Under the pieces are notes generated by a model. It did not search any database, was not told the origin of the DNA, and was given only the letters and a program-made list of their open reading frames with translations. A DNA stretch of 63,435 nucleotides, counting the filler, from Octopus bimaculoides (lineage: Eukaryota), in NCBI RefSeq assembly GCF_001194135.2. It is 9 parts of 8 records of this genome, joined end to end, with 100 filler letters (N's around TTAATTAATTAA, not from the genome) between each part and the next. Parts side by side here need not be neighbours in the genome. Positions count along the whole stretch, not along the records: positions 1 to 8,711 come from NC_068998.1; 8 more parts are not named here. One strand, given 5' to 3'. A program made the translations under genes and the position numbers. Below are positions 1 through 63,435 of the stretch, piece by piece; the stretch's first letter is position 1, and every line of letters begins with the position of its first letter.

Positions 1-545
1 GGTTACTGTAATTCACTCAATGAACAAAAAAAATTCCAATGATTCCAAGATGGGCCCCCCCCCCACCCACATTAGGAGGTCGGAGTGCTTGATTCCACGC
101 AAAAGATCCAAGGTTTTTTGTTTTCCTTAGTGAAACACATGAAGGTGTACTTCCCAAAATTTACCAAAATTCTATATGAATGGATAGAGTGGTGTGTGAA
201 GGAAAGATAAGATTATGATGAGAAACCAGGGTGTATCCACAAGGTAATATGTCCAAGAGAATGTGGTGATAGTAGAGTAAGGAAAGGTGGATAATGGTTA
301 CCAGAGTGCAATCCTATTCTACTTAAGCATCAGGTTTTGGAAGGATAGAGGAAGAAGGAACAGCAAGATATGGGTAGTAGTGGTAGTGGAAGGGGATAAT
401 CAATATACATAGATTCAGTGCTTTCTTAATTTTTGGTGGTATGGTATGGTGAGTAGAGGGGATGGCCAGGAAATGAGAGGGTACAGCTCATAGAAGAGAT
501 GTTGAAATGTGAGGGTATAAATAGGTACTAGGCACTGAGATGTAT
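1..545 (-). mobile_element. Highly degraded retroelement remnant, probably Penelope-like RT C-terminal region
   Basis: Purine-rich + strand. The minus strand gives fragments faintly resembling Penelope RT (LSFLD.., ..LCSDN.., .GY(P/T)). Shares GTTGAAATGTGAGGGTA with 42025-43075. No intact frame. Confidence 0.35.
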
Positions 546-599
546 GCACTATTCCATTATTTTATTGAGTGTTTCACCAAGCATGTGTAAGAGGCTGGA

Positions 600-830
600 T
601 CATCTGCAGCATCACATATTGCCAGTCAACACAATCTTCTGTCATCTATATCAGATGTAACATCTTGAGATCATTTTTATCACCTAGTCCCCCTGTCTTC
701 TTTCATCTCCCTCTTCCACAAATATCATTCAATTTGAATACTCAGCACTTGCTTATGCAGCTGTTACCTTCCATCTACATTGTATGCCCACACCATTGGA
801 ATTTCTTTTCTGGCATGTTGCATCTAATTC
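600..830 (-). mobile_element. RTE-clade LINE ORF 3' fragment (degraded)
   Basis: Minus strand reads approximately ..WCGHTM*MEGNSCISKC..DICGRGR*KKT..IKNDLKMLHL.., parallel to the better copy at 7630-7933. Confidence 0.65.
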
Positions 831-974
831 TCCTTATATCCACTTTGTCTCGCTATCTAAACTCCATTTATGTGCATGGCATATCCAGCAAAGCATGCTC
901 ACCTCATTTCTCTCTCTCTCTTTCTCTCTCTCCACACATATGTGTGTGTATACACATTTAGCTACATACATATA

Positions 975-1915
975 CAAGGGTTGGACAAAATAATGGAAAC
1001 ACCTTAAAATTTGAACAAATTTGTTTTAATATAGGGTAGGACTGCCTTTGGCAGTAATTACAGCTTGAATTATACAAGGTATGAACTCATACAAAGTTTG
1101 AATTCTTTCCAAAGGAATTTTTGTCCATTCTTCAGCTAAAACAGTCTCCAGTTCTTGTAGTGATGATGGTGAAGAATATTGACTCCTTACTTGTTTTTCT
1201 AAAATGCATAATAAATGTTCAATAATATTGAGATCTGGGGACTGTGGTGGCCCGATAAGATGCTTAACTTCACTAGAATGTTCCTCGTGCCATTCAGTAA
1301 CAACTTTAGCTGTGTGAATTGGAGCATTATCATCCTGAAAGATTGCTTTTCCCTCTGGAAACTGTTCTGCAACCATAGAATGAATTTGATCAGATAAAAT
1401 GCTTAAATAGTCTTGACTATTAATTCTGCCATGAAGGGAAACTTTTGGGCTGGTGGATTTCCAAGATATAGCCCCCCCCCCAGATCATCGCAAATCCTCC
1501 TCCATGTTTAACAGTTGGAGGAAGGCAGTCTGGGTCAATTGCTTCTTTTGGCTGTCTCCACATGTATACACAGCTGGTGGTCAGAAATAAAGTAAAGGAT
1601 GACTCGTCCAAGAAAATAACATTCTTCCACTGCTCTAGGGACCAATTCTGTAGGTTTTTACTCCACTCTAAATGCTTTGCAACGTTTGTTTTTGAAAGTC
1701 GTGGTTTTCTGATTGCAGCCCTCCCATCCAATCCAGCTTTGTGCAGCTCCCAGCAAACAGTTTTTGTGAAACTGGGTTCTCGAGGTGGTCATTAAGCTCT
1801 GCAGTAATTTTGGGGGCTGTACTTTTGTGATCCTTTCTAATAATTTATGTAAGAGTCCGATGGTCCCTATCTGAAAATTTTGGTTTTCTTCCAAGACTGT
1901 GGATCTGAGAGTTGA
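975..1915 (-). mobile_element. Tc1-like DNA transposon, 3' two-thirds; transposase pseudogene with DD36E spacing
   Basis: TA (973-974) then TIR-like CAAGGGTTGGACAAAATAATGGAAACACC. Minus-strand ORFs 1420-1731 (RKPRLS..WKNVIFLDES..VKHGGG..WG) and 1026-1376 (FQDDNAPIH..PPQSPDLNIIE) are joined by a +1 slip in the 10-C run at 1472-1481. A further frameshift and stop lie upstream (GRKPKFSDRDHRTLT*). Confidence 0.9.
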
Positions 1916-1920
1916 ATACG

Positions 1921-1988
1921 TTGAATAATTAACTGATCCTCCTGTATTTTCTTTTACCCCAAACCAGGAACTTTTCAGCACCCTTTCA
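1921..1988 (-). mobile_element. Terminal fragment of a mariner-type MITE (same family as 30394-30593)
   Basis: Minus strand TA+TGAAAGGGTGCTGAAAAGTTCCTGGTTTGGGGTAAAAGAAAATACAGGAGGATCAGTTAATTA matches the left end of the 30394 element. It truncates the Tc1 copy. Confidence 0.6.
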
Positions 1989-2052
1989 TACATACATACA
2001 TACATACATACATACATACATACATACATACATACATACATACGTACGTACA

Positions 2053-2083
<31 letters not shown>

Positions 2084-2110
2084 GTACGTATGCATGTATA
2101 ATACATATGC
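1989..2110. repeat. (TACA)n microsatellite
   Basis: Direct reading. Confidence 0.95.
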
Positions 2111-2516
2111 ACTTATCCATCATCACTACCACCACTAGAATTTGTGACTTGGTTCAGTTTTAAAGGTTGAGATTCAGAAAGCATTTATTTTTCTGCCACT
2201 ATTTTCCTGTGAGTTTTATCATTAATTTCTATAGCTTCTCATTTCAAAGAATTTCATGTTGTTCCATCAGGGACCATGCTCTTGCAATTACTAATATGAA
2301 TAATATTCTTCAAATAATGTTTGATTCTGTCATAGTAGCATTATTTGACAGGTTCAACACATCTCGTACTATTATTTAGTTTATTTTGGATCACAGATTT
2401 TTAGATGTAGGTGTTGTCATGATTATCTCTTACTCTGGGTTTTTTAAAACTCTTATATTGAGTGAAAATAAGTGTGAAACATGGGATATATGTACCTATG
2501 GTAATTGTAATTGTTA

Positions 2517-2556
2517 TCATCATCACCATCATTTAATGTCTGTTTTCCATGTGGGT
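2517..2556 (-). mobile_element. Short 3' tail of RTE-type LINE/SINE
   Basis: TCATCATCACCATCATTTAATGTCTGTTTTCCATG is the reverse complement of the shared ..CATGGAAAACGGACGTTAAA(TGA)n tail. Confidence 0.55.
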
Positions 2557-3720
2557 TGAACCATATTTCTATGAATTGGGCCTGCCTTAGTTATTTAGGC
2601 AGTGTTAAAGATTATTCAGAAAGTGGGGTTCTGCATGGTCAGATTATATCACTGAAAACTTTATCTTAAATTCCAAATAGTTTTTCTTTTGGGGAAAGAA
2701 AAACATGCACCTTGGCATTTGTTGACATGAAGCTTTGTTAATCCAATACCAGTTACAGAATAAGTGCAATATAAAATAATGAATTTTTGACATAACAGTG
2801 GACTTGGGGTAAGATGGAACTAAAATTGTAGGAATAGAATCTTATTTTTAATATTCTAATAATCTCTTAAGCAATGAATTCACTTTGTATTCATGTAAAA
2901 CTGTGAATTTGATTAAATTTCAGTGAATATGGCTTGATCATAAGTTGATGGCCAAAATTCACTTGCCCACATATCTGAGTAGATTTCTAAAAACACATGG
3001 TGAAGGCTGGAACTGGGACCTGCATGCAATCATTTAGTTTAATGTATGGCTGAATTATTTTTTTTAAAGTTAAATGTTGTGGCAATGAAATTTTGAGGTT
3101 GTTATTGTAACTTTTAGATCCAGATAGTTAAACAGCTTGGTTAACTTTTTTCCTGAATTTATCTGCTTATTACTGTTCATATTTTTGGAGATTAATAAGT
3201 CATCATTTCTATATATTCTGCTGTTAATAGCTTTAAATGTATTCAGGATTAAATCTATAACAAATAGTCCAATTAAGTTTGAAATTTCTGTGATTGCAAG
3301 CTCATAAGCTTGCAAAGAAAAGTTCTGTATTAGGTCTTTGATTTATATCCTATTGGTAAAAGACTAACTCAATTTTTAGTATGCATAATTATTATCTTAA
3401 TATCTGCAATATTAAGCAAGAATATAGAGTTTTTAAAAGTGAAAACTTAGCTACAGAAGGGCAATAATCAATTATATGAAATTACTGTTGTTCCAAAAAT
3501 GTACTGGGATATTTCCAGATATTATTTGCTACTTTTGCCTTTTATATATTATAATTTGTCTTAGTTCTGTTTATTTAGATTTTTTCAATCTGGTTGTGTT
3601 TATGGATCTTGATAGCAATATAAAGTTGTTTTAAGGCAAGAATATCTTCTATGTTAAAACTCAAAATTATGATTTTTATAGAATTTAATGTATTATTAGT
3701 GTTGTTAATAATTATTATTA

Positions 3721-4117
3721 GGCGCATGAGTGGCTGTGTGGTAAGTAGCTTGCTTACCAACCACATGGTTCCGGGTACAGTACCACTGCGCGGCATCTTG
3801 GGCAAATGTCTTCTACTATAGCCTCGGGCCCACCAAAGCCTTGTGAGTGGATTTGGTAGACGGAAACTGAAAGAAGGCCATCATATATATGCATATATAT
3901 GTGTGTGTGTGTATGTTTGTGTGTATGTCTTTGTCCCCCTTGCATTGCTTGACAACTGATGGTGGTGTGTTTATGTCCCCGTCACTTAGCAGTTCAGCAA
4001 AAGAGACTGATAGAATAAGTACTAGGCTTACAAAGAATAAGTTCCGGGGTCGATTTGCTCGACTAAAGGCGGTGCTCCAGCATGGCTGCAGTCAAATGAC
4101 TGAAACAAGTAAAAGAG
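3721..4117 (+). mobile_element. Full-length tRNA-derived SINE, family A (octopus-type)
   Basis: Head GGCGCATGAGTGGCTGTGTGGTAAG (A-box-like), GGTTCCGGGTACAGTACCAC (B-box-like), internal TA/TG tract, 3' end GGCGGTGCTCCAGCATGGC..GAAACAAGTAAAAGAG. Many homologous copies in the window. Confidence 0.9.
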
Positions 4118-5605
4118 TAGTAGTATTGCTGTTTTCCAGTAGATTTATTATTTATTCATTTCATGCAGTTTCTTTTTGTGTCTACCTTCACAAATAAGTT
4201 GTTTGATTCCAGGATATTCTTTATAGTATTTGCCTGCTACTGCTGAAGGGTGTTGCCTGTTTTTGAATTTTATGTTCTTCATTTTGAAGATGACCATTTT
4301 GAAAGGTCAGAGTTGGAAGACATTTTTTGGTTCTGAAATTGAATTTCAGTTTTCTTTATGTTTTTTATTTAACTTGTAGAAATAAAAGCCTTCCAGCATA
4401 TTCAGTTAACTAGGTCTTATGAATGTGACATTCAGTATTTATTAAAATGTTTGTGTTGTTATGTGCATACTTTCAGATGGAAATGTCTATTAGATAGCTA
4501 TTTCATTATTTAGCTGTTATGTTCAAAGTGCAGAATGGGTTCTACTTAATTAAGAGTGATTCACTAAAAATCTATACAAGTAACAAATCTGTACTGTAAC
4601 ACAATGTGAATTTAGAAAATCTGTGCTAGTAGCAAATCTAGATAATATTGAAGTAGTATTCTGGGATTTTAAAGAAACCATTAAATACGACAAATATATA
4701 GCTTAGTAAAAATTCATGGGGTTTAAACCACCACATTTTAGTAATGTCAAATACACATACTGGAAATATATCTTTCCATCTTGTAATGTTGCATTTACTC
4801 AAAAGAAGGTATTCAACACTAACAAACTTTGTTTATATACAATCATCCTATAATAATCAAATTACATCTATAATTCAAATTGCCAGAAAACAAATGACAT
4901 TAACACTCCTAGGTACAATTGCCATTCGCAAAATTTTTCTAGACAGTTGCTATAGACTGAATCAATTAGTGTTCAATGAAAAGCAACTGTCTAGTAAAAT
5001 TTGTTATCTATGCAGCAACTATCACATTTGATATTAATCAGAATTGAATAGATAACATCAGAATAACAGCAAGTCAATTTAATATTAGATATTATCAGAA
5101 TTATACTTTAGTGCATTACAAAGATAATTCAACATAAGCAAAAAGACCCATATTGAAAAAATAATAATTTAATCTACAATAGTATACAGCATCTTTTAAA
5201 GAAAGCAATACTTATATATAATCTAAATCATTCTGTAATTTAAGTATTATTGTGAAATGCTTAATTGTAATACTAAAACATTGGATAATGATATTGAGTT
5301 AATTTTGTCATGCAAAAATACCATCTTAGATACCATAATTGCATTCCACTTAATATATACGTAAATACTCATAAAATGCAATGGGTTTTTTTTTTAAATA
5401 ACTATTTAATATTATGAACATAAAAATATTGTTTGAATAAGCACTCCTTAAAAATAACTCTTCTGAACTTAGGAGAGTATTTGCATAGAGAGATTGAAAC
5501 AAAATAGCTCTAAATAACTTTGTATAGCAGGTTGCCTAATCAAAATCACATCAAAATATTCTTTGAAGATTAATATATTAATTATCAATAGACTCTTTAG
5601 AACAT

Positions 5606-6235
5606 ATACACACACATACATATCTGCATCATCAACATAGACCACTGACTAACACAGCCACCAATAAAAAATTTGGAACATAGTTACAAAATCATAGCAT
5701 CATAAAACCATAAGAAAAAAATTACATCTTATCATATAAAAGTGGAACCACAGAATTTACCCCACATTCCAAGACATGTAGTATAAAAATTTAAAGTTGT
5801 AATTTGAATTTATATGATCCAGATATGTATATGTATGTATGTGTGTGTATGTATGTATGTGTATAGATATAATAGTTAAATGCTTTAACACTAATCACAC
5901 ACACTTCTTTTCATTTTTGGAGAGCAACAGGTGTACATGTGCAGCATTTAGGCTCTTAACTATTATATGCATGCGAGCATACATACATACATACACACAC
6001 ATACACACATATACATATCTGGATCGTATAAATTCAAATTACAACTTTAAATTTTTATACTACATGTCTTGGAATGTGGGGTAAATTCTGTGGTTCCACT
6101 TTTATATGATAAGATGTAATTTTTTTCTTATGGTTTTATGATGCTATGATTTTGTAACTATGTTCCAAATTTTTTATTGGTGGCTGTGTTAGTCAGTGGT
6201 CTATGTTGATGATGCAGATATGTATGTGTGTGTAT
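5606..6235. repeat. Long near-perfect inverted repeat: arms 5606-5860 and 5981-6235 (255 bp each), 120-bp spacer
   Basis: Manual reverse-complement comparison found no indels and 2 mismatches (near 5814/6027 and 5835/6006). Confidence 0.97.
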
Positions 6236-6300
6236 CTATACTATAAAAGGCAAATTTTCTCTGTGTGTGTGTATGTTTAAAATTCATGCATTTACACAAT
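6235..6300 (+). mobile_element. Helitron-like 5' terminus
   Basis: A|TCTATACTATAAAAGGCAAATTTTCTCTGTGTGTG has the same architecture as the 5' ends at 25492 and 37853. Confidence 0.45.
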
Positions 6301-6371
6301 TCCAAATTTCTTCGATTAAACAATCGCAATTAATATTCTAAATACAATTTGTTAGGTCACTGCGTCATATA

Positions 6372-6400
6372 CTAGCAGAGATACTTGACCTTGCTCAGGA
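6372..6400 (-). mobile_element. Helitron-like 3' terminus
   Basis: Minus strand CCTGAGCAAGGTCAAG-TATCTCTG-CTAG|T parallels CCCGGACAAGGTCGGG-TTATACTG-CTAG|T at 39870-39898. Confidence 0.55.
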
Positions 6401-6426
6401 TTAAAATGGCATAGTTCTTTTATTGT

Positions 6427-6716
6427 TTTACTTGTTTTGCTCATGTGATTGTCGCCATGCTGGAGCACCAGCATTGGTCGAACAAATCGACCACAGGATT
6501 TATTCATTGCAAGCCTAGTACTTTTATTCTATCAGTGTCTTTTGCCAAACCGGTAAGTTATGGAAACATAAACAGAGCAACATCGGTTGTCAAGCAATGG
6601 TGAGGGTACAAACACAGAAACACACACACAAATATACACATATATATGACAGCCTTCTTTCAGTTTCTGTGTGTACAAAATCCACTCACAAGGCTTTTGT
6701 CGGCCTGAATCTATAG

Positions 6717-6718
<2 letters not shown>
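6427..6718 (-). mobile_element. SINE family A, lacking head
   Basis: Reverse complement of the family A body and 3' end (CCATGCTGGAGCACC.., CAAGCCTAGTACTT.., AATCCACTCACAAGGCTTT). Confidence 0.85.
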
Positions 6719-6776
<58 letters not shown>

Positions 6777-6843
6777 CATATCCATATGTATACACATATA
6801 TATCCATATAAATACATACATATATATATATATCCATGTATAT

Positions 6844-6898
<55 letters not shown>

Positions 6899-6921
6899 CA
6901 TACATATACATATATATATAT
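6719..6921. repeat. Compound (TA)/(TG)/(CA) microsatellite
   Basis: Direct reading. Confidence 0.95.
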
Positions 6922-6990
6922 AGGCGCAGGAGTGGCTGTGGGGTAAGTAGCTTGCTTACCAACCACATGGTTCTGGGTTCATTCCCACTG
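6922..6990 (+). mobile_element. SINE family A head, cut by N gap
   Basis: AGGCGCAGGAGTGGCTGTGGGGTAAGTAGCTTGCTTACCAACCACATGGTTCTGGGTTCATTCCCACTG. Confidence 0.85.
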
Positions 6991-7592
6991 NNNNNNNNNN
7001 NNNNNNNNNNNNNNNNNNNNNNNNNNNNNNNNNNNNNNNNNNNNNNNNNNNNNNNNNNNNNNNNNNNNNNNNNNNNNNNNNNNNNNNNNNNNNNNNNNNN
7101 NNNNNNNNNNNNNNNNNNNNNNNNNNNNNNNNNNNNNNNNNNNNNNNNNNNNNNNNNNNNNNNNNNNNNNNNNNNNNNNNNNNNNNNNNNNNNNNNNNNN
7201 NNNNNNNNNNNNNNNNNNNNNNNNNNNNNNNNNNNNNNNNNNNNNNNNNNNNNNNNNNNNNNNNNNNNNNNNNNNNNNNNNNNNNNNNNNNNNNNNNNNN
7301 NNNNNNNNNNNNNNNNNNNNNNNNNNNNNNNNNNNNNNNNNNNNNNNNNNNNNNNNNNNNNNNNNNNNNNNNNNNNNNNNNNNNNNNNNNNNNNNNNNNN
7401 NNNNNNNNNNNNNNNNNNNNNNNNNNNNNNNNNNNNNNNNNNNNNNNNNNNNNNNNNNNNNNNNNNNNNNNNNNNNNNNNNNNNNNNNNNNNNNNNNNNN
7501 NNNNNNNNNNNNNNNNNNNNNNNNNNNNNNNNNNNNNNNNNNNNNNNNNNNNNNNNNNNNNNNNNNNNNNNNNNNNNNNNNNNNNNNNNAAA

Positions 7593-7629
<37 letters not shown>

Positions 7630-7631
<2 letters not shown>

Positions 7632-8390
7632 TGCACACACAACAGAGTGTAAGCACCCTCAGAGAAATGTTCGACATAAGAAGCATCACATGTGGTGTGC
7701 AAGAGAAATGACTGCGCTGGTATAGTCATGTGCTGCGTATGGATGAGGAGAGCTGTGTGAAAAAATGTCACTCCCTAACAGTGGAAGGAACCCATGGAAG
7801 AGGGAGATCCAGCAAGACATGGGATGAGGTGGTGAAGCATGACTTTTGAATGTTGGGCCTCACAGAGGCAATGATGAAAGACCGAGACCTCTGGAGACAT
7901 GCTGTGACTGAGAAGACACAGCAACTAAAGTGAGATCACACTCATAGCCTACACCAGTGTCGCATAACCAGCCCCTTTAAAAAGTACCTCTGAATCGGCA
8001 GGTGACATGCCATGCTTGAGGAGACCTGTTGAGCCAAGTAAAATCAAAATCAAAATTAAATCAAATCAAATCACAATCAAATGGAAATTGTAGTTGTGGC
8101 CGATGCCAGTGCCACCTGACTGGCTCCCATGCTGGTGGCACACAATAAGCACCATTCATGCGTGGATCATTTCCAATGCCGCCTGACTTGCTCCCCATGT
8201 AGTTAGCACATAAAAAGCACCCACTACACTCTTGGAGTGGTTGGCGTTAGGAAGGGCATCCAGCTGTAGAAACACTGCCAGATCAAATTGGAGCCTAGTG
8301 TGGCTTCTTAGCTTTCCAATCCCCAGTCAAACTATCCACCCCATGCCAACATGAAAAACAGACGTTAAACGATGATGAGGATGATGATCT
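7630..8390 (+). mobile_element. RTE-clade LINE 3' end with 3' UTR and (GAT)n tail
   Basis: Reads SVSTLREMFDIRSITCGVQEK*LRWYSHVLRMDEESCVKKCHSLTVEGTHGRGRSSKTWDEVVKHDF*MLGLTEAMMKDRDLWRHAVTEK, ending at ~7933. The UTR ends GGAGTGGTTGGCGTTAGGAAGGGCATCCAGC..GACGTTAAACGATGATGAGGATGATG. Confidence 0.88.
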
Positions 8391-8429
8391 ATATATACAT
8401 ACATACATACATATATATATATATATCTT

Positions 8430-8711
8430 ACGAAACAACCACTTCATGTTTGACAATACTTTCTACCGACAAAAATCCGGAATTGCTATGGGCACTAGGG
8501 CAGCTCTAGTCATTGCGAACCTAACAATGGGTTACTTGGAAATAATAATATACCAGGAATCTTTATCCACCTTTGGAAACACCCTTTCCCAATACATAAA
8601 AGAAAATTTGAAAAGGTTCCTGGACGACTGTTTCATACTCTGGAATGAAAACACAGATGAACTCTTGAAATTCAAAAGTCTATTGAACAGTGTCAACCCA
8701 AACATACAGTT
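8430..8711 (+). mobile_element. Penelope-like element reverse transcriptase fragment
   Basis: Open frame LRNNHFMFDNTFYRQKSGIAMGTRAALVIANLTMGYLE..RFLDDCF..LNSVNPNIQF. The Q..GIAMG and R(F/Y)LDD motifs are typical of Penelope RT. Cut by a linker gap. Confidence 0.85.
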
Positions 8712-8811
8712 NNNNNNNNNNNNNNNNNNNNNNNNNNNNNNNNNNNNNNNNNNNNTTAATTAATTAANNNNNNNNNNNNNNNNNNNNNNNNNNNNNNNNN
8801 NNNNNNNNNNN
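8712..8811. other. Artificial 100-bp join linker (44 N + TTAATTAATTAA + 44 N); also at 17203-17302, 25824-25923, 34274-34373, 36985-37084, 41734-41833, 53633-53732, 57622-57721
   Basis: Same geometry eight times. TTAATTAATTAA places stop codons in all six frames, as expected for a synthetic spacer. Confidence 0.95.
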
Positions 8812-8865
<54 letters not shown>

Positions 8866-9401
8866 ACAAACACATTTATAAACATATACATATATATGTA
8901 CATATATATCTAACGTCTTGTCCGTTAATTTAAGTGTTTATCTAAATATACATGTATTTATCTGTATATCTACTGTCCATCTCTCAAAGCATACATACAT
9001 ACACACGTACATACATGCATACATACATGCACACATACATACATACAAACATGTATCTGTGCGTGTGGGTCTCTGTACGGCCCCTGTGTCTTTCCATGAA
9101 CCTTTCTGTCTATCTTTGTTTCACCTGATGAAGCATATGCGCCACCAATTGGTGCGTAGTTTAAATTATCCCAATGCGGGCATCAAGAGCGGTAACCGCA
9201 GCTTAAACAACGATGGGTGGAGAAAATAGAACTAATTTAAGTGGTGATTGCATAGCGGGAGATAAGAGCTAATCTGATACTCCAACACATACACGCACGT
9301 ACACACGCACAGAACACACACACACACACAGACAAATGCACACATATTGAGGCATGTTTATCGTTTCTACACGCACGCAGACACATATATATTTATAGGG
9401 T

Positions 9402-9408
<7 letters not shown>

Positions 9409-9461
<53 letters not shown>

Positions 9462-9532
9462 GACAGAGAGAGAGAGAGACAGAGAGAGAGACAGAGAGAG
9501 AGACAGAGAGAGAGACAGAGAGAGACAGAGAG
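9409..9532. repeat. (GA)n/(GACAGAGA)n purine microsatellite
   Basis: Direct reading. Confidence 0.95.
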
Positions 9533-9702
9533 ATACATACCAGCATACATACATACATATATGTACACAAAGTGAGGGGATGAGAAAGAGAGAGACGTAT
9601 ACACTCAAACACACACGCATACACACATATACACATACACATTTACAGACATACCTATATATGTGCGTGTGTGTGTGTGTATGTATGTATATGTATGCGT
9701 GT

Positions 9703-9734
<32 letters not shown>

Positions 9735-9905
9735 ATGTACACATCTGAGATATATGTGTGTATAATGGATAATATATATACCTATGTGTACACATATATA
9801 CACACACCTCATATATATATACATATATATATACATATATGTAGATATAGATAAATAGATGGGCATGTATATGTAAGCAAACACACATATCTAAAAGACA
9901 TTGCA

Positions 9906-9949
<44 letters not shown>

Positions 9950-9984
9950 TATTTATATATACATATTACGTTACACATGTATGT

Positions 9985-10019
<35 letters not shown>

Positions 10020-10389
10020 TCCATATGTATGCATGTGGAACCCATTACAGGCTGGGCAGAGTCCCCACTGACTGACTGGCTGAAAGACACGATGAGACAA
10101 AGAGCCTTAAACATCATCTACCACCACTNNNNNNNNNNNNNNNNNNNNNNNNNNNNNNNNNNNNNNNNNNNNNNNNNNNNNNNNNNNNNNNNNNNNNNNN
10201 NNNNNNNNNNNNNNNNNNNNNNNNNNNNNNNNNNNNNNNNNNNNNNNNNNNNNNNNNNNNNNNNNNNNNNNNNNNNNNNNNNNNNNNNCTTCCCGTTCAC
10301 ACTCTAATGGCTTTCTCGTCTTTTGTATTTGTTTAATCATCAACACATAACAGATATCACAAGAAAGACTCCATGCAGCATAGGTGTGG

Positions 10390-10430
<41 letters not shown>

Positions 10431-10512
10431 GATGGCTATATGCTTATATGCATGTTTATCTCTCCCCCCTCTCTCGCTCTCTCTCTCTATATATATATAT
10501 ATGTATATATAC

Positions 10513-10543
<31 letters not shown>

Positions 10544-10551
10544 TATATATA

Positions 10552-10760
10552 TTCTTTTACTTGTTTCAATCATTTGACTGCGGCCTTGCTGGAGCACCGC
10601 TTTTTAGTCGAAGATATCGACCCCAGGACATTCTTTGTAAGCCTAGTACTTATTCTTTCGAACCCTTTTGCCTAACAGCTAACTTACGAGGACATAAAGC
10701 GCACCAGCACCGGTTGTCAAGCGATGGCAGTGGTGGAGGACGCACAGACAGACACAAACC
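10552..10760 (-). mobile_element. SINE family A, 3' half
   Basis: TTCTTTTACTTGTTTCAATCATTTGACTGCGGCCTTGCTGGAGCACCGC..CCCCAGGACATTCTTTGTAAGCCTAGTACTT. Confidence 0.85.
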
Positions 10761-10948
10761 TATCTATTTGTCTGTCTGTGTGTCTATTTATCGACCTATT
10801 TGTTTGTCAGTCTATCTTATATAATAGAGTTACGATCTCATAATTTTTCAGAATTAAGCAGGCTGCTTCTTTAACATTATCAGATAGAGGCTTATCTGCT
10901 AAATCTGGTTCATTATATCAATGCCAGGCACAATTTCAATTTTTACAG

Positions 10949-10997
10949 TTGGAGATCGTATAGTATAATGGACGCAGCCCCACTGTGCGTAGAACAG
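10949..10997 (+). other. Candidate 49-nt exon (unverified)
   Basis: Flanked by TTTCAATTTTTACAG| and CAG|GTAAGA. One frame is open and contains ATAATGG (MDAAPLCVEQ). Splice-signal evidence only. Confidence 0.2.
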
Positions 10998-11060
10998 GTA
11001 AGAACAGGTACCCGGACCGACCAAAGCCTTTTGAAGAATTAGGTAGAAAGAAACCCGTAG

Positions 11061-11143
<83 letters not shown>

Positions 11144-11189
11144 GTAAAAATGTGATACTTATTCGGTAGCCATGATAAAACTTCGAGTT

Positions 11190-11360
11190 TCGGATGCCAG
11201 GGTGGACGGGGCAAGTCGATTAGATCGACACCAGTACGTAACTGGTACTTATCTTATCAATCCCGAAAGGATGAAAAGCAAAGTCGACCTCGGAGGAATT
11301 TGAATGAAATGCTGATAAGCATTTTGCCCGGTCTGCTAACGATTCTGCCACCTAGCCGCC
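11190..11360 (-). mobile_element. tRNA-derived SINE family B
   Basis: Reverse complement of GGCGG..CTGGCAGAATCGTTAGC..AAATTCC..GAGGTCGACTTTGC.TTTCATCCTTTCGGG..AAGTACCAG. Confidence 0.8.
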
Positions 11361-12433
11361 CGAATGTACGCTCTAATATGACGGTATTAGTTTTAATTGC
11401 TCCACTTTAGTTTGAAATGTTAATTGCACTCGTGTTTGAAATTGTATACTAAATTCGTAGTTAAATTAGCCGAGGGAAATGTAAAAACATGGGAGTTGAA
11501 ATGTATCTAGGAAAGAATCTCGAGCATCATAATGAGGAGCAACTAGGCCAGAATATATTTACAACTTGTCGCAGCGTTAAATGGAAAGGGGGGGGTATAA
11601 TCAAAGAATCACGAAAGAAAGAAACATGAGATAGAAAAAAAGAAGGAAAAAAAGACGAATGAAAAGAAAGTATGAAAGATAGACAAATACAGAAAAAGAA
11701 AGAACGAATGACTGAGAGAAATATCAATATGGAATGAAAGAAAAGTAGTTTAAATAAAAACGAAAAGATTAACGGATGCTGCCACCAATAAAAATACGAA
11801 GAACAACCTAGATAAAAAGGTTTTTATCTGGATTATTCTTATTTCTATTTATTAATAAAGTCACTTTTTAGTAGACTGTAAATTTCAAATGATATTACTA
11901 TCGTTATATATTGAGCAATTTCCAGCAACCAATTAGACGAGTTCATTTCGTACATGACGTATTTGCCTTATAAAAAAACATTTCATATCGATAAATTCAA
12001 TCCTGAATTCATTAACATTAAAACAAAAATAGAAATAAGCGATTCTCTTGCATTTGTGTATTTTATACATATGATACTGAAGACAAGAATTTCACGTGAT
12101 TTAGCAAATGAAAAGATTTTTAAAATATCACGTATTTAGTGCACGGTAATTAAATAGGAGAATGTGCCGTGCATTTTCTTAAATCTTTTCGACGACTAAT
12201 TACATTTTGATCGTTCACGAGTATTTTTACTAATATATATTTTCACGCTGTTTCTCCACATTAGTTTGAATAATCAACAAGGTCAAAGTTGAAGACACAA
12301 CTCTACAAGGTTTATCTTCTAATACACACTGAGGATTCAGAAGTTTCCTCGGTTGCCAGTATTCTCCATTAATTCGTTTATTACAGTAGCGTTTGCATAA
12401 GAATATATTTGTATGTGTGTGTTTGTGTTTATG

Positions 12434-12496
<63 letters not shown>

Positions 12497-12938
12497 CATA
12501 AACACACACGTGAGTGCACACATAAATAGATGTGTGTGTATGTGTGTGCGTGCGTTTGTGGTGTTGTTAACATTTAACAAATGACAATGTCCTCATCAAT
12601 TCATAATTGTTTTATCCAACCACTTCCCCCCTTTCCACCCTTAATCATTATTTGCCGGGGTTTACCGTGTCTGTTTACAAGCGAATTCATCATTTACAAC
12701 GACTACAGCAACTACTACGATGCTGTTAATTTTACTACCTACGACTAAATACTACTACCACTACCACCGCCACTACTACTAACAGCACAACTATCACTAA
12801 TTGCTTCTACTACTACTATTACTACAACCACCACCACTGCTACTACTAACTACTTGTACCACAACTGCCACCACCATCAACATCACCAACACCACAGCCC
12901 CTACCATCATTATCATCACTATTACTACTACTTCTACC

Positions 12939-12974
<36 letters not shown>

Positions 12975-13150
12975 CTTTTCTATTATAGGCACAAGGCCTG
13001 AAATTTGAGGGGAGGGGATTAGTCGATTGCGTCGACTCCAGCGGTATTTCGTCTGTCTTTACGGTATGAGTTTAAAATTCCGCCTACGGGGTCGATAAAT
13101 TAAGTACCAGTTGCTTACTGGAATCAATCTAATCGACTGACCCACTCTCC
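12975..13150. mobile_element. Chimeric SINE B: minus-strand 3' end fused to plus-strand body
   Basis: GGCACAAGGCCTGAAATTT..GTCGATTGCGTCGACTCCAG (minus, to ~13041) runs directly into CGGTATTTCGTCTGTCTTTACG..GGGGTCGATAAATTAAGTACCAG..AATCGACT (plus). Confidence 0.7.
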
Positions 13151-14321
13151 CATATACATACTTGCACGCATACGCCCACACAAACACACAGACACACATA
13201 CTTAAATGCATGCACACATAGTAGAGGTGAAGTGTTGTGTAACCATGCCGTTCTAATGATCTGATGAGCTATCTTTCTTTATCTGCTTTCATTTGTAAGT
13301 ATACACTTGTATTCTATAATTCATATCATGCATATTAGTATAGACATATAAAATAACTCACACACTAAAATTATTATTATGTGAAGAGAGCTACGAAACG
13401 GCTGTAATCTTAAGAACATCAAGCGGTTAGATAAATCTATTCACCTCATATACCTCTTGACATTTTATGGTTTATATTCTCCTCATGAAATAATTGTAAT
13501 AATCTCATCGATCGAATTTACTGGACTTCAGCTGCAAACAACTCTGCATTATACTCCTCTGTATTGGCTTACTAAGTTGTCTGTTAGCCGATTCTGCTGG
13601 AGGAGCTTTCGATGGTAGCCACACAATTCTACGAATATTAATATTATATAACTATACATGCATTGTTTACTTTATTTACTTTATTTTCGCCCGTAGGTTC
13701 GGACCATAAAAGTCACAATAGTGATTTAAGATTTAAAACTGCATTAGATTCTGATAATTCACTGTTCTTCTAATATCAAGGACTCTCCATTCTTATTTTA
13801 AATGTATGGCAACTGTGTACTTGCTATAACATACATTCTCACATACACTCATATACATATATATACAGACACATCTGTGTACACACGCACACACGCACAA
13901 ACAAATATATATATATATATATATATATANNNNNNNNNNNNNNNNNNNNNNNNNNNNNNNNNNNNNNNNNNNNNNNNNNNNNNNNNNNNNNNNNNNNNNN
14001 NNNNNNNNNNNNNNNNNNNNNNNNNNNNNNNNNNNNNNNNNNNNNNNNNNNNNNNNNNNNNNNNNNNNNNNNNNNNNNNNNNNNNNNNNNNNNNNNNNNN
14101 NNNNNNNNNNNNNNNNNNNNNNNNNNNNNNNNNNNNNNNNNNNNNNNNNNNNNNNNNNNNNNNNNNNNNNNNNNNNNNNNNNNNNNNNNNNNNNNNNNNN
14201 NNNNNNNNNNNNNNNNNNNNNNNNNNNNNNNNNNNNNNNNNNNNNNNNNNNNNNNNNNNNNNNNNNNNNNNNNNNNNNNNNNNNNNNNNNNNNNNNNNNN
14301 NNNNNNNNNNNNNNNNNNNNN

Positions 14322-14385
<64 letters not shown>

Positions 14386-14653
14386 CTGTTTCGGAGTGAG
14401 CGCTGGTACATGTGTGCGCGTGCGTTAGTGATATAAAGATATTTGCCGTAGATAATGCTATGTGATAGATAACATAGCTATTTTAGTTTTAACGCAATTA
14501 GCCAACTTGCTATAGAATGAACATGGATATTTGTGTGAGTGTGTATGTGTGTGTGTGTGTGTGTGTATGTCTGTGTGTGTGTGTGTGTGTGTGTCGATGT
14601 GTGAACTTGCAGATACATGTATATATATGTATAAATATATACATACGTGTAGA

Positions 14654-14684
<31 letters not shown>

Positions 14685-15610
14685 TTATATATACATGTGT
14701 GTGTGTGTGTGTTTGTGTGTACACACTATATACATCTGTATATTCATATTTATATACTTGTAAATATATATATGTATATTGTTATATATATATATATATA
14801 TATATATATACTCACATATATACATAGTTACATACATATATATACTTATATATATGCATACACATGCATATATATACTTATATATATACATATACACACA
14901 CACACATATATATACTTATATATATATATATATATACATATATANNNNNNNNNNNNNNNNNNNNNNNNNNNNNNNNNNNNNNNNNNNNNNNNNNNNNNNN
15001 NNNNNNNNNNNNNNNNNNNNNNNNNNNNNNNNNNNNNNNNNNNNNNNNNNNNNNNNNNNNNNNNNNNNNNNNNNNNNNNNNNNNNNNNNNNNNNNNNNNN
15101 NNNNNNNNNNNNNNNNNNNNNNNNNNNNNNNNNNNNNNNNNNNNNNNNNNNNNNNNNNNNNNNNNNNNNNNNNNNNNNNNNNNNNNNNNNNNNCACACAT
15201 GTACATACACATACACATTGTGTTTAATATCATATGCCCGAAGATAATGGTCCGATCAAACATTCGATTTTTATGTAACACACCTTTTCTTTTAAAATTT
15301 TAACCTTGTGATTCTGTTAACTCTGATGAGAGAAATATAGAATATTGCTATGGTTGGAGTTAGCTCACCCATAGCAATCTATATCTTTTCGAAACAGCCG
15401 TAAGATTTTATACATATTCCAGACCCCTTATGAATCATTTTACATTCGCTTTATCTTCCTCTTCATTCAGACTTCGCAAGTACATTTATGGACTTACATT
15501 TTTATATATTTATATTTATGAATTTTTATGTGTTTCTAAAATTTTATGTGTATGAATTTTTATATATTTATTAATTTCGTGTATGTATTGATAAATACTT
15601 AGAAATTTTC

Positions 15611-16386
15611 ATATTGGCGGCACAAGATCAAAGCCTGCTCCCCCACCAAAAAAACAAAAACAACAAGGCTAACGTTCTTCAGAACGGTCCTGACCCTAAA
15701 TGCAGATTCTGCGACACATTTCACGAAACAATAAACCATCTTGCCTGGGAGATGTCCTCTGCTTATACCAAGTGAATATAAAAATCGCCACAATAGGGTA
15801 GGACAGTATTTACACTGGAAAATATGTAAACACTACAAAATCAGCACTCCTGCTTACTGGTATGAACATCATCCTGAGCCAGTCGTTGAAGGTAAAAATG
15901 TCACTAACCTCTGGAATTTTCCAGTCAACACTAACAGAACGATCCAGGCTAATCGACCAGACATAAACATTAAAGAGAGTAAGAAAACACTTGTAGACTA
16001 ATAGATGTAAGTGTTACCACTGATAAAAATATATCTGTCAAAGGATTTGACAAATTAAGTAAATATAAGGACCGGGAAATTGAAACACAAAAGAAGTGGA
16101 ACCTTAAAGCGAGAACTGTTCCTGTTATTGTAGGTACCCTAGGTATGATAAGAAAGGGATGCCATTAACATCTAGATAAGGAGAATCATGTCTCAGAGAA
16201 ATCCAAAAGATTGTGCTGACAATTATTGTCCACATTTCTAGAAAAACCCTATCCATTTAAATGTTTGTGTTGTATTACATGAAGATATTTCGCTACTGTC
16301 CCTGTCACTTGCCCTCCCCTAGCTTTCAATCAAGAAGCTGGGTGTGTCTTGGAAAGTGACTGGTACAAATATACAGATTAAAAGTA

Positions 16387-16388
<2 letters not shown>
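15611..16388 (+). mobile_element. R4/Dong-like non-LTR retrotransposon 3' end (CCHC knuckle + restriction-like endonuclease), pseudogenised
   Basis: ILAAQDQSL..CRFCDTFHETINHL..C..EYKNRHNRVGQYLHWKICKHY..WYEH..NRPDI..LIDVSV..KLSKYKD..TVPVIVGTLG..LREIQKIVL..RKTLSI* (16260) with frameshifts, then a UTR and (TAA)n. Confidence 0.88.
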
Positions 16389-16451
<63 letters not shown>

Positions 16452-16500
16452 TAATAATAATAAGGATAATAATAAGGATAATAATAAACAAAAATAATTA
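16389..16500. repeat. (TAA)n tract at the R4/Dong-like 3' junction
   Basis: Direct reading. Confidence 0.95.
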
Positions 16501-17072
16501 TAATTGAGCACTGTGGTCGGTGTTTTCGACTGGCCGAAATCACGAGATTAGTAGTCCTAGTAACGGAAATCTCACACTTGCAATGTAACAGGTAGTGCTT
16601 ATATGCACCAGAAAATCATAGTAAAAATCACAACATTGTTTGTTCCAACACAACTACTTTTTTAGTGGTGATAAATTTTAACTGTTGATACTCATAATGC
16701 TTCCGTCATTAAATCATTATTATTATTATTTTATTATAATTATTGTTGTTGTTGTTATCAGTTTTGTATTTCTTCCTTTATCATTATTGTGGATGTTGTT
16801 GTTACTGTTCCTTGCTCTTTTTTTAGATTGACGAAAACTAGAAGTTAAAACAACAAAGCAGTTCACGACCTTCGTGAGGTAGCACCCACCCGCTTCAGTA
16901 TTGTATCTCGGGTACTCCTTTCCCTTTCAGCCTTCACCTTAACATGTTACGCTTGAATGACAATCTACAGGTTGTCATCACTTGTTGCGTTTCATAGGCA
17001 AATAACTGGGACAATAAAAATAAATCGAATCTCGCCTCCACTTCGCCACCTCCACCTACTTTTCTCTACCCC

Positions 17073-17118
<46 letters not shown>

Positions 17119-17304
17119 TCTCTCTCTCTCTCTTTCTCTCGCTTTCTCTTTCCTCTCTCTCTCCTCTCACTCTTTTTCTGTATCACACTATCTGAAGAAT
17201 GTNNNNNNNNNNNNNNNNNNNNNNNNNNNNNNNNNNNNNNNNNNNNTTAATTAATTAANNNNNNNNNNNNNNNNNNNNNNNNNNNNNNNNNNNNNNNNNN
17301 NNGT

Positions 17305-17357
17305 TATTTACACCACCTGTCCTCGTCTGTTGTTATTATTTGTATATTCTCCCACCT
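17305..17357 (+). mobile_element. Penelope-type terminal repeat 3' tip
   Basis: TACACCACCTGTCCTCGTC..TTCTCCC+(TA)n matches the tip at 47410-47455. Confidence 0.5.
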
Positions 17358-17380
17358 ATATATATATATATATATATATA

Positions 17381-18234
17381 CAGGGTGCGATGGGTAAATT
17401 GTCGCCATTTTATATTTTTAATTTTGCACATTGTTTTTGATTTTGTCAACTACACAGTGTAGTAGGGTCAGTTGGGCACCATCTGTGAGAAAAATAGCAC
17501 CATGATACAATTTACTCTGCCAGAAATTGGAAAACAACATGTACTGCTTGGCATTCATGCCAGAAGCTCCAATATGTACATTTCAGAGTGTTTAAATGTC
17601 AATCTGAAGACATGAACCAAGAGTGATAAAAATAAATCAAATATCCAGTCAACATCATGGTGTTTGGAGTCATCACTAATGATGGCAATGTTATGCCTCC
17701 ATTCATTTTCCCACACAGCCTCACACTCAGCACAGATGCCTACATCAAGTGCCTGAAGGAGGTGGTGCTGTCCTGGGTCAAGAGGGTGGCTCCTGGAAAC
17801 CCTGTGTCTGGCAACAGGAGTCTGCACTATGCCACACAAGCAGTAGAACCCAATCGGACAATTTCTGCGACCACATCACCCCTAACATCTGGCCACCTAA
17901 CTCTCTAGATTATAACCCCCTTGATTATTTTGTGTGGGGTGCAGTTGAACAAGAGACCAACAAAACTCCTTGTAACACCAAAGATGAACTGAAAGCAAGG
18001 ATTATGGCAGCATTCATCAACTTGAACAAGGAGACCATCCAGAAGAGTTGCAAGAGATACTGAAGTCATCTGGAGGCCATGGTTGAAATGAATGGTGATT
18101 TTCTTGAATAAATTCACTCTTTGGTATTCCAAGATATTTTTATGTAATTTTGGTAAATATATCTGTTAAAATGAGATGTTGGTGTTATTTTCATTTTTGC
18201 ATAATTTAGACAACAGTTTATTCACTGCACCCTG
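17381..18234 (+). mobile_element. maT/DD37D-like Tc1/mariner element, internally deleted, both TIRs present
   Basis: TA|CAGGGTGCGATGGGTAAATTGTC ... GACAACAGTTTATTCACTGCACCCTG|TA. Transposase remnants VNIMVFGVITNDGNVMPPFIF and WQQESALCHT..WPPNSLDYNPLDYFVWG..KDELKARI. Spacing in this copy is 34 with D>E; DD37D is inferred from the NPLDY motif. Confidence 0.85.
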
Positions 18235-19434
18235 TATGTGTATANNNNNNNNNNNNNNNNNNNNNNNNNNNNNNNNNNNNNNNNNNNNNNNNNNNNNNNN
18301 NNNNNNNNNNNNNNNNNNNNNNNNNNNNNNNNNNNNNNNNNNNNNNNNNNNNNNNNNNNNNNNNNNNNNNNNNNNNNNNNNNNNNNNNNNNNNNNNNNNN
18401 NNNNNTTCATTTTATCTAGTTTCAGCTCATGAGCTGTGGCCATGCTGGGGCACTGCCATATATATAAACTAGCTTAAAAGCCACCCATTGGATAGCTTTT
18501 AAGCTAACTCTTGTGGAATGCTCTTCATTAGGCCTTAGGCCCAACAGTGACACTTCATGCATTGAGTATATATTAAATTTTATTAAACTTGAACAATATT
18601 TTTCAAGCAAAGAACAATTTTCATCAAAACAATGATATAATCTGTCGACTTGGAACTTATTGCAAAGCTGCATGATAAACAACAGTACCACCACCATTGC
18701 CACCACATCTGCCATGCACACACCATTCAGACATCTGACACCACCACCATCAATACCTTTGATTTCGCCACCTTCCCCTCCACCACCATCACCACTGTCT
18801 TTCACATCGCTTACTCTCATCCCTAACTGCCTTGGCTACCACCACCACCACCACCATCATCACCACCGCCTCCGCCTCCGCCTCTATCACAACTACAGCT
18901 TATACTATTACTATCATCCCATTACCATCACAAAAAGGCTAAATGTGCATGTTCATTCAGTATGTTAATTCAGTATGTTAATTCAGCATGTTAGTTCAGT
19001 GTTCAGTCCTTCTCTCTCTTATTATTGCACCCACTGCCACTATCAACACCACTACTTTTAATAAAAACATCATCAACTCTCCCTAAATTTCTTTGTCTCT
19101 CTCTTTCTCGCCCTCTCTTTTTCTTTCTCTCTCTCTCTCTCTGTCTTTGCCACCACTCTCACCATTTCTATACCTATTACCCTCACCCCAACATGAGCAA
19201 TAGTAGGAGTGTCAATGAATAATGAGAGAGTGGAGTCGAAGTGTGACACACTGACACACAGAAATCAGTTTTCGCATTTATTATATTAGATAAGCATATA
19301 TACATACAAACATGTGGAGGTCATCTTTTGGTTTCCATCTACGAAATCTACTCACAAGGTTTTAGTCAGCTCTACAATATAGTAGAAGACATATATATAT
19401 ATATATACACACATACATACATACATACATATAA

Positions 19435-19694
19435 ATGCGACCTTTGGCATTTTGTTGTGCTTAAGAAGAAGACCCATCAAGCCAAGCAAAATTGCAGTTG
19501 TGGCAAATACCAGTGACTCGCAAATGGCACCCGTGCCAGTGGTACGTAAAAGCACCCATTACACTAATGGAGTGGTTGGCGTTAAGAAGGTCATCCAGCA
19601 GTAGAAACCATACCAAATCAGACTGGAGTCTGATGCAGCCTTCCAACTTGCCAACCCATGCCAGCATGGACAACAGATATAAAATGATGATGAT
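19435..19694 (+). mobile_element. RTE LINE extreme 3' end with tail
   Basis: [16 protein letters not shown], then GGAGTGGTTGGCGTTAAGAAGGTCATCCAGC..CCCATGCCAGCATGG..AAATGATGATGAT. Confidence 0.8.
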
Positions 19695-19764
19695 ATATAC
19701 ATATATACATATATATATATCTATACACACAAACACATTTGTATATAGATATATATCTCTCTCT

Positions 19765-19822
<58 letters not shown>

Positions 19823-19849
19823 TCATACATACACATACATATTTACATT

Positions 19850-20015
19850 ACCATCATCATTTAGTGTCTGTTTTCCATGGAGTTTGACTGAAACCGGTAA
19901 GCTGCATAGCTGCACCAGGTTCCAGTCTGATTTGGCATAGTTTCTACAGCTGGATGCCTTTCCTAACACCAACCACTCCAAGAGTGTAATGGGTACGTTT
20001 TACATACCATCAGCA
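19850..20015 (-). mobile_element. RTE-tailed SINE/LINE 3' end, opposite orientation
   Basis: CATCATCATTTAGTGTCTGTTTTCCATGG..TTTCTACAGCTGGATGCCTTTCCTAACACCAACCACTCC. Confidence 0.8.
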
Positions 20016-20679
20016 TTTTTAGAGCACAACTCTTGAAAGTTGTCTGCCTGCTCTACCTCGACTGGCTGTCACTCATTACCATTCCGTTTATTGTTTTACT
20101 CTTCATAACCTCTAGCTTGACCGACAGGTCACACATTGTGTTTTATTATATGTAAGATATATATATTCAAGATGATTGACAATTTGCTCTACTCAAGAAG
20201 ACCAATTCATCTAAGTAAAATCAAGGCCATAAAGGTAGGTCATTTATGTCTCTGCCCCTGCATACAATCTGTCCCGGACGAATCAGTCACCCACAACTCA
20301 TCTTCCTAATACCTCTCCACTCCCTCCATCTGTGTTCACAATTCGTTGTGTCCCTCTCCCTCTATCTCCCATTCTTCCTTCTCATCCTTGTGAATCTACC
20401 CATAAATCTTTCTTTTTCCCCACAACATATCTTCCTAATACCTACTCCTTCTACATGTGCATATGCATTGCATTCCCCTCCCTTCCATCGCCCAAACTCC
20501 TTTTGCAATACTGCAAACTTATCTGCCCACTCACTCTATCCAACCCTCTGTACTTTTAGAAACAGCCTTGTAACTTGAGTATACACCCTGTCACATTTTT
20601 TCATCATCTCTCTCTCTCACACTCACTCTCTCTCACTCTCTCACTCTCTCACCCTCTCTTTCTCTCTCTCCTCTCTTTT

Positions 20680-21021
20680 CCAACTGGAATAGCCATGTAT
20701 CTCCTCTACAGCAAGACACCTGTTTCTTTCCTTCTGTTCTTACTCTAACCTCTCACACAGCCTGACACACAGCCACCTCCTCAGTAATATTCCCAACTTG
20801 AGGATTTGGTCATGGAAGTTATTTGGTGACCTCACTCTGCTGGCACATGTGCAAAGCACCCAATACACCTGCTGAAGTGGTTGACATTAGAAAGCGCATC
20901 CAGCCATAAAAACCATGCCAAAGCAGCTAATGGAGCTTGATGCAGTCCTTGGACACATCAGACCATGCCAAACTGTTCGACCCATGCCAGCATGGAATAT
21001 GGATGTTAAATGATGATGATG
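20680..21021 (+). mobile_element. RTE-tailed SINE (family C), diverged
   Basis: TGGTGACCTC..AAAGCACCCAATACAC..AAGTGGTTGACATTAGAAAGCGCATCCAGCC..CCCATGCCAGCATGG..GTTAAATGATGATGATG. The 5' boundary is uncertain. Confidence 0.75.
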
Positions 21022-21025
21022 TATA

Positions 21026-21178
21026 TCATCATCATCATCATCATCTTCATTTAACATCCCTCTTCCATACTGGCATAAGCTGGATGGATTGACAGGAACT
21101 GGCAGGCTAGAGGACAACACCAAGCTCCATTGTCTGTTTTGGCATGGTTTTTATGGCTGGATGCCCTTTCTAACACCC
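21026..21178 (-). mobile_element. RTE-tailed SINE 3' part, opposite orientation
   Basis: (TCA)n TTTAACATCC..TTCCATACTGGCAT..GGCATGGTTTTTATGGCTGGATGCCCTTTCTAACACC. Confidence 0.78.
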
Positions 21179-21409
21179 AATATATATTTGTGAACAATAA
21201 GCATCATTGGGCTCAAGTTTCTAACGCACCAATTATTTTTTCTCTGGAATTCTGATGTGGAGAATGACAAGGAATTGACTATAACTCAGTGAATCTCAAG
21301 GAACTTTGTTCTTAAAATTCTAGCATTTTGGTTTTCTGGTTGGTGTTTATATGTTTCACTGATATATTGGATATGCATCTTCAACTGACTTCTTCACAAA
21401 TTTTGTGTG

Positions 21410-21645
21410 CCAATCTCCAGTCATGAAGTATTGATCAATCTGAGGTTTGGCAGAAGACATTTGTCCAAGGTTGTGTTCTTTGAGATCAAACCCAGAACCA
21501 CCTAACCATGTGTAGTGAAGCCATCTGTTCATAGATGCTTAGTAAAGAGAGGTAAAGTTACTCTCGGTGAGATTTGAACTCAGAAACATAAAGGTGTGTA
21601 ACTACAGCCGGTCATTTAGTCCAGCATGCTACTGTTTATGCTACT
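21410..21645 (-). mobile_element. Two adjacent degraded SINE remnants (family A then family B)
   Basis: GAAGACATTTGTCCAAGG..AAACCCAGAACCAC (A-like) and TAAAGTTACTCTCGGTGAGATTTGAACTCAGAA (B-like). Confidence 0.5.
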
Positions 21646-22589
21646 TCATTACTCTAACTTGTCTATTATCAGTATAACTGAAAATAGATCCTCTTCCTAT
21701 TCCTAATTAAGCAGTATTAAGAATGGGCATTGTGCCAAAAAAGCACTGGGTGGAGAGAGAGAATTGCTTCATCATGTTATATATAAATAATTGAATTTGC
21801 AAAAGAACATCTAGCCCATAGCAACATTGGAAAATAGATAAAATTTACATTAAACATATAAATTGGATGGGTACATCAGAGCCAAAATTTTATCAAGTTC
21901 TGTAGACTTCAGATGTCCTTGCTACCAATTACCTACTGATTTCTTAGATAATCTTGTTTATTATCATTAGTTGTACATAAAATAATTGGGTTGACCAAAA
22001 TAAAATACCCACCTCTGTGAGTTATTACTATCTATAGAAAGAACCACCTGAGACAGATGAGTAAATTTCCACTTCTAAGACCAGGTGTAAATTATCTGTT
22101 TTATAGCATATGAAATTAGTATTTTTAGAATCAGAATCTAAGTTATTGCCAACGAATAAACTATTTATTGATCATGTGGTTTACTGTGATGAAATTAAGT
22201 TTTGGGGTATTTTTAAGTATATTGCTTTTAACTTGGCAAAAGAACTCAGGAATGAGGAAACTGGATCATTTTACATTCATATCTTTCTCAAGAGAGATGA
22301 AATGAATTATTTTTAACCAAAATGAGCTTGTATCACAGTTTTAGAACCCACACTCATTATCAACATTTTAAATTCTACAGGCATGAGTTGAATGAGTCTT
22401 TTTAAGGCAGTGTTTTACAACTGTATTCCCTACTTTATGCCAACCCTTACTTGGTTTTTTTCATGTAAGATACTTTATTCCATATCTTTGCATGGTGAGC
22501 TGCCAAACTACCAAACTCTTTGATTATAGGAGACATAAACAGGATCATCACTTTCTATGCAGTACCAATGCAAAGACACACACATTTGA

Positions 22590-22730
22590 CAGGCTGCTAT
22601 TCATTTTCCATCTATCAAATCTCACTCACAAAGCATTGATCAACTTGAGGCAATAGTAGAAAATATTTGTCCAAGATACTTAGCCGCAGAATTCAACCCA
22701 AGTTACAAAATGAACTTCTTAATCACTTAA
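22590..22730 (-). mobile_element. Degraded SINE family A
   Basis: TTTTCCATCTATCAAATCTCACTCACAAAGCATTG..GAGGCAATAGTAGAAAATATTTGTCCAAG. Confidence 0.6.
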
Positions 22731-22762
22731 CTAATTTGTCCTTTATTAATTAGATTACATAA

Positions 22763-22971
22763 AGGTAGTGAGCTAGTAGAATAGTTAGCAAGCCAGACAA
22801 AATGCCTCTATGCATTTTGTCTATCTTTACTTTCTGAGTTCAAATTCCACCGAGGACTCCTTTGTCTTTCATTCTTTCAGGGTCAATAGAATAAGTACCA
22901 GTTACACACTGGGCTCAATGTAATAAACTGGCCCTCTCCCACAAAATATGTGCATATATGCCTATAGTAGA
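22763..22971 (+). mobile_element. Full-length SINE family B, CpG-decayed
   Basis: Colinear with the 58575 copy, but CG has become TG/CA throughout (AGGTAGTGAGCTAGTAGAATAGTTAGCAAGCCAGACAAAATGCC). Confidence 0.8.
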
Positions 22972-23004
22972 ACAGGTTAATTAGGTTGCATACTTCAACA
23001 GTTA

Positions 23005-23260
23005 ATGTTTTCATTATTTTTACATCTGATTTTCCCTGCTTTCATGGATTGGACAAGTCCTTTTTCAATACAGTGTCTTACAATTTGTTGTGTTCCTTGC
23101 CATCTCGTCTGTGAAGTCATTGTCCTGAGCTCAGTTTTCATCATTTCTTCTCATGTCTTACTTGGTCTTTTCCTTTCACTGTTTCCTTCACCTTGGGTCT
23201 TCTAGCACTACCTTTTGTATATTCTAGGAATACATTATCCAAATTACCTTTTTTATTTAA
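23005..23260 (-). mobile_element. Old RTE LINE 3' end whose ORF runs into the shared tail
   Basis: Minus strand reads QGEGNSERKRPSKT*EEMMKTELR.., then GTCCAATCCATGAAAGCAGGGAAATCAGATGTAAAAATAATGA. Confidence 0.6.
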
Positions 23261-23639
23261 GGCAGCAAAATGCAATTTGCAAGATATTTGGCTGTTAATT
23301 TTTAGTGGGTTGAGCAACTTTATAGACTCAGATAATGTATCAGGAGAAGCAACAGGTGTGGAAAAGAAACCACAGGACCTCTTAAAGATTGGCAAAAAAG
23401 CAGAATTTCAGACATGTTAGATATACAGAGTGCACTGGGGATCTGTGAACACAACTTTAGTGAGTTTTAAATGGAAGATGACCTAACATAATGCTATGTG
23501 TTATGGGCTAGATTTTAGCTTACTTATGGCAGAGTCTAATCTGAAAGGAAATGCAGAAGTACACCTTGCTTATGGCTCTAGCCATCAACCACAGCAACTC
23601 AAAGGTCTCAAGCTTCTTGAATGTGGTCAGGTCCTTGTA

Positions 23640-23830
23640 TTCAGGGTTGGGAAAGAGCTGATGGCTGCTAGCAGAGAAGTGTTATCTATGGTCAAGAGAA
23701 AGAAGTATTGTCAATTGTCAGACATTGCAGGAACAGTTGAATTCATACAGTAGGTCCAAGATATTATCAATGACAATGCCATTGCTAAACAGCTCAAGGT
23801 GGCATAGTCCACTATCAGATGTAATCTGTT
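23640..23830 (+). mobile_element. Very degraded maT-like transposase N-terminal remnant
   Basis: VKRKKYCQLSDIAGTVEFIQ*VQDIINDNA..IAKQLKVA*STIR resembles the HTH region of the 61290-62003 copy (IENDLSKPIKSIARDMGVSEVLIR). Confidence 0.4.
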
Positions 23831-24559
23831 AGAAGCCTGTACTAAAAATGCTATTGTACACAAAATGTGATACAAAAATATAAAAGTAAATGCATAATAA
23901 ACTGTGTGAATGTCATCATAGAATCTCTTCAACCAGGTTTATAGAACTCAGATGCATCAAGACATCAGGTACAAGTTCTACACAATTAGAAGAGGGTAGT
24001 TCATGTCTACCAAGAGGAAACTGTGACTCAGAGGAAACGGTGCAATCATGTAAACAACTGGCCTCCTGAGAGGTGTCATCAGTTGGAGAAACCACCAGGC
24101 AGTTCTACAGTACCAAAAACTTATTACAGACTGCCATCATAGGTAATGGGCAACATAAGAGAGGATGGGAGACATCTGATTTTGGTTATGAAATCATTTC
24201 TGTAGTTTCATTGGATGTCATCAATGAGGCTGCAGATTGCTTAATTGAATGGCCTGTTTCCTTGATTTATTTAAGTTAAATATGTGTCCTGTTTTTCTGG
24301 GAAGTATGTTACTTTGTCGCTTTGGTGTCATTGTTTTCCCTTGTGCTTTGTTTTGTTCTCGGTTGCTTGGTGCACTCTGTGCAGGAGTGATTAGCACCCA
24401 CAAAGGAAGTTCATAAATTGGTCGGACAACTTACTAAAAAAAATTAGGCAGTTTTTGTTAATTAGGTGGCCTAATTACTGATAGAGCGACTCCAGTGAAA
24501 GTGTTGTAGCTAGAATAAGATATAAATGCATGACATTCAGGGAGCTTTTGTCTCTGCTA

Positions 24560-24770
24560 GCAACCAGGATGGCTTCCATGTGGTTGAGTAACCTGCTTAA
24601 AATAGCAGCTAAATAACCAAAAAATTTCACCTTGCCATTTTTACAAAGGTGAATTTATACTTGATAATGTAACACTAGATACAGTAACTGAAAAAATACC
24701 AAATGTTCATAGCTGGAACAGCTTGTATCAAATGCCTGCTTGATCAGAGCTGACTTGAAGATGAATACAT
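24560..24770 (-). repeat. Unclassified dispersed repeat (related copies at ~38010-38048 and 44900-45140, + strand)
   Basis: Diverged shared motifs: GTGTGATTT(T)AAGGGAGATTT at 38016 and 45085; CATTCCAG..GACCAT and CAG..CTGA.CA at 44930-44985 in reverse complement here. Confidence 0.4.
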
Positions 24771-25491
24771 TAAAGGCAAGGACCTAAATTACTTTAACCT
24801 GGTTGGACTATATTCAACCTTGTAGGGGACAATGAACCCATGTTTGAACTTGTGATCTGATCTAGGTCCCTATGGAGCTGGTCATTGTCCACTCAGACTG
24901 AAGCTGTAATTTAGTTCCTAGCCCTTAATATGATACAAAAAACTGAGCTTTTGTACCAACTTGAAATGAAAATTAAATTTTACCAAGTTCAACATGTCAT
25001 TGCTAAGAAAGCTGAATGAGTGGTGTTGGATTCTATGGTAAGTAAAGCTTAGAAAAAGTAGCTTTCCTAAGTATTCTTAATGTAAATGGATAACATTGAA
25101 TTTCAGATCAGCCTCGATCAAACAAACCAAAATTGTTCCAGAAACTTGTGATACTTGTGTAGATGATCAAGTGTTGCTAATTACCATTGTTAATGCAGAG
25201 AACCTGATTGGTCCATTAGAAACCTGCAACTAATAATATTACTGTTCAAAAAATGTGGCACAAAATATATATAAATAAATGCATAATATATTGAGTGAGC
25301 ATCATTACAAAAACTCTTTGGCCAGGTACTAGGACACAAAAAGTTCAATTTTAAAAGATTACACTAACACCTCAACACATTCTATCACTTCACCCACCCC
25401 ACCTCAAAAATGGTATGGTATTCCCAACAATTAATCTGATAATCAAGCGGTAAAAGTATTTGTATAGACATTATATGGGCATCAATATTAA

Positions 25492-25823
25492 TCTATATAT
25501 ATAAAAATGAGAATGTGTGTCTGTCTGTCTGTCTGTGTGTGTGTGTGTGTGTGTGTTTCCCTAAAACTCAAGAACTACACAACCAATTTCATTCAAATTT
25601 TACACGTGCCTTACTTAGGGTCCCAGTTGTGTTTTAGTAAAAAAAAATGTTTAACTTCTTGCATAGTTCAAGCCCACAGCAACATAATATCTCCTCCACT
25701 ATTTAAGTATTACGTGTCAAAAGTGAAACAAAAACACTCATGTCAAATACTTTCACTTTAAAAATGAAACTATTCCACTAACTGAAACAATCACATTTCG
25801 ATACTATAATGACAGATACTTTC
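25492..25823 (+). mobile_element. Non-autonomous Helitron-like element, 5' part
   Basis: A|TCTATATATATAAAAATGAGAATGTGTGTCTGTCTGTCTG..AACTACACAACCAATTTCATTCAAATTTTAC: a TC terminus plus CTGT microsatellite, typical of Helitron-N/DINE-like elements. Cut by a linker. Confidence 0.65.
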
Positions 25824-27149
25824 NNNNNNNNNNNNNNNNNNNNNNNNNNNNNNNNNNNNNNNNNNNNTTAATTAATTAANNNNNNNNNNNNNNNNNNNNN
25901 NNNNNNNNNNNNNNNNNNNNNNNGTTTCAGTAAATGAAACAGCTGAATGAAATGAATCGTAAACAATACGAAAATCAAGAAAGTGAAGGAAAAAATACAA
26001 ATCCATAAACGCATACAGCTAAGACAGTTGAGAGAGCTGTAGATTGATGGCAAGTAAAGGCTCTTTGATGAGTTGAGGGTGGGGAAACACGTTTTTTTTT
26101 TTTGTTTTATTGTTTATTTTTTCATTATTTAAGCTATTATAATTTCTTATTGTTAATAGAGAATGAAGAATGAGAGAATGTGCTTTTTTCTGTTATTTTC
26201 TTCTTTATTTCTGCTTTTGTTGTATTTTTCTGTTTATATATATATATTTATATATGTGTGTGTTAATCCATGATTTAGGGAGACAAGCAAGAAATAGGAA
26301 TATGTATATATCCAATTATATGTATATATAAAATATTAAGGATTACATTCCAATTAAAATCAGTAAAATTATAAATTATAATAAAATATGTTAAAATAAT
26401 GATAAAGAGTAATAAAGGTTTTCAATACAATAACGTATGGAAGCAGATATAATAAGCATCAGACAAGTACAAAAGTTTATCATAATGTGTATCGGCGTGC
26501 GTGTTTAAGAATTTCTGGATCTATATATGAGTATACAGAGTGTATATTATATATATATAGACAAAATCCAACAGAAGTCAAAACTTCGACAAATACGATT
26601 ATGTATGATAGTTAACTATAACATAATGTAATTAACTAATTATAATATAACAACATAATCATTAACTACGTAATAATATTTAAAATAAAATATGTTTGCG
26701 ATTAACGATATTTGTTATAGAAAAAAAAAAAAATTTTAAATTGTTTTAATGTAAGTTTCAAAAAATAAAATGATATAGGGTTATTTAAATCTATCATAAA
26801 AATCTTGTACAAATAATTTTTCCGCAGTTTTTATTCAAAAAGTGAATATAATAATACTATAAAATGTTTCCATCAAAATCTTTTAATTGGTTAACATTGG
26901 AATGAATCCTTATACATTAAATCTATAATGGATCTTGATGCTAAAGTGCAGAACGACCGAATTTTAACAAATGGAATGCGAACACTAAACTGTGACGAAC
27001 ACATGAAAATGTTATTAATATGATAACCACAAGAAAAGGTGAGAGTTTATACCCGTCCCCAAATTATCAGTGACCGTGTCAACGTAAATACTTTGAAATA
27101 ATAATAATCATAGTAATAATAATTATAATAATAATAACAATAATAATTC

Positions 27150-27316
27150 ATAGGCTTCTTGAAGCATCATCAGTAAACAATAGGAATTATTAAGAGGGTT
27201 CTTGAGGCATTATCTGTAAAAAAGTGTCACCTTAATCTGCTGTCTACGGACAGATATTTCCCGTCATACCCAGCATAAGCTGTGAGTTGTCATCAAATAA
27301 TAATAATAATAATAAT
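27150..27316 (+). mobile_element. Possible short R4/Dong-like 3' fragment between (TAA)n tracts
   Basis: ..TIGIIKRVLEA.. resembles the R4-type C-terminus, and (TAA)-rich tracts lie on both sides. Confidence 0.3.
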
Positions 27317-28170
27317 GATAACATAAAAGGGAAGAATGATTGGCGGACTCAATAATGTAACAATCAAAATATCTTGCACTATTCCGTGACTGTCAGCTAC
27401 GTTCTGAGATCAAATCACAGTTTGAGCTATTATGCACCTTTCAGCATTCTTCAAGAACAATAACTGTGAAGCACTGAAGGGCGAGGCGAGTTAATTGGCT
27501 ATTCATTACTCTGCCGAAAATGCGTGGTCTGGAGCCTATGGCTACGAAATTTTAAAGCAGCCCCTGTTCCCAGGATGCTTTTAGCGGCGTGTAACAGCAA
27601 GCGTCCAGCTTATGTCTCCGATATGCGCATTATCCTTCCCACTGGCCTCCTGGTTACTTAAAAGTGCAATGAACGCAGTACTTTATCCACTAATTAGAGA
27701 TGGATATTGACCAAATTATTAATATAACACGTATAAGAAAGCCATGGGTTTTCAGTCAGTAGAGAGGCTAAGAAAACTGACTTGAAGTGTTTAATAACGT
27801 TACCTTACGTTCTTTGTTCAAGTCCATCCAATTTTTATTTTACTCATTATCCTTCAGAGATTGGGGAAATAAAATATCAGTTAAATTCTGGACTTAATTC
27901 AATCCTTTGTCCAGTTTTTCTGATATTGTGGCTCCAAAATAATCATTAAAGCGAAAGATTTAATGCCGTAAGTCATTTAGTAACGCGTTTTACATTTTGT
28001 GTTCAAATCTTATCTGATGTAACTTTGATTTTCATCCTTGTCGGGATCGATAAAATGTTTCTATTTATTTAATCCATTTCACTGTTGTTAGGAATAGTTA
28101 TCACAAACATACAATACGTGTATACGCAAACTAAATAGTTAGAATAGTAACAACAATAATAATAATAATA

Positions 28171-28335
28171 ATGATTCAAAATTTTGGCACACGGCCAGCA
28201 ATTTTTGTGGGAGGGGTAATTCAAATATATCGACCCCAGTACTTGAGTGGTACTTTATTTTATCGACCCTTAAAGGATGAAAGGCAAAGTCAACGTCGGC
28301 GGAATTTGAACCCAGAACTTAAAGAATCGGAAATA
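28171..28335 (-). mobile_element. SINE family B
   Basis: CAAAATTTTGGCACACGGCC..TCGACCCCAGT..AAAGGATGAAAGGCAAAGTCAACGTCGGCGGAATTTGAACCCAGAAC. Confidence 0.82.
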
Positions 28336-28904
28336 ACAATAATATGAAAAACAATAAAGTAGAATCCAATTATCTAAAGGTGGATGCTGGTAATTTAATA
28401 AATTTAGATGGAAAGCTGCAAAAACCGTGAGTATCTAATTTTTTTTTTTTTTTTGGTCTTTATTAAAAAGAATTTGTCTATATTAAATATAAACATCAGT
28501 TAAAATGATTAACTCTAAACTATTATTGACTTGTAGTTAAATATTGAAATGTTGATATTTTATAACAGCATATGACGTCGATATATTTTTTTTCTGAGAA
28601 CACTTGAAAAAAAGTAAATTGCATATTTACATTAAATATATATAATCTCAATATTCAAGAACATGAACAACAAACGCACACAAACATATACACATGCATT
28701 ATTAGATATTTAACCTACCACCGAATTCCACTTGAAGATCATGCATTGTCTATAATCTTGTTCTGATGTAGAGATTTAATATTGTAAATTAAAGGAAAGG
28801 TGTTCTCAAACAATGATATTATGAAATAACACTTTTGAATGACTAGGATATAGCTTGATGACATAAGTATGGAGAAGATCACATATAAGTATAATAGCAA
28901 TCTA

Positions 28905-29120
28905 AGGTGTCAGCCCTGGAAGAAATGTTAGCTTGCCGAGCAAAATGCTGAGCTGTATTTCGTCCGCCTTTACGTTCTGAGTTCAAATTCCGCAATGGTT
29001 GGCTTCGCCTTTCGTACTTTTGCGGTCGCTAAATTAAGCCCCAGTTTAGCACTGAAATCGACGTAATCAACTTAGCCCCCCTCCCCCAAAACCGCTTGCG
29101 TTGTGCCAAAATTTGAAATA
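28905..29120 (+). mobile_element. Full-length SINE family B with 10-bp target-site duplication
   Basis: ATAGCAATCT at 28894-28903 and 29127-29136 flanks the complete head-to-tail copy. Confidence 0.85.
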
Positions 29121-30393
29121 ATTATTATAGCAATCTGGGGGTTTTGAGTGGATCTTTTGATATAATGTATTCCAGTATATAGTTAGAAAAGTTTGTGCTC
29201 TGAATTCACATTATACAATGGTCGACTTTGGCTTTTCTCTTTTCGGAAACGATGAAATCCAAGGTAAAGACAAATGCCAATTAAAGCAACTCTTTATCTC
29301 AAATATGACTCCTTATGTACATAGGAGAGACCAGCATTGTTGAAAGGTTGTTGAATTAATATACTCAATAGTTGGGGGTCAATGGGGTAACACAGAAATA
29401 GGGCGTTCAGTGGGCACCATTCCTACTCTTGAAGTGTCTCACTGGATGGGACGTAAGCTCGTTGCAATGTTAAACAATAATTGCTGTTTTCGTGCTAATT
29501 TTAATGTGGCCTAAATGGAATATCGTGAAATAAAGACACCTTACTAATGAAAACAAACCACTAGCCTATTCGGAAATAGAACTTGTTATCATCCACTAAG
29601 TCACGCACCAGAATGTTCAGAAAACCATCAGATGAATAGTCTTGTGTTGTGATTTCATATCCTAGCAGCCTCAACATTCATAACATGCTTCTTTACTAGT
29701 CAATGATACAAAGAGTGTTAAGATAAAATCAAATTAATGATAAGCTGTGAATCGAAGTTACGCATTAAAAACTTCACCATAAATGTGTAGACTACCTTTT
29801 TGTAGGGAAGTCTGAATCGTAAGAATAACAGACAAAATGGCTTCTGGCATTTATGACCTTTTCCATTCAGAGTCTCAATACGACTGGAGTGACAATTCCA
29901 GAAAACGTAGTGCCAATTCTAGAAAGCAATATATTCATGGCAATTAAATGTGACTCATCCACTATTGTGCATATAACGGGAGAGCAGAGTGTTAGCCATA
30001 TAATTACATTGTTTTACATATGATTCAATTGATAAGATGTTTGGAGGATAGATATGAGAGTATTAAGAAACATTTGTGTTATTTCACGTTGCTGCAGTTC
30101 ACTCCGCTGCAAAAATGAGTTCCGACCTCGCTGTGCCAAGCTGTATTGGCCTTTGACTTTCCCTTGGACAACAGCGGTGATAAGGAGAGAGGAGGCTGAT
30201 ATGCATGGGCGACTGCTGGTCTTCCATAAACAACATTTTCCGGACTTGTGCCTTGGAGAACTTATTAGGTGCAATCCCACGGTCATTCGTGACCGAAGGG
30301 GGTCTGTACGCTTTACACTACGATACTTCTATATAGAGATATAGATGATTTACAAATCCGGATATGTAACCAAGCGGCAGTGAAAGTAAAATA

Positions 30394-30593
30394 CGAGGAG
30401 ATATTGAAAACTTTCTGGTTTTCATACAAGAAAATTCAGGAGGATCAGTGAATTATTATATTTCCCTCTGAGATACACTTATTGCAGCGGTCCTTCAGTT
30501 TTTCTAAGTCCTGTAAAAGAACAGGGAACGTTGAGCCACCATCCAAGCGCTTAGCGATATCCTTAAAGCCAGGAACTTAGCAGCACCCACTCG
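30394..30593 (+). mobile_element. 200-bp mariner-type MITE with TA target duplication
   Basis: TA|CGAGGAGATATTGAAAACTTTCTGGTTTT ... AAAGCCAGGAACTTAGCAGCACCCACTCG|TA (diverged ~29-bp TIRs). Confidence 0.7.
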
Positions 30594-30873
30594 TACGTAC
30601 ACAACAAAAGAAAGGCATGTTCAGCAGAATGAGATTTTAGGTTTCCCATGACATCGCAAGATACACGATTATATCACATGCACAATAATGTGCATAAGAA
30701 CTGCTAGTTGTATTGAAATATTCATTCATAGAAATTTAAAGCCATCTGATATATGGCATGTATATATAGTGAATAAATACGTCAAAATAGATATACATAT
30801 GTAGGTATAAATATATATGTACGTATGTATATATGTCTAAATATATATTTATATGTACGTGTATATATATGTG

Positions 30874-30904
<31 letters not shown>

Positions 30905-30922
30905 CCATACACTACTCAAAAA

Positions 30923-30981
<59 letters not shown>

Positions 30982-31134
30982 ACGTGTTATTTAGATTTTC
31001 GTTTTTACTTCAATACACTTCCTTTCAAATACACATGCAGAAATTAATAAGTACACATCTCTGACAATTTAAACTGAAATGAGAATTATAAATAAGTATT
31101 ATATTTCCTACTACTTATTATTATTATCATTATT

Positions 31135-31320
31135 AAGGCTGTGAGCTGGAAGAACCGTTAAGTCGTCGAGCAAAATGCTTAGCAGTATTTCGTTTTAACG
31201 TTCTGAGTTCAAATTCTGCCGAGGTCATATTTGCCTTTCGGCTTTCCAGGATCGATTAATCAACTTTCCCGATCCCGATCCCGGTAAATTTCAGGCCTCA
31301 TGCCTTTAGTAGAAAGAATT
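31135..31320 (+). mobile_element. SINE family B with internal deletion
   Basis: AAGGCTGTGAGCTGGAAGAACCGTT..TTCTGAGTTCAAATTCTGCCGAGGTC..AAATTTCAGGCCTCATGCCTTTAGTAGAAAG. Confidence 0.8.
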
Positions 31321-32040
31321 GTTATTGTTATTGTTGTTGTTGTTATCGTCATCATCATTATTTTGTCTATTATGAAAGACTCTCTGATATTTCTTAATTA
31401 CCGGTTATTCTTTACTTGAAAGCAGGAAATAACAAACCAAAGATTTCAAGTAGTGCCTTCTCCTGTGACTCAAAGATACAATACTCTCCTTAGAATGCGA
31501 GCTGTGGCCACAATGCTGGATCATCTCGAGCCTGACAGCAGTTCTATTATTATTATTTCACATACGCTCAGCTAATTAGACTGTTGGAAAAGAAAAATTC
31601 CTAACATCGGGCTACAACGATTAACCTTAGTTTCCAAGAACCTGCCCAAATATTCTAGCTGTCCCTAATAACACTTTCGGGAGCTGTACAAAACTAAAGT
31701 TTTATGCCTTCGAAAATTTCTCCACTTCTTTCTTGACAAAATTTTGATCAGAAGGGACTTCAATATCTATCACTAAGCAGGTGTTTCTTCCCCAGTCTTT
31801 GAATATTATGTCTGAGCGATTAGTTTTTATATTTTTGTCACTTGAACCGGCATATTCCAGATGACTGTGGCTTGATCGTAGTCTTCTACCTTGTTTGGAT
31901 CATGCTTATAACCACCTGCTGTCAGTTTTGATGTTGTAACGTTGGCATATTACCCAGTGGATATAACTCTTTACGTCGTCGTGTCTGTATACATATTCAG
32001 ACTTGGCAATATTATCACCTTCATTATCATTATTAAGTTC

Positions 32041-32205
32041 AGGCGGAGAGCTGCCAAAACCCTTTACACGCCGGGCAAAAATACTTAGCGATATTTAATA
32101 AAATAAATACCAGTTAAGTAACGGGGCCGATGTAATCAACTTACCTCTGTCCCCTCCCCACCCCCAACATTCAGGCCTTGTGACTATACTAGAAAGGATT
32201 ATTAT
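32041..32205 (+). mobile_element. SINE family B, central deletion
   Basis: Head AGGCGGAGAGCTGCC..ACGCCGGGCAAAAATACTTAGCG joined to ATACCAGTT..GATGTAATCAACTT..CAGGCCTTGTGACTATACTAGAAAGG. Confidence 0.75.
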
Positions 32206-32483
32206 TATTTTTTTTATCATTATTGTTGGAATGTCCAATATTGTTATAGCGACTATTATTTTGATTAATTGTGACGGTGATACCGCCGAAAAAGTCATAA
32301 GTAACGAAATCCTTAATGAACATCCCTTTTGAAAACATCGGTTATCTTTGCGCTTTGATAATGAGACACTAATTGGAAGTTCCCTCGTCAAATTATATTT
32401 CACTCGAGTTCAGAGTATAATCTTCCAACCGGCCAATAATTACCGCTCGCATTCACATTTTATTAAATAATAATAATAATAAT

Positions 32484-32697
32484 AATCTTTTTTAAGGCAC
32501 AAGGCCTGAAATTTGTGGGGTGGGGGCTTGTCGATTATATCGATCCAAGTGTTTCACTGGTAATTAATATAATGACTCCGAAAGGATGAAAGGCAAAGTC
32601 GACCTCAGCGGGATTTGAACTCAGAACGTAGCGACGGGTGAAATACCATTATGCATTTCGTCTAGCGTGCTAACGATTCTGCCAGCTCACCGCCTTA
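32484..32697 (-). mobile_element. Full-length SINE family B
   Basis: GGCACAAGGCCTGAAATTT..GAAAGGATGAAAGGCAAAGTCGACCTCAGCGGGATTTGAACTCAGAACG..GCTAACGATTCTGCCAGCTCACCGCCTT. Confidence 0.88.
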
Positions 32698-32737
<40 letters not shown>

Positions 32738-32738
32738 G

Positions 32739-33000
32739 TTAGAGAACATCCCAGGAGAAACATGTCTCAAAAAAAAAAATCCGAAACACGGTGCTGATAA
32801 GTACTGCCCACATCCTTCGGAAAACCCTATCAATTTCAGTGTGTGTGTTGTATTATATGGAGGTATTTCTTAACTACCCTCGCCACTTACCCTCCTCAAG
32901 CTTTCAGTTATATCTCAACATGTCTTAACCTTCACTTTTCCTCGGGTGCTGTGTGTGTCCCGGCAAGTGATTGCATCAGACATGCTGAATAAAAGTAAAT
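32739..33000 (+). mobile_element. R4/Dong-like 3' end, same family as 15611-16388
   Basis: ENIPGETCL..VLISTAHILRKTLSI plus a UTR similar to 16260-16388. (TAA)n on both sides. Confidence 0.75.
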
Positions 33001-33024
33001 AACAACAATAATAATAATAATAAA

Positions 33025-33240
33025 CAAGTAAGTTTTTAGAACTATATCGGAGAAATCGGGATCGACATGAGGGTTAAACATGCTCAAAAAACGAATCTAT
33101 TGGGGATAGCGGGGAATTTTCAGTTTGGCATTTGGGTGTTAAGTTTCGTGGAAAGAGACCTTGGGAGACTTTTCATAACAGATTGCTGGCCGCTGTTACA
33201 GAATTAACTGGAGCTTCTGAAATCGAGAGCTTTGTAAAGT
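33025..33240 (+). mobile_element. Second R4/Dong-like 3' end (different family)
   Basis: NYIGEIGIDMRVKHAQKTNLLGIA.. resembles the ..QK..LLGTARILR R4-type C-terminus and follows a (TAA)n tract. Confidence 0.55.
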
Positions 33241-33334
33241 AATTTTTTTTTATAGTTTCAGCTCAGAGCTGCGGCCATGTAAGTAATAATAATAATAATA
33301 ATAATGATAGTAATAATAATAATACTGATGATGA

Positions 33335-33489
33335 TGCGCTTGGCACAACACCCAAATTGCTCCCTCGGAGACTAAAAGAAACTGAAATAGTGACTCACAA
33401 CAATACTAAAGAGATTTTTGGAGACTTGGTGTCTCCAAACCTCAGGATAACATCCCAAGTAATTGAATTAACAAGTGTACAAACTTTGG

Positions 33490-33521
<32 letters not shown>

Positions 33522-33630
33522 TAATAATATAATTACAACTTCTAACTTGTTGTCTCTTGAGGTCTCTGGGTGAGACTTGGATCAAACTTGTACAAATGCA
33601 AAGCAAAAGTCAAACATAGAATAATAATAA
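33335..33630 (+). mobile_element. Further short LINE-like 3' fragments separated by (TAA)n
   Basis: ALGTTPKLLPRRLKETEI.. and a GTCTCTTGAGGTCTCTGGGTGAGACTTGG tail, each ending in (ATA)n. Confidence 0.4.
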
Positions 33631-35119
33631 TAATAATAATGATAAAAACATCAATGATAATAATAATAACGACGACGAAGAAGAATTAAATACAAATAAA
33701 ACACAACACATCGATGTAAATAAGTAGTTATGGCAAACAACATATAAGGCTGTCCAAAGCAGTGATTATTACATAAAAGTCATATATAGAAATTAATAGA
33801 GAAATTTCTTGTTTATATTTTGTCTATCTTGTCATTTGTCTCTTTTTATATATTATTATGTATATTGTTGTTGTTGTTGTTGTTATTGGTATTATGATTA
33901 TTGTTATTGCCACCATTATTATTATTATTTGCTGGAGAGAGGAAAATTCATTCATCCTGTATGTTTTGGTTAATCAATTATGTTTTGCATGACACAACCA
34001 ATCGTTTCCTCCCACAATCATAAAATTAACCAAAAAAAAAAAAAAAAATGAAGCAATATCGCACAGTTTAAGACAAGGAATCATTTGCATCACCATTATA
34101 TATCGTAGTTTAGGCGGTGTGTTTGATTTCATCTGTGATAAAAAAAAAAAATGATATCCATGAATTTCTAAAATTTTGTATTGTTGTACACGTTATTCAT
34201 CGGTGTAAATTTAATTATTTGAAATACAATGTTTAACTATCTACAAGGGCTGGAATTCAGTAGGATGGACGTCNNNNNNNNNNNNNNNNNNNNNNNNNNN
34301 NNNNNNNNNNNNNNNNNTTAATTAATTAANNNNNNNNNNNNNNNNNNNNNNNNNNNNNNNNNNNNNNNNNNNNGCACGTTAATTTCACGAGCAGGCTGTT
34401 CCGTTGATCGGATCAAATGGAAGGCTCGACATCGTAAGCGACGGAGTGCCAACCGCTCCAGAATATATAAAATAAGGAATCAGTAAAGAACTAAGGTCGA
34501 TGTTATCGACTAATCCGCCTCCCTTCAAAATTGCAGGTTTTATGTCAACGTTATATACATAATGAATTCAAACCCAGTTGTGGTCAAGGAAGAAAACAAA
34601 ACAAAACAAAAAACCGTTTCAAGGATCGATGATGGCTACAAAACTGACCACTTTTGTGACCTTGATTCCATGCCCTCCACCACCACCACCGCCGCTTGGC
34701 TGCTTACGATAGTTTATTTTGCTGTGAATCAATAATAAGATTTATTTTTCTATCAATCAATGGAGATTGATCGAACATTAATTTTATTCTTCTTATATAT
34801 TTTTATCTGAATTACATCACTTCATTTCAATCAGCTTAGTGTGTGCGTATGCGCGTGTGTGTGTGTGTGTAAGCTATAGCAGTTGAAATATGTCACAAAC
34901 ATATTTTAACTTTGCTTGTGCCTAAACACTGTTTGGCGTTGATACTGTAACACACCAGCGTCTTGGTATATATATATATGAGAGAGAGGTTTTGATATAC
35001 AGAAGACCCAAAAGGAAGGTAAGGCTATGTAAGTGGTACGGAAGGACCGCTGTTAGATTCCAGGTTCGATAATAGTATGAGTGAGGAATCGAACGCGGGT
35101 CGTGCGTGAGCGTGTATAT

Positions 35120-35242
35120 GTTAAATAAAATGAGACAACCACAGCCAAGGCAGAGTGAAATTTCTAGGAAATTTAATTGTCGCTTTATAAATGTCCTAGA
35201 AATATCACACTGCCTTGGCTTTGTTCTCTCATTTTATTTAAC
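35120..35242. repeat. 123-bp imperfect palindrome (MITE-like hairpin)
   Basis: GTTAAATAAAATGAGACAACCACAGCCAAGGCAGAGTGAAATTTCTAGGA pairs with TCCTAGAAATATCACACTGCCTTGGCTTTGTTCTCTCATTTTATTTAAC. Confidence 0.9.
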
Positions 35243-36276
35243 ACACACACACATATATAATGTATGCATGTATAATGAATATAATTAAGAACTGAGTATG
35301 TGAGAGTGCGCGCGTGTATATATATATATATATATATNNNNNNNNNNNNNNNNNNNNNNNNNNNNNNNNNNNNNNNNNNNNNNNNNNNNNNNNNNNNNNN
35401 NNNNNNNNNNNNNNNNNNNNNNNNNNNNNNNNNNNNNNNNNNNNNNNNNNNNNNNNNNNNNNNNNNNNNNNNNNNNNNNNNNNNNNNNNNNNNNNNNNNN
35501 NNNNNNNNNNNNNNNNNNNNNNNNNNNNNNNNNNNNNNNNNNNNNNNNNNNNNNNNNNNNNNNNNNNNNNNNNNNNNNNNNNNNNNNNNNNNNNNNNNNN
35601 NNNNNNNNNNNNNNNNNNNNNNNNNNNNNNNNNNNNNNNNNNNNNNNNNNNNNNNNNNNNNNNNNNNNNNNNNNNNNNNNNNNNNNNNNNNNNNNNNNNN
35701 NNNNNNNNNNNNNNNNNNNNNNNNNNNNNNNNNNNNNNNNNNNNNNNNNNNNNNNNNNNNNNNNNNNNNNNNNNNNNNNNNNNNNNNNNNNNNNNNNNNN
35801 NNNNNNNNNNNNNNNNNNNNNNNNNNNNNNNNNNNNNNNNNNNNNNNNNNNNNNNNNNNNNNNNNNNNNNNNNNNNNNNNNNNNNNNNNNNNNNNNNNNN
35901 NNNNNNNNNNNNNNNNNNNNNNNNNNNNNNNNNNNNNNNNNNNNNNNNNNNNNNNNNNNNNNNNNNNNNNNNNNNNNNNNNNNNNNNNNNNNNNNNNNNN
36001 NNNNNNNNNNNNNNNNNNNNNNNNNNNNNNNNNNNNNNNNNNNNNNNNNNNNNNNNNNNNNNNNNNNNNNNNNNNNNNNNNNNNNNNNNNNNNNNNNNNN
36101 NNNNNNNNNNNNNNNNNNNNNNNNNNNNNNNNNNNNNNNNNNNNNNNNNNNNNNNNNNNNNNNNNNNNNNNNNNNNNNNNNNNNNNNNNNNNNNNNNNNN
36201 NNNNNNNNNNNNNNNNNNNNNNNNNNNNNNNNNNNNNNNNNNNNNNNNNNNNNNNNNNNNNNNNNNNNNNNNNNNA

Positions 36277-36347
36277 GAAAGGAAGGAAAGAGAGAAAGAG
36301 AGAGAGAGAAAGGAAGGAGAGAGAGAAAGAGAGAGAGAGAAAGGAAG

Positions 36348-36384
<37 letters not shown>

Positions 36385-36620
36385 TAAGGAGAGAGAGAAA
36401 GAGAGAAAGTAAGGAGAGAGAGAAAGAGAGAAAGTAAGGAGAGAGAGAAAGAGAGAGAGAGAGAGACGAGAGAAAAAGAAAGCGTAGAGAAAATGCAAGG
36501 AAAGAGAAATAGAGTAGAACGAGAGAAAGAGAGAAGTGAAAAAGAAAAAGAGAAAGCAGGGGGAGAAAGAGTGAGGGAAGAGGGAAAGAATGAGAGAGAA
36601 ACAAAGAGAGAGAGACTGAC
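36277..36620. repeat. Polypurine (GA/GGAA/GTAAGGA) low-complexity tract
   Basis: Direct reading. Confidence 0.9.
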
Positions 36621-36939
36621 AGAGCTAAAACAAAATGTCAGCTTGTTCTTCAGAGTGTGTCGTGTATATAAATAATATGTTGGTCATACAGGGGCAGATA
36701 TACGTCACGACTCAAGATACGATGACAGACACTGCATTTTCAGTACATGTTGAGTAGCCTAAAGTACAGGAAATCAGGTGAGAGCAAGTGTTCAGGTAGT
36801 TTAAGATAGTTCACGAGAAAAATTTATACCTTTAGTCTTCTTATTCATGTGTTGGTTTGTGTGTGTGTGTGTGTATGCGTGTGTTAGTCTCTGTGTGTTT
36901 ACTCACACGTATATAAAAATATATACAAAAACCGTATAT

Positions 36940-36984
36940 ACCAACCACATGGTTCCGAGTTCAGTCCCACTGCGTGGCACCTTG
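36940..36984 (+). mobile_element. SINE family A head fragment cut by linker
   Basis: ACCAACCACATGGTTCCGAGTTCAGTCCCACTGCGTGGCACCTTG. Confidence 0.8.
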
Positions 36985-37121
36985 NNNNNNNNNNNNNNNN
37001 NNNNNNNNNNNNNNNNNNNNNNNNNNNNTTAATTAATTAANNNNNNNNNNNNNNNNNNNNNNNNNNNNNNNNNNNNNNNNNNNNATATATATATATATAT
37101 ACATATATATACGCACAAACA

Positions 37122-37155
<34 letters not shown>

Positions 37156-37731
37156 ATATGTATATTGTAGCCATATATCAGTGGTTATGCCATATAACTG
37201 GTCAGAATGTTAACATCAGTTTCGTACCGACTATTGCACATTTGAAGATTCTTCAAACAGTGCGCACAGCCTCATTTATGCTGGAAATATACAGACTCAA
37301 TATCAATTTTGTTGTGATAAAAAGGGGTCGAACAAAACTGCAAAAACAAATCTATTATTTTTCAAAGTAAAAGGTGAATTATTTCTCAAGCATTAATGTT
37401 AGACATGAGTATGTGTGTATATAACATGCGTTACTTAAAAAATGGACATGACTACATCACCAAACAACGAAATCATTGTGGGACGTGGCAGTAACTAGTT
37501 TTTAACTGGGGAATGGTGTATCCACTTACAGAGAATTCCAAGCAACACTCATAGATATTATATTTACCTATAATTCAGTTACAACCTGATTCCATTTGAG
37601 AATGAAATCAATTGTAGCAATTTCTATGGTACACCCATATTCAGAAATTCTGACCGATAAGCATTTATTAACATGAACATACTGAGTATGGAAGCATTTT
37701 GTGTATATACGTACGTATGTATTTATATATG

Positions 37732-37765
<34 letters not shown>

Positions 37766-39011
37766 TATATGTATGCATGCATGCATGTATGTGTGTGTGT
37801 ATGTATGTATGTATGTGTGTGTGTGTATGTATGTACGTATTATGTATGTATATCTTAATATATAAATCTGAAGTTGTGTGTCTGTGTGAAGCCTTTTTGA
37901 AAGTTTAAAGAAATCCACATTTTCCACTTTTTCGTAATAATGTTTACATCAATGGAATTTTCTCGGTCTGAACTTTCCAGTGCAGTAATTAGATTTTTTA
38001 AATTCCGTTTACTTTGTGTGATTTAAGGGAGATTTGGCTGTTGTTTCTNNNNNNNNNNNNNNNNNNNNNNNNNNNNNNNNNNNNNNNNNNNNNNNNNNNN
38101 NNNNNNNNNNNNNNNNNNNNNNNNNNNNNNNNNNNNNNNNNNNNNNNNNNNNNNNNNNNNNNNNNNNNNNNNNNNNNNNNNNNNNNNNNNNNNNNNNNNN
38201 NNNNNNNNNNNNNNNNNNNNNNNNNNNNNNNNNNNNNNNNNNNNNNNNNNNNNNNNNNNNNNNNNNNNNNNNNNNNNNNNNNNNNNNNNNNNNNNNNNNN
38301 NNNNNNNNNNNNNNNNNNNNNNNNNNNNNNNNNNNNNNNNNNNNNNNNNNNNNNNNNNNNNNNNNNNNNNNNNNNNNNNNNNNNNNNNNNNNNNNNNNNN
38401 NNNNNNNNNNNNNNNNNNNNNNNNNNNNNNNNNNNNNNNNNNNNNNNNNNNNNNNNNNNNNNNNNNNNNNNNNNNNNNNNNNNNNNNNNNNNNNNNNNNN
38501 NNNNNNNNNNNNNNNNNNNNNNNNNNNNNNNNNNNNNNNNNNNNNNNNNNNNNNNNNNNNNNNNNNNNNNNNNNNNNNNNNNNNNNNNNNNNNNNNNNNN
38601 NNNNNNNNNNNNNNNNNNNNNNNNNNNNNNNNNNNNNNNNNNNNNNNNNNNNNNNNNNNNNNNNNNNNNNNNNNNNNNNNNATTTCAAGCATGTAGGAAT
38701 TTTGAAGGAAACAACTGCAGGTTATTTTTGAGAAGTGTTCCCCACTCGGTGGTGTTTCGGAGCAAGTCGTCCATATTTGTTTCATTTTTCTTTATTATGT
38801 GCTTATGTGCATCCTTAGATTTCTAATGAAGTAATAGGCAGTGAAGAGAAGCAGTCATAAGAAAACTTTTAACTACCCCTATTCCTTTCTCTCCCCCTCT
38901 CTACCTCTTCCTCTCTCGGTCTCTCAAAAGCATACACGTGCAAGTACACAATCATTCAGTAAAATATAACTCATGTTCGTTAATGTTTTGTAAATTTACC
39001 ACGATTTTCAC

Positions 39012-39158
39012 TAGGGTGTTAGGGTTAGGGTCTTAGGGTTAGGGTTAGGGTTTAGGATTAATGTTACGGTTACGGGTTTAGGGTCAGGGGTAGGGTTAGG
39101 GTTAGGGTTTAGGGTTAGTGTTAGGGTTAGTGTTAGGATTAGGTTTAGGATTAGGGTT
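39012..39158 (+). repeat. Degenerate interstitial (TTAGGG)n telomere-like tract
   Basis: TTAGGG units interspersed with TTTAGGG, TTAGTG, TTAGGA, TTACGG and TCAGGG variants. Confidence 0.9.
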
Positions 39159-39521
39159 GGGTAATCGTGCGGGTGTTAATCTGAAAAATTACAGATATGT
39201 GAAAAGTACCGACCCTGCCATCTATTATAACTTTTGTTGTTCTGTTTAATATATACATAGATTATGCCTCCAAAGAAGAGAGTTTGCTGGGGAAAGAAAG
39301 CAACCGGTTTAAAATGACAGCCACAGACTGCAGCNNNNNNNNNNNNNNNNNNNNNNNNNNNNNNNNNNNNNNNNNNNNNNNNNNNNNNNNNNNNNNNNNN
39401 NNNNNNNNNNNNNNNNNNNNNNNNNNNNNNNNNNNNNNNNNNNNNNNNNNNNNNNNNNNNNNNNNNNNNNNNNNNNNNNNNNNNNNNNNNNNNNNNNNNN
39501 NNNNNNNNNNNNNNNNNNNNN

Positions 39522-39897
39522 NCCCAATCTGATAGAATTCTGGCAAAACTGTTTAGCAACAGATCGCCAGCAATTGCTTCATCACAAATTGCCATCCTAG
39601 CTCCTGTGAAAAGGGATTACCCTGCTATGTATAATCAGGGCAGCGCAAAAAGTTGTTTTGCACAAGCATTTCTATAGCCAATTACACGGATGAAATTTAC
39701 ATATGCTTAATAATTTTACGCAAAACAGCCTTCAGACTTTCCCTATTAATTTCATCGTCTTTTGAATTATGAACATATTTACATCATAAGGGTTTTTTCG
39801 TTGTAAGGCTTTCTTTTTTAGTTGATTTTCAGCTAGCAAGACTTATCGTAGATGGCATAATAAGTCACACCCGGACAAGGTCGGGTTATACTGCTAG
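39522..39897 (+). mobile_element. Helitron 3' portion with terminal hairpin and CTAG
   Basis: CCCGGACAAGGTCGGG (39870-39885) followed 8 nt later by CTAG|T. The 5' extent is unknown (gap). Confidence 0.65.
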
Positions 39898-40242
39898 TAT
39901 TATAATAAACGTGAAATTTTGTCTCTCCGTCAGGATGATCTCGGGTTTGAAGATCTGTCCCTTATTTGGTTCTAAATTGTTCAGCATTGAGATCAAGTCT
40001 GGAGGAGGATTTGTTATGTGCTAACAGTTGAAAATTTATATTTTAAAAGAACTCCAAAATTTTGTGAACTTACAAGTTTTTCATTTAAAGCAATACCAAA
40101 CATTTGTGAATTAAAAAAATATTTTCACTTCAGCTCATTTAAAGCTAGATCCAAGTTAGAGTGAGAAGTTTCGTTTTCGTGAGGTTTCGAAGTTCCGCGG
40201 AGTTTGTGAATTAACGCGCTCAGAAGGAAATATTGAAGAACT

Positions 40243-40313
40243 CGAACTTTCGGCCCAAATCGAACTTCCAGTCCAAATCGGACTTCCGGCCGGATCGGAC
40301 TTTCGGCGGAGTC
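40243..40313. repeat. CpG-rich ~18-bp minisatellite x4 inside the Helitron
   Basis: CGAACTTTCGGCCCAAAT / CGAACTTCCAGTCCAAAT / CGGACTTCCGGCCGGAT / CGGACTTTCGGCGGAGTC. Confidence 0.85.
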
Positions 40314-40339
40314 AATTTGTTCAGAGACTTGGATACTGA

Positions 40340-41109
40340 AAGATTTGCAACTCAGCTACTGGATCTGGGAAATCAGATCTGTGATTCAGCAAAACAGTAA
40401 TGGAGACATCACTTTTCCAAATGGCAGTGGGATTTTGGTCAAAATTGTAGAAGAGTTGATTAAGAAGGTTTACCCAAACATTGAACATAATTTTCACGAT
40501 CATGATTGGCTTTGTGAAAGAGCCACACTTGCACCAAAGAATGAAACTGTCCAGGTTGTCAATTGGAAACTTATGCAACCAATCAATATTGAGGAAAATA
40601 ATTATTTTTCAATTGATACTGTTATGGACCCCAATGAGGCTGTGAATTATCCTACTGAGGTTTTTTAACTCTTTGGATCCTCTTGAAATATCTTCTCGCA
40701 AACTGACATTGAAGAAAAATGTCTCATTCACGCTTTTGAGAAATTTGGATCCTCCAAAGTTGTGCAATGGAACAAGACTGATTGTCAGGCAAATACATCC
40801 ACATCTTTAGAAGCAATGATCCTCACTGGACAAGGGAAGGGAGAAAATGTGTTTATTCCAAGAATTCCACTGATTCCAGCTGACATGCCTTTTGAATTCA
40901 ACAGACTTCAATTTCCAGTAAGAGTTAGTTTTGCAATGTCAGTTAACAAGAGTCAAGGACAATCACTAAAAATTGCTGGCCTTCACCTTATACAGCAGTG
41001 CTTTTCCCATTATCAGTTCTATGTTGGTTGTTGCAGAGTTGGAAATCTCTTCATAATCACACCAAATGGTAAATCCAAGCATTTTATTTATCCTGCTGCT
41101 TTTCAGTGA
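40340..41109 (+). pseudogene. Helitron RepHel PIF1-family helicase, C-terminal fragment (frameshifted)
   Basis: WLCERATLAPKN..VN, NYPTEV, LLRNLDPPKLCNGTRLIV, FIPRIPLIP..FEFNRLQFPVRVSFAMSVNKSQGQSL..FSH.Q.YVGC.RV. Confidence 0.92.
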
Positions 41110-41519
41110 TCTCCAAATGTCACAGTGATACAAAATTCTCCCAGATATGCTGGGTGTTAGGGAGCAAGTCATTCTTTTCTAAAAATGTAATCATCTTCCT
41201 CTGACAATACGTTCCATGACTTTGCTAACATGCAGGTTTATAGACAGGTCTATAATTTTATGCTATATCAGCCCCTGAACTGAAAGTCGCTACGGTGATC
41301 TATAGGTCCAAGTATTCTCGTCTAGAGTGTGGACCACGTACTGCAAAAGCTTGGGATTCAAGAACCCACAGTGTCGATACAATTGTAGTGATTAATAATA
41401 TATTCTTATATATTCCATCTTCTGTCTTTCATTTGTTATATACCTAATGATCACTCTGAAAGTGACCGTGTTTTACCTACTGGTAAGCTACCAGGTGTAA
41501 ACCATTCGTTTTATTATCC

Positions 41520-41560
<41 letters not shown>

Positions 41561-42024
41561 TAGTTTTAGGGAAAATAACCAATTTTCAAGAACTCATCGA
41601 TGAAAATCCACTATCACATATAGAAAAATTAATAATTAAAAGCACAATAAATGATATAATATGTATTCTTGAAAATAATATGTATTCTTGTTTTTATACT
41701 ATTCATTTGGTTCTTTATAGATTATTTTAATAGNNNNNNNNNNNNNNNNNNNNNNNNNNNNNNNNNNNNNNNNNNNNTTAATTAATTAANNNNNNNNNNN
41801 NNNNNNNNNNNNNNNNNNNNNNNNNNNNNNNNNTTTTTACATGGCACCATTTTTCCAATCCTGTAAATAATGATAATGGTATTTTTTTATTAGCTTAAAG
41901 TTTATGCCAGTCACCATGCAATGGCTAAGGATAAATTAATAGCTATTTTCCCATAGATTGAAAAAAATGATGAACAGCTTTAATTGATTTTCAAACTTTA
42001 TTAGCTTCTCATCAGAAGTGCTTG

Positions 42025-43075
42025 GTGATTAGGGCTTGATGGTTGAAATGTGAGGGTACTGAGAAATGACAAGCAGATAAGAGAAGTGTTAAGAATGGAG
42101 AAAGATAGTTAGGGAGAAAGATAGCTGAAGGCACAGGAAAAAGGTAAATCAGAGGAAATGTCATGGAAAGAGATAGGGAAGAGGCTCAGCAGAACAATAA
42201 AGGTAACTGGAGGTGGGTGCATAATAGGTCCAATTTTGCTTTCAGCACAAGCAGTGCTATAGACTGAGGTGTGATGGGAGGATGGACATTAGAGGGTGAT
42301 ATGCAAGGAGTGCTTGATAGGGCAGAAAGAATGAAGGTGTAGGATCTTGCACACATCAAAGTGACCAGGTATCACACTATAGGGTTGACACATGGTCACC
42401 TGACATTATGTAAGGGTGAGTAGTAGTAACTGGGAAGAAGATAAAGAAGGTTGTGAAGCGGTGCTAGAGCACCTCAAGGTACAAGAAGGTGAGTCTAATA
42501 GAGGATACAGACCATGAGTGTGATAGTAAAGTAATAGATGGTAAGAGATGGGAGTAGGGGTGAATATAGTGAGTGATAAGAAAAGGTGGAGGTGTAATTG
42601 GTGGGAAATATCCAATGGAGTAGTGGGAGTTAAGATGGGAAATAAGAGTAGTTTAAAAAGGGTAGATTGGAAGATAGAGGAATGATATGCAAGCTATTGG
42701 AACAGTGGTAAGGGAGGTGTAGACATACATAAGGGGACTGCAGTGATTAGGGCTTGATGGTTGAAATGTGAGGGTACTGAGAAATGACAAGCAGATAAAA
42801 GAAGTGTTAAGAATGGAGAAAGATAGTTAGGGAGAAAGATAGCTGAAGGCACAGGAAAAAGGTAATCAGAGGAAATGTCATGGAAAGAGATTGTGAAAAG
42901 AATATGTCATGGAAGAGGCTCATCAGAACAATAAATGTAACTAGAGGTGGGTACATAATAGGTCCAATTTTGCTTTCAGCACAAGCAGTGTGATGGGAGG
43001 ATGGACATTAGAGGGTGATATGCAAGGAGTGTTTGATAGGGCAGAAAGAATGAAGGTGTAGGATCCTGCACATAT
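42025..43075 (-). mobile_element. Degraded retroelement remnant (possibly Penelope-like) containing a ~330-bp direct duplication
   Basis: 42025-42356 and 42743-43075 are near-identical with small indels. Purine-rich + strand, with a motif shared with 1-545. A compositionally similar + strand piece lies at ~49690-49980. Confidence 0.4.
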
Positions 43076-43079
43076 AAGC

Positions 43080-44620
43080 ACAGCAAATTGCCAATCAGCT
43101 CAGTGTTTTCTCATCTCTTTTGCAAAGCTCAGTGTCTTGAGATTGGCTTTCACTACTTCATCTTACATCTCCCTAGTCTCCCTCTTCCACAAGTTCCACC
43201 CACTTGAAGCAATAAGCACTTTTTTTTATGCAGCTGTCAATATGACCAAAGCAGCACAGTCTTCTCTGTTGTACACTAAATCTGATTCCTTTAATTTTTC
43301 TCTCACAGTACACTAGTATTTTACTGCATATGCATACTGAAATTGCATACCAGCTTTATTTCCTTCTAGTTTTCATGTGTTCTCTGCATTCGTGGTCCAC
43401 ATCTCACAAACATGTAGCATTGCTGTTCAAATGCAAGCATCATACAATCTACCTTTCACTCTGAGAGAGAGGTTTTTGTTGCCAATAGAGGTTATAGCAC
43501 TCTGAATTTTTTCCATCCTATTCTTATACAAACAACTATACTTTCAGAACATCCTCCTCCACTGCTAATTAGTTCACCTAGGTAACAGGAACTATCTACT
43601 ACATCCAAGGATCCTACTGAGCATTTGAGGAGATCTTGTGTGTTCTTAGTATTTCTTGTTCCTGCAAATCTGCCCCAACCTTCCTGTGATTCCATCACAC
43701 CTCTTATATGTGTCCCTGGATTGCAATGGCTATATCATGGAATTCCTTTCTTGTAAAGAAGCAGGACCATTTATCTGAGTGGAGTAGAATCCTGTCTGCC
43801 TTTCTGCATATTCTTTTCCTGATTCTATTGCAGATTCCGTTATGAAATCAAGATCATCAGCATATAGTTGCTCCCAAGGGCAGTGAGTCATAAGTTTCTC
43901 TGTTAAGGCCTGGAGGACAATGGTAAATAGGAGAGGACTGTGAACTGAGCCCTGGTGAACTCCTACCTGTACTCTAAATTCATTGCTCTACTCATGGCTA
44001 ACTCTCACCTTGTTAACAGCACTTTTACACATGTTTTGTATGACTTTCACAAGCCATTTATCTACCCCGTAGTTTCCTCAGCAATCATTAGATCACAAGC
44101 AAGGAACTCTGTTGAAAGCTTTCTCCAGGTCAACAAAGACCAAGTATATCGGTTTACTTTTAACTAGATATTTCTCCTGTAGTTGTCTTACTTAGATGGC
44201 ATGAGTAGTACTTCCACCAGAACAAAACTGAACTACAGTTCATCTAATCTATTTTTGCTTCTAGTTAATTGTTTCTCCATAACTTTCATGACCAGGCCCA
44301 ACAATTTCATACAGTTCGTAATTATTTCTCTCTGAAGCATCTATTTTACCCTTGTAAAAGTTGACTGCTATACTGGTCATTGAATGTGATATATTCTTGT
44401 ACAAACTGTTTAACTATATTGTATCCTACTCCAGATATTTTAAGCATCTCAGTGGTAAATCTGGATGCACCAGAGGCTTTCCCTATCTTCATATCCTCAT
44501 GTGCTTTATCTATTATACTGCTGTCAACTAGGATAGCTGGTCCCTCTGTTGGCTCCACACTAGAAAGACTCTCTTTCTCCCAGATATTCTCCGTTAGACA
44601 TGGAGAATATCTGGCAGAAA
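43080..44620 (-). mobile_element. 5'-truncated RTE-clade LINE with RT domain (pseudogene)
   Basis: Minus strand reads MKIGKASGAS..EMLK, VFVDLEKAFNRVP, GVHQGSVHSPLLFTIVLQAL..CPWEQLYADDL (YADD at 43853-43864), VVDSSCYLGELISSGGGCSESIV..IRIGWKKFR, then a C-terminus like 7630-7933. Confidence 0.92.
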
Positions 44621-45719
44621 GAGAGTCTTTCACAATAGCATTTCCAACAACCGTGACAACAGTGACAACAGCAGCAGCAAAAACAACTACAACAATAAAG
44701 AAACAAAACAAAGAAACAATAACAACAATAACAAGTATGTCAACAACAACAGTATCAACAACAGAGACATTATGTCACCATATAACAAAGCTATTTAAAC
44801 TAGAATATCGCTATGAACATAAAACACTTGATAAATAACAGGAAACTCTTTCGTAATTAGATTAAAAATGAAATGTTGTTCATATGTTAGACATGTGTCA
44901 TTGTTGTTGTTGTTTAACAGCCCCCTGCATTGCTGCCTCAGCTGAGCAGCTCTATAATCAAGGACATTCCAGTCGTGACCATCCTCTCTTTCAGCATGTC
45001 TTCTAGATTCGCATTGTCCAATGTATGTTTGTACAAAAGTTTTTTAATAAACCACCCACTCCTCACTTTCAAAGTTACCACAGTGTGATTTTAAGGGAGA
45101 TTTATTTAGAACTTTTAGCAGTTCAAGAGAAGGCCATGGACACCCCCCCACACACACACACAAAAGGGGGGATTGATTCATTAATGGACCCTTCCCTCTA
45201 AATGTTCATTAGGTTCTAGAATAACATGTTATCAATCAGTAAATAAATAAATAAACAAATGAATACATAAAATAAACGAATAGCAAAATTAAAACAAATA
45301 AATAAAATTCTTTCTGGGAGTGTGTGAAATATTTTTCATCATCATCATCATCGTCATCATCACCATCATTGTTGTCGTCACCGTCATTACTGCTGCCATT
45401 GCTATCATTATTGTTTTTCAGAATCATTGATTTCTTTCTTGTTGTCACCATCATCATCATCATCATCACCATCATCATCATCACCATCAACTACCATCAT
45501 CATCAATTTCATCGTCGCCATTATCGTTAATATCCTAAGTGTCATCATAATTCTTGTTGTCATTGTAAATCATCATCAACATCATCATCATCAACATCAC
45601 CANNNNNNNNNNNNNNNNNNNNNNNNNNNNNNNNNNNNNNNNNNNNNNNNNNNNNNNNNNNNNNNNNNNNNNNNNNNNNNNNNNNNNNNNNNNNNNNNNN
45701 NNNNNNNNNNNNNNNNNNN

Positions 45720-45763
<44 letters not shown>

Positions 45764-46015
45764 GTCATCATCATTATAATCATCATCAATAACAACAGCT
45801 GTAGTAGTAGCAGGAACATGAACATAAGATTGCCCCTTCTTTTTTTTTTTTTTATAAATAAAAAACATTTTTTTTAATTATTAGTTTGGAATGTATCATA
45901 TAGAATGGCTAATGTCAAATAATTTCCATAAAGATTAATTCTGTTATGTTGATTAAGACCAGAAGTCGTCAATATTGGTTGACTACCATTTTCTCAATGT
46001 CATTAAATTTTCCCA

Positions 46016-46076
<61 letters not shown>

Positions 46077-46219
46077 TGCTGTTGTTGTTGTCATTGTTGT
46101 TGCTACTGCTGCTGTTGTCACGACTTGATTGGCATATTAGACATATTTCTGGGAAAAAATTAAACCCTAAATTTGCAACAATATGTGTGTGTGTATGTGT
46201 GTGTGTATGTGTGTGTGTT

Positions 46220-46269
<50 letters not shown>

Positions 46270-46319
46270 AATATACATATACATATATATATATATGTCT
46301 GTGTGTGTGTGTATATATA

Positions 46320-46440
46320 GCTGTAGAAACTCTGCCAAATCAGACTGGAGCCTGGTGTTGCCATCCGGTTTCACCAGTCCTCAGTCAAATCGTCCAACCC
46401 ATGCTAGCATGGAAAGCGGACGTTAAACGATGATGATGAT
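46320..46440 (+). mobile_element. RTE-tailed SINE/LINE 3' end
   Basis: GCTGTAGAAACTCTGCCAAATCAGACTGGAGCC..CCCATGCTAGCATGGAAAGCGGACGTTAAACGATGATGATGAT. Confidence 0.85.
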
Positions 46441-46510
46441 ACATATATATATAAGTAGTAATGCAAATAAACACAGTTGTACTCAACACATACATACATA
46501 TATACACATA

Positions 46511-46680
46511 TCATCATCATCATCATCATTTAACAATTTAACATATATTTTCCATGCTGCCATGGGTTAGATGGTTTCATCAGAGGTGGCAAGCTGGAGA
46601 GCAATACCAGGTTTCAGCTTGATTTGGCTTAACTTCTACAGCTGGATGCCTTTCCTAACATCAACCTCCCTAGAGAGTGT
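46511..46680 (-). mobile_element. RTE-tailed SINE/LINE 3' end, opposite orientation
   Basis: (TCA)nTTTAAC..TTTTCCATGCTGCCATGGG..TTCTACAGCTGGATGCCTTTCCTAACATCAACC. Confidence 0.8.
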
Positions 46681-46772
46681 GGTGGGGTTTTTTATATATA
46701 GGCGCATATATCTACATATATTCAGAAAGATAAACGCACATATGCATATATATATATATATATATATATATA

Positions 46773-46930
46773 CCGGAGTAAGCACATGAAATGTGCAACA
46801 AGGTGGAAAAAAGAGTACTCAAATACCAGAGGTAGAGTAATATGCTTTATTTAAAAGCAGCAGAAATATAACAAAAGACTGTTACTCTGAGTTTCACGTT
46901 CCCGTTCATTGGACAGTTTTGTTAGAAATG
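46773..46930 (-). mobile_element. Probable Penelope-type terminal repeat
   Basis: Minus strand ..AATGA-ACG-GGAA-CGT-GAAA-CTC-AGAG..AATAAAGC..TTACTCCGG|(TA)n: a hammerhead-like core, a poly(A) signal, and an end in a TA tract. Family assignment is inference. Confidence 0.5.
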
Positions 46931-47234
46931 GGGAAGGAATAACAATGCAATCAAAAGTAATATAAAATTTAAAACACATGGATCCGTTTGATTGGTCATT
47001 TCAAATAACGGTCATGGATGCGTAATGAACAAAACAAATGAATTTAATATAGATTCATCCTATTTAAAAAAATATCGAAGAAAACCTTAAATAGAAAAAT
47101 GGGCTCAAAATACATATTGTAAATAATTAATTAATTATATTTGGATTAACACATTAAAATCAAATCAAATAAAATAAAATATATCCTGCATTCAAAATAA
47201 AATAAAATACATGTGTATGTATGTATGTTTCCTA

Positions 47235-47450
47235 GCTCTTCTGTGTGACCCCTCCATCCGGCATTCACCATAATAGATTGCTAACCACTACACATTCTTT
47301 TTTTTCTCACCTTGTTCTTTCTGTGTTCCTTTCTGTGGAAGAGCATAGGCTCAAAACATTAAAGACTTTCTCTATTCCCGAGCATTATACTAATACATCT
47401 GTTTGTTGTCTACACCACCTGTCTTCGTCTTTTGCTTTTTTTAGAATTCT

Positions 47451-47455
<5 letters not shown>
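47235..47455 (+). mobile_element. Probable Penelope-type terminal repeat
   Basis: Contains a hammerhead-like motif and ends TACACCACCTGTCTTCGTC..TTCTCCC|(TA)n, like 17305-17357. Confidence 0.55.
47329..47364 (+). ncRNA. Decayed minimal hammerhead ribozyme-like motif
   Basis: CTTT-CTGTGGA-A-GAGC-ATAG-GCTC-AAAAC-ATT-AAAG: stem I CTTT/AAAG and stem II GAGC/GCTC are present. The core deviates from CUGAUGA and GAAAC-GUH, so it is probably inactive. Confidence 0.45.
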
Positions 47456-47492
<37 letters not shown>

Positions 47493-47680
47493 CATAAAAA
47501 TACAGAATACATGATTTCTTAACTTTAAAGCTGTTTCAGGAAACTCGGGCATATGTAATAATCCTAATATTCATAATTTACAGATGGAATGTGCAAAATA
47601 TCTTGGGTATACAACCAGTAAACAGTCGCACAGAGACATTGCAATAAGTTCAGTTTCCCTCACCTGAGGCACATTTTTTA

Positions 47681-48090
47681 GATGCAGGCATGGTTGTGTG
47701 GTAAGAAGCTTGCTTTCCAACCACATGGTTCTAGGTTCACTTGCCCGAGGTGCCACACAGTGGCACCTAGGGCAAGTGTCTTCTGCTATAGCTTTGGGCC
47801 AACCAAAACCTTGTGAGTGGTTTTGGTAAACGAAAACTGAAAGAGGCCCATCATATATATGTATATATAAGTATATGTTTGTGTGTCTATGTTTGTCTCA
47901 CCACCATCGCTTGTCAACTGATGCTGGTGAGTTTACATCCCTGTAACTTAGCAATTTGGCAAAAAGATACCAGTAAATTAAGTACTAGGCTTACAAAGAA
48001 TAAGTCCTGGGGTCAATTTGTTCAACTAAAGGCGGTGCTCCAGCATGGCCACAGTCAAATGACTGGAACAAGTAAAAGAATAAAAGAAAA
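47681..48090 (+). mobile_element. Full-length SINE family A with internal inverted duplication
   Basis: Colinear with 3721-4117 except for extra sequence at 47738-47760. Confidence 0.88.
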
Positions 48091-48132
48091 TATGTGTTTT
48101 TGTAAATATGCATATATGTATATGTATTCATA

Positions 48133-48549
48133 TAAACAACAGTAGCATCATCCTCTATGGGATTGCCATATTTAGGTGGCAAATATACTTCACAATTCCG
48201 TGCTGCTACTGTTCACTTCTCACTCAGAGATTTAATATTCTTTGTTTCTCCTTTTTCAAGATCAGAACAGTTTGTCACTGGAAAAAGCATATAATATTTT
48301 GCGTTTGCAAAGAGTTCTCATCACTAGCCAGTGATTATCACACATTGATGATGGGTTACTAATCAGAAATCCGGGTCTATGTGTATCACGTAAGGCTAGA
48401 GATGGGAACGATGCTTTCCCTTCGCAAATACTTATCAGGCACAGACAGTGTGTCATTAGCCAGCTAGGGGAGATGTCCTCCTGGAGCTGTAAACAACAGT
48501 AGCATCATCCTCTATGGGACTGCTACATTTAGATGGCAAATATACTTCA
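48133..48549. repeat. 60-bp direct repeat (48133-48192 and 48490-48549)
   Basis: TAAACAACAGTAGCATCATCCTCTATGGGA(T/C)TGC..ATTTAG(G/A)TGGCAAATATACTTCA occurs twice with ~5 mismatches. Confidence 0.9.
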
Positions 48550-48618
48550 TGACATTTATATTTATATTTATATTTGATATATAATTATATATAATTATGT
48601 ATATATTATGTAAATATC

Positions 48619-48662
<44 letters not shown>

Positions 48663-48871
48663 NNNNNNNNNNNNNNNNNNNNNNNNNNNNNNNNNNNNNN
48701 NNNNNNNNNNNNNNNNNNNNNNNNNNNNNNNNNNNNNNNNNNNNNNNNNNNNNNNNNNNNNNNNNNNNNNNNNNNNNNNNNNNNNNNNNNNNNNNNNNNN
48801 NNNNNNNNNNNNNNNNNNNNNNNNNNNNNNNNNNNNNNNNNNNNNNNNNNNNNNNNNNNNNNNNNNNNNNN

Positions 48872-48932
<61 letters not shown>

Positions 48933-49285
48933 CATAGATGAGATCCAGATATTCTCTGTATAGTTCCATTTTTGAACTTCTCTCCTTTAACATCTCAAAT
49001 GCAAGATCTCTTCCCTGAAGATGGGGGCTCATCTTATCCTATGATGGAATCAATCTACACACATTATTATGGGCTGCTGAGCCCCAGAAACAGCTGTTGG
49101 ATTTGTAATTCTTTTCTATCACCTTTGTGTATCATTTGTACTCTGTGTAAGTTGGACCTTTTTATATGTATACATATATACATTTGTTGTATTTATGTAT
49201 TTAATATACTTTATGTATTTAATATACTTTATGTATTGATCTGTATAACTTGCTCATCCCTACATTTACCTTTATATATATATAA

Positions 49286-49432
49286 AATCGCCCCCAGGAC
49301 TTATTCTTTGAAAGCCTAGTACTTATTCTATCGTTCTCTTTTTGCCGAACCGCTAAGTTACGGGGATGTAAACACACCTGCATCAGTTGTCCAGCAATGG
49401 TGGGGAGACAAACACACACACACACGCACGCG

Positions 49433-49480
<48 letters not shown>

Positions 49481-49650
49481 TATATACGACAGGCTTCTTT
49501 CAGTTTTCGCCTACCAAATCCACTCCCAAGGCTTTGGTCAGCTTGAGGCTATAGTAGAAGACACTTGCCCAAGATGCCACGCAGTGGGACTGAACCCGGA
49601 ACCATGTGGTTGGTAAGCAAGCTACTTACCACACAGCCACTCCTGCACCT
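49286..49650 (-). mobile_element. Near full-length SINE family A (3' tip missing)
   Basis: Ends GCAGTGGGACTGAACCCGGAACCATGTGGTTGGTAAGCAAGCTACTTACCACACAGCCACTCCTGCACCT, with an intact B-box GGTTCAGTCCC on the minus strand. Confidence 0.92.
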
Positions 49651-51163
49651 ATATATATGTTTGTAACGTATTTTAACTTCTAAAAGCAAATTCACTGCAG
49701 CCACCTCCACCTCTTGCCTGACTCACTCTTATTTCCTTTACCTTCCAACCCAAAATTGATATTCAACATTGACCACACCTCCACCTGTGTTCACCAATCA
49801 CTACATCCACCTCTACCTCCATCTCTAAAAGTCTGTCATTCTCCATTCACAATCTCACAAACTTTATCCACCTACTCTTTCCAATTCCCTGTCCCTATTC
49901 TCTCATGTGTTCACCTTCTTATACTTTGAGTTTATGTGCTGATATCTCATTACTACTATCTCTTTTCTATCTTTCTAGTTAGGGTATACAGAATAGTAAA
50001 ATGTTCTGAAAGTATGTGCATTTGAAACAGAGGCCTTATTCTCCATTTGGCCCACTCTGCAAACCCCACACATGTCAAATTACTAATGATCCTAAAGAGT
50101 ATTAAGAACTTTATTGCCAAAAGTTATGCTGGCATTTTTACAGTTGAAAATCCAAATTTAGCGTCTGCATTGCTACTGACACTATATTCCATAACATCTG
50201 TTCAATTTACTCTTATAATGGTACGATGCTACATCAAGCATATGCACAACTATGCCTCCCCTTCTCTATACAAGGATTTCAAAATATTCAACAAACATAA
50301 AAAGATTGCCATTTTGTAGTTTAGTTTCAATAGTAGCCATGATTGGAAAATGCACCAAATCATAACATCATATATTAATTCAGAATAGCTTGAGTTTTCT
50401 TATGAAAGCAATAATAGCCTGTTTGCAAGATATAAGATTACAGTTTTCTCCTGTTTTTTTAACAAATTAAACTTTTTCAAATACACCTGACAGGTAAAAT
50501 ATATCACCCATAACAACAGCAACAACAAACTGTTCGGCACGCTGCTTACTTTTCAGAAATGACAAAACTGTCTCCAACTGCCACAAAGCTACAAAGACAA
50601 TTAGCTTTTGATAAACTTAACACCTCTGTCTGCATCAGTAGCCATTCAGACTGTCATTTTTGCCACAAACATTGCAAGAAAAAAAGACAATCTTGAAATG
50701 CATTTAATTTGATAATGTTGGCAGTTTTTATTACAATGGCTAGGGGTGGTTGGCAGATGTCCTCACAATTTTTCTGCTTTTAAATTTTGATGATGGATCA
50801 TACAGTGTATGCAAAAAAAAAAAAAAATCTTAAGGTTTTTTTCAAAAGGTAATACCTTCAACTGCATAAACCATTATATTTCCATGTGGAATACTGTTTT
50901 CCTTGAAATAAATCTCAAGTTCTTTAACAATTATTCCATGTCTTGGTATCTATTGTCTGTCTTCAGGTGAAAAATGTTTCCTCTTTGAGTTGATAGTTAT
51001 TCCAAAACATAACATGCATAATTAGTTGGTTGTTGTCATTAAAAGCTGTTTCATCAATTTGTAGGGGTAAACAGGTTTTATTTTGAAGCTGTCCAAAAAC
51101 TGATAAGTTGTTGTAAGAGATGATCTTTGGTTAGTTAATGTGTGCTTTGCTCCATGACGCAAT

Positions 51164-51465
51164 GGTGCAATGGCCCAGTGGTTAAGGCAGCGGACTCGCG
51201 GTCGGAGGATCGCGGTTTCGATTCTCAGACCGGGCGTTGTGTGTTTATTGAGCGAAACACCTAAGCTCCATGAGGCTCCGGCAGGGGCTGGTGGCGACCC
51301 CTGTTGTACTCTTTCGCCCCAACTTTCTCTCATTCTTTCTTCCTGTTTCTTGAGTAACACTGCGATGGACTGGCGTCTCGTCCAGCTGGAGGGGAACACA
51401 TACGCCATAGAAACCGGGAAAACGAGCCCATGAGCCTGGCTAGGCTTTGAAAGGGTGACGTTTAT
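51164..51465 (+). mobile_element. tRNA(Arg)-like-headed SINE with V-domain-like core
   Basis: A-box TGGCCCAGTGG (51171-51181), B-box-like GGTTTCGATTC (51214-51224), core TGCGATGGACTGGCGTCTCGTCCAG..AGAAACCGGG. Imperfect flanking duplication at 51147-51163 / 51468-51482. Confidence 0.75.
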
Positions 51466-51737
51466 CCTTGCTTCATGGCAATTGAAAAGACAACATATTC
51501 CACACTCGAAATGAAAGCTTCATGACCATTATGTGGCTTCAAAGCTTTTCCAATCATGTTGGTTGTCTCAAAGGATTTAAGTAAACTGTTGTATACTGTG
51601 GATATTCCTTTGTTAAACAACTGATTCAAAGTTTATATAGCTTAGAAATCATCACTCAGTTTGTTTATTCTGTTTAAAGAACTCTTTGGATTTTCTCTTC
51701 TTGGTATCATGCTTTGAACAATACCAAATGGTATTAA

Positions 51738-51942
51738 CCCTTTAGTCAAATCTAATACTTTACCCATTCATATTGTTTTGAATTAATTATGTATTATCTT
51801 GTAGCTTTGAGATTTCGTTAGAGTGATTGTTTGTCTTTAGAAAAACATTGTAGGTCAGATGTGAGAAGCCACATTTGTCCAGTTTGAACATAAAACAGCA
51901 GGGATATTTGGGCTAGATTTGGTTGATTTAAACACCAGAGGG
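51738..51942. mobile_element. piggyBac-type MITE
   Basis: TTAA|CCCTTTAG ... CCAGAGGG|TTAA: a TTAA duplication with CCC/GGG termini, 205 bp. Confidence 0.7.
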
Positions 51943-52429
51943 TTAAATTGTTTTCCAAATGGTTTAATATCTGTTATGGTAACATTCTGTTATTTGAAAG
52001 TTCTGTCATACATACAAGTCAAATCGACTTTGTAATGTTCTCTGGAAATGGAACAAAATTGTGGAATATAACCTAGATTTTTTTCCCTTTGACATACAAA
52101 ACTGAGTAATCTGATATAAAAATACAATAATTAACATCACTAATCTTTGGATAATTAATGATATAGCATTAATTATGATAATGAGATCATTTTAGTAAGT
52201 AGTCAGTACACACTGTAAAGGATTTGGCAAATGAGCAAAGAAAGCATGGGGCTTATGAGGTCCATTCAGTACTGTCTCATGATGTATGAAGGGCTTGTTG
52301 ATAGCAAGGGCATCAAACCATAGAGAACAAAGCCAAACAACAATTACAAGCACCATTTTTCATGGGAACAGGGTGACTGTGATGACCCATTCAACCCATG
52401 GCAGTATGGAAAGCAAATGTAAAGTGAAT

Positions 52430-52575
52430 GATGTTGATGATGATATTGATGGCGGTGGTGGTTGTAGTGATGATGATGATGATGATGATGATGATGACGA
52501 CGACGACAACGACGACAACGGCGGCGGCAGCGGCAGCGGCAGCGGCAGCGGCAGCGGCAGCGGCGGTGATGCTGG

Positions 52576-52613
<38 letters not shown>

Positions 52614-52640
52614 TGGAGGAGGAGGAGGAGGAGGAGGATG
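52430..52640. repeat. Compound triplet/hexamer repeat (GAT)n(GAC)n(GGCAGC)6(GAT)n(GAG)n
   Basis: Direct reading. Confidence 0.95.
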
Positions 52641-53398
52641 ACAATAAATTATTAACAAAGAACAAAAAATAAATTCAGAAATTCTGTGTCAAATGTACAA
52701 AGCTTAATTTATAAATTTGTGTGTGTGGGGGTGTATGCATGTGTGTAATTATATGCAAGTTTGTGCATGTGTGAGTGTGATGTGTGTGTATGCACGTGCG
52801 TTTGTGTGTCTGTGTGTCTGTTTGTGCAATAACGTTGATAATCTGCATCTTCATGTGTCACTATCAAGCAAAAGCAGTGATGTAATGGTTACATTCCCAG
52901 CTAATATGTCCAGTTGCTCTGTGGATTTGAAAAGCAATGGATATTTTTAAAAAATTCTATTACTTGATAGCAGTTAAGATTTGGGGACAAAGAAGAACAT
53001 CTGGCTATAAAATGCTGCTTCAGATATGTCTTTGTTCAACCTCTGTTAGCATAGAAAAACAGATCATCCTTTTCATAACAACTCACCTGAAACCACCTTT
53101 TGTTCTGTGTCACAAAGTAATCTAAATTTGAACTTACCATTTTATGTTAATTTATGTTAATTTATGTTAATTTATGTTCCAAATATCAACTTACTTATGA
53201 CAACATTATTTTAATAAATTCTTCGTTGTTTTCAAAATTTATTGAAACAAAAAATGTATTTCAGCAGAAACATAGTATGTTTTAAGGATTTGGTAAAATA
53301 ATAACCCTTTTCTTTTCATTAATGGGTATATTAAGCTGATGTCTGGGACATGACTTAATGAAGTAATTCCTGCATAGAATTATGAAGAGAAAGGTTCT

Positions 53399-53632
53399 GG
53401 TGGTGAAGCATGACCTTTGAACGTTGGGCCTCACAGAGGCAATGACGAAAGACCAAGGCCTCTGGAGATATGCTGTGACTGCGAAGACCTGACAAATAAA
53501 GTGAGTTCATGGCTGTATCCTACACCAGTTTTGCATAACCAGCCCCAGCCCATTCAAAAGTACCATGGATCATAGGGCGACCTGCTGTGCTTGAGGAGAC
53601 CTATTGAGTCAAGTACATCAACATCAAAATGA
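53399..53632 (+). mobile_element. RTE LINE 3' end (same family as 7630-8390), cut by linker
   Basis: GGTGGTGAAGCATGACCTTTGAACGTTGGGCCTCACAGAGGCAATGACGAAAGACC is near-identical to 7828-7885. Confidence 0.85.
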
Positions 53633-53732
53633 NNNNNNNNNNNNNNNNNNNNNNNNNNNNNNNNNNNNNNNNNNNNTTAATTAATTAANNNNNNNNNNNN
53701 NNNNNNNNNNNNNNNNNNNNNNNNNNNNNNNN

Positions 53733-53789
<57 letters not shown>

Positions 53790-54314
53790 ATACATTAAGT
53801 ATCTATATGCAAATATATACCTAGGTATAGACAGTATGTATAAAGATAAATAATTAAATATATATATATACGTGCTTATTAACATATTTTTCTATTTATA
53901 CATACACACACACATATACATATATATATGCATATGTATGTACATGTGTATTTATATATGTACATATATGTGTGTGTGTAAACATATATATATATGTCTA
54001 TATGTGTATGCACATTATGACCACATGCATTCATATGCACGCATATTATGCACACATATACAAACACATCCACACACATAGACATACGTGCCTTGAAAAC
54101 TGTGACGCCGAACGTGTCTACAAATGACCGTATATGATACGCATTTGTCATCATATCTGTCAGTGTCAGCGTCTGTGCGCGTGCAGACAAGCATAGCGTT
54201 CGAGGGTGTATACACACATGCCTAATACACATACATAAACACATTGTATATGCATGTAAGTATATGTCCATCCATAACATATACGTTTGTGTCGGATCCT
54301 ATATATATATATAT

Positions 54315-54351
<37 letters not shown>

Positions 54352-55040
54352 ACGCATGTATGTTTATATGCATGTAGGCGAGTGGCTGTAAGCGTTTGTG
54401 TGTCTTTTCCTCTCTATACGTCTGTCACTTCCGTTTGCGCGCTCTCCCAATCTTAACTACACTTATGCCTACGTAGATAATTTGATAAATGTCAGAAAAA
54501 TGAACATCGCCATTTTGGATGTTTTTTTTTCTTCTTTTCGTTTTCTCGGCCATTTGTAATTTTCAGGGACATTTTTCTTTTGTTTTCCTTTATTTTACTT
54601 TTTTTTTTCTGTCATTTTTTTTTTCTATAACAGGAAGAAATTTTGGTTCGTTTTCTTCCTTTTTTCTTTCATTTTCTCCTCAGTCCTTTCCTTGTCCCTT
54701 CGTTTTCATAAACGTTATCGTTATTCCCGTAGTTGTTGTTGTTTGTGATATTGTTGTTTGCGATATTGTTGTTGTTTGTGATATTGTTGTTGTTACTTCA
54801 TTCTCACTTCTACACTTTATTACAGTCGTTTTTTTTATTGTTTTGTTTTGTGTTTTGCTTTTTTTTTGTTATTCACTCTTTTTCCCATATTGCACTCTAT
54901 TATACTCCTTCTTCATTTTCTTCTTCTTTTCAATAAATACAAACGATGTATATAAATATAAACACATACATATATCTATAAATATACGCACATACATGCA
55001 TATTAAAAACGCACAAACACATACATATGTCATATATGTA

Positions 55041-55086
<46 letters not shown>

Positions 55087-55289
55087 TTTGTGTGTGTATA
55101 AATATATGAGACAAAGAATATGGTTATTAGTTGGACAGAACAAACGGGTAGAAAATGTAAAAGAATCGTAGAAACTTAAGAATATAAAAAAAAATTCAAA
55201 TATTTAAGACAAATGATAAATCAGGGAAGGGGGTGTCCATGTGGAAGACGTTATTCCAAGAAGGAAACCAAAAACAACATTTGTAAGAA

Positions 55290-55700
55290 TGAATAAAGAT
55301 TTCCACCCGAAAAGACATCAGGCTGCAACTTAAAGTCAGACTAGTAAACTGTTATATTATGCCAATTGTGTTTCTATATGGCAGAAGTTTGGACAATATA
55401 CACAGCTATAATGAAAAAAGATTATCTGCAGAAGCCGGGGTAACTAATGCTGCAGTGCTAGTAATGCTGACTGAAAGTTCGACGATAAATAAAATGGAGA
55501 ATCTAGTCTACAAAGCCATCGAATTTGGTGTATATAGTGCGTCAGAAGTCGCGGCCTGAGACAAGTCTAACAAGAAATATTGAGAGAAGAGAGCAAATGG
55601 CGGTCAAAGACGTTTGTGGAACGTTAGACATCAAACAGTGGTCGGGAAAGAAGAGTTTGGTTGACTGACTGCATGTAGGAAGCATACAGGGAGCTGCAGG
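55290..55700 (+). mobile_element. Ancient RTE-like LINE remnant
   Basis: LKVRLVNCYIMPIVFLYG / AEVWTI..MKK and a later GQRRLW..DIKQW-like segment resemble the RTE C-terminus. Multiple frameshifts. Confidence 0.45.
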
Positions 55701-55746
55701 GTCTTGGTAAATCGACTTCCGGAATGCAGGCAGGCACCTGATTAAG

Positions 55747-55781
<35 letters not shown>

Positions 55782-57428
55782 NNNNNNNNNNNNNNNNNNN
55801 NNNNNNNNNNNNNNNNNNNNNNNNNNNNNNNNNNNNNNNNNNNNNNNNNNNNNNNNNNNNNNNNNNNNNNNNNNNNNNNNNNNNNNNNNNNNNNNNNNNN
55901 NNNNNNNNNNNNNNNNNNNNNNNNNNNNNNNNNNNNNNNNNNNNNNNNNNNNNNNNNNNNNNNNNNNNNNNNNNNNNNNNNNNNNNNNNNNNNNNNNNNN
56001 NNNNNNNNNNNNNNNNNNNNNNNNNNNNNNNNNNNNNNNNNNNNNNNNNNNNNNNNNNNNNNNNNNNNNNNNNNNNNNNNNNNNNNNNNNNNNNNNNNNN
56101 NNNNNNNNNNNNNNNNNNNNNNNNNNNNNNNNNNNNNNNNNNNNNNNNNNNNNNNNNNNNNNNNNNNNNNNNNNNNNNNNNNNNNNNNNNNNNNNNNNNN
56201 NNNNNNNNNNNNNNNNNNNNNNNNNNNNNNNNNNNNNNNNNNNNNNNNNNNNNNNNNNNNNNNNNNNNNNNNNNNNNNNNNNNNNNNNNNNNNNNNNNNN
56301 NNNNNNNNNNNNNNNNNNNNNNNNNNNNNNNNNNNNNNNNNNNNNNNNNNNNNNNNNNNNNNNNNNNNNNNNNNNNNNNNNNNNNNNNNNNNNNNNNNNN
56401 NNNNNNATATATATATACTAGCTAGCACTATGACGTGACAGTTGAGGGCTAATTGTAGTATTTGTTACTGAAAGAACGCTGATTCACACATACGAGCATT
56501 CACATACTTTCCTTGTACATGCGCATATATACTCACACAGAGTTGAAATGCTGTTTGATTTTCTTTTCACCATAGAATTTCCATCATCCCTCTACCAGCC
56601 TTCCATCACCCCTTCCTTCTTTATTCAACTACCACCCCTTCCTTTCTCATCCATATATTGTGACGGAGAAAACTACAAGAGTATTATTATAGTAGATATA
56701 TATGCACCAGCTGCTAGAAATGTGTTTCGTATGTAAATTGGTTTATCAAATAGTGTTACACGCTAAAGTTTGTGAGTATTTAAGCAATGCGTTCGTAGAT
56801 CGTTAACGAATTGAATGTGGTGCCGATGAAAGATCAATAACTCCTGAAACATGCATATACACTCATTACCATTTTATTTTCTATCTCTGATCGCATTGTT
56901 TATATAGATATATGCTTTATGAAAACGGCGTAACTTTCGATGCTGGTTCTGAATACTGTAGAAAATCTATATATAGAGATAAACTGAAAAAATTATATAT
57001 ATAAAGATAGGTATGTATATTTGTGTATATATGTTTAAAGACAGAGAAAGGCAGACAGGCAAAGATGTTTATATGTGTGTGTGTGTACTGCAAAGGATGG
57101 AGGGAAGAGGGAGGAGAGAAGAATATACAATGTCTGTTATTAAGTTTTAGTCAATTTTACAAAGATGTCTGCCATCGTCGTTAGTTATTGAAATCTTACA
57201 CAATATAGCGCGGTTTGATGATGCATTGCTATGAGCGAATACATTATTACTCGGCGGTACGAAGACGAAATTATAAACAGAGAAAATATATAGGAGGCGG
57301 GGAGGAACAAAAGTAAAAGCAGGGGGGGAACAAAGAAAGTGTAGAAGAGGGAAACGAAGAAGAAAGAAAAACATAAAACTAAATACTATGTATGTAATGA
57401 TCATAAAAAGGATAATCATAGAGTGAAA

Positions 57429-57600
57429 GTGAAAGTACGTGATTTAGTGGGTAGTGTATTCGGTTCGTGATTGTGAGGTGGTGAGTTCCATTACCGGTGA
57501 CGGGTTTTGTCCTCGGGCAAGACACTTCATTCTTCAGATTGTTAGCAAGTGATGTTGTTCTTGTGAGTCTGTCGTAGCCTGAGAAAACACGGTTCTGTCA
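57429..57600 (+). mobile_element. tRNA-derived SINE, family D (diverged)
   Basis: A-box-like TGATTTAGTGG, B-box-like GAGTTCCATTACC, then GTCCTCGGGCAAGACACTT, a post-tRNA motif common in CORE/V-type SINEs. Confidence 0.6.
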
Positions 57601-57721
57601 GCACTCTATCTCTCTCTCTCTNNNNNNNNNNNNNNNNNNNNNNNNNNNNNNNNNNNNNNNNNNNNTTAATTAATTAANNNNNNNNNNNNNNNNNNNNNNN
57701 NNNNNNNNNNNNNNNNNNNNN

Positions 57722-57781
<60 letters not shown>

Positions 57782-58375
57782 TGTGTGTGTGTTGTATGTA
57801 ACCTTCTCAATTCTTAGTCCATTTACATCATCAATGCTCTTTGAGAAATGTTTGAATGTCACACATACTGTAAGTCTTCTCGCATTTCTTTGCTTCTCTA
57901 CCGGATATATTTAAGATAAATGTAAGAGATTTCTGTTTGTCTGAGAATTACGTGTACGTGTCTGTGTGTGTGTTTGTTTGTGTGCGTGCGTATGTGTTTG
58001 TGTCTATGTAAGTGCGTGCGTGCGTGTGTGTTTTTTGTCTATGTAAATGTGTGCTGTACTTAAGATTACAAGACCTGGTATCTTAAAGAAGATTTCTACA
58101 CTCAGTTTATGTCTGAGACGACCGCAAAACACAAGAAGTTCTCTGATTTATGTGTTTTCACCCAGTGGTATCACAAACGTCCATATATCACATTATATAC
58201 ACTAACTACCAAAGAAGCGCAAATATTGGGTACCAGGGATGGCCGTATGGTTGATAAATTCAATTCGTTATTATTTGATGCCGGTTTCTAACTCACTGAG
58301 CAGCACCATTTTAGGTCAATGCTTTCTATCTTAGTTTTAAATGTCCTTATTTCTGCTATGTGTTTTTCTTCCTGC

Positions 58376-58517
58376 TAGAAGCAGAAGACTTGAAATTTTG
58401 TCGGGGTGGGGCTAATCGATTACATCAACCCCAATGCTCAACTGGTACTTAATGTCATCGATCCCGAAAGTATGAAATGCTAGGTCAACCTTGACGGTAT
58501 TTGAACTCAGAAAGTAA
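58376..58517 (-). mobile_element. SINE family B, headless
   Basis: CTTGAAATTTTGTCGGGG..AATCGATTACATCAACCCC..CTGGTACTTAA..CCCGAAAGTATGAAA..TTTGAACTCAGAA. Confidence 0.75.
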
Positions 58518-58574
58518 TCTTATTTTCAAATCAATTCTATAATTTCTCAGTGGAACTGGGTAAAGAGAAACTAA

Positions 58575-58800
58575 AGGCGTCGAGCTGGCAGAAACGTTAG
58601 CGCGCCGGGCGAAATGCTTAGCAGTATTTCGTCTGCTCTTACGTTCTGAGTTCAAATTCCGCCGAGGCCGACTTTGCCTTTCATTCTTTCGGGGTCGATA
58701 AATTAAGTACCAGTTACGATGTAATCGACTTAATCCCTTTGTCTGTCCTTGTTTGTCCCCTCTATGTTTAGCCCCTTGTGGGTAATAAAAAGATATAAGA
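58575..58800 (+). mobile_element. Young SINE family B variant with alternative 3' tail
   Basis: CpG-intact head and core. The tail TCCCTTTGTCTGTCCTTGTTTGTCCCCTCTATGTTTAGCCCCTTGTGGG is unlike the other B copies. Confidence 0.88.
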
Positions 58801-59321
58801 AACTGCACAGAAGTCTGTTACATTGTATATAGTCATATGTGTATGTTCGTGGATGTGTGTGCATGTCTGTGTGTGTGCATGTCTGTGTGTGTGCATGTCT
58901 GTGTGTGTGTATGTGCTTATATCTCTCCGTGTGTAAGTGGAAGATACATGATAAAAGATGAGGTTTGGGTGGAGAAGCAAAATTTCTAAGTGATGTGGAA
59001 TTAAGTTGATTAATCTATTTCATTTCGAAATGTGTTTAATTAGTATTCTATTAAAGCAGCTATAATCAAATTAATTATTCGTTGTATTTTATATTGTATT
59101 TTGTTAACAATCGTTTCGTGGATTTTAGGTTTTCTCACAGACCAATTATGACCAATTATGACCAATTATGACAAAAATGTAATCATGATGGCGAGAATGA
59201 TGAAGGATTAATTGTGTAACTCAGAAGGGACAAATATTACAGGGGATTTTCGATTGAGAACACCGGTTTGTCTGTTCTTTCGTCGCTGATTATTTTGTTA
59301 TCGATATACAATGTGGAGGGA

Positions 59322-59390
59322 CCCGGACCGACCAAAAGCCTCGTGAGTGGATTTGGTAGACGGAAACAGAAAGACGCCCGTCGTATACAT
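59322..59390 (+). mobile_element. SINE family A middle fragment
   Basis: CCGACCAAAAGCCTCGTGAGTGGATTTGGTAGACGGAAACAGAAAGACGCCCGTCGTATA. Confidence 0.75.
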
Positions 59391-60722
59391 GTGTGTGTGT
59401 GTTGTGTGTTGTGTGTGTGTGTGTGTGTGTGTGTGTGAGTATGTGTTTATATATTATATCAACATACATATCATATATACATACNNNNNNNNNNNNNNNN
59501 NNNNNNNNNNNNNNNNNNNNNNNNNNNNNNNNNNNNNNNNNNNNNNNNNNNNNNNNNNNNNNNNNNNNNNNNNNNNNNNNNNNNNNNNNNNNNNNNNNNN
59601 NNNNNNNNNNNNNNNNNNNNNNNNNNNNNNNNNNNNNNNNNNNNNNNNNNNNNNNNNNNNNNNNNNNNNNNNNNNNNNNNNNNNNNNNNNNNNNNNNNNN
59701 NNNNNNNNNNNNNNNNNNNNNNNNNNNNNNNNNNNNNNNNNNNNNNNNNNNNNNNNNNNNNNNNNNNNNNNNNNNNNNNNNNNNNNNNNNNNNNNNNNNN
59801 NNNNNNNNNNNNNNNNNNNNNNNNNNNNNNNNNNNNNNNNNNNNNNNNNNNNNNNNNNNNNNNNNNNNNNNNNNNNNNNNNNNNNNNNNNNNNNNNNNNN
59901 NNNNNNNNNNNNNNNNNNNNNNNNNNNNNNNNNNNNNNNNNNNNNNNNNNNNNNNNNNNNNNNNNNNNNNNNNNNNNNNNNNNNNNNNNNNNNNNNNNNN
60001 NNNNNNNNNNNNNNNNNNNNNNNNNNNNNNNNNNNNNNNNNNNNNNNNNNNNNNNNNNNNNNNNNNNNNNNNNNNNNNNNNNNNNNNNNNNNNNNNNNNN
60101 NNNNNNNNNNNNNNNNNNNNNNNNNNNNNNNNNNNGCCCATCATACCATCGACATCAAACATTACTACTGCTACTACGACGATGGCTACGACGGGGATCA
60201 TGACGATGATGACGACCAACGTGACGACAAGCACCATCGATAATATAATCTTCAACACCAGCACCACCACCACCACCACCACCACAACTACCACCCTACC
60301 ATTACTTCTACACCGTTGCGCTTCTACCTCACACGACTACCATTAGCACTAAAATCACCCTACCACCCACATCAAACAAGATTAACTCACAGCTACGATG
60401 ACGATGACACTGATGTTATAAACCCATTACACCACCACCACCACCACCACTATACTACACTTATCACCTTTCTATCACACTATTACCTCTCACCACTGCC
60501 ATTATTAATACTTACAAAATGTCGATGACACAATACTCAGTATAGTAATTTGTTTACACTTAAGATACGTTAGACTGTTGCATGTGTTGACACTACTTGA
60601 TTGATAGTTTAACGTCTCTTAATACATACATATAGATCATATATAGGTATATATATGCATGCATGTATGTAATTTGTACATACATTAATAATATATACAT
60701 ATGCATACATTATGTATGTATG

Positions 60723-60763
<41 letters not shown>

Positions 60764-61086
60764 GTATAATAATATAGATTTAATCAAAAGATTAAATGTG
60801 GTACTTAAAATGTTTGAGGCACCAGAATTTGGTAGGGTAAAAACCAAAACAAAATCAAGAGATTTGGTGACTAAAATTTGAAGTAAAGCAACAAAAATTC
60901 ATTAGGTTATAGCAGTACGTTCGTTTCGTACAAGCTCCATTTATTCATATAGTGAGAACACTACATAAAATGTACAATGAAAATGTACTCCTCGGCTGCA
61001 TAATGGAATTTCATTTTAGAAAGTCATTTTGTAGATGTGTGCAAAAAACGAGTAAGAGAAGAAAAAATACCATCTTGACTATGCTA

Positions 61087-61290
61087 TTACTGAGATCCTC
61101 TTCTAACGTGTTGCACTTGGTGTAGAATGGAGTTTGATGTAGCTACCGTCATTTGCACCACTTGCTGTGAGGTAGGTTCATCTGGGACTCTCGACAGGAA
61201 GAGGTCCAGCCTTGATTTTAAAACGCCTACATCTACTTTGTGTAGGTTCTTCAGGTTCTTTAGGAGAATATTAATAAGCTGTGGGCCCCT
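61087..61290 (-). mobile_element. CR1-like LINE ORF C-terminal fragment
   Basis: GPQLINILLKNLKNLHKVDVGVLKSRLDLFLSRVPDEPT..ATSNSILHQ matches the CR1-type ending G..LFN.LP..........FK..LD.FL..VPD.P...AA.SNSL..Q. Confidence 0.7.
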
Positions 61291-62003
61291 AGTGGTCACT
61301 CCAAACACCATAATGTTGACTGGATGTTTGGTTGTTATTACTCTCTGTACATGGTTTGGGAACACGGCAAGCCATCGGTTGTTCTGTGTGTTTTCCATTT
61401 GATCTAAGAAAAATCAAAGCATGTTCGATTGGAGGGTATGCTTGAATTTGTTCAAAAGCTTCGTAGCGCGGGTTCTTTTACGTCCTCGATGACTAGGGAT
61501 AAAAAGTGACCCTTTTTCATCTTGTATGAGGAATATCGAATGTCTTCATGCACTACCTGCCTTATAAGAACCTCAGACACTCCCATGTCCCTGGCGATGG
61601 ACTTGATTGGCTTGGAGAGATCGTTCTCAATCACGGTCTGGATCTTACCAACAAATTGAAGAGTTCTTTTTTATCAGAACTATAAGAGTGTGTTTTCCAA
61701 GCTGCCGTGCCTTCGTTATCACCATTAGACTCATCCTACTCTTTCCCAATCTTCTGCATTGTCCTCAGATTGAACCCAAACACTCTGAAATGTTCGTAAT
61801 GGAGCTTCCAGCGCGAATGGCAAGCAATACAACATGTCGTTACCAAATTTCTGGCAGAGAGAATTGCGTCATGGTGCGGTATTTCTCACAGACGGTGCCC
61901 AATTGACCCTATTATACTGTGTTGTCGACAAAATCAAAAACAAACAAGGCACACGCGCGAAATTAAAAATATAAAATGGTGACACTTTACCCATCGCAGC
62001 CTA
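61290..62003 (-). mobile_element. maT-like transposon 5' half (same family as 17381-18234)
   Basis: Minus-strand terminus TAGGCTGCGATGGGTAAAGTGTCACCATTTTATATTTTTAATTT matches the left end of the 17381 copy. Encodes IARDMGVSEVLIRQVVHEDIRYSSYKMKKG and QNNRWLA..KHPVNIMVFGV. Confidence 0.88.
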
Positions 62004-62272
62004 TATACAGGAATATATATATATATATATGAGTGAGAGAGAGAGAGAGAGAGAACGAAAGAGAGACAGAGAATGAAATAGAAAGACAGATAGACAGATA
62101 GACAGACGGTCTGAATGGGTGTGTTTGTGCGATTTGAACTTCATTATTCTCGCCAGACAAAGTCACTAAAGTTTGATAAAGTTGCAATGAGATAACATTT
62201 AGCTTTCTCTTTTTATTGCATCCATTTTTTGTTACAAATAACTACGATAACTAGATCGGTGTATACATCCAT

Positions 62273-62303
<31 letters not shown>

Positions 62304-62745
62304 TATATACATACATACATACACACACGCATATATAGATGCACACACACACACACATACACACACACACACACACGCTCATATATATGCACAAATATGT
62401 ATTATATANNNNNNNNNNNNNNNNNNNNNNNNNNNNNNNNNNNNNNNNNNNNNNNNNNNNNNNNNNNNNNNNNNNNNNNNNNNNNNNNNNNNNNNNNNNN
62501 NNNNNNNNNNNNNNNNNNNNNNNNNNNNNNNNNNNNNNNNNNNNNNNNNNNNNNNNNNNNNNNNNNNNNNNNNNNNNNNNNNNNNNNNNNNNNNNNNNNN
62601 NNNNNNNNNNNNNNNNNNNNNNNNNNNNNNNNNNNNNNNNNNNNNNNNNNNNNNNNNNNNNNNNNNNNNNNNNNNNNNNNNNNNNNNNNNNNNNNNNNNN
62701 NNNNNNNNNNNNNNNNNNNNNNNNNNNNNNNNNNNNNNNNNNNNN

Positions 62746-62792
<47 letters not shown>

Positions 62793-63105
62793 TTCTCGCT
62801 GAGAATATTTCTCGCTGTTCGCAGCGTTACCAGCCTGGTGTCTGTGATCGAAGAGGAGACAACAGCATCTCATAATCTGTGTAGGTGGCACTGCGAATTG
62901 ATCTATGTGTATCCACACTATTTGTCTACAGCAAGAAATTTTCTCCATGGCAAAATACAGTGAATGACTTGTTTACAAGTCCGAACGTGCTTTTAGCATA
63001 TTTGAACTTGCGGTAACATTGCATTTATACTTATCACAACTTATTGGTTCCCCTCCGTAATATATTTAATATCTACATCTCATGGGACACATGATTTCTT
63101 GGTAT

Positions 63106-63263
63106 CCATGGCGTGGAAGTGTGGTAAGAAACTTGCTTCTTAACCATATGGTTACGGGTTCAGTACCACTAGGTGTGTCACCTTGGGCAAGTGTCTTATA
63201 CTCGGGCCTTCCAAAGCCTTGTGAGTGAATGTGATAGACGGCAACTGAAACAAGCCCGTCATA
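63106..63263 (+). mobile_element. SINE family A 5' half
   Basis: GTGTGGTAAGAAACTTGCTTCTTAACCATATGGTTACGGGTTCAGTACCACT..CCTTGGGCAAGTGTC..CAAAGCCTTGTGAGTG. Confidence 0.82.
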
Positions 63264-63367
63264 TTGTACTCATTCCACGTCCTCACGTTGTTGTTCTTTC
63301 GTGTTTTTTCTTGCTTGTTCATGTTTAAATTGACTATATTACACATGCGTACATACATACGTACATG

Positions 63368-63435
<68 letters not shown>

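What the first reader, a model, noticed from the sequence alone, without database searches (positions are those of the whole stretch)
5606..6235. 255-bp inverted repeat, 99% identical, enclosing a unique 120-bp spacer
Seen: arms 5606-5860 and 5981-6235 are exact reverse complements except for 2 substitutions, with no indels. The arm sequence is complex and matches no other repeat in this window. It is by far the least diverged duplication here. Inference: it could be a very recent foldback/long-TIR element (TA lies just inside both outer ends), a replication template-switch duplication, a substrate for flipping of the spacer, or a ~250-bp dsRNA stem if transcribed (ADAR editing, which is pervasive in coleoids, or endo-siRNA). 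The segment looks CpG-poor, consistent with a transcribed gene body.
Basis: partly seen in the sequence, partly recalled or inferred. Interest (0 to 1): 0.72.

Follow-up and report, generated by a model that had tools for sequence, protein, structure and literature searches.

The report
Near-perfect 255-bp inverted duplication, noncoding
The 630-bp hairpin-forming inverted repeat is present in the sequence as described, but it lies in noncoding, transposon- and microsatellite-rich DNA, shows no sign of function, and belongs to a kind of structure already reported as unusually common in octopus genomes.

Summary
Arms 5606-5860 and 5981-6235 are reverse complements at 253 of 255 positions with no indel. 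The longest exact stretch is 209 nt, against 17 nt or less in shuffles.

Two refinements:
- The "unique 120-bp spacer" holds a further perfect 13-nt inverted repeat (5867-5879 / 5956-5968). The true loop is about 76 nt (5880-5955), with a small unmatched patch of 6 versus 12 nt beside it.
- All four arm ends lie in CA/TACA-type microsatellite. Each arm carries the 13-mer ATATCTGSATCAT (S = C or G) at both ends, in inverted orientation.

The two mismatches are both transitions, one CpG/TpG and one inside a microsatellite. Both lie in the inner 46 nt. I found no target-site duplication longer than 5 nt, no coding potential, no Rfam family and no second copy of the arm core in the window.

Copy number in the source genome could not be tested, because none of the searchable collections holds this genome.

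My best reading (about 0.4) is a young local inverted duplication made by template switching or fold-back synthesis, seeded by a pre-existing quasi-palindrome and microsatellite. A hairpin or foldback MITE (about 0.3) and a draft-assembly artefact (about 0.12) remain open. The endo-siRNA idea is disfavoured for molluscs. ADAR editing would require transcription, which I could not test. Interest is low to moderate.

The parts
5606..5860 (+). Left arm of the inverted repeat (255 nt, 29% GC, 0 CpG).
   Evidence: 253/255 complementary to 5981-6235, no indel.
5981..6235 (-). Right arm (reverse complement of the left arm; 1 CpG, at 6025-6026).
5861..5980 (.). It is really patch + 13-nt stem + 76-nt loop + 13-nt stem + patch.
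5867..5879 (+). Inner 13-nt perfect inverted repeat, left half (ATATAATAGTTAA).
   Evidence: exact match to the reverse complement of 5956-5968; 0/2000 shuffles reach 13 nt.
5956..5968 (-). Inner 13-nt perfect inverted repeat, right half (TTAACTATTATAT).
5880..5955 (.). True unpaired loop (76 nt), unique in the window.
5861..5866 (+). Unmatched patch, left side (GTATAG, 6 nt). It lies opposite 5969-5980.
   Evidence: a 6-nt length difference between the halves.
5969..5980 (+). Unmatched patch, right side (GCATGCGAGCAT, 12 nt; holds the spacer's only CpG).
5620..5632 (+). Motif ATATCTGCATCAT, outer end of the left arm.
   Evidence: the motif occurs 4 times with 0-1 mismatch, only at the ends of the two arms.
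5814..5826 (-). Motif ATATCTGGATCAT, inner end of the left arm, inverted relative to 5620-5632. Holds mismatch site 5815.
   Evidence: arm 209-239 matches the reverse complement of 5602-5632 at 87%.
6015..6027 (+). Motif ATATCTGGATCGT, inner end of the right arm. Holds the CpG at 6025-6026.
6209..6221 (-). Motif ATATCTGCATCAT, outer end of the right arm.
5824..5864 (+). Compound (TGTA/TG)n microsatellite at the inner end of the left arm. Its mirror image is at about 5977-6017. Holds mismatch site 5835 (TA versus TG).
5606..5621 (+). Microsatellite-like outer terminus ATACACACACATACAT. Its mirror image is at 6220-6235.

Best explanation
This is a young, passive, noncoding inverted duplication at a single locus.

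Proposed origin: before the event, the site already carried a small imperfect palindrome. This was the 13-nt inverted repeat around the 76-nt loop, plus oppositely oriented (TGTA)n and (TACA)n microsatellite on either side. During replication or break repair, a growing strand that had reached the second microsatellite paired back onto the first. It then copied about 240 nt of the neighbouring unique sequence in reverse. It returned to its original template inside the CA/TACA tract at the far end of that sequence. The product was a second, inverted copy of the arm.

Since then, two transitions have accumulated, one of them a CpG-to-TpG change. The 6-versus-12-nt patch either predates the event or arose afterwards.

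The product does nothing on its own. It can extrude as a cruciform. It offers 255 bp of homology for flipping or deleting the loop. If it lies in a transcript, it would give a 255-bp double-stranded RNA of the kind ADAR hyper-edits.

What is shown: the anatomy. What is inferred: the order of events, the mechanism and the young age. What is untested: any transcription.
For: - All four arm boundaries fall in low-complexity CA/TACA tracts that exist in both orientations, which are natural microhomology for two template switches.
- A nested quasi-palindrome is present at the centre. The 13-nt perfect inverted repeat is significant at 0/2000 shuffles, and it sits next to inverted microsatellites.
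- No target-site duplication longer than 5 nt flanks the unit or either arm, and the short matches found are AT-rich chance hits.
- The arm core is single-copy in the window, and it was assembled through in a gapped draft scaffold (599 N at 6991-7589). That is easier to reconcile with a low-copy sequence.
- The flanks are unrelated to each other, so the sequence is not a contig folded back on itself.
- The arm differences look like ordinary germline mutations: one CpG/TpG and one TA/TG inside a microsatellite.
- Template switching is documented to homogenise and extend short imperfect inverted repeats (PMC13100816, PMC8794818, PMC5453318).
Against: - Documented template-switch expansions are tens of nt long (7-12 nt seeds growing to 24-48 nt in yeast, PMC13100816). 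This event would be about five to ten times larger and a net insertion.
- The 6-versus-12-nt unmatched patch between the 13-nt seed and the long arms is not predicted by simple extension from that seed. It needs either the microsatellite as the real seed or a later mutation.
- The 13-mer motif at both ends of each arm is not explained by this model, and it gives each arm a transposon-like look.
- The region is full of mobile elements.
- Genome-wide copy number and the ancestral state were not testable.
- High arm identity could reflect arm-to-arm gene conversion rather than youth.
Confidence: 0.4

Rival explanations
1. The 630-bp unit is one copy of a nonautonomous hairpin-type DNA transposon (a palindromic MITE or foldback-like element). 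The arms are its long terminal inverted repeats, the repeated 13-mer could be a protein-binding site, and the TA at each end could be a Tc1/mariner-type target duplication.
For: - The size (630 bp), AT-richness and lack of coding potential fit a MITE.
- The outer boundaries are sharp.
- The 13-mer is present at both ends of each arm and nowhere else in the window.
- TA lies at 5607-5608 and 6233-6234.
- The neighbourhood is transposon-rich, including a Tc1-like DDE_3 remnant and SINE-like copies.
- Octopus has an exceptional density of near-perfect local inverted repeats, and in the frog the equivalent load comes from a palindromic Harbinger repeat (PMC5625713).
Against: - No target-site duplication beyond a TA embedded in a TACA/CA microsatellite.
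- The termini are microsatellite-like (ATACACAC / CACACAC) and, as far as I recall, do not match the usual Tc1/mariner, hAT, PIF or piggyBac ends. That comparison rests on memory and was not tested against a library.
- The two 13-mers in each arm are inverted relative to each other, not direct as in IR/DR-type Tc1 elements.
- There are no tandem subrepeats in the arms, unlike classical foldback elements.
- An arm folded alone is not unusually stable (z = -1.3).
- No second copy was seen, but only 8.7 kb could be searched.
Confidence: 0.3
2. The second arm is an assembly artefact of a short-read draft. A single genomic arm, or two alleles of it, was placed twice in opposite orientation during scaffolding or gap closure.
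For: - The scaffold is a gapped draft, with 599 N only 755 bp downstream of the repeat.
- A 209-nt exact inverted repeat is longer than typical assembly k-mers, so it would collapse in a de Bruijn graph and need secondary resolution.
- The two differences, one a CpG transition, could equally be heterozygous SNPs.
Against: - The flanks on the two sides are unrelated, so this is not a contig folded on itself.
- The loop is unique genomic-looking sequence with its own 13-nt stem and an asymmetric 6-versus-12-nt patch, which a duplicated placement would not create.
- No run of N or linker sits at any junction.
Confidence: 0.12
3. It is an older palindrome kept nearly identical by arm-to-arm gene conversion, whatever its origin. 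On this reading the high identity does not mean the repeat is recent.
For: - Identity is perfect over the outer 209 nt, and both substitutions lie in the inner 46 nt.
- Homology continues in degraded form beyond the arms: inward 16/19 after a 6-nt indel, outward 5/8.
- That is the pattern expected if only a core tract is being homogenised.
Against: - The outward extension is not significant.
- The inner degradation lies in mutable microsatellite.
- With only two substitutions, the clustering is weak evidence (about 0.03, chosen after seeing the data).
- Arms of 255 bp are short for efficient conversion.
Confidence: 0.08
4. It is a functional hairpin-RNA locus: a transcribed long stem that is processed into small RNAs, or that serves as a regulated ADAR target or a flip switch.
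For: - The predicted RNA stem is long and almost perfect.
- On the + strand, one of the two mismatches is a G·U wobble.
- Octopus shows extreme hyper-editing of repeat-derived dsRNA (PMC5625713).
Against: - There is no evidence of transcription, no promoter information and no conservation data.
- No Rfam family matches except sub-threshold microsatellite 'miRNA' hits.
- Such structures are reported as very numerous in octopus, so most are expected to be by-products.
Confidence: 0.05

Closest known systems
Template-switch (quasi-palindrome) mutations that extend and perfect short inverted repeats (Ripley model; PMC13100816, PMC8794818, PMC5453318)
   Same: An inverted copy lies next to its source. 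A short imperfect inverted repeat sits at the centre. Switch points lie in microhomology. There is no target-site duplication. The result is a near-perfect hairpin made in a single event.
   Different: Published cases have arms of roughly 10-50 nt. Here the arms are 255 nt (about 275 nt with the inner stem) and the event would be a net insertion. The ancestral state is not available to prove the event.
Palindromic or hairpin MITEs (for example the ~200-bp palindromic Harbinger repeat of Xenopus, PMC5625713) and foldback transposons (Drosophila FB, Tetris, Galileo; PMC4079207, PMC4168063)
   Same: A short, AT-rich, noncoding unit that is almost entirely two inverted arms with a small loop. It forms tight dsRNA if transcribed. 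The neighbourhood is transposon-rich.
   Different: No demonstrable target-site duplication. The termini are microsatellite-like. There are no tandem subrepeats in the arms. Multi-copy status is unknown.
Neighbouring inverted repeat pairs as ADAR hyper-editing substrates (inverted Alu pairs in primates; repeat-derived dsRNA across Metazoa, very abundant in O. bimaculoides, PMC5625713)
   Same: Two inverted copies >95% identical lie within 2 kb of each other. That is exactly the class counted in that study as potential long, near-perfect dsRNA.
   Different: The arm here is not a recognised interspersed repeat, and transcription and editing are untested.
Drosophila hairpin-RNA (hpRNA) genes that give endo-siRNAs
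   Same: A long, near-perfect intramolecular stem with a short loop.
   Different: No evidence of expression or targets. A dedicated endo-siRNA pathway was not detected in molluscs (PMC12479628).

Membership tests
Foldback (FB-like) transposon | Long terminal inverted repeats built of tandem subrepeats | tested here: not met
   TRF and the repeat finder show only microsatellite at the arm ends. The 180-nt arm core has no internal tandem repeat.
Foldback (FB-like) transposon / MITE | Target-site duplication flanking the unit | tested here: inconclusive
   The longest direct repeats across plausible boundaries are 4-5 nt, AT-rich, and placed asymmetrically. Only a TA embedded in the terminal TACA/CA tract is compatible with a duplication.
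Foldback (FB-like) transposon / MITE | Many dispersed copies with different flanks | not testable with these tools
   There is no other copy in the 8.7-kb window. Exact arm 23-mer and SINE-like 24-mer scans found nothing in the metagenome and viral collections. The protein-anchored loci I fetched come from other organisms.
MITE | Short (<800 bp), noncoding, with terminal inverted repeats | tested here: met
   The unit is 630 bp. No reading frame that lies within the repeat exceeds 45 codons (the 81-aa ATG ORF 5839-6084, 88 codons stop to stop, spans the spacer and part of the right arm), and there is no Pfam hit. The arms are inverted repeats.
Tc1/mariner IR/DR-type element or derivative | Two transposase-binding repeats per arm in direct orientation | tested here: not met
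   The 13-mer occurs twice per arm, but the two copies are inverted relative to each other.
Tc1/mariner IR/DR-type element or derivative | TA duplication and CAGT-type termini; similarity to a resident transposase-bearing element | tested here: not met
   The termini read (TA)CACACAC. The arm has no similarity to the Tc1-like remnant at 1026-1731 or to its surroundings. The expected terminal consensus is from memory.
Template-switch / quasi-palindrome expansion | Inverted copy adjacent to its source, with a short inverted repeat or microhomology at the switch points | tested here: met
   A 13-nt central inverted repeat, and inverted (TGTA)n/(TACA)n and CA-rich tracts at all four arm boundaries.
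Template-switch / quasi-palindrome expansion | Ancestral or allelic state with a single arm | not testable with these tools
   No related genome is accessible.
Template-switch / quasi-palindrome expansion | Size range of documented events (tens of nt) | tested here: not met
   The arms are 255 nt, against 24-48 nt in the yeast survey (PMC13100816).
ADAR hyper-editing substrate | Long, nearly perfect intramolecular dsRNA | tested here: met
   Predicted stem of 255 bp with one A·C mismatch and one G·U pair, -460 kcal/mol.
ADAR hyper-editing substrate | Transcribed, with A-to-G clusters in RNA reads | not testable with these tools
   No RNA data available.
hpRNA / endo-siRNA locus | Dicer-dependent siRNA pathway in the taxon and 21-23-nt duplex reads from the stem | not testable with these tools
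Fold-back assembly artefact | Mirror symmetry continues into the flanks, or a linker/adaptor sits in the loop | tested here: not met
   Symmetry stops at 5605/6236. The flanks are unrelated, and the loop is ordinary unique sequence.
Fold-back assembly artefact | Reads do not support both arms | not testable with these tools
   No read data available.

The most novel reading that the evidence does not exclude
The unit is a copy of a currently or very recently active, undescribed palindromic DNA transposon family of cephalopods. Such a family would account for part of the exceptional load of near-perfect dsRNA-forming loci, and of ADAR hyper-editing, reported for octopus.
Probability: 0.12. Interest if true: 0.5.

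Novelty: new member of a known kind. Interest (0 to 1): 0.2.

Why it matters
If the template-switch reading holds, this is an unusually large example of a mutation class best known from events of tens of bases. It shows how microsatellite-rich genomes can create long perfect hairpins in one step. If the transposon reading holds, it points to a young hairpin element family in a cephalopod genome. In either case the locus is one more potential source of long double-stranded RNA in an animal group noted for RNA editing. On present evidence, however, it is one of many such loci, with nothing to mark it as functional.

Tried and rejected
- **Genome-wide copy number.** These collections therefore hold no DNA of this organism.
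- **Exact-ORF look-ups.** The spacer/arm ORF and the transposase ORF are not on record.
- **Protein route to the same genome.**
  - The possible reverse-transcriptase fragment gave one 49% hit.
  - The Tc1-like fragment gave at best 79-80% hits on ENA contigs.
  - The two fetched loci (L001, L002) have no match to the SINE-like element or the arm, and a CpG observed/expected ratio of 0.7 against 0.22 in the window. They come from other organisms, so I stopped there.
- **Rfam.** Only sub-threshold 'miRNA' hits on microsatellites, which I rejected as low-complexity artefacts.
- **tRNA scan.** No genes found.
- **Each arm as an independent MITE inserted twice.** Rejected because the symmetry continues into the spacer, via the significant 13-nt repeat, and because an arm alone does not fold better than shuffles.
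- **Simple fold-back contig.** Rejected because the flanks differ.
- **Literature search for the SINE-like sequence strings.**

Full report
**1. The observation**

The repeat finder reports arms 5598-5860 and 5981-6243 at 98% complementarity. Inside them, 253 of 255 positions pair with no indel. The mismatches are at 5815/6026 and 5835/6006.

The longest exact inverted match is 209 nt. Thirty dinucleotide-preserving shuffles of 1-6990 gave 11-17 nt. Folded as one strand, 5590-6250 gives a single long stem of -460 kcal/mol as RNA and -301 kcal/mol as DNA, with z about -55 in both cases.

The arm core has no other copy in the window. Only the microsatellite ends match other places. All other duplications in the window are 78-86% identical. 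CpG is strongly depleted: 0 and 1 CpG in the arms against about 5 expected, and 42 against 192 expected over 1-6990.

**2.

- **The spacer is not all unique.** A gapped alignment continues the symmetry inward: 5861-5879 pairs with 5956-5974 at 16/19 after a 6-nt length difference. The core of this is an exact 13-mer, 5867-5879 against 5956-5968. None of 2000 shuffles of the spacer reaches 13 nt; the maximum was 11. The structure is therefore: 255-nt stem, a 6-versus-12-nt internal bulge (5861-5866 / 5969-5980), a 13-nt stem, and a 76-nt loop (5880-5955).
- **All four arm boundaries are in low-complexity sequence.** The outer ends read ATACACACACATACAT. The inner ends are a compound (TGTA/TG)n tract.
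- **Each arm carries the 13-mer ATATCTGSATCAT (S = C or G) next to the microsatellite at both ends, in inverted orientation.** The four copies are at 5620-5632, 5814-5826, 6015-6027 and 6209-6221, and they are the only good matches in the window. Each arm therefore has terminal-inverted-repeat-like ends of about 31 nt at 87%. An arm folded alone, however, is no more stable than shuffles (z = -1.3).
- **Both arm differences are transitions.** At 5815/6026 the right arm has CpG where the left has TpG, the classic decay of methylated CpG. At 5835/6006 the difference is TA against TG inside the microsatellite. Both lie in the inner 46 nt.
- **No convincing target-site duplication.** Scanning all plausible boundaries of the whole unit and of each arm gave only 4-5-nt AT-rich matches in asymmetric positions.

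**3. Context**

- The piece is a gapped draft scaffold, with 599 N at 6991-7589.
- It is dense in mobile-element debris. A Tc1-like transposase remnant on the minus strand at 1026-1731 has a Pfam DDE_3 hit.
- It holds three copies or fragments of a roughly 400-nt SINE-like element that has an internal microsatellite. These are 3721-4125 (+), 6421-6716 (-), and a head at 6923-6990 (+) that runs into the gap.
- An ORF at 8446-8711 looks to me like a reverse-transcriptase fragment. It has no Pfam hit, and its only database relative is 49% identical.
- The inverted repeat lies in 24-30% GC unique sequence between two of the SINE-like copies.
- No reading frame that lies within the repeat exceeds 45 codons; the longest one touching it is the 81-aa ATG ORF at 5839-6084 (88 codons stop to stop), which spans the spacer and part of the right arm. 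Nothing there matches Pfam.
- Rfam gives only sub-threshold 'miRNA' matches on microsatellites.

**4. What could not be done**

The deciding question is whether the arm is multi-copy in the source genome.

- Exact scans of an arm 23-mer, and of a 24-mer shared by two SINE-like heads, found nothing in the metagenome and viral contig collections.
- Window ORFs are not on record.
- The best protein relatives of the transposase remnant are 79-80% identical. The two long contigs I fetched have no match to the SINE-like element or the arm, and a CpG observed/expected ratio of 0.7 against 0.22 here. They belong to other organisms.
The literature comparisons below are conditional on that statement.

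**5. Explanations**

*Local inverted duplication by template switching or fold-back synthesis (about 0.4).*

The centre of the structure is a quasi-palindrome: the 13-nt repeat plus inverted microsatellites. This is the substrate on which polymerase template switching is known to perfect and lengthen inverted repeats (PMC13100816, PMC8794818, PMC5453318).

- For: both the start and the end of the copied segment lie in CA/TACA tracts that offer microhomology; there is no target-site duplication; the sequence is unique in the window; and the flanks are unrelated.
- Against: the event would be five to ten times longer than documented cases; the 6-versus-12-nt bulge needs the microsatellite, not the 13-mer, to be the priming site, or else a later mutation; and the paired 13-mers in each arm are left unexplained.

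*Hairpin or foldback MITE (about 0.3).*

- For: size, AT-richness, sharp outer ends, the repeated 13-mer and the transposon-rich setting all fit. In the frog, the comparable load of hairpins is a palindromic Harbinger repeat (PMC5625713).
- Against: the defining features that could be tested are not met or are inconclusive. There is no real target-site duplication. The termini are microsatellite-like. The 13-mers are in the wrong relative orientation for IR/DR-type Tc1 elements. The arms have no subrepeats.

*Draft-assembly artefact (about 0.12).*

- For: a 209-nt exact inverted repeat is hard for a k-mer assembler, a gap is close by, and the two differences could be allelic.
- Against: the asymmetric bulge, the unique loop and the unrelated flanks are not what a doubled placement would give.

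*Older palindrome homogenised by gene conversion (about 0.08) and functional hairpin-RNA locus (about 0.05).*

Neither is excluded. [quoted passage not shown]

**6. Comparison with what is known, and verdict**

Porath et al. (PMC5625713) measured the fraction of random 50-bp genomic sites that have a >95% identical inverted partner within 2 kb. They found O. bimaculoides, at 4.4 x 10^-3, to be exceptionally high among 19 species. They also showed that such loci are the main targets of ADAR hyper-editing.

If the window is octopus DNA, this locus is one example of an already described, very numerous class. It works like the inverted repeat pairs that feed ADAR, provided it is transcribed, which is unknown. 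It cannot be filed as a member of any named transposon family.

I rate it a new member of a known kind, of low to moderate interest (0.2). The most novel reading still open is that it belongs to a young, undescribed palindromic transposon family of cephalopods (probability about 0.12).

Noticed in passing
window 3721-4125 (+), 6421-6716 (-), 6923-6990 (+): Three copies or fragments of a roughly 400-nt SINE-like element. Its head contains what look by eye like pol III A- and B-box motifs, and it has an internal TA/TG microsatellite. The first two copies form a 78-84% inverted pair 2.3 kb apart that brackets the finding. The third runs into the scaffold gap. ARAGORN and Rfam do not call a tRNA in any of them.
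   Followed up: partly
window 6991-7589: A run of 599 N (scaffold gap) immediately after a long (TG)n(TA)n microsatellite at 6733-6922 and a SINE-like head. This marks the piece as a gapped draft assembly, which bears on how far the inverted repeat can be trusted.
   Followed up: partly
window 1026-1731 (-), with a second fragment near 1-100 (-): A degraded Tc1-like transposase, broken by frameshifts (Pfam DDE_3, E = 1e-10 for 1026-1376). The direct repeat TTCCAAGAT..CCCCCCCC at 43-64 and 1459-1480 suggests a second partial copy of the same coding region. The best database relatives are 79-80% identical, on unnamed ENA contigs.
   Followed up: partly
window 8446-8711 (+) and about 7700-7960 (+): An open frame running off the end of the piece (FYRQKSGIAMGT...), and a short frame (YSHVLRMDEES...GRGRSSKTWDEVV). 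By eye these resemble reverse-transcriptase and non-LTR retrotransposon C-terminal sequence. Neither has a Pfam hit, and the first has a single 49% relative in the protein collection.
   Followed up: partly
window 1987-2082, 6728-6927, 5960-6014: Rfam 'evalue' hits to mir-297, mir-1277, mir-466 and similar families all lie on CATA/TG/TA microsatellites and score far below gathering thresholds. They are low-complexity false positives.
   Followed up: yes
window 1-6990 versus 7590-8711: CpG observed/expected is 0.22 left of the gap and 0.35 right of it. GC rises from about 0.33 to 0.42. The strong depletion suggests germline-methylated DNA.
   Followed up: no
L001, L002 (ENA ERZ25067582, ERZ21867824): Long contigs in 'metagenome' assemblies carry Tc1-like transposase remnants 77-80% identical to the window's. 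They have eukaryote-like gene-poor sequence and a CpG observed/expected ratio of about 0.7. They are probably host or eukaryote DNA from another invertebrate.
   Followed up: partly
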